The notes: a model not told the origin generated them from the letters alone. A stretch of 32,000 nucleotides of DNA from Candidatus Methanoperedens sp. (GCA_027460535.1 JAPZAR010000010.1:1-32000), one strand, 5' to 3'. Counted from the stretch's first letter, positions 1 to 32,000 are shown. A program made the numbers and translations.

Positions 1-102
1 GTGTTGTATTGTCATGCTGGCAGTAGCTTTTGCGAGATTGCAGCGTGGGATAAAAGAAAATCTTTCCTCTGTTGCATATCTTACATAGGGGGTGAAAAAA
101 AA

Positions 103-152
103 GTTACCAACGGTTTCAAGGGGGTTTTGGTAACCACCTTTGGTAACCACCT
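103..152 (+). promoter_or_regulatory. Cluster of GGTAAC-core repeats, a candidate transcription-factor site upstream of the TRAM gene promoter
   Basis: A perfect 13-bp tandem direct repeat TTGGTAACCACCT occurs at 127-139 and 140-152. An inverted half-copy GTTACCAA lies at 103-110. The cluster ends 15 nt upstream of a TTTATATA box. Confidence 0.4.
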
Positions 153-166
153 AGGTATACAGAGAG

Positions 167-174
167 TTTATATA
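167..174 (+). promoter_or_regulatory. Archaeal TATA-box candidate (TTTATATA) for the TRAM/zinc-ribbon transcription unit
   Basis: The sequence is a consensus-like archaeal TATA octamer. It would put the transcription start near position 200 and give a leader of roughly 90 nt before the TTG start at 294. Confidence 0.4.
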
Positions 175-293
175 GGAACATGATGCTATGAATATTCTGT
201 CAGTTGGCTTATTAGGTAAGTTATAGAGCCTGGGATTATCCCATCTGTGTTTGCTTTTTTAGGTAGATTGATTAAATAAACAGAGGTTAAGAA

Positions 294-506
294 TTGTTTA
301 CAGAACAAGATAGAAATTCTCCTGTCTCAGCCGGCGGTGTCCATGATGTCACAATTGATGGCATTGCCAGAGAGGGAGATGGAATAGCACATATACAGGG
401 TTTAGTGATTTTTGTGCCAGACACGAAGATCGGAGACCATGTAACGATAAAGATCGAGCGGGTCATGCGAAAATTTGCAATTGCAGCCCTTGCTGAAAAG
501 AACTAA
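294..506 (+). CDS. TRAM domain protein, a small RNA-binding / RNA-chaperone-type protein
   Basis: The 70-aa product has the typical archaeal stand-alone TRAM pattern: MF.E..R..PV....V.DVTI.GIAREGDGIA.I.G.VIFVP.TKIGD.V.IKIERV..KFA.A. The start is TTG, preceded by GAGGT. The N-terminus aligns with the MF.E..R start seen in other TRAM proteins. Confidence 0.85.
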   Translation: MFTEQDRNSPVSAGGVHDVTIDGIAREGDGIAHIQGLVIFVPDTKIGDHVTIKIERVMRKFAIAALAEKN

Positions 507-533
507 GAAAATTAAATCAACGGAGATACATAC

Positions 534-707
534 ATGAATTACGAAAATCGAGGCAGCGGCGGTTTCAGACCGAGTGGTCCGAGAGAGATGCACAAAGCAA
601 CCTGTGCAGACTGTCATCAGGAAACCGAAGTACCATTCAAACCATCCGGCGACAGGCCGGTATACTGCAGAGAATGCTACCAGAACCATAAACCAAAGAG
701 ATATTAA
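534..707 (+). CDS. Small CxxC-x17-CxxC zinc-ribbon protein with a Gly/Arg-rich N-terminus (57 aa, below the ORF-track cutoff)
   Basis: Manual translation gives MNYENRGSGGFRPSGPREMHKATCADCHQETEVPFKPSGDRPVYCRECYQNHKPKRY. There are two CxxC pairs, 17 residues apart. The start is ATG at 534 and the stop is TAA at 705-707. The gene begins 27 nt after the TRAM stop on the same strand. Confidence 0.7.
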   Translation: MNYENRGSGGFRPSGPREMHKATCADCHQETEVPFKPSGDRPVYCRECYQNHKPKRY

Positions 708-718
708 ATAAATGCAAA

Positions 719-760
719 ACGGGCGCAGATATTACAATATCGCTGCCCGTATCTTTTTTA
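719..760 (+). terminator. Possible terminator: a short GC hairpin followed by an oligo-T tract
   Basis: ACGGGC (719-724) can pair with GCCCGT (745-750). TTTTTT follows at 754-759, directly downstream of the zinc-ribbon gene. Oligo-T tracts are the usual archaeal termination signal. Confidence 0.3.
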
Positions 761-995
761 TTATTTATTAGTGATTAATCTATATTTTTGCCTTATATTG
801 AGGTTACATAACTGATCTGAGTAAGCATTAGCCCCAAACGTTTCTACATACGTAGGTGGCGTTTCCAGGGTATTGGTGATGGCGCTGGAAAATAATAATA
901 TGTGAAGGGAGCTGAAACTAAAGGTAGAATTGATCCTTACTTTTCCCAGGTTTATGCAAATAATCCTTATATGATGAAGGCAAATAAGGGACGCC

Positions 996-1763
996 ATGAA
1001 ACTCAGTTTCTCATCCCTAGCGCTCGTAAATGACCCATTTGACTGGGCTTATGACCTTGAAGAACTGGGCTTTACAGGCTGGGAAGTGGTTAGCGAAGGC
1101 AAGCAGCAGTTAAATGATGAAACGCTCTCAAAAATAAGGAACATTGTCGAAACCACAGATCTTGTTCTCACGCTCCATCTCCCTTTTTCAGACCTGAATC
1201 TTGCCAGCCTGAACCATCCCATCTGGAAAGAGACCACGAGGCAGATGTGCAAATGTCTTGAAAGAGCATCTGATTTTATAGAACTTGCGGTAGTCCATCC
1301 GGGGCACCTGTCGCCCCTTGGCATGCAGCTTCCGGAGATGGCGTGGCGGCAGAATATTGAAGGATTGCGGTCAGTATGCGATTTCGCAGGCGATTACGGC
1401 ATTTCCATAGGGGTTGAGAATATGGTTAACATGCAGCATATTTTTGGAAAGCAGCCCGGTGAGATCCTGGGGATGATAGAATCTCTTGAGCGGGAGAATG
1501 CAGGACTCACGCTTGATATGGGACATGCCCATACAAACGGCATGGTAAGTGAGTTCCTGAAAGACCTGGGTAGGGTAATCCATGTCCATCTTCATGATAA
1601 TAAGGGAAGGCGCGATGACCATCTCGAACTCGGTAAAGGCAACATAAAATGGGATGAAGTCATGGGGAAATTCGACGGATATAAAGGAAGGTTCGTGATC
1701 GAGGCGAGGACCGTGGAGGAAGGGACAGCCAGTCTAAAATATCTCCACAATCTTGATATGTAG
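996..1763 (+). CDS. Sugar phosphate isomerase/epimerase, xylose-isomerase-like TIM barrel family
   Basis: The 255-aa product has the alternating beta/alpha pattern and metal-ligand-like motifs of this family: HPG, GVEN, LDMGHAH, HLHDN and EAR. It ends in TAG. Confidence 0.7.
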   Translation: MKLSFSSLALVNDPFDWAYDLEELGFTGWEVVSEGKQQLNDETLSKIRNIVETTDLVLTLHLPFSDLNLASLNHPIWKETTRQMCKCLERASDFIELAVVHPGHLSPLGMQLPEMAWRQNIEGLRSVCDFAGDYGISIGVENMVNMQHIFGKQPGEILGMIESLERENAGLTLDMGHAHTNGMVSEFLKDLGRVIHVHLHDNKGRRDDHLELGKGNIKWDEVMGKFDGYKGRFVIEARTVEEGTASLKYLHNLDM

Positions 1764-1766
1764 AAT

Positions 1767-2426
1767 ATGGAAAAAGTCAATTTCAAGACAAAAGACGGGG
1801 TCACGATCGCTGGCAATTATTTCAAACCCCAGAAAGAACATGCACCGGCATTTCTTCTGCTGCATATGATGCCGGCTACCAAAGAGAGCTGGAACGATTT
1901 CGCATCTCGTCTTGAAAAAGGAGGTTTTGAGGCTCTTTCAATCGACCTGCGGGGGCACGGCGAGAGCATTTACAAGAACGGTAAGAAAATAGATTATAAA
2001 GATTTTAAGGATGCGGATCACAAAGAATCGATCATCGATATAGCCGCGGCCAGGGAATTCCTTAAAATTAAAGGGGCCGACACAACCAGATTTGCGATTG
2101 CCGGTGCGAGCATAGGTGCAAATCTTGCCATCTGGCACGCATCGATGGATAAGGATGTCAGGCTGCTCGTGCTGTTATCTCCGGGTCTTGACTACAGGGG
2201 AATAAAGACACCTGAGCTTGCAAGCAAATATTCAGGCCCGGTGTATATCCTCTCGAGTGAAGGGGATACCAAATCTGGAGATAGTGGCAGGATATTGTAC
2301 GATATATTTCCGGACGATAAGAGACTGAATATCATTCAGGGAAGCTCGCATGGCACGGATATATTCATCTCAAGGCCAGAACTCATGGATGAAATATTGA
2401 ATTGGTCAGTTTCAAGATTATTGTAA
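1767..2426 (+). CDS. Alpha/beta-fold hydrolase
   Basis: The 219-aa product has an HMM oxyanion region, the nucleophile elbow G-A-S-I-G, and later SEGD and SSHG that fit a Ser-Asp-His triad. No signal peptide is visible. Confidence 0.75.
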   Translation: MEKVNFKTKDGVTIAGNYFKPQKEHAPAFLLLHMMPATKESWNDFASRLEKGGFEALSIDLRGHGESIYKNGKKIDYKDFKDADHKESIIDIAAAREFLKIKGADTTRFAIAGASIGANLAIWHASMDKDVRLLVLLSPGLDYRGIKTPELASKYSGPVYILSSEGDTKSGDSGRILYDIFPDDKRLNIIQGSSHGTDIFISRPELMDEILNWSVSRLL

Positions 2427-2639
2427 TATTTCAATACGCTTTAGTGTTGAAAATCAACCTGATGGGCTTGCATTGCGGGATTTCATGAACCCTCAGATGA
2501 AGTGAGTTAAGTTAATATAATACTTGGTCAAATAATATTACGAGGGGAAAACATAATACCGCAACAATTTTTTTCAATCATAAACCCAAATTTAGGCTGT
2601 CCTAAGATAATTTCAGTCGATGAAATCCTTCATGGAAAA

Positions 2640-4742
2640 GTGACTATTGATATAATTATCGCAGAAAAGAATAATGATTTTATTTTTTATTCAAAAGACT
2701 CATTTAAAGATGCATTCAAGCTTGTATCCTCTTATCCGGAAGATTTGAAGAGTCAGATTGACCTGGAAGTTCTCGATGACCCAAAGGAAATGATCGAATG
2801 GAATAAACTCTTTGATTTTGCTAGCCCTGAGGAGACGCAATTGCTCATAAATAGTGAGGTTCACTATAACGTATTTGGTGAAGGGACAAGATACTGGCTG
2901 ATCAAGACAGCGCCGAAGACCCTTGATTCGGAAGAGCGTGAATATGAAAAAATCTTGCGGAAGGGCAGGAATGGCGGATGGGCACCAACTCTGTACGATC
3001 TAGTTTATACCAATTCCAATACCAAAAACGTAAACTATCATGCTGTTCAATTTGTCGAGACTTATACAAATGGTCTCAATTTTATCCATCTGACCGATCT
3101 CCATCTCGCTCAGCGTAACGATGAAATTCTGGGAGAGGTACTGAAAGAATGCAGGAAAGGTGTCAGGAGCAGGAAAGAGATCGAAGAGAAGTATATCAAC
3201 TTCAACGACAACTTCAGGAAATTCATTCACGTAGCTAATGAGCTGGCAGAGAGGGGAGAACTGGATTTTGTAATGATAACAGGAGATATAGTAGATTTTG
3301 CGGGTCATGGCTGGGAGGATGAAATCAGCCAATCGGAAAACAATTGGAAAATATTTATCGAAATGGTAACAGGACTTGAAATCAACAAAAGTTTCCGGTT
3401 GCGCAGCGGTGATAAAGAGCCTGACATGTTCAATCGTGGAATAAAGGTTGCAGTATTTACATCAACTGGCAACCATGACTGGCGTTTGCATCCGTATAGC
3501 CTGCTGCATTATGTCCCAGGGAGGTCGGGCGCATGTGAAAATTTTGGTCTCAGGGAAACTGAGGCTGAGAATTTCAATTACAAATCCTTCGATTCTTCTG
3601 AATACCCCTTGGATGAACGCAAGAATTTATCCGACGAATTGACAAAGGAGTCCTTAAAGAGGTTGAACTTAGATGCACTGGACGAAAAATGGTCAATCAA
3701 CTCCGTTCGCGTATTGGAAGGAAGTTGGCTTAGAGGTCTTTTGAGCCCATTGGGCATTACTGGATTGATGGGTTTGGGAGGAGCAGTTGGAAGATTTTTC
3801 TCATTCGGCGCGGCTCTGATCGGGCTGGCAACACCTGTTGCAGTAAAGTGGTTTGCTGAATTTCACATAAGAAAGTGGATGGATTTTTTGATTGATAACC
3901 CTCTTCATGCCGAAGTTAAGGCAATGCATTATTATTTCACGAATATAAATCCCTATTTTGATTATGCATTCAGCATCGGGGATAACCACTTTATTCTGAT
4001 GGATACAGGCGCGGATGTAGTGACAATCAGGGCCGGGGACCTTATGGATGGAAAGGAGTTAAAGGATTTGAAAAAAGTAAGTATCCAGGACAATTTGATT
4101 GGAATTTCACCCGATACAATGGCGTTCGATGATAGGGAAGCATACTATAATTGGTCACAGATCGTGTGGCTGGATAAAGTCCTTTCCACAGTAAGTCTTA
4201 AAAAGCAAAATGCAAAGAGCGGGAGAATAATTCTTGGTCTCCACTCCCCGCCTGTAAACAATGATCCAAAATGTAATATGGATATGTTGCTCGAAAGCAA
4301 AACACATGAGTACATCCCGGAAGACAAATGCAATCTTACCCATGGAACTATCAACCATTTTCTGAGCCAGTTCTTTTTCCTTTGTCAGGGTTTACGAGAG
4401 AATCCCGATAAAAAAAGCCAGAGAGTAAGCAACGATCTGGAGAAGGTTGATCTTGTTCTTTCGGGGCATGTTCATATGGACGCGGAATTCAGGCTTGGAG
4501 TAGGATACGATAAAGAAGTAAAGGAGAATAAAATCCGGATTTACCATGATAAATATAGCAGCAACCCCGGCCAGTTCGATGAAAAAAAGCCTTTTCTGGT
4601 GATAACTGCAGCTTGCGGCCCTCACCAGGGAAAAAATACCGGTACGCCTTACTGGAGGTCTATCAAGATAGACGAAAAAAATCGGATCAAATGCTTCAGA
4701 CAGGAAAATCTTGAAGATTGGTTATTGTCTCATCCGTCTTAA
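2640..4742 (+). CDS. Large calcineurin-like metallophosphoesterase with an unknown N-terminal domain and an internal hydrophobic hairpin
   Basis: All five metallophosphoesterase motifs are present in the canonical order: HLTDLH (DxH), ITGDIVD (GDxxD), GNHDW (GNHD/E), GLHSPP (H) and SGHVHMD (GHxH). An insert of about 250 aa between GNHD and the next His contains LLSPLGITGLMGLGGAVGRFFSFGAALIGLATPVAV. The GTG start is uncertain. Confidence 0.8.
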   Translation: MTIDIIIAEKNNDFIFYSKDSFKDAFKLVSSYPEDLKSQIDLEVLDDPKEMIEWNKLFDFASPEETQLLINSEVHYNVFGEGTRYWLIKTAPKTLDSEEREYEKILRKGRNGGWAPTLYDLVYTNSNTKNVNYHAVQFVETYTNGLNFIHLTDLHLAQRNDEILGEVLKECRKGVRSRKEIEEKYINFNDNFRKFIHVANELAERGELDFVMITGDIVDFAGHGWEDEISQSENNWKIFIEMVTGLEINKSFRLRSGDKEPDMFNRGIKVAVFTSTGNHDWRLHPYSLLHYVPGRSGACENFGLRETEAENFNYKSFDSSEYPLDERKNLSDELTKESLKRLNLDALDEKWSINSVRVLEGSWLRGLLSPLGITGLMGLGGAVGRFFSFGAALIGLATPVAVKWFAEFHIRKWMDFLIDNPLHAEVKAMHYYFTNINPYFDYAFSIGDNHFILMDTGADVVTIRAGDLMDGKELKDLKKVSIQDNLIGISPDTMAFDDREAYYNWSQIVWLDKVLSTVSLKKQNAKSGRIILGLHSPPVNNDPKCNMDMLLESKTHEYIPEDKCNLTHGTINHFLSQFFFLCQGLRENPDKKSQRVSNDLEKVDLVLSGHVHMDAEFRLGVGYDKEVKENKIRIYHDKYSSNPGQFDEKKPFLVITAACGPHQGKNTGTPYWRSIKIDEKNRIKCFRQENLEDWLLSHPS

Positions 4743-4996
4743 TCAGACCCGATGCAGTATATATGGCAAGGCTATCCTTCATAATGAAGCTCCGGGCATT
4801 TTTCAATACTCACACAATTCTGGATAGATCTATTTCAAACAACTCACTTTCGTAGCCGGGAGCGATTGCCATCCAGTCGAACCAAAATTGATAAATACTA
4901 AGAAAACAATTTTACATGATGAGGAGAAATGGGGTTTGTAAATTTATTTCTCTACATCTTATTCCACATCTTTATAATTGTATAAAAAGGAGGAAA

Positions 4997-5509
4997 ATGG
5001 AAACTTTGCCAGCAACCGGGACTGTTCGAGGTGTGTTTTTCAGTCTAGGAACTACCCCGGCCACGAATGATTCCAAGTTTGACTGCGCAGGGGCAGTTAT
5101 CGGCCTTTTCAACCAGGCAAAGAAGACGGCTCATATTGCCATATATTCCCTGACCGAGCCCGAGATTGTCAATGCAATGATTGCCGCCAATAAACGGGGT
5201 GTGAAGGTTGCGGTCTTGGCGGACGCAACGGAGAGCAAGAATGCGAATCAAGCTGCAATGATAAAAGCACTCACACAGGCAGGGATCGATGTTCGCCTCG
5301 CAGTTCGCCAGACGGCTTTGATGCACAATAAGATCGGCATCTTCGATGGGAAGACAATATGCACCGGTAGCTTCAACTGGACGACTAACGCAGAGAAGCA
5401 TAACGATGAAAATCTGCTGGTCGTGGATGGTGTGGATCTGGCAGCAGATTATGAAAAATACGTCTTCCAGCGGATTCTTCAAAACGAAACGCTGATAAGA
5501 GCAAAGTAA
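4997..5509 (+). CDS. Phospholipase D superfamily protein with a single HKD motif (Nuc-like endonuclease type)
   Basis: The HKD signature reads HNKIGIFDGKTICTGSFNWTTNAEKHNDEN. I prefer ATG at 4997 (METLPATG...) because AAGGAGG sits 5-11 nt upstream. The ORF-track start at 4916 adds 27 implausible residues. Confidence 0.85.
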   Translation: METLPATGTVRGVFFSLGTTPATNDSKFDCAGAVIGLFNQAKKTAHIAIYSLTEPEIVNAMIAANKRGVKVAVLADATESKNANQAAMIKALTQAGIDVRLAVRQTALMHNKIGIFDGKTICTGSFNWTTNAEKHNDENLLVVDGVDLAADYEKYVFQRILQNETLIRAK

Positions 5510-5552
5510 TAGAGCTTAAAAATTAAAAAGAAATTTAAAAGGAGTGAAATAT

Positions 5553-6350
5553 ATGCCAGAACAAAAGAAAGTTACAACAACAAAGAGTAGTGGAACGAAA
5601 AAATCCGGTTACGGGTGGGTGCCTGACTTACCCGATCATCGGGATTTTATGTATAGTGCAGTTCGAAAACCAGCCAAACTACCATCGTCCGTCGATCTGC
5701 GTCCCGGATGTTCCAAAGTCGAAGACCAGGGACAACTCGGCAGTTGTACAGGAAATGCCCTTGCGGGTGCACTGGAATTCCTGGAAATGAAGGACAAAGT
5801 TCCCTATATCGAATTGAGCAGACTGTTTATATACTACGATGAACGCGCCTTTGAACATACAGTAGCGTCGGATTCAGGCGCCCAGATCCGCGATGGGATA
5901 AAGACTCTTGCCAAAAAGGGAGTGTGTTCAGAAAATTGTTGGCCTTATGACATTTCGAAGTTCACTGTGAAGCCAAGCCCACCCTGTTACAAAGAGGCTG
6001 CAAGCCATAAAATTACATCATACCAGCGCATCCAGACAGTCGATGAAATGCGGGCCTGCCTTGCGGATGGATATCCATTTGTATTTGGCTTTTCAGTATA
6101 CGAAAGTTTTGAGTCCCAGCAAGTCGCCCAGACGGGCATAGTACCAATGCCTCAGTCTGGCGAGCAGCAGGTAGGTGGCCATGCTGTGGTGGGGGTGGGT
6201 TATAACGATTCCACGAAACGATTTATCGTACGCAACTCCTGGGGGGAAGATTGGGGCATGAAAGGCTACTTCACAATACCTTATGACTATCTTGGGAACA
6301 GGAATTTGTCTGACGATTTCTGGACGATCAGACGTGAGGCAGGATTTTAG
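5553..6350 (+). CDS. Papain-like cysteine peptidase (MEROPS family C1-like), with no signal peptide or long propeptide
   Basis: The catalytic signatures are QGQLGSCTGNALAG (Gln/Cys), GGHAVVGVGY (His) and RNSWGEDWGMKGYF (Asn-Ser-Trp). ATG at 5553 lies 8 nt after GGAG. The track start GTG at 5544 overlaps that Shine-Dalgarno sequence. Confidence 0.9.
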   Translation: MPEQKKVTTTKSSGTKKSGYGWVPDLPDHRDFMYSAVRKPAKLPSSVDLRPGCSKVEDQGQLGSCTGNALAGALEFLEMKDKVPYIELSRLFIYYDERAFEHTVASDSGAQIRDGIKTLAKKGVCSENCWPYDISKFTVKPSPPCYKEAASHKITSYQRIQTVDEMRACLADGYPFVFGFSVYESFESQQVAQTGIVPMPQSGEQQVGGHAVVGVGYNDSTKRFIVRNSWGEDWGMKGYFTIPYDYLGNRNLSDDFWTIRREAGF

Positions 6351-6361
6351 GTTCCACCCAA

Positions 6362-6670
6362 ATGGAAGTGCCAGCCAAGATTGAGCTTAAGGCCGGAGAA
6401 AAATATACATTCAGGCTAAAAGGACTGGGAGCAGCAGGATATAATTGGGAGTACTCGATTGAAGAAACAAAAAAGGTGGTTTCTGTATCATTGGAATTTG
6501 TAGATGACCAGAAAAAGGCTAAAAGAATATTGCCCCCTGGTTATAGCAAGGATGTGATGGTTACAGTTGAGGCTAGGGAATCAGGGCAGGCAACAATTCG
6601 CTTTGTGCAGCGTCGGTCATGGGAAAAGGTCCTTTCAAGAGAACATATTATTGAAATCAGCGTGAACTAA
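6362..6670 (+). CDS. Chagasin-like (I42-type) cysteine-peptidase inhibitor candidate
   Basis: The 102-aa beta-rich protein starts 11 nt after the C1 peptidase stop. Its layout matches the three chagasin loops. GLGAAGYNWEY aligns with NPTTGFAWYF, PPGYS with GAGG, and VQRRSWE with YMRPW. The loop motifs are diverged, so this call is only moderately secure. Confidence 0.6.
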   Translation: MEVPAKIELKAGEKYTFRLKGLGAAGYNWEYSIEETKKVVSVSLEFVDDQKKAKRILPPGYSKDVMVTVEARESGQATIRFVQRRSWEKVLSREHIIEISVN

Positions 6671-6925
6671 ACGAGCTTATCGTTGAACAGACACGCTGCA
6701 CATCTGTGTCCCGTGCGCGAGAAGCGAGTGGGATATGTTCCGCCAAGAAAAGAATGCTTTAATCTTTAGCCGAACATTCTAAAAAAAATTTGTCCTAACC
6801 GAAAGTTTAATACATGATGATGAATTAGTCTAAACTGGAAGGTGGCGAATTTCCAAAGCGCATAAGCCAAGAAGTTTTACCTGAAACATGAGTGGATAAG
6901 AAAGTTTTAGAGTGGAGGTAAGTCT

Positions 6926-8218
6926 ATGGTTAAAAAAAAAGTTATTGTAGAGATAAGGATACCGAAGGTACCAGAATCCAGATTAGCTGCATCAGCAATT
7001 GATCTGGTTTCTCAGCTTGACATACCTGGGTTTCAATTAGATAAAGATTCCAAACCAGTTCCTGTGAATCCGCCTGACTATCTTGCTGCGAGCTTCGCTG
7101 CCTCCAATGAAACCGTTATGCTTGTGCGGGGTGAGATAGAGGAGGGAAAGGAAAAAGAACTTGAGTCCAAACCAAATGTCATCAAGGTCTGGACTGATGC
7201 AAGAATAGAGCCTTCCTATGATTGTGATACGGACACATCAAAAGGGGACATTGACAGTGTTGCCAGATATTTGGGCGTGGATGAAATATGGGCAAAAGGG
7301 GTACGGGGAAAAGGCATCGTCATAGGGATATGCGATGATGGTGTCAATGCCCTGTCTTCTGATATCGTGGTTGACGGTTGGTCGCCCCCGAATTGTTCCC
7401 GCTATGGAGCAGAAGGCGGGCACGGCAACATGACAGCTACAGATGCAACAGGGATGTGCCCCGAAGCAAGAATTTATGATATTGGGGTTCTTAAGAACCC
7501 GCCTGGAAGCCTTCCTGATATCGGCGGTGCGATTTCCAATGCTATAGCCGGGTTCCAGTGGGCTATTGAGCGCCACAGGAAAGACGGCACCCCGCATATT
7601 CTTTCAAATAGCTGGAACTGTTACCAGGAGTCGTGGGCTCCCGATTATGCGAGGGATCCCAACCATCCCTTCACGAGAAAAGCCGTTGAGGCGATAAGGG
7701 AAGGAATAATAGTCTGCTTCAGTGCCGGGAATTGCGGCAAGAATTGCAAGGACAAAGATCCAAGGTGTGGTTCGGATGAAGGCCAAGGGCGTAGTATCTG
7801 GGGTGCGAATGGGCATCCGGAGGTTATAACAGTCGGCGCGGTGAATGTCAAGGGAGAGCTTGCAGGCTATTCAAGCCAGGGGCCTGCAGCCCTATCAAAT
7901 GAAAAACCCGACTTCTGCGGGATTACGCATTTTAAAGGATACAACGATCCCGATACCGGGACATCGGCAGCGACACCGATAGTGGCGGGAGTTATCGGTC
8001 TTCTAAAATGTGCCAAGCCCACGCTGACACATGCAGAGGCAAAAGCCGTATTGAGAAAAACAGCTAAAGATATCGCCGGAACGGGTTTTGATGCAGAGTC
8101 GGGATACGGGATAATCCAGGCGCGCGCGGCTTTCGAACTCATAAAAGGGCAACCCAAACCTGAGCCTAAACCAAAGCCAAAGCCCAAACCTAAACCAAAG
8201 CCGAAAAAGGTAAAATAG
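6926..8218 (+). CDS. Subtilisin-like serine peptidase (S8) with an N-terminal extension of about 125 aa and a C-terminal Lys-Pro repeat tail
   Basis: The catalytic residues appear in Asp-His-Ser order: GICDDGV (Asp), GGHGNMTAT (His), LSNSWN (oxyanion Asn) and GTSAATPIVAGV (Ser). There is a Cys-rich insert CFSAGNCGKNCKDKDPRCG. No hydrophobic signal sequence is present. Confidence 0.9.
   Translation: MVKKKVIVEIRIPKVPESRLAASAIDLVSQLDIPGFQLDKDSKPVPVNPPDYLAASFAASNETVMLVRGEIEEGKEKELESKPNVIKVWTDARIEPSYDCDTDTSKGDIDSVARYLGVDEIWAKGVRGKGIVIGICDDGVNALSSDIVVDGWSPPNCSRYGAEGGHGNMTATDATGMCPEARIYDIGVLKNPPGSLPDIGGAISNAIAGFQWAIERHRKDGTPHILSNSWNCYQESWAPDYARDPNHPFTRKAVEAIREGIIVCFSAGNCGKNCKDKDPRCGSDEGQGRSIWGANGHPEVITVGAVNVKGELAGYSSQGPAALSNEKPDFCGITHFKGYNDPDTGTSAATPIVAGVIGLLKCAKPTLTHAEAKAVLRKTAKDIAGTGFDAESGYGIIQARAAFELIKGQPKPEPKPKPKPKPKPKPKKVK
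8153..8206 (+). repeat. Coding dipeptide repeat (Pro-Lys/Pro-Glu, 9 units) at the S8 C-terminus
   Basis: The codons read CCN-AAR repeatedly: ccc aaa cct gag cct aaa cca aag cca aag ccc aaa cct aaa cca aag ccg aaa. They encode PKPEPKPKPKPKPKPKPK. The repeat is imperfect at the DNA level. Confidence 0.8.
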
Positions 8219-8332
8219 GAAAGGAATGACGAAGCTCAATTTTGACCAAAGGTGTCTATGAAAATTACAGGTTTACGCTTCTAAAAGGCAGTTTACAGTA
8301 ACTGACCTTTTGGATATAAAAGGGAGGAAAAT

Positions 8333-9433
8333 ATGTTGAAAAAGAGGTTGGAAATGAGATTTCCTAAAAATGTGGGAACTACGGAAAGAATGGGAACAAC
8401 TGTTCGAAGCATTATCCCTCCGCATATGCTTAAGGAGCTCGCAAAGAGGGGAGATGATAAGCAGCGCGAAATGGCGTTAAGGCATTTGATGATATCCGAA
8501 AAGATACGCGGTCGGCGCGAAGCGTTCGGTGAATTCTATGTCGCAACGCCTGTGAGCGGCGTGAAGTGCCTGAATGTATATGACGCCAAGGAAGGACAGA
8601 CACTTCCAGGGGATTCGATCCAGGATCCGGGTAACGGCAGCGACCCGGCCGCAAAAGAGGCTTATGATGGCGCAGAAGCCACGTATAATATGTACAATGA
8701 TGTATACGGGAGGAACTCTATCGATGACAAGGGCATGTGCATAAACTCAAGCGTGCATTACGAGCAGGATTACGACAACGCTTTCTGGGACGGGCGGCAG
8801 ATGGTCTACGGCGATGGCGACGGGAAATTATTCAATCGGTTTACTATATCCATAGACGTGATAGGGCACGAATTGACACATGGCGTTACCGAAAATGAGG
8901 CAGGGCTTGTTTATTCATACCAGCCTGGCGCGCTGAATGAATCAATATCTGACGTCTTCGGTTCTCTCGTGAAACAGCGCTCGCTCAACCAAACAGCTGA
9001 TGAGGCAGACTGGCTTATCGGTGAAGGTCTTTTTACCTCAAGCGTAAATGGCAAAGCTCTGCGCTCGATGAAAGATCCGGGAACCGCCTATGATGACCCG
9101 AAGCTCGGCAAGGACCCGCAACCCGGGAATATGAAGAATTTCAAGAAGTTGCCTCAATCAGAAGATAACGGAGGAGTGCACATAAACTCAGGGATACCGA
9201 ACCGTGCATTCTGCATGACCGCAATCGAGATCGGTGGAAATGCTTGGGAAGAGGCAGGGAAGATATGGTATATCACAATGAGGGACAGACTCAGGCCCCA
9301 ATCCAATTTCCAGGATGCTGCGAACAAGACCTTCCAGGTGGCGGGGGTTGTGTTCGGCGCAGGGAGCAAAGAGCAGGGAGCTGTGAAAAAAGGCTGGGCA
9401 GCGGTCGGGATCAATGTGAGTGCAAAGAAATAG
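8333..9433 (+). CDS. Thermolysin-family (M4) zinc metallopeptidase, protealysin-like subtype
   Basis: The motifs are VIGHELTHGV (HExxH), GALNESISDVFG (third zinc ligand Glu) and GGVHINSGIPNRAF. It has a short N-terminal propeptide with IIPPHMLKELA and no signal peptide, as in protealysin-like proteases. A strong GGGAGG lies 7 nt before the ATG. Confidence 0.9.
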   Translation: MLKKRLEMRFPKNVGTTERMGTTVRSIIPPHMLKELAKRGDDKQREMALRHLMISEKIRGRREAFGEFYVATPVSGVKCLNVYDAKEGQTLPGDSIQDPGNGSDPAAKEAYDGAEATYNMYNDVYGRNSIDDKGMCINSSVHYEQDYDNAFWDGRQMVYGDGDGKLFNRFTISIDVIGHELTHGVTENEAGLVYSYQPGALNESISDVFGSLVKQRSLNQTADEADWLIGEGLFTSSVNGKALRSMKDPGTAYDDPKLGKDPQPGNMKNFKKLPQSEDNGGVHINSGIPNRAFCMTAIEIGGNAWEEAGKIWYITMRDRLRPQSNFQDAANKTFQVAGVVFGAGSKEQGAVKKGWAAVGINVSAKK

Positions 9434-9452
9434 TAATTAAAGGATAAGGATT

Positions 9453-9761
9453 GTGGATGACAGTATGTTGATTCATCTGGAACGAAGTGGCGGCTTTGCG
9501 GGTATACGGACAGAGGTTACGCTGGATACCGAATCGCTCCCTGCTGAGGAAGCCAAAAAGCTGCTGGAATTGCTGGAATCAGCCGATTTTTTCAAGATGC
9601 CGGCAAAGTTCGCGCCCCCGAAACGAGGTGCGGATTACTTCCAGTACAGCCTTACGGCTAAAATTGAAGGTAAAGAGCATACAGTCGAGTTGAGTGAACC
9701 GTCTGTCCCAGAGAATCTCAAGCCGCTTCTTCGATCCCTGATGAAGTATGCAAAAAAGTGA
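9453..9761 (+). CDS. Emfourin-like proteinaceous inhibitor of protealysin-like M4 peptidases
   Basis: The gene starts 19 nt after the M4 stop. It has the hallmark N-terminal ERSGGFAGI motif, then ...D...LP.EEA..L..L....FF..P, then GADYFQY.L....G..HTV. The start is either GTG at 9453 or in-frame ATG at 9465 (MLIHLERSGG). Confidence 0.75.
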   Translation: MDDSMLIHLERSGGFAGIRTEVTLDTESLPAEEAKKLLELLESADFFKMPAKFAPPKRGADYFQYSLTAKIEGKEHTVELSEPSVPENLKPLLRSLMKYAKK

Positions 9762-9784
9762 AGGTAATGGATTCATCGTGTCAT

Positions 9785-10672
9785 TTACTTTCCAAGCAGC
9801 TTGCATGTCTTGCATATGCTCTCGCTGCTTGGTTCAGCGCATATTTCGCATTGCTTTATCGGTGTGCCTGCCGAGCGCAGCGATTCCGAGATAGCCTCAA
9901 ATCCCGCGAGCAAAGAATATTTTGTTCCGGGATGTTTTATCTCATAATTATTTATCATCCCGCGAATCTCATTACGAAGCGCCTGCCCGGCATACGGGCA
10001 TTCATCCGTGCTCAGGGGCAGCTTATTTAAGAACCCGTAGAGAGCCACCTCTTTTTCAGGGATGCTTCGAAGCGGCTTGATCCTCAGAACCAGGCCGGGC
10101 TGCATTTCCCCTGACATTCTTTTCAGCCTATCCACATCCCCCCGCAGGTAGTTCATCAGAATGGTCTGGGATTCATCATCCAGATTATGACCCATAGCCA
10201 GCTTATCTGCGCCGAGTTCTCGAGCGGCTCTGTTCAGGAGGTTTTTCCTCAGCACTCCGCACGGAGTACAGGCAGCATGTTCATTTTTGCGGGTAAGCTC
10301 ATCAAGAGTTATGCCGAAACCTTCCTTGAATGATTTTATCGTGAGAGGAATTCCAAGTTCGTTGGTGAGATTTACAGCGTGTTCAAGCGTATGTTCCCTG
10401 TATCCATGGATCCCTTCATCGATCGAAATGGCAAAAATTTCGAGGTCTTTCCTATTTTGAAAGATCTTATTGAGGACGTAGAGAAGAACAGTGCTATCCT
10501 TTCCACCGCTCAATGCGACAGCGATCCTTTCCCCCTTTCCGACCATTCTGAATTTCCTGATATCCCGCTTGACCTTTCTTTCCACATCCTCGATAAAATG
10601 TACTTTGCACAGGTGGGCATTGGAGTATTTCTGGAATAAGACCGCTGTTTTATTACATCGCTGGCATTTCAT
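9785..10672 (-). CDS. tRNA 2-thiolation PP-loop ATPase (NcsA/TtuA/Ctu1-like)
   Basis: The protein has an N-terminal CxxC...C..H zinc finger (MKCQRCNK...HLCKVH), the PP-loop SGGKDS, a central C..C (AACTPCG) and a C-terminal CEIC...CKTC pair. Confidence 0.85.
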   Translation of the reverse strand: MKCQRCNKTAVLFQKYSNAHLCKVHFIEDVERKVKRDIRKFRMVGKGERIAVALSGGKDSTVLLYVLNKIFQNRKDLEIFAISIDEGIHGYREHTLEHAVNLTNELGIPLTIKSFKEGFGITLDELTRKNEHAACTPCGVLRKNLLNRAARELGADKLAMGHNLDDESQTILMNYLRGDVDRLKRMSGEMQPGLVLRIKPLRSIPEKEVALYGFLNKLPLSTDECPYAGQALRNEIRGMINNYEIKHPGTKYSLLAGFEAISESLRSAGTPIKQCEICAEPSSESICKTCKLLGK

Positions 10673-10718
10673 GTATCGGGATAAAATGCTATGCTTTTAT
10701 TAATAATCTGTCATAACC

Positions 10719-12566
10719 TTAATTATGCCCCGGGCGCAAAGTTACAATGGAAGGATTTTCCATTATCCTGTATCCTTCATCCATGTCTTTTCCTATTTTG
10801 ACATCTCCCTTCCGCCCGACTGTGGCGGTAAAAAGATAATCCTCCCCGCTATACACATCCACAGTTTGACCCGATAATTCTGCCACATTCAGAATCACAA
10901 ATTTTTTTGTTCTCTCCACTCTTGGGATGAAACTTGAGATTCCGCTCTTCCTTTCAACTGTCTTTTTACCTTTTTCCGTGCGTTCTCTCTCGCGGATCTC
11001 CAGATGAATACCCAGCCTTTTCTCGATCTGATCAATATTCTTTCCACCCTTCCCTATAACACCGGGGATATCTTCCTCATCCATATATACTGTAGCGGAA
11101 GAATCGGAATCAACTTTTACGTCCACGGAGCCGCGGGTGAACTTCTGAATCTCTTTCCTCATGGCATCTGCGGCAAGTGTCCAGGTGCCTGGCCTTTTTT
11201 CTTTAATTTCGCTTACAGGCATCACTACGACCTGTTCCCCGTAGGTGTATATTTCATATTCAACACTCCATGTCTCGAAATCTGCCACTGTTATCACAGG
11301 CCTGGCCAGATCCTGTTCCACCATCCCGCTCGGAACTTTCACCGTGAATTCAATATCGTATACCTTTGCAACTTCCCCCTTTTCAATAAAAATAACGGTA
11401 TCCACGACCTGGGGTATGATCCCGAGTTCAACGCGCCCTATCAGTCTCTGGATCGCATCCACTGCTCTCGTGGCATGTACCACGCCTATCATTCCTACGC
11501 CTGCCATCCTCATATCTGCGAAAACATGGAAATCCTTTGTTTTCCTGACTTCATCATATATCGTATAATCTGGTCTAACGAGTAGCATAATATCAGCTGT
11601 TTTTTCCATGTCGCGCTCTAATGGTGCGTACTGGGTTATGGCGTCAGAAACCTGCAGATCGCGCGGTGATTCCATAGTTTTCACGATAAAATCCTGCTTG
11701 TGAAGGAATTCTGCAAGACTGGCAGCAAAAGTGGATTTTCCTGCGCCGGGTGGGCCGGCGACAAGGATTCCCCTCTGCTTTTCCACAATTCTATCCTTAA
11801 GTTCCTTCCCGAGCCTGTAATCATCAAGGCGCACCACTGCAATCGGTCTTACTGCCGTTATTTCCATTCCGTCTGAAAACGGAGGCTGGGCCACAGCTAT
11901 GCGCATTGAACCTATCTGTAACACTGTTGCACCGGAATAATCTATCTCCAGAAACGAGTCAGGGTCACGCTTCGTCCTCTCTATTAATTCTCTGGTTATT
12001 GCATGAAGCTCTGTTTCCGTGCAAACCTCATTCCGGATTTTCATGAGTTTTTGTTTTCCTACCGACCCTCTTTTTGCCATTGGAGGGACATTGACCTTTA
12101 GATGGATTGAAAGAGTATCTTCAGTGAAAAACCTGTTTATGCTGAGTTCTTTTAACTCTTCCATTCTTGGATACAGATATTCCACATTCAATCCTTTTGC
12201 ACGGGCGACCTCTGCCTGCACTTTATCGCTGGTAATGAAAATCGCATTGTTTTCCACAGCTACGGCGCGAATAATGGCATCGATCTCACCGGAAGAAGCA
12301 AGTTTTATTTGCTCAAGAGATGGCCTTTTCCCGGTGAATTTAAGCTTTATCTCATCTTTTTTTGCCATCTCGCTGAGTTCTTTTAACTCGTCAAGCCCCT
12401 TAAAACCAATTTCTTTACCCTTGTTAGCCTGCGCTTCCAGCTCCGCTATCAACGCTTCAGCAATGATCACGGTCGCAGGTTTATATTCGCCTGCCTTTAA
12501 TTTTGAGGTAATCCTCCCATCAATGATAACGCTTGTGTCAGGAACAATACAAGACTCATCTGTCAT
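10719..12566 (-). CDS. PIN domain - PilT-like ATPase - KH domain protein (conserved archaeal COG1855-type)
   Basis: The domains are an N-terminal PIN (VPDTSVIIDGRI...FITSD), Walker A GPPGAGKST, and a C-terminal KH-like segment (VIGKGGKNIDQIEKRLGIHLEI). ATG at 12566 (MTDESCIVPDTS) is preferred over the track GTG at 12581. Confidence 0.85.
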   Translation of the reverse strand: MTDESCIVPDTSVIIDGRITSKLKAGEYKPATVIIAEALIAELEAQANKGKEIGFKGLDELKELSEMAKKDEIKLKFTGKRPSLEQIKLASSGEIDAIIRAVAVENNAIFITSDKVQAEVARAKGLNVEYLYPRMEELKELSINRFFTEDTLSIHLKVNVPPMAKRGSVGKQKLMKIRNEVCTETELHAITRELIERTKRDPDSFLEIDYSGATVLQIGSMRIAVAQPPFSDGMEITAVRPIAVVRLDDYRLGKELKDRIVEKQRGILVAGPPGAGKSTFAASLAEFLHKQDFIVKTMESPRDLQVSDAITQYAPLERDMEKTADIMLLVRPDYTIYDEVRKTKDFHVFADMRMAGVGMIGVVHATRAVDAIQRLIGRVELGIIPQVVDTVIFIEKGEVAKVYDIEFTVKVPSGMVEQDLARPVITVADFETWSVEYEIYTYGEQVVVMPVSEIKEKRPGTWTLAADAMRKEIQKFTRGSVDVKVDSDSSATVYMDEEDIPGVIGKGGKNIDQIEKRLGIHLEIRERERTEKGKKTVERKSGISSFIPRVERTKKFVILNVAELSGQTVDVYSGEDYLFTATVGRKGDVKIGKDMDEGYRIMENPSIVTLRPGHN

Positions 12567-12675
12567 AACAAATAGATACACATCATAAAGCTAAAAATGT
12601 TCTGGCTTCGACCTAAAATTTCCCGCCTATAAGTACATCATAAAAGATAAGTAGTTTGATTGCGATTTAAAGCCC

Positions 12676-12748
12676 AGTCCCGTAGGGTAGTGGTCAATCC
12701 TTCTGGCCTTTGGAGCCGGAGACGACGGTTCGAATCCGCCCGGGACTA
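12676..12748 (+). tRNA. tRNA-Gln (anticodon UUG)
   Basis: The cloverleaf was folded by eye. The acceptor stem is AGTCCCG/CGGGACT. The anticodon stem is CTGGC/GCCGG with loop CTTTGGA. The T arm is GACGG-TTCGAAT-CCGCC with one A-C mismatch. The discriminator is A. CCA is not encoded, and an oligo-T tract follows. Confidence 0.85.
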
Positions 12749-12850
12749 TTTTTTTACTGATTTTACGCTATATTTGTCAATGCAAAAATGTGAGCATTAC
12801 CATAATAACCATAAGAAAGGATAAATATTAATATATCATTAAGTATAGCT

Positions 12851-14428
12851 ATGGGATTTTCCGACTTTATACTAGGAAAAAAGAAAAGCAATCCAGACAA
12901 TGCGGTCAAAAACATGGAATCACCGAAACAGAAGGCGATTCCGGAAAAGATGAGCGACAAGTCCGGTGGCAATGGTACAGACTCAGCTAACACTTGGGGC
13001 AACAAGGGCAATACTCTGGTTGAAAGCAGCATGTATGCAGAAGCGATCCAGTGTTTTGATAAAGCCCTTGAGATAAATCCAAGATCAGCGGAGATATGGA
13101 ATAATAAAGGCCTTGCGCTGGCTAGAACCGGTAGATTTGCAGATGCTATCAAGTGTTATGACAAGTCCCTGGAGCTTAAGCCTGGGGACGGAGAAGTGAT
13201 TTATAATAAGGGAGTGACCCTGGCGCAGCTTGGGCAGACTTCCGAGGCAATAGCGTGTTATGACAAGCTTTTGGAGATGAATCCTCGCGACGCAGATGCC
13301 TGGTGCAGTAAAGGTGATGTGCTGTTTGAGAGTAACAATTTTGAAGAAGCTCTTCGTGCATATGATAAATCCATAGAGATCGACCCGAAGGATGAGACTG
13401 CATGGAATAACAGGGGATTGACGCTTGTAAAGCTTAACCGCCTGCCTGAGGCTGTTGAATCTTATGACAAAGCCCTTGAGATAAATCCAAAAGTCGAAAA
13501 GATATGGAGCAACAAAGGGCTTGTCATTGCAAGAATGAGGGAAAACGAAGAAAAAGTTGATTTGCTGAAAATCGCAAGTACAATGCCAGCGGAGGATAAG
13601 GTTACTTCGTCCCTCCAGCCAAAACCGGTTGAAAAAGTTAATGCAATACCTGAAAAGCATAAAATGGAATCGGATCCATTTGTTGGCGGACCGGAACCAG
13701 ATGAAAATACAATAACTGATTTAAAATCTTTAATTTTAGATCCCGCACCTGTGGTAAATTCAGATCCTTTGATCTCAAAGCGCCCAGATCAACCATCCGA
13801 AATTTTTTCTGATAAACGCGACCCAAAACCCATGCAAGCGAATGAGAATTCAAGCTCATCTGCTCCTTCCAAGAATGGTTTGGAAAAAGTAGTTGTCCGT
13901 GTTGGGGAAGATGAAGATAAGATATCTGTTATCAGGGCGGACCAGGTCGGGCAGGATGTCCAATCAGTTAATATCAAAACCAAACCCCTGCAGCATGAAA
14001 GTAGTGGCCCATCAAATGTCAAAAAATCGGATGAAAATCTTGTCCTGGGAAACGCCATGTATTCCAAAGGCCAGTATCAGGATGCAATAGAATATTTCAA
14101 TAAATCGCTTCAGATAGACCCTGAAAATAATACTATCTGGAACAATAAAGGGCTTGCTCTTGCCAAGCTAGGAAAAATCGATGAGGCCATCGAATGTTAT
14201 GATAGAGCGCTTCGGATTAAATCAAAGGATTACGTTGTCTTGAACAATAAAGGTGGGGCCCTATATAAGAAAGGACAGGTTCAGGAAGCACTCGTTTGCT
14301 ATAAATCCGCCTTTTCGTTGAATCCGGAAAGTAAGGCTGCGATGCGAGGGATGGATATCTGCCTGAAATCTATTAATTCCGGGAAACCGAGCGAAAATAA
14401 ATCGGCGGATGGTACAAATCAAAAATAA
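12851..14428 (+). CDS. TPR repeat protein: two TPR blocks separated by a low-complexity linker of about 170 aa
   Basis: 34-aa TPR units recur (W.NKG.AL...G...EAI.CYDKALEI.P) at about residues 45-235 and 400-500. The middle is rich in Pro, Ser, Asp and Glu. Confidence 0.85.
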   Translation: MGFSDFILGKKKSNPDNAVKNMESPKQKAIPEKMSDKSGGNGTDSANTWGNKGNTLVESSMYAEAIQCFDKALEINPRSAEIWNNKGLALARTGRFADAIKCYDKSLELKPGDGEVIYNKGVTLAQLGQTSEAIACYDKLLEMNPRDADAWCSKGDVLFESNNFEEALRAYDKSIEIDPKDETAWNNRGLTLVKLNRLPEAVESYDKALEINPKVEKIWSNKGLVIARMRENEEKVDLLKIASTMPAEDKVTSSLQPKPVEKVNAIPEKHKMESDPFVGGPEPDENTITDLKSLILDPAPVVNSDPLISKRPDQPSEIFSDKRDPKPMQANENSSSSAPSKNGLEKVVVRVGEDEDKISVIRADQVGQDVQSVNIKTKPLQHESSGPSNVKKSDENLVLGNAMYSKGQYQDAIEYFNKSLQIDPENNTIWNNKGLALAKLGKIDEAIECYDRALRIKSKDYVVLNNKGGALYKKGQVQEALVCYKSAFSLNPESKAAMRGMDICLKSINSGKPSENKSADGTNQK

Positions 14429-14635
14429 GCTATAATTCAACCCGGAACTCCAATTCTCTCAACATCCTTAATAGGGTACTGTCTCGCGAAAATACTACAG
14501 ATGTAACTGTTTTTTGAGTTAAGTTTAAGCCGGGTTTGCATTCCTGCCGTCCATTATAATGTAGATTTGAATATGCATTATTATCATGGTTAGCTTTATT
14601 ATATAACAGTAATAAAAGTAATCCGAAGAAAAGAA

Positions 14636-15439
14636 ATGGCAGCAGCAAAAAAGGCAGGTTCGGCTCAAACTCTTATATCACAATCCCAGGAGGTTCAGCC
14701 AAGCTCTTCGATCGCTGAAATTGTTCCGAAACAGGTCAATCGATCTACAGCGATCCCTATATTAGATCGTACCCTGGGAGGTGGATTACCATCGGGTGCG
14801 GTCGTATACATATTCGCGGATGCAAAATCCATGGCTGAAGTTTTCCTTTATCAGTTCACACAGGCACGAAAAACATATTATTTTTCAAACGAAAGGCATC
14901 CGAAGTACATATTGCGTGACATCAAGAATTATGGTTTCAAGACGGACAATATTAAATTCGTTGATATCTACAGTGCGTATTATCTTACGGCTCATGGAGA
15001 GATGGTTGACAATGTTGGAAATGAATTCGTCGATGCCAAGATTGTTGAATTCACTGAATCAAACGTAAAAAAAATTATGACGGAAGGAGAAGGGGAAATG
15101 GATATAAATCTGATCTTCGACTCCTTTTCCTTTTACCTGAACCTCAAAGTCAATCCGGGTATAATCAAGAGACTCATCAATGTGATATACGAAGTGACAA
15201 AAGACCTGAACTGCCTGTCTTTCTTATACGGCCTCAAAGATACTCATGAAAGGAACCTTGAAAACGAGATAATGAAATCCTGCGATGCAATATTCGAGGT
15301 AGACCTTGACAAGGATTCGGAGAAGCTATCAAGCCGCCTGTCAATGCCCAAATTGAGAGGCAGGACCCCCGCATCGGAGATGCTGAAGTTCAAGGTGGGA
15401 GAAGGTATCCAGATCGATACCACGAAAGATATCGCCTGA
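14636..15439 (+). CDS. KaiC/RecA-superfamily (COG0467-like) protein with a degenerate Walker A motif
   Basis: The entry motif is typical of KaiC-like proteins: IPILDRTLGGGLPSGAVVYIF. The expected GxxGxGK[ST] is replaced by ADAKSMAEV. The C-terminal pattern (CDAIFEVDL....SRLSMPKLRGRTP.....FKVGEGIQID) matches the KaiC-like fold. Confidence 0.6.
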   Translation: MAAAKKAGSAQTLISQSQEVQPSSSIAEIVPKQVNRSTAIPILDRTLGGGLPSGAVVYIFADAKSMAEVFLYQFTQARKTYYFSNERHPKYILRDIKNYGFKTDNIKFVDIYSAYYLTAHGEMVDNVGNEFVDAKIVEFTESNVKKIMTEGEGEMDINLIFDSFSFYLNLKVNPGIIKRLINVIYEVTKDLNCLSFLYGLKDTHERNLENEIMKSCDAIFEVDLDKDSEKLSSRLSMPKLRGRTPASEMLKFKVGEGIQIDTTKDIA

Positions 15440-15487
15440 GTGCAAATGCGGATACTTCAGGTTTCAATATCTGTGGAAATATATCTC

Positions 15488-16087
15488 TTATACCACAGGT
15501 TTTGAACGGGCTATCCGTATCATATTACCGTTGATTGCACCATATTTGTGCCTGAGTTCTGAATATTTATATTCCAAGAATGCACTTAATTCAGGATGTG
15601 CTGTAGCTTTTATATATTCATCAGTAAAGATATTAATAATATTGTCATATTTTTTTCGCGAACTGCCGTGGGCGTAATTCTTACCTGAAAATCGTCTAAC
15701 ATCCCCATTAAATAATGGCGAGATATGATATAATTCATGCAACACGGTCGCAAGTTTGTTCTTATGATCTTTATGATTGAGGAAACGGGGTAAGTGGAAA
15801 TATACTATATATAGAATGTCTTTTCCATTAATGTTTACTTCAGGCGTGATGTATTCAATCCCGCGATGTACTCTGGTTTTTGACCCGCCTTCATATCTCA
15901 TGGGCCGCATTTTTGCGACAACACCATTCCTGCTTCCATTTGAGGGAGATATCGCAATAAGAATATTATTCAGCTGAATATGACTGAAAGAAGGGTGGGT
16001 TTTAGCAATATCCTCCACAAGAAGGGTCATGTTGCCAGTAAAGTCAAAACCCTCTGGATTATTTTTGTCTGAATTTCCTGGCCGCAT
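15488..16087 (-). CDS. HExxH-motif putative metallopeptidase/metallohydrolase
   Basis: The 199-aa product contains LATVLHELYHISPLFNGDVRRF, an HExxH zinc-binding motif. Its 5' end overlaps the last 29 nt of pgk in another frame. An alternative start at ATG 16030 (MTLLVEDI) would remove the overlap. Confidence 0.5.
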   Translation of the reverse strand: MRPGNSDKNNPEGFDFTGNMTLLVEDIAKTHPSFSHIQLNNILIAISPSNGSRNGVVAKMRPMRYEGGSKTRVHRGIEYITPEVNINGKDILYIVYFHLPRFLNHKDHKNKLATVLHELYHISPLFNGDVRRFSGKNYAHGSSRKKYDNIINIFTDEYIKATAHPELSAFLEYKYSELRHKYGAINGNMIRIARSKPVV

Positions 16088-17282
16088 CCTTCAATGCCTC
16101 GATCCCCGGGAGTTTTTCTCCTGCTAAAAAATCAATGCAAGCGCCGCCGCCAGTGCTCACATGGGAGAATCTACTGGAAATTCCCATCTGTTCTGCGGCA
16201 GCAGCGATATGCCCCCCGCCAATGACAGAGAATCCTGATTTTGCCCCGGCTTTCATGAGCTCATGAGTTCCAAGGGCAAACGCCTCTTTTTCAAATACTC
16301 CTGCAGGGCCGTTCATAACCACTGTTTTTGCGGAGCTTATTTCGCGCGAAAATTTGATCATTGTTTCGATACCTATGTCGTGAATTGGCAGCTCGGTTTT
16401 CAGATTTTGGACTTTTTCTTCCACACGTTTCTCATTTTTATTCAATGCCACATCCACTGGCACCCCGATATTTTCCCCGAAGCGGGAAAGAAGTTCGCGG
16501 GCTATGTTTATCTGATCGTTATAACCCTGTTTTTCAATAAAGCTCAAATTCAAGGGCCCAATGTTCACCCCAGATGCGGCAAGGAATACATTGGCTACGA
16601 CACCTGTGACCAGGACCCTGTCGGCACATCCCCTTTCAAGCACATTCTTTGTGACCTTGATGGAATCGTCCACCTTCGTGCCCCCGAGCACATATATGCA
16701 GGGGCGTTCGCCGCAGGATAAGCCTTTGTTCAGCGAGTCTATTTCCTTTTCCATGACCCTTCCCGCGATGCTCGGCAGAACCTCAGTGAAACCTGTAACA
16801 GAAAGATGGGACCTGTGGGAAACAGAGAAGGCATCATTTATGAAAATATCGCAAACCGGAGCAAGCTTTTTTACCATATGGGTTCTGGTATGTTCTTTAG
16901 GAGCACGCTCAAGGGATTCTTCTGAATAGAACCGGGAATTTTCAAGCAGCAGGATGTCCCCATTGCTCATCCCATTTATGGATTCGACAGCATGGGAACC
17001 AAATATGTCATCGATATAATCTATGTTCCTGCGCATTAATTTTGACAAAAGTTTTGAATGCGGTTCCAAAGTGGTAAAATCGCTTTTACCCGGGCGGCTC
17101 TGATGGGACAGGATGACGACTTTAGAATCTTCCAGCCCTCTCAAAGTTGTAATGTGGCTTCTGAACCTGCTATCGTCGAGTATGATCCCTGTGGGATCCA
17201 TCGGCGAGTTCAGATCCAGCCTGCATAAAACAGTCTTCCCCTCAGTATCAACGTCGTCAAGCGTAAGATAATCCCGAATCAT
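16059..17282 (-). CDS. pgk: Phosphoglycerate kinase (archaeal type)
   Basis: The 407-aa product is PGK-like along its full length: LDDVD..GK.VL.R.DLNSP, SHQSRPG, NDAFS..HR.H.S, GG.K..DSI, ...GP.GVFE...F..GT, STGGGA. Confidence 0.95.
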   Translation of the reverse strand: MIRDYLTLDDVDTEGKTVLCRLDLNSPMDPTGIILDDSRFRSHITTLRGLEDSKVVILSHQSRPGKSDFTTLEPHSKLLSKLMRRNIDYIDDIFGSHAVESINGMSNGDILLLENSRFYSEESLERAPKEHTRTHMVKKLAPVCDIFINDAFSVSHRSHLSVTGFTEVLPSIAGRVMEKEIDSLNKGLSCGERPCIYVLGGTKVDDSIKVTKNVLERGCADRVLVTGVVANVFLAASGVNIGPLNLSFIEKQGYNDQINIARELLSRFGENIGVPVDVALNKNEKRVEEKVQNLKTELPIHDIGIETMIKFSREISSAKTVVMNGPAGVFEKEAFALGTHELMKAGAKSGFSVIGGGHIAAAAEQMGISSRFSHVSTGGGACIDFLAGEKLPGIEALKDAARKFRQK

Positions 17283-17377
17283 ATAGAGTGGGTTAATTCT
17301 TAGAAGATAGCTATATAAATAACGGATAGATTTTCTAATGAATATAATACCTGTTGAAGTATGAAATTGCTGTGTGT

Positions 17378-18223
17378 TTAAATGTTGATCTCGATACCGT
17401 ACACCTTTTCAGGATTCTCTTTATGGATCTTCCAGAACGGCTCCTCACCCCATTCCGGAATGAGCTGTTTTGTCCTTTTCGGGACGGTCTTTGGCCCGAG
17501 AACCGAGCCCGGCCTTTTCAGGTCGTCTATGTAATCCGTTTCCATCATAAAACGCGTACCTTCGGAAAGGGCTTTTTCTATGGCATCTTCACCAGCCAGC
17601 ACGCTTGGAAAAATACCATATTTCTCGCATGTTCTTACCATTGCAGGCGCGAAATGCTTCACTACCTTCTCAGGCGCCAATCCGGCATCTCTAGCTATTC
17701 TCACTATTTCCCCCAATCCTTCCTCAGTGGCGCTCTCGGTATGCAGCTGCACCGCGCAGCCAGCATCCTTTGCCAATTCAAAGCTGTGGCGCATGATTTC
17801 ATTCGAGGCTTCCCAGAGCTTTGGTTCCACTTCATAATGAGGTCGCCCGGATTTCAAACCAATGGCAAGACCTTTATCCACATATTCGCGCGCCACTTCA
17901 AGCCCGCCTTTCATTACCTCCACAGAGCGCTCAAATCCCAGCCGCCCATAGTATTTGGTAAGCTCAGCGGGGTGAACGCCCAGAACAACGAACACCTTCA
18001 CTTTTTCTGCTTCCTCGGCGCGCCGCGCTATTTTGCGGACTTTGTCAAACACCTGCCTGTAATCTTCGGGCGCGTTTATCTCGATGCCCAGCGACCAGGG
18101 CGGAAGCGATACAAGGACGATATGCGTACCCCCGGCGCGCGCGAATTCGCGGACTGCGTCGAGGCAGCGCCCGGAGGGGTTTAGGTGCATGTGGTTGTCC
18201 AGGATGGGGAGGGTGGGGGTCAT
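17378..18223 (-). CDS. TatD-related metal-dependent hydrolase (archaeal TatD family)
   Basis: The 281-aa product has an N-terminal ILDNHMHL metal-binding motif, further His/Glu/Asp ligands (GVHP, QLHTE, METDY) and a TIM-barrel-like pattern. Confidence 0.75.
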   Translation of the reverse strand: MTPTLPILDNHMHLNPSGRCLDAVREFARAGGTHIVLVSLPPWSLGIEINAPEDYRQVFDKVRKIARRAEEAEKVKVFVVLGVHPAELTKYYGRLGFERSVEVMKGGLEVAREYVDKGLAIGLKSGRPHYEVEPKLWEASNEIMRHSFELAKDAGCAVQLHTESATEEGLGEIVRIARDAGLAPEKVVKHFAPAMVRTCEKYGIFPSVLAGEDAIEKALSEGTRFMMETDYIDDLKRPGSVLGPKTVPKRTKQLIPEWGEEPFWKIHKENPEKVYGIEINI

Positions 18224-18227
18224 GAGA

Positions 18228-19529
18228 TTAAGGCTCTATCTTTAATCCTTTAGCTTGACTCCATTTTGCTTCCATAGCCGAACTCTTAGCTTCTCTATAT
18301 TCACTTTTTTCGACTTCAATTCCGCTCGGGCCGAATTTAAACGTTTTGAACTGGTGATATAAGAGAATAAGGATCAGCAGGGCGATTAAAACGGTTGATT
18401 GAGCGGCGAATACCACATCAGAAAACTTAGTAGTAGTCAAAAATAAATAAAAAGATATAATTAGATATAACAATACTACTGTTGCAAAGAAAATCTGGAT
18501 TTTGGAGATTTCTTGCCCAGAGATTTTCGTTGCGCTATCAAATTTCTCAAGCTCCCGAAGATTGCGCCTTGCCTTCATATTCATTGGATTAAAATCAATC
18601 GCCATTTTGAATTCTTTCTTAGCTTTTTCATATTGTTTTAATTTCACGTATACATAGCCGAGTTTATTATGATTTTCTGAGATTGAAGCATTCTCAATAG
18701 AAGCCGAATTTTTTAATGCCTCATGATATTCCTTCTCCGCCATTTCAAAATATTTCTCATCTGAAAGTATATCTCCCAGAATTATATGTGCGTGGAAGTT
18801 TGTTGGTTCAATTTTAAGTGAGGTTCTTACCTCATTCTCAGCTTCAATAAACAATTTTTTTTCCCTCAAAAAAATTGCATAGTTATTGTGTGCCCACAAA
18901 TACTTGGGGTTTAATTCTATTACTCTTTTAAAGTATTCTTCAGCTTCGTTTTTCCTGCCGAGTTTTTTGAGTAAGAGTGCATAATTGTTTTGCGCTCGTA
19001 TATATTTTGGATCTAATTCTATTGCTTTTTTGTAGTGTTGTATTGCTTCAGCTTTCTTACCAAGTTCTACGAGCAGGAGTGCATAATTATTATGAAAATC
19101 TACATCTTTCGGGTTTAATTTTATTGCTTTTTCATAATGTTCTTCAGCTTCAATTTTCCTGCCCAAGTCTTCAAGTAAGTTAGCATAATTGTAATGCGCG
19201 TCAGCATCTTTAGGGTCTATTTGTATCGCTTTTTTATAGTAATCTTCAGATTCTTTGAATTTTCCAATATAATTCGCTGCAATACCTGCATTAGAATACG
19301 CTCTTGCTTTGTTTTCTCCTTCCAGACCAAGTGCCGCCGCAAGTGTTATTATATATTCAGACTCATACTTCTCATCACGGCCGATCTTGACAGATAAATC
19401 TAGTAAATCCTCCGCCCCTATTCCCATCTCCCTCGCCACCCGCGCCGCCTCCTCCACGCACGCCTCAAGCTCGCCGCGCTCGATGCAGGGCGCGAGTTTT
19501 TTCAGGAATTCCTCAGCTTTGTTATCCAT
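18228..19529 (-). CDS. TPR repeat protein with C-terminal transmembrane helices
   Basis: There are about 8 TPR units (A..NYA.LL..LG...EAE..Y.KAIELNPK). Two hydrophobic helices follow (IFFATVVLLYLIISFYLFL and AAQSTVLIALLILILLY). The first 105 nt or so are far more GC-rich than the rest of the gene. Confidence 0.8.
   Translation of the reverse strand: MDNKAEEFLKKLAPCIERGELEACVEEAARVAREMGIGAEDLLDLSVKIGRDEKYESEYIITLAAALGLEGENKARAYSNAGIAANYIGKFKESEDYYKKAIQIDPKDADAHYNYANLLEDLGRKIEAEEHYEKAIKLNPKDVDFHNNYALLLVELGKKAEAIQHYKKAIELDPKYIRAQNNYALLLKKLGRKNEAEEYFKRVIELNPKYLWAHNNYAIFLREKKLFIEAENEVRTSLKIEPTNFHAHIILGDILSDEKYFEMAEKEYHEALKNSASIENASISENHNKLGYVYVKLKQYEKAKKEFKMAIDFNPMNMKARRNLRELEKFDSATKISGQEISKIQIFFATVVLLYLIISFYLFLTTTKFSDVVFAAQSTVLIALLILILLYHQFKTFKFGPSGIEVEKSEYREAKSSAMEAKWSQAKGLKIEP
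19423..19529. repeat. Direct repeat copy A (5' end of the TPR gene), partner of 20289-20401
   Basis: Alignment by eye shows a 54-nt perfectly identical core (19440-19493 = 20306-20359). Flanks are near-identical up to and just past the start codon (CATAAT on the + strand in both copies). Confidence 0.85.
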
Positions 19530-19543
19530 AATCGTTAAGCCAT

Positions 19544-20023
19544 CTAATACTTTTCATTCTGTTCAAAATCGAATAAGGATTTAGCCTTCAATAGCCCTAC
19601 GACCTCCTCCGTAGTATAAGCATCCGCAACACCCTGCTGTTTGAAATGCTTATCGTTCGACCATACCGCGCAATTTAACTGCAATGCCAGAGCCAGAAAA
19701 GGAGTATCTTTTTCATCTATGCTTTTCATTACTTCATAGGCGTAATTCATTCTATTGGAATATAATTCAGCAGGTATTACATGAACAGATTCGAGTATAA
19801 ACTTCAAAGCGTACTCAAAGCTTTGTCTTTGTAAAATTTTCTTTCTTTTAGGATAAATATGTTTTTTATAATATTCTAATTCTTTTAATCCATCTTCAGG
19901 ATAATATACGTCCAAAAATTCGGATTTCAATAATTTTGCCGTAAAGGTTTTGTCTTTTAGCAGAGCCGACAATAAAATATTGGTATCAACTACAAGCCGT
20001 ATTTTTTCTTTGTTTCTTTCCAT
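19544..20023 (-). CDS. PIN-domain toxin (VapC-like ribonuclease)
   Basis: The 159-aa product has the acidic PIN residues in the usual context: LVVDTNILLSAL, DEKDTPFLALAL and VWSNDKHF. Confidence 0.8.
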   Translation of the reverse strand: MERNKEKIRLVVDTNILLSALLKDKTFTAKLLKSEFLDVYYPEDGLKELEYYKKHIYPKRKKILQRQSFEYALKFILESVHVIPAELYSNRMNYAYEVMKSIDEKDTPFLALALQLNCAVWSNDKHFKQQGVADAYTTEEVVGLLKAKSLFDFEQNEKY

Positions 20024-20199
20024 GCATCTTCTCTTGCTATTTCCAGTTCTTCCATATCTTTCTCACTCAATGAAAGCTCTTCTATGCATTTCTCAAACAA
20101 AACCCATTTTATTTCCTCCTCTTTTACCAGCTCATCGATCTTTCTTTTTAGATTGGATACTGGAATTTCTTTCGGAACTTGTATGATTATTTCGCTCAT
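19990..20199 (-). CDS. Putative cognate antitoxin of the PIN toxin
   Basis: The 69-aa acidic, helical protein lies immediately upstream of the PIN gene and overlaps it by 34 nt. A TTTATATA box sits in the roughly 60 nt upstream (minus strand). The family was not recognised. Confidence 0.5.
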   Translation of the reverse strand: MSEIIIQVPKEIPVSNLKRKIDELVKEEEIKWVLFEKCIEELSLSEKDMEELEIAREDAWKETKKKYGL

Positions 20200-20263
20200 C
20201 TTAATTACCTGATGTTCTTACAGTGTTATATAAACTTGGAAGATGAGATAAACATTCTAACAT

Positions 20264-20401
20264 TCATCCCAAACCATCAGTTTCTCCCCCCATCTCCCCC
20301 GCCAGCCGCGCCGCCTCCTCCACGCACGCCTCAAGCTCGCCGCGCTCGATGCAGGGCGCAAGTTTCAACAGGAATTCCTCGGTTTTGTTATTTTCAGGCA
20401 T
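20264..20401 (-). pseudogene. Truncated duplicate of the N-terminus of the 18228-19529 TPR gene (45-codon remnant ORF)
   Basis: The manual minus-strand translation is MPENNKTEEFLLKLAPCIERGELEACVEEAARLAGEMGGETDGLG*. The full gene starts MDNKAEEFLKKLAPCIERGELEACVEEAARVAREMGIGAEDL. Similarity stops at about codon 37. Confidence 0.6.
20289..20401. repeat. Direct repeat copy B, partner of 19423-19529
   Basis: The same 54-nt identical core is present, with near-identical flanks. Together the two copies bracket the PIN/antitoxin cassette. Confidence 0.85.
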
Positions 20402-20635
20402 AATTTTTAAATTCGTTTTTGTTCTGATTTATTATCCAAAAATTTAAACAGTATTTTTTATAATCTTGTTCGAAGAAAGTTTTGGATTTTGTGCGTGCCA
20501 TGTTACAATTTTAGTTTTTATTTTTTCCAAAGCTCTTTTTTAATCCTTTCCAGATTTTTCAAGTCCCGCTCTCTAATATCTAATTTTTCTTTTGTCTCTT
20601 CGATAATCTCACGTTTTTTCTGATTTTTGATATTT

Positions 20636-20995
20636 TTATCCAATGGCTGCACCATCCTTTGCAGAGTAGAGTAATTTACCTTTAAGAATTTCATTCACGA
20701 ATGGATTCCCTTTTCTTCTTATCTCTTAAAATTCTTGTTCCGTATAGCACAGCGGTTCTATCGGCAGCTCTGTCATTTCAAGAATTTTATCAGTGCGGTC
20801 TAAAAAGCGTTCTCTGAAATCACCTATGATAGCAAGGTCGATATCGCTCCCTTTATTAAAGTCATTGCGCGCCACTGAACCGAACATATAGACCTTTTTA
20901 ATATCGATATTAGAAGCAAGTTTCTCAACAAACCCATCTATCTTGCCAAGAAGTTCCTTACTTCTACTAATATCGATTCTGCATATTTTATGCAT
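20636..20995 (-). pseudogene. Minimal nucleotidyltransferase (MNT, HEPN-MNT antitoxin type) interrupted by an in-frame TAA
   Basis: The MNT signature is FGSVARNDFNKGSDIDLAII. The ORF stops at TAA 20726-20728 after ...CYTEQEF. The same frame continues EIRRKGNPFVNEILKGKLLYSAKDGAAIG* to 20636, which is the normal MNT C-terminus. Confidence 0.7.
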
Positions 20996-21122
20996 TTGTC
21001 CGCATCCTCTCTCGTATAGTATTCATAGGCGAGCCTGATGGAAGCGCATCCGGGTAGCGTGGGGGGATATAATGGTTGTCAAGCTCCCAGCCAGCTTCGC
21101 TATTTAAGAAAGAAAATAAGGC
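20938..21122 (-). pseudogene. HEPN-domain remnant (C-terminal half only, one frameshift)
   Basis: The minus-strand translation starts right after the tbp stop: ALFSFLNSEAGWELDNHYIPPRYPDALPSGSP. A 1-nt frame slip occurs near 21028. The sequence then reads YEYYTREDADKCIKYAESILVEVRNFLAR*, matching the usual HEPN C-terminal pattern (YIP.RYPDALP....Y..E.A...I..A..I...V). There is no start codon and the N-terminal half is missing. Confidence 0.6.
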
Positions 21123-21695
21123 CTACAGCAGCCCCAGCCCATCAAGCTCTTCCACGATCTTCTCCACAGCGGCAACGGCATCCTCGGGTTTCTTACCTCC
21201 TGTGACCACGAGTTTTCCGGAACCGAAGAGCAGCATGACAACCTTGGGATTTGATAACCTGTACACGAGACCCGGGAACTGCTCAGGCTCATATTCTATA
21301 TTCTCAAGCCCAAGACCAATGGCGATGGCATTCAGGTTAAGCACTGTCCCGAGGTCTGCAGATGCCACGATATTCTGTATCGTGATCTCTGGCTTCTTCG
21401 GGATGGAAACTCCCATAGCTTTTAATTTTTCAAAAACCTTTGTGAGCCCGCTGCTCACGTCCTCGATGCTCTTGGCCCCGGTACATACGATTTTCCCGCT
21501 TCCGAAAATGAGAGCTGCAGTTTTTGGGGAAGCGGTCCTGTAAACCACTCCGGGGAACCGTTCTTTATTATAATCCGCCCCTTCAAGAATCCTGATGACT
21601 TCATTAAGGTCAAGTTTTGCCCCTATACCCGTTGATGCAACTACATTCTCAATCTTTATCGTTTTTATTGGTTCTGTTGATTTTGACATAAACAC
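21123..21695 (-). CDS. tbp: TATA-box binding protein
   Basis: There are two TBP repeats: IENVVAS..IG..LDL......L....YN.E.FPG.VYR...PK.A.LIF.SGK.V.TGAK, and a second copy [15 protein letters not shown]....GL...[28 protein letters not shown]. Confidence 0.95.
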
Positions 21696-21869
21696 CAGTA
21701 TATAAAGGGTATTTAAAGCTTTAAATAGATTGGGGTAAAAAATCCGGATGGTTCGTGGTATCAGGAATCTTTAACTACAATGAGACCAGTTATGGCACCC
21801 AAGCGGCGGGATAAGATCCCGCAGGGATGTGGCCCTATTGGGCTGAACCGTAAAACAAAGGTGACTACA

Positions 21870-22457
21870 ATGAAATCAATGTATGCGTACATAAGAGACG
21901 CGTGGAAAAAACCGGAGGAGTCCTACGTTGATGAACTCCTTTGGGAAAGAAGGCAGGAATGGAGACGAGAGCCCACAGTGACAAGAGTGGAACACCCTAC
22001 AAGGCTTGACAGGGCAAGGGCCCTGGGCTACAAGGCAAAACAGGGGATAGTCGTCGCACGTGTGAAAGTAAGAAGGGGCGGAAGGCGCAAGTCAAGATAT
22101 GTGCGTGGGCGAAGAACAAAACACATGGGCGTGAACAAAATAACACCTGGAAAGAGCATCCAGAGCATAGCTGAAGAGCGCGTTGCAAGAAGATTTCCGA
22201 ATTTGCAGGTTTTGAATAGCTACTGGGTTGGCCAGGACGGCAAGCATAAGTGGTACGAGACCATACTTGTGGATACAAGCCATCCCGTAATTAAAAGCGA
22301 CAAGAACCTGAAATGGATAACGAATAATACCCAGAAAGGCCGTGTTTTCAGGGGAAAGACAAGTGCGGGCAGGAAAGGCAGAGGTCAGAGCACAAAAGGC
22401 AGAGGAACTGAAAAGACGAGACCGAGCTTAAGTTCGCACCAGAACAAAGGCAAATGA
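21870..22457 (+). CDS. rpl15e: 50S ribosomal protein L15e
   Basis: [16 protein letters not shown]...[30 protein letters not shown]...[14 protein letters not shown] is a typical L15e sequence. ATG at 21870, after GGTGA, gives the expected 195 aa or so. The track start at 21780 adds 30 unlikely residues. Confidence 0.95.
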
Positions 22458-22465
22458 TAGAGTGA

Positions 22466-22885
22466 ATGGATATAAATAATATCACACTTCGAGCAATTGT
22501 TCAGGCAACAGAAAGTGAAGACAGGGTATGTACTGCTCTGTCGCTTTTTCTTTTTGACAGCGAGATAGAAAGGATTAGAACGGAAGGGCATTTCGGGAAT
22601 CCGATCACCATCCTCCAAGCGCGCATAACAGGAAAAAAATGCAGCCAATTTATTGAACTTCTAAAATCAAAGCTGCCAGAAAGTGATTTAGAAAAATTGA
22701 AAAATGAACGCTGTGAAAGGATAGACGAGGATTGTTGCTTTCATATCAGATTTCATAAACAGGCTGCATATAATGGGAAAGTACAATTGGCTACAACAAC
22801 AGATACTATAGCGGCTGAGATCAAGATCAAGGTGTATCCTGCTAAACGGGAGAAAGCCCTGGCTGTTTCCGAAACGATTTTTTAG
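22466..22885 (+). CDS. Predicted RNA-binding protein of the DUF54/PF01877-like family, which commonly neighbours rpl15e in archaea
   Basis: The 139-aa product starts 8 nt after rpl15e. Its N-terminal pattern is I.LRAIV.ATESEDRV.TAL..F. The call rests on recalled gene context and pattern only. Confidence 0.55.
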   Translation: MDINNITLRAIVQATESEDRVCTALSLFLFDSEIERIRTEGHFGNPITILQARITGKKCSQFIELLKSKLPESDLEKLKNERCERIDEDCCFHIRFHKQAAYNGKVQLATTTDTIAAEIKIKVYPAKREKALAVSETIF

Positions 22886-22945
22886 CAAAGCATTTGCTTT
22901 GTTTCACGGCGTTCTGGAACAAAACATTTATCCTTTTCAGATACA

Positions 22946-22990
22946 TTAACGGGGATACCCCATCGTTAAACCCCGTATTTAAATACGGGG
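22946..22990 (+). other. Two adjacent GC-clamped hairpins/palindromes between the DUF54-like gene and tRNA-His
   Basis: The first is TTAAC-GGGG-ATA-CCCC-AT-CGTTAA (22946-22969). The second is a perfect 20-bp palindrome CCCCGTATTTAAATACGGGG (22971-22990). Confidence 0.6.
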
Positions 22991-22999
22991 ATTCAAGGT

Positions 23000-23075
23000 G
23001 CCTGGGTGGGGTAGCTGGTCATCCTATGGGACTGTGGATCCTACGACTCGGGTTCGAATCCCGACCCGGGCCCCA
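23000..23075 (+). tRNA. tRNA-His (anticodon GUG) with genomically encoded CCA
   Basis: The acceptor stem is GCCTGGG/CCCGGGC with one U-G pair. The anticodon stem is TGGGA/TCCTA with loop CTGTGGA. The T arm is TCGGG-TTCGAAT-CCCGA. The discriminator is C at 23072, followed by CCA at 23073-23075. Position -1 (22999) is T, not G. Confidence 0.9.
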
Positions 23076-23166
23076 TTTCAATACTTTATGAAATGCTGTT
23101 GATAATCGTATTGTAAATTCGATATATTTATATATTAAAAAAAAGGATTTAATTTCGAGGGTATCT

Positions 23167-23871
23167 ATGGAAGACAAATGTCCGAAATGCGGTAATACTT
23201 TAATAACGAAGACGATCACTAAAGAACTGGCCCTCGGCAGTATTGACTATCCTGTTGCACAAATATGTCCGAATTGCAATTGGACCAGGGATTTGACCGG
23301 GGCAAGCGATATAATCTATAAACCGTCCCCGATGGAGAAAAGTGAAATAAGAAAGGTGGAGGAAAAACCGAAAGCTATTAAGCCTCCAAAAGCGCAGCCA
23401 AAGCCCGGGCCTTCTTTTGAAATTAATAAAATAGTGATAATAGCTCTGGCAATAATTGTTCTTGCAGGGATGGTATGGGCGTTTTACCCGCCATCGCAGA
23501 AACAGGTGCCAATACCCCCAACACCCACTCCAACGCCAACAATTACAGCAACACCCTCGTCTGTTATCAGTACGCCTGTCCCTGAAATTACACAAACGGG
23601 TAATACATCAACTGGTAAGTCGGCTTTGGTGAAATTGAATTATTACAGGGGCTTCATGCCGGTTACCCAGACAATCAAGCCAGGTGATGAAATCCTCTGG
23701 GAGAATTATGAAGTAGAAACTCTAACCCTGGTGAGCAGTGAAGGTCTCTTTGATCCCTGGACATTGCCATACGGCAAACGCGCAACATATATATTCAAAA
23801 AGACAGGAACATATATGTTTTATCTTAAAGAAAATAAAAACCTGAACGGGACCATTGTTGTAGAACCTTAA
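23167..23871 (+). CDS. Membrane-anchored protein: N-terminal zinc ribbon, one TM helix, Pro/Thr linker, and a C-terminal cupredoxin-like domain lacking copper ligands
   Basis: The zinc ribbon is CPKCGN...CPNC. The TM helix is IVIIALAIIVLAGMVWAFY. The linker is PIPPTPTPTPTITATP. The C-terminus TIKPGDEILWEN....TLVS...GTYMFYLKENKNLNGTIVVE parallels the amicyanin-type ...H...GTY.Y.C.PH..M.G.VVVE, with Cys, His and Met replaced by Leu, Asn and Leu. Confidence 0.6.
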   Translation: MEDKCPKCGNTLITKTITKELALGSIDYPVAQICPNCNWTRDLTGASDIIYKPSPMEKSEIRKVEEKPKAIKPPKAQPKPGPSFEINKIVIIALAIIVLAGMVWAFYPPSQKQVPIPPTPTPTPTITATPSSVISTPVPEITQTGNTSTGKSALVKLNYYRGFMPVTQTIKPGDEILWENYEVETLTLVSSEGLFDPWTLPYGKRATYIFKKTGTYMFYLKENKNLNGTIVVEP

Positions 23872-24188
23872 ACCATGGTCCAATCAAGCTGAAGACCATC
23901 CAGGGTCATAAGTATTATTTTTTGGGTGATGCCCGGAAGTTCGTAGGGCGTATCTTCATAGCCTATATACAATTCATCTCCCTGGTTGATCTCTGGTGGC
24001 GGGTTGATAACCTTCCCAAAGAAATATTTCTTATTTGTCTTGATATCCACGACCACGACATTTCGCCATGCTTTGGCCTGCGCGACACGGACCACAGTGC
24101 ATTTCCTTTTGATTTTTTTCAATTTCTTTTTGATTCCGCCGATTTCTGTTTCGGTCATCTGGACAACATCAACATCTTTATCGTTCAT
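23868..24188 (-). CDS. Hypothetical protein (106 aa), family not recognised
   Basis: The ORF has protein-like composition, whereas the overlapping + strand ORFs are Phe-rich antisense artefacts. Its stop codon overlaps the stop of 23167-23871 within TTAA. It is divergent from the HTH gene at 24258. Confidence 0.45.
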   Translation of the reverse strand: MNDKDVDVVQMTETEIGGIKKKLKKIKRKCTVVRVAQAKAWRNVVVVDIKTNKKYFFGKVINPPPEINQGDELYIGYEDTPYELPGITQKIILMTLDGLQLDWTMV

Positions 24189-24257
24189 TTTTAATCCACC
24201 GTAAGATACCTTGATATACCCGTTTCATGTATTAAAGTTACTATTGAGGTGATCAAT

Positions 24258-24476
24258 ATGGGACTTCCACCAACAAAACGACATTTGATAGAATTACTCC
24301 ATAAATTTAAACTTACTTATGAACAGGTAGGCAAATACTCCGGGATTCCGACAGAAAGAATCAAAGCAATCAAGAAAGGTGAAGAACCTACCCCCGAAGA
24401 ATGTATTAAAATAAAAGAAGTCGCATATTCTCTTTCCCAGCTTCTCCAGAAAGACACTGGCGAAACAATGGATTAA
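24258..24476 (+). CDS. Small helix-turn-helix (XRE-like) DNA-binding protein
   Basis: LTYEQVGKYSGIPTERIKAIKKGE fits the HTH_XRE pattern. ATG at 24258 lies 5 nt after GAGGTGA. The track start GTG at 24249 lies inside that Shine-Dalgarno sequence. Confidence 0.55.
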   Translation: MGLPPTKRHLIELLHKFKLTYEQVGKYSGIPTERIKAIKKGEEPTPEECIKIKEVAYSLSQLLQKDTGETMD

Positions 24477-24491
24477 TTCGTAGTGCAGGGT

Positions 24492-25703
24492 TTAAACGAA
24501 CATCCCTGCAACTTCTTCTTTTGTTTCTTTGACTATCATCTTGTTATAGGCGTCCTTGAAGTCTGACATTGTGACGGCTTTACCTTTTCGCCTGATTACA
24601 AACATTCCTGCCTCGGTGACGATTGCCTTTAGATCGGCCCCGCTTAAACCTTCAGTCAATTCCACAAGTTCATTCAGGTCAACGTCCTCCAGCTTCATAT
24701 TTCGTGATTGTATCTTGAATATTTCCAGGCGCCCTTCAGCATTCGGCAGGGGTATCTCTATTATCCTGTCAAACCTTCCGGGCCGCAATAGTGCCGGATC
24801 AAGAAGATCGATGCGGTTCGTAGCCGCAACGATTTTAACATCCCCGCGCTTATCGAAGCCATCGAGTTCTGCAAGCAACTGAACCATGGTCCTGTTGACT
24901 TCGGAAGAGCCGGTGGTGCCGTCGTAAGTTCGCCGGCTTCCAACGGCATCTATCTCATCAATAAAAACGATACTCGGGGCTTTTTCACGTGCAATATCGA
25001 ATACATCTCTTACAAGCCTTGCTCCCTCTCCGATGTATTTTTGAACAAGCTCTGTCCCGCTCATCCTGATAAAAGTGGCCTTAGCCCTGTGCGCCACGGC
25101 TTTGGCAATGAGTGTTTTTCCTGTACCGGGAGGGCCGTAAAGCAGGATGCCATGAGGGGGTTCGATCCCAACTTCAATAAAAAGCTCAGGATTTGTTAGG
25201 GGAAGCTCAAGGGTTTCGATAACTTCCTCTATCTGCTTCTGCAGGCCGCCTATCATATTGTAATCGACGTCCGGGGCTTCTATCAGTTCCATCACGCGTG
25301 CCCTGACGTCGGCGGATCGTGAAAATACTTTGACGATTGAAAGATTTCCTGTAACAGCGACACGTCCTCCTGCTTCCATATCCGGCTTTATTTCATCGGG
25401 TATTTTTGTAATAATTTCCTGATTGCTGCCATGCTGCCTTAACAGCGCCATATCATCAAAAAGTTCCACTACGGTGCAGATGAACAGGGGCGGTTTCTTC
25501 AACTGCTCAATCTGCTTCTGATAATCCTGTATCGTTTGAACATATTTATTATTCAGAACGGCTGCCTCAAGTAATCGCGAATGCATCTCCTTTATCTGGT
25601 TTTTAAGGGATTCTACGGTCTCCTGCAATTCTTTTAATTCAATCTCGCCATCGTTTTTTATTGCGCTGCCCACAGCAGGACTTTTTGCCATTGCATCTTC
25701 CAT
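24492..25703 (-). CDS. pan: Proteasome-activating nucleotidase (AAA+ ATPase PAN)
   Basis: The protein has an N-terminal coiled coil, an OB region, Walker A GPPGTGKTL, Walker B IVFIDEID, and the second region of homology ATNR.D.LDPALLRPGRFDR. The C-terminus reads ...GMFV. Confidence 0.95.
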   Translation of the reverse strand: MEDAMAKSPAVGSAIKNDGEIELKELQETVESLKNQIKEMHSRLLEAAVLNNKYVQTIQDYQKQIEQLKKPPLFICTVVELFDDMALLRQHGSNQEIITKIPDEIKPDMEAGGRVAVTGNLSIVKVFSRSADVRARVMELIEAPDVDYNMIGGLQKQIEEVIETLELPLTNPELFIEVGIEPPHGILLYGPPGTGKTLIAKAVAHRAKATFIRMSGTELVQKYIGEGARLVRDVFDIAREKAPSIVFIDEIDAVGSRRTYDGTTGSSEVNRTMVQLLAELDGFDKRGDVKIVAATNRIDLLDPALLRPGRFDRIIEIPLPNAEGRLEIFKIQSRNMKLEDVDLNELVELTEGLSGADLKAIVTEAGMFVIRRKGKAVTMSDFKDAYNKMIVKETKEEVAGMFV

Positions 25704-25782
25704 ACGGGTTATATTTCGGGCTTATTACATATAAACATTAGGTGGATACATTTATCATCTACCAGCCAAATTAACCCGTTCC

Positions 25783-26322
25783 ATGAAACTTATTGCATTT
25801 GTCGGCATGCCGGCTTCCGGAAAATCGGAAGCGGCAGCTGTAGCAAGGCGCCTATCCATCCCTGTAGTCAGCATGGGCGATATTGTAAGACAGGAGGCTG
25901 CAAAGAGCGGACTGTCTCCCACAGACGAGAACCTTGGCGGAACGGGGACAAAGTTGCGCAGGGAAGAAGGAATGGATGCAATTGCAAAACGCTGTGTTCC
26001 TGTAATACGCTCGCATGACTCTCCTGTCGTAGTGGTTGATGGCACACGGAATATTGAGGAAATTAATTATTTCAAAAAGGAATTTGGGAGCGATTTTCTC
26101 CTTATAGCGATCCAGGCACCGTTCGAACTGCGGTTCGAAAGGGTAAAAACCCGTGTGCGTTCTGACGATATGTGCAGCGTTGAGGAATTAAGAAAACGCG
26201 ATGAGCGCGAAAAGGGCTGGGGACTGGACAAGGCGATCGAAATAGCGGAAGTAAGTGTCAATAATACCGCATCCCTTCAAAAATTCCGCAAAGAAATAGA
26301 AAAAAAGCTCCGGATCTTATGA
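25783..26322 (+). CDS. P-loop nucleotide kinase-like protein (UPF0200 / dephospho-CoA-kinase-like family)
   Basis: The P-loop is GMPASGKS at residues 8-15, and the adenylate-kinase-like size is 179 aa. Its stop overlaps the next start in ATGA. Confidence 0.65.
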   Translation: MKLIAFVGMPASGKSEAAAVARRLSIPVVSMGDIVRQEAAKSGLSPTDENLGGTGTKLRREEGMDAIAKRCVPVIRSHDSPVVVVDGTRNIEEINYFKKEFGSDFLLIAIQAPFELRFERVKTRVRSDDMCSVEELRKRDEREKGWGLDKAIEIAEVSVNNTASLQKFRKEIEKKLRIL

Positions 26323-26741
26323 ACGTAATCGTAAGGATCTCTGCATTAGTCTATCCAACTGAGATTGAAGAAAAAGTTAGTACCGCCATAACAAATTTAT
26401 TTCCTGTGATATTACAGCGGCAGGATTTTGGGACGCCGCGTCTTTACGGCGAGGGGGACATTGAAAGCCTAAGACGGCTGCATCGCCTTTTAAGAGAGGA
26501 GCAGGTGCTCGATACGGCGCGTCACATTCTTCTTTCGGGCATTGAAGGGAATGCCACGCAATTTAGATTGAATAAACAGGTCGCTTTCGTGGGAAAATTG
26601 AATTTTCCTTCCGGAGAGGAGAGCCTGGGTTCAATATATGTTGAGTTATGTGCAGATAATGAAAAAGACCTTATGAAAATTATCGACTGGCTTGCGCCTG
26701 AGACAGTTGAAGGTGAACCAGTTGTGGAGATTGAACTTTAA
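26319..26741 (+). CDS. DUF54/PF01877-like predicted RNA-binding protein (UPF0201-type)
   Basis: The 140-aa product has an N-terminal pattern V.I.A.V.PTE.EEKV..AI.NLF, like 22466-22885. It sits in the conserved position after the UPF0200 kinase. Confidence 0.55.
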   Translation: MNVIVRISALVYPTEIEEKVSTAITNLFPVILQRQDFGTPRLYGEGDIESLRRLHRLLREEQVLDTARHILLSGIEGNATQFRLNKQVAFVGKLNFPSGEESLGSIYVELCADNEKDLMKIIDWLAPETVEGEPVVEIEL

Positions 26742-27721
26742 TGAGTTTTTCACAATACCTGGCCGCAAGGGAATACCTAGCTTTCATAGGTCAGCCTCTA
26801 ATCACTTATATTTTGATATTGTCTTTGTTTCAGATTTTTTTTTCCATACTATACTTCGTGAAAAAAAAGGCATATTCTGATTATTTAGTAAAATGTCTGT
26901 ACATTAACACCGCTCTCTATGTCCTTGGTTTTATTTTTCTAATCTGGTTCCACATACAAATATACACTGCTGTTTTGATCGAATATCCGGCGATTTTGAG
27001 GCAGATGATACCTGTTGAGAACAGCAGGTTTGTCATACCATTGTGGATAGAATCTGAAAAACTGTATTTTTGGGCGATGACGACCTCGATCTTTGCAATG
27101 ACAATCCGAAGGAAAGACATCATTTCCTTTCTTAGCCTGGTATTGGCTCTTTTTTCGATAATAATTTATTTTTTCTCAAATCCTTTTAAAGACCCTCTAC
27201 CGATACTGAACAGCGAAATTACTGCGTGGTATGCCGGCCAGGTTTCAGGAGATGTGAGCATCTTTCAAATCGCTGGAACCCTTTATGGGCGCATAGAATA
27301 TTACTATAATTCAACCTATATGTGGCTTCATCCGCCAATGCTGTTCATCGCATATGCATCACTCATAATTACCTTTGCAGCATGCGTTTACATGCTGTTG
27401 CGCCGTGACACGCTATATGATGATATCGCGTACGGGTTTGCAAAGCCGGGCTACATTTTGCTTACGATGGGAATGCTCATAGGCTATCCATGGGCTGTCG
27501 AAGCTTGGAAAGACAGCGCCTGGTGGTGGGACCCCAAAATCAGCGGCTCTATCATGATGTGGGTGCTTTACAGCGCATACCTGCATGCTCACATATATGT
27601 AGGTAAAGCAAAAATGTGGAACGTTACTGCCTGCCTTGGCATAATCTGTTTTGCATCATTGATATTTACGTATCTGCTCACTTATATCGTCCCGGGAATA
27701 CACTCGGTGGTGCAGCCATGA
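26741..27721 (+). CDS. Cytochrome c biogenesis heme-handling membrane protein (CcsA/CcmF/CcmC family, WWD motif)
   Basis: The polytopic membrane protein carries the Trp-rich motif AWKDSAWWWDPKISGS followed by ...YSAYLHAH. Compare the CcsA pattern WG.YW.WDPKE....W..Y...LH. Its start overlaps the upstream stop in TAATG. Confidence 0.7.
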   Translation: MSFSQYLAAREYLAFIGQPLITYILILSLFQIFFSILYFVKKKAYSDYLVKCLYINTALYVLGFIFLIWFHIQIYTAVLIEYPAILRQMIPVENSRFVIPLWIESEKLYFWAMTTSIFAMTIRRKDIISFLSLVLALFSIIIYFFSNPFKDPLPILNSEITAWYAGQVSGDVSIFQIAGTLYGRIEYYYNSTYMWLHPPMLFIAYASLIITFAACVYMLLRRDTLYDDIAYGFAKPGYILLTMGMLIGYPWAVEAWKDSAWWWDPKISGSIMMWVLYSAYLHAHIYVGKAKMWNVTACLGIICFASLIFTYLLTYIVPGIHSVVQP

Positions 27722-28320
27722 GATTTTTCAAGAATTACGACTATTATTTGATCATCCTGACAACGCTTATCCTTTTTGCGATAGGGTTGGTATGTGTTTA
27801 CGGCATTGCTTATTATAATTACCTCTCAGTGAACCCGGGGTGGACAAAAACGATTCAATATGACCAGTATCTAAATCAAATGAATTCATATCTATATCCT
27901 TTTTTAGTTATGCTTCTATTGTCTTTGGGTCTTTGTATACCGAAAAGGCTTTTCGAGCAGGATGTACTCATAAAATTCAGCGTTATAATCATGGGAGTTA
28001 CAGTTTTTTTGACTTTCTCACTGGGTATTGATAAGGGATTGTTTTTCGTACTTGCAACAATGACAGTGGTACAGTTCATTGTCCTTGCGTTAACCCTTAA
28101 AAGAAGCAAGGTGATCAGGATTGAAAAACAAAGGTATATCGGCAGGCTGGGATCAGCGCTCCTGCATCTTGGGCTTGTCATACTGATCCTTGATTTTGTG
28201 GGCCTGAGAGAAAGCTATCTCCATATTTCAATATTCTGGATAGGGGTGATATTGATCTCAGTTGGCAACATTTTCTCTTTTTATCCCGATAGAATAACCT
28301 CGTTCCTGCATACTGGATAA
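27718..28320 (+). CDS. Polytopic membrane protein (about 200 aa), possibly a partner of the CcsA-like protein
   Basis: ATG at 27718 overlaps the upstream TGA in ATGA. There are five or six hydrophobic helices. The track start at 27616 lies inside the upstream gene and is unlikely. Confidence 0.5.
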   Translation: MRFFKNYDYYLIILTTLILFAIGLVCVYGIAYYNYLSVNPGWTKTIQYDQYLNQMNSYLYPFLVMLLLSLGLCIPKRLFEQDVLIKFSVIIMGVTVFLTFSLGIDKGLFFVLATMTVVQFIVLALTLKRSKVIRIEKQRYIGRLGSALLHLGLVILILDFVGLRESYLHISIFWIGVILISVGNIFSFYPDRITSFLHTG

Positions 28321-28371
28321 CCCGTATTGTAATGACATAATATAAATATTGCAATACCTAATTAGTGTGCG

Positions 28372-29103
28372 ATGGAAACCATTCTGGAATACGGGATAAA
28401 GAAGGTCAGGCCCACAGTAAGAATGCTGTTTGAAATGAAAGACGTCATTTACGATAAGGAATGGCTTTCCAGGGCGAACGATTTTGAATTATATTACATG
28501 TATCGCGAGTTGTCACTGAGTAAAAATGATGCGATAACAATGAGAGAACATGGACTGAGGTATGATATTACGGTCATTCCGCCGCGGATGTTGGGATGCG
28601 AATTCGTGAAAACGGCTGGGCATTATCATCCAATAGTACCAGGGACCGATATAACATTTCCAGAAATATATGAAGTCTTGAGCGGGGAAGCAAATTATAT
28701 GATGCAGAGATCAGAAGATGATAAAATAAAAGATGTTATAATGATAAGAGCAAAACAGGGGGATAAAGTTGTTATCCCTCCGGGTTACGGCCATCTTACT
28801 ATCAATGCATCGAACAGAATACTTAAAATGGCTAACTGGGTTGCTACGGATTTTGAATCGATATATTCACCGATGAAGGAGAAGGGGGGTGGAGCATATT
28901 ATCAGCTTCAACAGGGGATGATTAAGAACCCCCGTTATGATCATGTGCCAGAGATACGTTTTTTTGGCCCCACAAATTTAAAGGAACTGGGATTTACAAG
29001 AAATAAGGAGATGTACGGGCTTGTGAGGGATATCAGGAAACTTGAGTTTTTAACAAGACCTCAGGATTACGGATTGTTGTTTGAAGAAATATACGGGATG
29101 TGA
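28372..29103 (+). CDS. pgiA: Cupin-type glucose-6-phosphate isomerase (archaeal cPGI family)
   Basis: The cupin motifs TAGHYHP......PEIYEVLSGEA and IPPGYGHLTIN parallel the Pyrococcus cPGI motifs T.GHFH...EVY and VPP.WAHRT.N. Confidence 0.65.
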   Translation: METILEYGIKKVRPTVRMLFEMKDVIYDKEWLSRANDFELYYMYRELSLSKNDAITMREHGLRYDITVIPPRMLGCEFVKTAGHYHPIVPGTDITFPEIYEVLSGEANYMMQRSEDDKIKDVIMIRAKQGDKVVIPPGYGHLTINASNRILKMANWVATDFESIYSPMKEKGGGAYYQLQQGMIKNPRYDHVPEIRFFGPTNLKELGFTRNKEMYGLVRDIRKLEFLTRPQDYGLLFEEIYGM

Positions 29104-29158
29104 CCACGTTCTTACCCTATAGCGACCGTAAATATTAATAGGAAATAATGTCTATTAG

Positions 29159-29473
29159 GTGGAGATGAGTGAAATAGAGGCATTTGACTCAACCGGGAGC
29201 CCTTTGCAGGTGGGAAGCGTTGTGCTCTACAGTGCAACAGGGACAAAAGGCACTGTTACTGAAATAATGTCTGATAAGGACGGGACGTGGGCTCTTATCG
29301 ACAAGACCAACCTCTATTATAAAACCGAAGTCCTGGAAACTGTAAGGAGAATTGAAGATAAAGAACTCCTGGAAAAAGAATTCACTCGTGAAGAAATAAG
29401 TGAAACGTTGGAAAAGCATAAGGAAGCCTCTAAAGCGGAAATGAGTGACGTCAGCTTGGAGAGCGGCGGTTAA
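29159..29473 (+). CDS. Small acidic hypothetical protein (beta-rich N-terminal half, Glu/Lys-rich C-terminal helix); resembles the methanogen DUF2098-type proteins as I recall them
   Basis: The 104-aa product includes VGSVVLYSATGTKGTVTEI..DKDGTWALIDKTNLYYK. The start is GTG at 29159 or ATG at 29165. Confidence 0.45.
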   Translation: MEMSEIEAFDSTGSPLQVGSVVLYSATGTKGTVTEIMSDKDGTWALIDKTNLYYKTEVLETVRRIEDKELLEKEFTREEISETLEKHKEASKAEMSDVSLESGG

Positions 29474-29765
29474 ATATATATTAAAAGTTACAACCGAAGA
29501 GCAAAAAGCATGAGGCGTCGCCTTGATTTAGTTTATAACGTATTATCATGATTGATTCGCAAACTTTAAGTACTTTAAGTGAATAGGTATGGGATACAAG
29601 GGATTGTAATGGTAGAACGATGCAATAAAAAACAATATTCTGGAGTTAAATAGGACTGAAGTATCTTTTTTTGAGTTCTATACTCTGAATGTTGTTCTTC
29701 GCTCTTGTTGTGTCGCTACCAAGTGATCAATTTCTTGGGAAACAAAAAATAGGAGGTAAATAAAC
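29474..29765 (+). promoter_or_regulatory. mcr operon upstream region (promoter plus probable long leader)
   Basis: This is a 292-nt AT-rich non-coding stretch. TATA-like tracts occur at about 29476-29488 and 29565-29580. ACTTTAAGT is tandemly duplicated at 29563-29580. The Shine-Dalgarno sequence AGGAGGT at 29751-29757 lies 8 nt before the mcrB GTG. Confidence 0.5.
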
Positions 29766-31070
29766 GTGGCTGACACAATAGACCTATATAGCGACAGAGG
29801 AGCAAAACTTCAATCAGGCGTGGACCTAAGTGCCATAAGCCCAATGAAGAATGCCGCTATTAAGAAAATAGTCACCGGTATAAAGCGAACAGCAGCCGTT
29901 GACTTAGCAGGAATCGAGAAAACCTTAGCAACCTCAGCAATTGGTGGCAAGGGCAGAAAGATTCCCGGAAGAGAAATGAAATTGGACATTGTAAAGAATG
30001 CAGCGAAGATCCAGAGTGCAGTTGCCGACATGATAAAGGTAGAGAACGGCGACGACACCAATGTAGAATCCTTGAACGGTGGAAAACAGCTCATTGTTCA
30101 GGTGCCTTCCCAGAGGATCGATGTAGCAGCAGAGTATGTATCATCACTGACCTGCTCAGCATCAGCAGTAACACAGGCTATCATAACCCAGTTCAATATC
30201 GGAATGTTCGATGCACCAACCATCAAGTCCGCAGTCTGGGGACAGTACCCGCAGACCCTTGATATGGTCGGCGGAAACGTAAAGTCCATCGTCGAAATCC
30301 CACAGAAAGATGAAGGCTTTGGTTATACGCTCAGAAACGTCATGGCAAACCACCTTGCAGCAACCTGTAAGTTCAATGCTATGAACACAGCAGCTCTTTG
30401 CTCGATCCTTGAGAACACCGGTGTCTTCGAAATGGGAGACGCAATCGGTATCCAGGAAAGACATAGATTACTGGCATTCTCACACCAGGGCTTGAATGCA
30501 AACAACATGGTATATGGAACTGTAAAAGCCCTGGGCAAGACAGGTACCATCGGTACAGCTGTGCATGCATGCGTCGAAAAGGCAATTGCAGATAAGGTTA
30601 TCAGCGCAGATAAGAAATTTGCATCTGGCTATACAACCTACAAGACCAATGATGTCGGAAAGTGGAATGCATATTGTGCAGCAGGCACAATGGTTGCAAC
30701 ACTTATCAACTGCGGTGCAATGAGGGCCCCACAGTCAGTATCAGCAGTATTGCTGTATTTCAACGACCTCATTGAGAAAGAGACCTCACTGCCAGGTTGC
30801 GACTTTGGTAAGGTAGAGGGTGCAGCGGTCGGATTCTCCTTCTTCTCACACTCCATATACGGAGGCGGAGGACCTGGAGTCTTCAACGGCAATCACGTCG
30901 TTACCAGACACTCAAAGGGTCTTGCAGTACCATGCGTAGCAGCAGCAGTTGCTCTTGACGCAGGTGTGCAGATCTACAGCCCGGCAAAGACCTCTCAGCT
31001 CGTAGGAGATGTCTTCAGCTCAGTCGATGAATTCAGAGAGCCGATCAAGGCTGTAGCGGGGGCCGTATAA
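29766..31070 (+). CDS. mcrB: Methyl-coenzyme M reductase beta subunit
   Basis: The 434-aa product is collinear with Methanosarcina McrB as I recall it: M.DT.D.Y.DRG..L, SAVWG.YPQT.D..GGNV, GFSFFSHSIYGGGGPGVFNGNHVVTRHS, FREPIKAVAG. The start is GTG. Confidence 0.97.
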   Translation: MADTIDLYSDRGAKLQSGVDLSAISPMKNAAIKKIVTGIKRTAAVDLAGIEKTLATSAIGGKGRKIPGREMKLDIVKNAAKIQSAVADMIKVENGDDTNVESLNGGKQLIVQVPSQRIDVAAEYVSSLTCSASAVTQAIITQFNIGMFDAPTIKSAVWGQYPQTLDMVGGNVKSIVEIPQKDEGFGYTLRNVMANHLAATCKFNAMNTAALCSILENTGVFEMGDAIGIQERHRLLAFSHQGLNANNMVYGTVKALGKTGTIGTAVHACVEKAIADKVISADKKFASGYTTYKTNDVGKWNAYCAAGTMVATLINCGAMRAPQSVSAVLLYFNDLIEKETSLPGCDFGKVEGAAVGFSFFSHSIYGGGGPGVFNGNHVVTRHSKGLAVPCVAAAVALDAGVQIYSPAKTSQLVGDVFSSVDEFREPIKAVAGAV

Positions 31071-31084
31071 ATTCGGAGAATTGA

Positions 31085-31606
31085 ATGGTAAAAACTGCTT
31101 CAGTCACGGATAAACCCATCCAGGTAAAGGTATTTCCAAAACGATTATTACTGCCAGAGACCGCTGAGAGAGCCTTGAATGAGATCGATCAGGTCAAGGG
31201 TGTAATAAGAATGCTCATAAATGGCAAAAATCTGCCAAGAAAGGTCACAAGTGGACCCGGTACAGGTACAGACGTAAACCATCCCGAAAGGAAAATAATC
31301 CATGTAGGGGAATGTGCATTGGAATTGCATATTATAGTGGGAGAGATATTAGTCGAAGTTGAAGATGAAAGTGCTGTAGAGGGGGTCAGAAAAGCGTGTG
31401 AGCGAGCGTTTCCCTTCTCGTTTGAATTCAAGCGCGGGCACTTCATGAAGAGGAAACCGACTTTGACTGATTACGGCAAGTATGGGTTCAGGAGCAGGAC
31501 TGACGAGAGTATCAATCTTGAGGATGAACGCTTACTGGGCTTGATAGACCCACATGCAAATGCGGAAAGCAATCTTTGTGTAATTGACACAGAGGAAAAA
31601 CCTTGA
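31085..31606 (+). CDS. mcrD: Methyl-coenzyme M reductase operon protein D
   Basis: The 173-aa product shows IQV.VFP.R.L.PET.E..LN.I..V.GVIRMLI.G..LP and INHPERK, typical of McrD. It sits in the conserved position after mcrB. Confidence 0.9.
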   Translation: MVKTASVTDKPIQVKVFPKRLLLPETAERALNEIDQVKGVIRMLINGKNLPRKVTSGPGTGTDVNHPERKIIHVGECALELHIIVGEILVEVEDESAVEGVRKACERAFPFSFEFKRGHFMKRKPTLTDYGKYGFRSRTDESINLEDERLLGLIDPHANAESNLCVIDTEEKP

Positions 31607-31662
31607 GTTTATCTTTGGAAGAGCAGAAGGAACCGATTCAACCAAAATAAGGAGGAAAAAAT

Positions 31663-32000
31663 ATGGCTTATAAACCACAATACTACCCAGGCAATACCTC
31701 AGTTGCAAAGAATAGAAGAAAACACATGTCAGATGATGTTGAGAAACTGCGCGATATATCAGATGAGGACTTAACCGCACTTCTCGGACACAGAGCGCCC
31801 GGCTCGGACTATCCAAGCACCCATCCACCACTTGCGGAAATGGGAGAGCCGGATGATCCAGTAAGAGAGGTTGTTGAACCAACCCCAGGTGCAGCAGCAG
31901 GCGACAGGGTCAGATACTCACAGTTCTCTGACTCGATGTACAATGCGCCATCAACCCCATACTGGAGATCGTATCATGCAGCGATCAACTTCAGAGGAGT
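31663..32000 (+). CDS. mcrG: Methyl-coenzyme M reductase gamma subunit (5' partial, runs off the window)
   Basis: It is absent from the ORF track because no stop falls in the window. Manual translation gives MAYKPQYYPGNTSVAKNRRKHMSDDVEKLRDISDEDLTALLGHRAPGSDYPSTHPPLAEMGEP...PGAAAGDRVRY.QF.DSMYNAP.TPYWRSY.AAINFRG, which is near-identical in pattern to Methanosarcina McrG. GGAGG lies 7 nt upstream. Confidence 0.95.
   Translation, partial: MAYKPQYYPGNTSVAKNRRKHMSDDVEKLRDISDEDLTALLGHRAPGSDYPSTHPPLAEMGEPDDPVREVVEPTPGAAAGDRVRYSQFSDSMYNAPSTPYWRSYHAAINFRG

Follow-up and report, generated by a model that had tools for sequence, protein, structure and literature searches.

The closest described counterpart of the locus analysed here is the protealysin-emfourin operon of Serratia proteamaculans, in which a leaderless M4 metallopeptidase of the protealysin type is likewise followed closely by the emfourin gene. 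Protealysin resides inside the cell and becomes active once the cell has lysed, and emfourin loss goes along with an earlier drop in optical density and a lower FtsZ level (PMC9505478; PMC6778150). Intracellular latency and an effector/immunity reading have been proposed for this prototype (PMC9505478), and the protealysin processing site and PPL motif have been described (PMC6778150). Xylellain-type C1A peptidases form a widespread family, for which transfer from bacteria to methanogens has been described (PMC10380794). Xylellain of Xylella fastidiosa (3OIS) shares with the C1 peptidase studied here its short length, the lack of a leader and of an I29 propeptide, and a conserved N-terminal KKSGYG-PD-DxRDF segment. 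Further counterparts are the Nuc, NucT and Zucchini nucleases (about 170 aa with a single HKD motif), pro-subtilisin E and Tk-SP (S8 catalytic domain, triad and N-terminal prodomain fold), the leaderless S8 peptidases of the Bacillus ISP type, and effector-immunity or toxin-antitoxin pairs, where a potentially self-harmful enzyme is encoded beside a stoichiometric protein inhibitor and several pairs are clustered.

Compared with the Serratia operon, the Methanoperedens host is archaeal, the M4-emfourin pair stands consistently behind a leaderless pro-subtilase (S8-M4-emfourin, in three contexts), this triad often adjoins a C1-chagasin cassette, and an orphan emfourin gene without M4 occurs at one locus (L054). 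A C1 gene with an I42 gene directly downstream agrees with the xylellain and chagasin families; the difference is that the pair here forms the tail of a PLD-led three-gene unit with an upstream element. Nuc is periplasmic, whereas the PLD protein encoded here has no signal peptide. Bacillus ISP have a short N-terminal extension, whereas a complete prodomain of some 95 aa precedes the catalytic domain of the S8 peptidase, whose C-terminal (PK)n tail is a further difference from pro-subtilisins and ISP; its identification as a Bacillus-type ISP was rejected on account of this folded domain, which also occurs as a separate ORF in Methanosarcina. Unlike effector-immunity and toxin-antitoxin pairs, the locus showed neither delivery machinery nor features of a labile antitoxin, its inhibitors come from classical peptidase-inhibitor families, and the toxicity of its enzymes is putative.

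The analysed region covers positions 2640-9761 of a 32-kb window (the whole stretch of DNA that was analysed) from a Candidatus Methanoperedens chromosome (Table 1). The seven co-directional genes reported in the first-pass annotation were all recovered as plus-strand ORFs at the same positions, encoding a metallophosphoesterase (MPE), a Nuc-like PLD protein, a C1 peptidase, an I42 inhibitor, an S8 peptidase, an M4 peptidase and emfourin. The families assigned there, both inhibitors included, were recovered by Pfam HMM searches (Metallophos, PLDc_2, Peptidase_C1, Inhibitor_I42, Peptidase_S8, M4/M4_C and Emfourin) with every match above the gathering score, and the catalytic motifs regarded as intact were found to be conserved in homologue alignments (MPE and S8) or aligned to PDB relatives (C1, M4 and PLD). 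Independent assemblies (L001-L006) show the same gene arrangement, so the region is not a chimera. The intergenic gaps along the seven genes (173, 34, 11, 255, 114 and 19 nt) favour several transcription units over a single operon, and the region is flanked by housekeeping genes. An alpha/beta hydrolase gene lies directly upstream, as annotated; it is tightly paired with an AP_endonuc_2 gene at 996-1763, none was found beside cassettes at the related loci, and its membership of the cluster is doubtful. What had been taken for one conserved seven-gene island resolves into two tandem, recurrent and mobile three-gene cassettes, PLD-C1-I42 (cassette A) and S8-M4-emfourin (cassette B), and a loosely linked phosphoesterase.

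Table 1. Genes and upstream elements of the region, numbered from the first nucleotide of the 32-kb window
Feature	Position	Strand	Match or remark
Alpha/beta hydrolase (219 aa)	1767..2426	+	Pfam Hydrolase_4 5.5e-11
MPE, 700 aa	2640..4742	+	Pfam Metallophos 3.6e-8
Upstream element, long form AACCAAAATTGATAAATACTAAGAAAACAATTTTACATGATGAGGA	4880..4925	+	72 nt ahead of PLD start codon
Nuc-like single-HKD PLD, 170 aa, first gene of cassette A	4997..5509	+	Pfam PLDc_2 2.6e-30
Xylellain-type short C1A cysteine peptidase, 265 aa	5553..6350	+	Pfam Peptidase_C1 2.5e-20
Chagasin-family (I42) inhibitor	6362..6670	+	Pfam Inhibitor_I42 (PF09394) 1.7e-12, 47.9 bits vs cut-off 27.2
Upstream element, short form ACCGAAAGTTTAATACATGATGATGA	6798..6823	+	103 nt ahead of S8 start codon
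S8 pro-subtilase without a leader (430 aa), leading cassette B	6926..8218	+	Pfam Peptidase_S8 4.4e-29
Protealysin-like M4 metallopeptidase, 366 aa, short PPL-motif propeptide	8333..9433	+	Pfam Peptidase_M4 2.9e-34, M4_C 2.2e-52
Emfourin-family M4 inhibitor, 98 aa	9465..9761	+	Pfam Emfourin (PF20242) 1.6e-24, 86.6 bits vs cut-off 27

In cassette A, the maximal PLD ORF begins at 4916, and the ATG at 4997, preceded by AGGAGG, is the likely true start; the PLD genes of L007 and L059 are called in the same 170-aa form. The protein carries one copy of the HxK(x)4D(x)6GSxN motif, as is typical of Nuc-like proteins of about 150-200 aa, and this motif (HNKIGIFDGKTICTGSFN; HNK...D...GSFN) aligns to Nuc 1BYR. 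PDB matches comprised Nuc (1BYR, 1.3e-15), MitoPLD/Zucchini and NucT, and the NCBIfam match was NucT-like, under every equivalog cut-off. Both Nuc/NucT and the cardiolipin hydrolase MitoPLD are among the best matches, and the protein is classed as a Nuc-like superfamily member and putative nuclease, with DNA/RNA or lipid as candidate substrate. The C1 peptidase (5544/5553-6350, with an alternative start at 5544) has Peptidase_C1 as its only Pfam domain, an I29 propeptide being absent, and aligns to xylellain 3OIS (5.4e-72) through the DQGxxGSC, GGHAV and RNSWG blocks, which agrees with a papain fold and its catalytic Gln, Cys, His and Asn. More than 8000 homologues were found. Identity is 71% or higher throughout the best 120, and the bacterial proteins among these indicate horizontal transfer; one homologue (P0184) is fused to a TIR domain. 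The I42 gene starts 11 nt past the C1 gene, and the same order is seen in L007, L047-51, L054 and L059. Chagasin-family proteins have three conserved inhibitory loops (NPTTG, GxGG and RPW); the window protein has GAAGYNW, PPGYS and RRSW at plausible loop positions, and its sole PDB sequence similarity was a weak one to amoebiasin (E 0.15). The PLD gene appears to be co-transcribed with the peptidase-inhibitor pair. Some lineages have lost PLD from cassette A, a trace of which survives in L050 as the ribosome-binding site and ATG of the PLD gene. Some relatives have C1 or I42 genes with frameshifts, and a C1 gene interrupted by an insertion also occurs, so the genes may be dispensable.

In cassette B, the S8 peptidase consists of a prodomain (about aa 1-95), a catalytic domain and the C-terminal tail, and its triad and oxyanion Asn (D137, H166, N269, S347) are invariant across 40 homologues. 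In the AF2 model (pLDDT 86), aa 3-90 follow a beta-alpha-beta-beta-alpha-beta order, and the top Foldseek matches were unautoprocessed pro-subtilisin E 3WHI (1e-18, 426-439 columns) and ProN-Tk-SP 3AFG, with 426-448 columns aligned across the two; the modelled docking geometry is uncertain, with an rmsd of about 22 A. Pfam Inhibitor_I9 was not detected in the prodomain, and the N-terminal extension models as an I9-type prodomain with the subtilisin propeptide fold. This modelled fold, together with a free-standing copy of the prodomain encoded after the Methanosarcina S8 orthologue, agrees with the earlier suggestion that the extension is a latency device. The M4 peptidase aligns to the protealysin precursor 2VQX (2.1e-107) over residues 23-360 (of 366 in all), the alignment taking in HELTH and GALNES, which holds the downstream Glu, and its TVRS/IIPPHML matches TARS/VIPPYML of the precursor (processing site and PPL motif); PLN_propep scored 27.5 bits, slightly below the cut-off of 28.1. 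The maximal emfourin ORF starts with GTG at 9453 and the 98-aa form with ATG at 9465, and the gap from M4 is 19-31 nt depending on the start. An emfourin gene also follows M4 in L044 and L057, and the product is a putative inhibitor of the adjacent M4.

The MPE consists of an N-terminal beta-sandwich and a calcineurin-like catalytic domain with a hydrophobic insert (about aa 350-420). The calcineurin-like metal-binding motif set (DxH / GD / GNH(D/E) / H / GHxH) is complete, with D153, H155, D216, N278, H279, H535, H610 and H612 unchanged in all 51 homologues. No PDB sequence match was found for it, and the folds closest to its AF2 model (pLDDT 77, pTM 0.83) were SMPDL3B and purple acid phosphatases, with low TM-scores. 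The membrane hairpin proposed in the first-pass annotation is supported for the family, the top hydrophobic 19-mer lying in the same insert in 51/51 homologues with a hydropathy of at least 1.6 in 42, but it is weak in the copy of the window (1.50). If there is no leader, the hairpin would put both catalytic halves on the cytoplasmic side. An MPE gene is linked to PLD-C1-I42 at a second locus, L007; homologues of 57% identity or less have unrelated neighbours, and at L010 (66%) only a patatin gene in divergent orientation and a gene with an FRG domain adjoin the MPE gene. The phosphoesterase is only loosely associated with the cassettes. Relatives of the MPE adjoin TIR-pentapeptide, patatin, FRG, restriction-modification or toxin-antitoxin genes, and a C1-C14-C11 peptidase cluster lies close to the MPE gene in L008.

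Leaders were sought with a hydropathy heuristic that takes the maximum Kyte-Doolittle mean of any 12-residue stretch within the first 56 aa. Every island protein, both inhibitors included, scored 1.42 or less (0.48 for M4), while five controls encoded at related loci, all secreted or membrane proteins, reached at least 2.76, and cytochromes, a redoxin and a large S8 there have obvious leaders; the lack of N-terminal leaders remarked on earlier is supported by this measure. The PF04185 phosphoesterase and SNase neighbours in L054 likewise have no leader. The best reading is that the products are cytoplasmic, with no export leader. Secretion-system genes were absent from the 32-kb window apart from a housekeeping PIN-ATPase-KH protein, and a secreted effector/immunity locus with delivery was rejected for want of leaders and of such genes.

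Versions of a single upstream element, spanning 26-46 nt, precede both cassettes, the short form aligning to both ends of the long form. The long form precedes the first cassette gene in L007, L059, L038, L040, L039/41, L047-49 and L050-51, and the short form has an exact-pattern match before the S8 gene of Ca. M. nitratireducens (L057/58); the element stands ahead of PLD, C1 or S8, whichever leads. It was not found outside cassettes in the 767 kb of DNA searched, is about 90% conserved (75-78% for coding DNA), and is not followed by a conserved RNA structure. It is presumed to be a promoter/operator, and its sharing points to cassettes that are probably co-regulated, although it could instead reflect descent from one ancestral cluster with subsequent deletions and without present-day co-regulation.

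The comparison of neighbourhoods bore out the expected linkage in part: the components adjoin one another in at least six other Methanoperedens-type contexts, with the gene order shuffled, but C1-I42 is solitary among housekeeping genes in two Methanoperedens genomes, the Methanosarcina S8 gene is unlinked to any other module, and no island genes were found near the orthologous PIN-ATPase/TtuA locus in 27 sister species. Cassette A occurs in three contexts, namely the window, L007 behind MPE, and L059 between Mrp/Mbh-type genes. The S8-M4-emfourin triad is also kept in three flanking contexts, cassette B following dapA-dapB in L039/41/44 and, in Ca. M. nitratireducens (L057), preceding the operon for ATP synthase; in the latter, S8 is 83% identical and M4 only 42%, so adjacency was kept despite divergence or replacement. 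Components of A and B are adjacent in at least three gene orders, those of the window, L038 (PLD-S8-C1) and L054 (S8-C1-I42-emfourin-PF04185 phosphoesterase-SNase), and non-homologous phosphoesterases and nucleases repeatedly adjoin the cassettes. Since backbone synteny is poor at similar divergence (0/27 loci keep PGK, TPR or KaiC beside the PIN-ATPase gene), the retained adjacency of the cassettes stands out. A non-random linkage of the components is supported by these recurrent, shuffled arrangements.

The arrangement is read here, tentatively and at a little short of an even chance, as a Methanoperedenaceae-specific juxtaposition of two self-contained, latency-gated, probably co-regulated cytoplasmic hydrolase cassettes. 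That independent, horizontally acquired accessory modules merely accumulated in a variable region, sharing neither function nor regulation, appears rather unlikely, though much fits it: each pair has been described as a self-standing unit (PMC9505478; PMC10380794), C1-I42 and S8 occur alone, the orthologous locus has no island in 27 species, the C1 protein has close bacterial relatives, and gaps as wide as 114-255 nt point to separate transcripts. It is at odds, however, with the adjoining of A and B components in several gene orders, with a triad that stays intact even around a divergent M4, with a cassette-specific element placed before whichever gene is first, and with the recurrent non-homologous phosphoesterase and nuclease neighbours.

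Extracellular enzymes for N/P scavenging, leaving by a non-classical or vesicle route with inhibitors that just shield the cytoplasm during transit, are an improbable explanation. The S8 prodomain is classical, as in secreted subtilases, protease, nuclease and phosphoesterase make up a typical set, and the L054 neighbours continue the theme; some bacterial protealysin-like proteases are, moreover, detected extracellularly despite having no signal peptide. Yet neither the island proteins nor the substitute enzymes have the leaders that are obvious in related-locus controls, the inhibitors are leaderless too and number one per peptidase, and the MPE hairpin would hold the catalytic halves in the cytoplasm if no leader is present. 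A dedicated abortive-infection system of a described type, directed against viruses or Borgs and using the peptidases, PLD and MPE as its effectors, is very improbable. The PLD protein resembles DrmC-type PLD nucleases (4.3e-15, PADLOC), S8 matches the PADLOC 'subtilase' model (6.8e-16), and the TIR-fused C1 homologue, the defence-like neighbours of MPE relatives and the peptidase cluster of L008 would suit such a role, but there was no system-level PADLOC match, C1, I42, M4, emfourin and MPE had no PADLOC match at all, the cluster lacks a sensor NTPase, a STAND protein, a cyclase or anything comparable, its flanks are housekeeping genes, and viral contigs carry few copies. A known anti-phage defence system was rejected, PADLOC 2.0 giving only the generic DrmC-like PLD and 'subtilase' matches and none for the other six proteins.

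On the reading of two juxtaposed hydrolase cassettes, we infer co-regulation, latency in vivo and a biological role from the observed families, motifs, missing leaders, cassette recurrence and shuffling, and shared cis element. Each cassette, led by its version of the element and with a hairpin-anchored MPE next door, would be expressed in the cytoplasm, and each peptidase would have its own latency device: equimolar chagasin and the conserved N-terminal segment for C1, as in xylellain, the I9-type prodomain in cis for S8, and the PPL propeptide and emfourin for M4. Since every peptidase is leaderless and so equipped, the cassettes would store latent proteolytic and phosphodiester-cleaving activity, to be freed only on removal of the inhibitor or prodomain or on loss of cell integrity; nothing that could serve as a sensor, a trigger or a means of delivery was identified. 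The freed enzymes might digest the contents of the producer itself, as regulated autolysis or abortive infection, or alternatively those of neighbours, with the inhibitors serving as immunity, and recycling is a further candidate role. Every part comes from a known family, but the repeated linkage and the shared upstream element in related genomes point to a co-regulated, uncharacterised digestion toolkit.

Seven consecutive open reading frames (ORFs) of the forward strand were present at window positions 2640-9761, and the family names given to them in the first-pass annotation were all confirmed by Pfam, each above the gathering score: Metallophos (a 700-aa metallophosphoesterase, MPE), PLDc_2, Peptidase_C1, Inhibitor_I42 (chagasin), Peptidase_S8, Peptidase_M4 with M4_C, and Emfourin (Emf), with a near-threshold match to the protealysin propeptide in the M4 protein. 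The alpha/beta hydrolase described upstream of this island was also present. No island protein passed the curated cut-offs of NCBIfam, and a search of the island against Rfam gave no match. The window lies at the end of a 143-kb contig from a metagenome (ENA ERZ27247940), and its proteins are entered in NCBI under Candidatus Methanoperedens sp.; the same island gene order was recovered in several independent assemblies, which excludes an assembly artefact. Behind MPE the genes form two compact units separated by 255 nt, cassette A (PLD-C1-I42; gaps of 34-47 and 11 nt) and cassette B (S8-M4-Emf; gaps of 114 and 19-31 nt). Neither flanking repeats nor an integrase or transposase were found around the island, which is not marked as foreign by base composition (GC 0.41-0.51 vs 0.36-0.49 in the remaining window); a tRNA-Gln lies 3 kb away, with two housekeeping genes between. 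Scans for sigma-70 promoters and terminators gave matches at chance level. Features with coordinates are collected in the table.

Coordinates of features in the window and in related loci of other assemblies (L-numbers)
Feature	Location	Strand or source	Remark
MPE gene	window 2640-4742	+	first island gene
Long-form element AACCAAAATTnATAAATACTnAnAAAACAAnTTTACATGATGAGGA	window 4880-4925		72 nt before PLD start
Short-form element ACCRAAAGTTTWATACATKATRATGA	window 6798-6823		before S8; also in M. nitratireducens
Basic Pro-Lys tail PKPEPKPKPKPKPKPKPKPKKVK	window 8150-8215		C-terminus of S8
12-nt tandem DNA repeat	window 8153-8200		encodes the Pro-Lys tail
PIN - T2SSE-type ATPase - KH protein, 620 aa	window 10719-12581	-	73-82% identity, 27 species
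199-aa ORF	window 15488-16087	-	weak PhageMetallopep match (9.5e-6); 29-nt overlap with PGK gene start
Low-GC stretch with small genes	window 19544-21000	-	GC 0.36-0.38
PIN_2 toxin-like gene	window 19544-20023	-	overlaps 69-aa upstream ORF (19990-20199)
89-aa ORF	window 20726-20995	-	GSxxRxxxxxxSDxD motif, read as nucleotidyltransferase-like
PF01877 'RNA_binding' gene	window 22466-22885
PF01877 'RNA_binding' gene, paralogue	window 26319-26741
Glyco_hydro_1-like protein, 976 aa	L007:9636-12566
Glyco_hydro_1-like protein, 784 aa	L008:2493-4847		41% identical to the L007 protein
PLD start remnant	L050:9892-10000		downstream of element
Free-standing prodomain ORF	L052:11471-11749	Methanosarcina sp. 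MAG GCA_049697415.1	44% identical to window S8 residues 1-96
Insertion in C1 gene, ~4.2 kb	L054:1777-5960	ENA ERZ25039554 contig_126761	same junction in L055
Cassette A with element	L059:2480-4720	GCA_040961345.1	between Proton_antipo_M and NADHdh genes
Peptidase cluster of plasmid pBT62A	L060 (plasmid positions 217350-232627)	NZ_CP044979.1	B. thuringiensis

Outside the island the window is ordinary chromosome, with mcrB/mcrD, PGK, eL15 and its Rfam leader, TBP, a PAN-like AAA ATPase, TtuA, two tRNAs and CcsA. The two PF01877 genes are less than 4 kb apart, one after eL15 and the other after a putative kinase gene, and the small genes of the low-GC stretch are probably toxin-antitoxin modules.

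The catalytic motifs, described as intact, were borne out by homologue alignments for MPE and S8 and by PDB alignments for C1, M4 and PLD. The metal-binding residues of MPE were invariant in 51 homologues, as were the S8 triad D137/H166/S347 and N269 in 40. C1 was aligned with xylellain (PDB 3OIS, 5.4e-72), with conservation of the blocks that hold the catalytic Cys, His and Asn and of an N-terminal KKSGYG-PD-DxRDF segment. Residues 23-360 of the 366 in M4 were aligned to the protealysin precursor 2VQX (2.1e-107), and the aligned part takes in the autoprocessing site RS|(V/I)I together with the PPL motif, both of them defining traits of protealysin-like proteases (PMC6778150). PLD, most probably a 170-aa protein starting from the ATG at 4997 behind AGGAGG, as in the gene calls of its relatives, was aligned to Nuc endonuclease, MitoPLD/Zucchini and NucT and carries one intact HKD motif.

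That the island proteins have no N-terminal leaders was supported by a hydropathy heuristic, in which the top Kyte-Doolittle mean over 12 residues within the N-terminal 56 was at most 1.42 in all of them and in the substitute hydrolases of related loci, as against 2.76-3.44 in five controls, which are secreted or membrane proteins encoded at related loci. Since ORFs were taken at maximal length, an upstream leader was overlooked in none. No sequence relatives of MPE were found in the PDB, and its AF2 model (pLDDT 77, pTM 0.83) showed only a loose likeness to SMPDL3B and purple acid phosphatases. The insert at about aa 350-420, poorly predicted in the model, holds the most hydrophobic 19-mer in 51/51 family members (at least 1.6 in 42 of these), which argues that the membrane-associated hairpin proposed for MPE characterises the family, even if the window copy shows it only weakly (19-mer, 1.50).

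The AF2 model of S8 (pLDDT 86) has an N-terminal beta-alpha-beta-beta-alpha-beta domain at aa 3-90, and the best PDB folds were prodomain-containing precursors, namely unautoprocessed pro-subtilisin E 3WHI (1e-18) and ProN-Tk-SP; Inhibitor I9 was not detected by Pfam in this domain. Downstream of a Methanosarcina S8 orthologue (57% identical), a 92-aa ORF is a free-standing copy of the prodomain, also without a Pfam match, and its product may act in trans, as an I9-like inhibitor or a chaperone. The prodomain-like fold and the free-standing copy both support the proposal that the N-terminal extension of S8 restrains the enzyme. Assignment of S8 as a Bacillus-type ISP was ruled out by the prodomain and the separate Methanosarcina copy. 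The Pro-Lys tail of S8, shorter in close relatives (NPPKPKPKPK) and missing in more distant ones, could be a spacer or a polyanion binder.

A single conserved seven-gene block was not upheld. The orthologous locus was located through the neighbouring PIN-ATPase-KH gene in 27 Methanoperedenaceae species representatives, and island genes lay within 10 kb of that gene in none. TtuA adjoins it in 11/27, and PGK, TPR and KaiC in 0/27; thus the gene is kept in a neighbourhood almost wholly unconserved, backbone synteny in the family is poor and rearrangement extensive, and the comparison shows no more than that this locus is not a fixed site of the island.

The cassettes recur at other places. Cassette A was found in L007 behind an MPE 64% identical to that of the window, and in L059 within an Mrp/Mbh-like membrane-complex gene row, as if inserted into an operon. 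Cassette B follows dapA-dapB in L039, L041 and L044, in the last with a 426-aa metallophosphoesterase different from MPE behind it, and precedes the A-type ATP synthase operon in Ca. M. nitratireducens Mnv1 (L057), where S8 is 83% and M4 42% identical to the window proteins and emfourin was recognised by Pfam only. Hybrids were also present: PLD-S8-C1 with a frameshifted C1 (L038), and S8-C1-I42-Emf without M4 (L054), where two leaderless enzymes are encoded next, a phosphoesterase of PF04185 (5.6e-76) and a nuclease resembling SNase (1.4e-6). The insertion that splits the L054 C1 gene carries three ORFs (377, 419 and 403 aa) of no Pfam family and may be an unclassified archaeal mobile element. 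All inspected Methanoperedens-type S8 genes (81-85% identical) with enough flanking DNA adjoin another member of the set. Counter-examples are two further Methanoperedens genomes in which C1-I42 has only housekeeping genes around it, and the Methanosarcina S8, partnered by its prodomain ORF alone. MPE homologues of 57% identity or less (mostly bacterial below ~50%) have unrelated and varying neighbours, such as secreted S8-DUF2341, TIR-pentapeptide and ABC transporter genes, so that MPE is only loosely tied to the cassettes. Near its MPE homologue, L008 encodes a cluster of C1, C14 and C11 peptidases together with a GH1-like protein that recurs in L007; the GH1-like proteins of these two different genomes are large and leaderless and have C1 peptidase genes as neighbours, L008 adding C14 (caspase-like) and C11 (clostripain-like) peptidases. 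Searches of viral contigs gave no relative of M4 and one, distant, of C1.

Comparison of upstream regions disclosed a conserved element before whichever gene heads a cassette: before PLD in L007, L059 and L038 as in the window, before S8 in L040 and in L039/L041 (85% over 39 nt), and before C1 in L047-49 and L050-51. Between the window and the upstream DNA of L059 or L050 the element alone could be aligned (87-91%, vs 72-78% in coding DNA). It did not occur elsewhere in 767 kb of fetched DNA on both strands, and shuffled windows gave zero matches. Downstream of the element in L050, a ribosome-binding site and ATG identical to those of the L038 PLD start persist where the PLD gene is absent, a remnant suggesting that PLD was deleted to leave element-C1-I42. 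A conserved RNA leader downstream of the element was not supported, RNAalifold predicting no pairs there, and a promoter or operator is therefore the most economical reading. The element fits co-regulation of both cassettes, and it fits just as well a history in which all cassettes derive from a single ancestral cluster that already bore the promoter and later underwent deletions; either reading implies a promoter retained under selection.

The enzyme-inhibitor pairs proved to be bona fide members of described families, protealysin-like protease with emfourin and xylellain-type C1A with I42, and to that extent nothing is new. Protealysin builds up as an intracellular precursor activated after lysis, its substrates include FtsZ and RecA, deletion of emfourin makes the optical density fall earlier, and an effector/immunity logic was proposed by the authors of that work (PMC9505478; PMC6778150). 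Short xylellain-type C1A peptidases are widespread, intracellular when leaderless, and their genes were often transferred from bacteria to methanogens (PMC10380794), in agreement with the identity of at least 71% between the window C1 and bacterial homologues. The literature search found no description of PLD-C1-I42 and S8-M4-Emf as recurrent cassettes, of their co-localisation in shuffled order with non-homologous phosphoesterase or nuclease partners, or of an upstream element common to both. Two B. thuringiensis megaplasmids offer anecdotal parallels. In pBT62A, a bacterial multi-class peptidase cluster with two families in common with the window, leaderless trypsin-like, M14 and S8 genes are adjacent, the S8 being 50% identical to that of the window, and ~5 kb off there is an M4 of protealysin type, 37% identical with the propeptide region included; in the other, M4 adjoins a short C1. 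Plasmid contexts in Sinorhizobium, Streptomyces and Deinococcus were uninformative.

The locus encodes a Nuc-like PLD, MPE and one peptidase from each of three catalytic classes, all without export leaders, together with devices for latency: chagasin and the xylellain-like N-terminal segment for C1, the I9-type prodomain for S8, and the PPL propeptide and emfourin for M4. The preferred reading, to which slightly less than an even chance is given, is that the cassettes would give the cytoplasm a reserve of degradative activity that stays latent until the inhibitors are lost or the cell loses its integrity, its release leading to regulated autolysis or abortive infection, or to antagonism with the inhibitors protecting kin. 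The main rival, accretion of independent horizontally transferred modules without joint function, is regarded as doubtful: recurrent cassettes and hybrids speak for non-random linkage, but C1-I42, the Methanosarcina S8 and MPE also occur unlinked. Less likely than accretion, and distinctly improbable, is that the hydrolases would leave the cell by non-classical secretion for nutrient scavenging. That the locus is a described defence system also falls behind accretion and is very improbable, as PADLOC was negative. Separately, P0184, a 416-aa protein and close C1 homologue (76% identical), is fused to a TIR_2 domain, a hint that members of this peptidase family can become part of conflict-type architectures.

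Beyond the latent store itself, the cassettes, as leaderless peptidases of three classes, each with an inhibitor or prodomain, plus nuclease and phosphoesterase partners, might constitute a co-regulated 'latent digestion' regulon in Methanoperedenaceae, governed by one conserved operator and fired together as programmed self-destruction or kin-protected antagonism, a proposal considered unlikely. Such a regulon could be set off, for example, by viruses, by Borg elements or by stress within biofilm aggregates, and the subtilase might start the process by processing pro-M4 or destroying the inhibitors. If real, the regulon would represent a new type of module for cell death or conflict in archaea.

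The physiological role of known intracellular pairs, protealysin-emfourin and prokaryotic C1-chagasin, is still debated. In one archaeal family such pairs are embedded in larger recurrent cassettes, often together, with a specific upstream element in common, and testable handles are gained in a candidate operator sequence, a candidate protease cascade and natural 'knock-out' variants, which lack PLD or M4 or have C1 interrupted by an insertion. Gated autolysis or antagonism, if true, would bear on cell death, biofilm turnover and virus/Borg conflict in the principal nitrate- and metal-dependent methane oxidisers; should neither apply, horizontally acquired accessory modules are still seen travelling as promoter-bearing cassettes in archaeal chromosomes.
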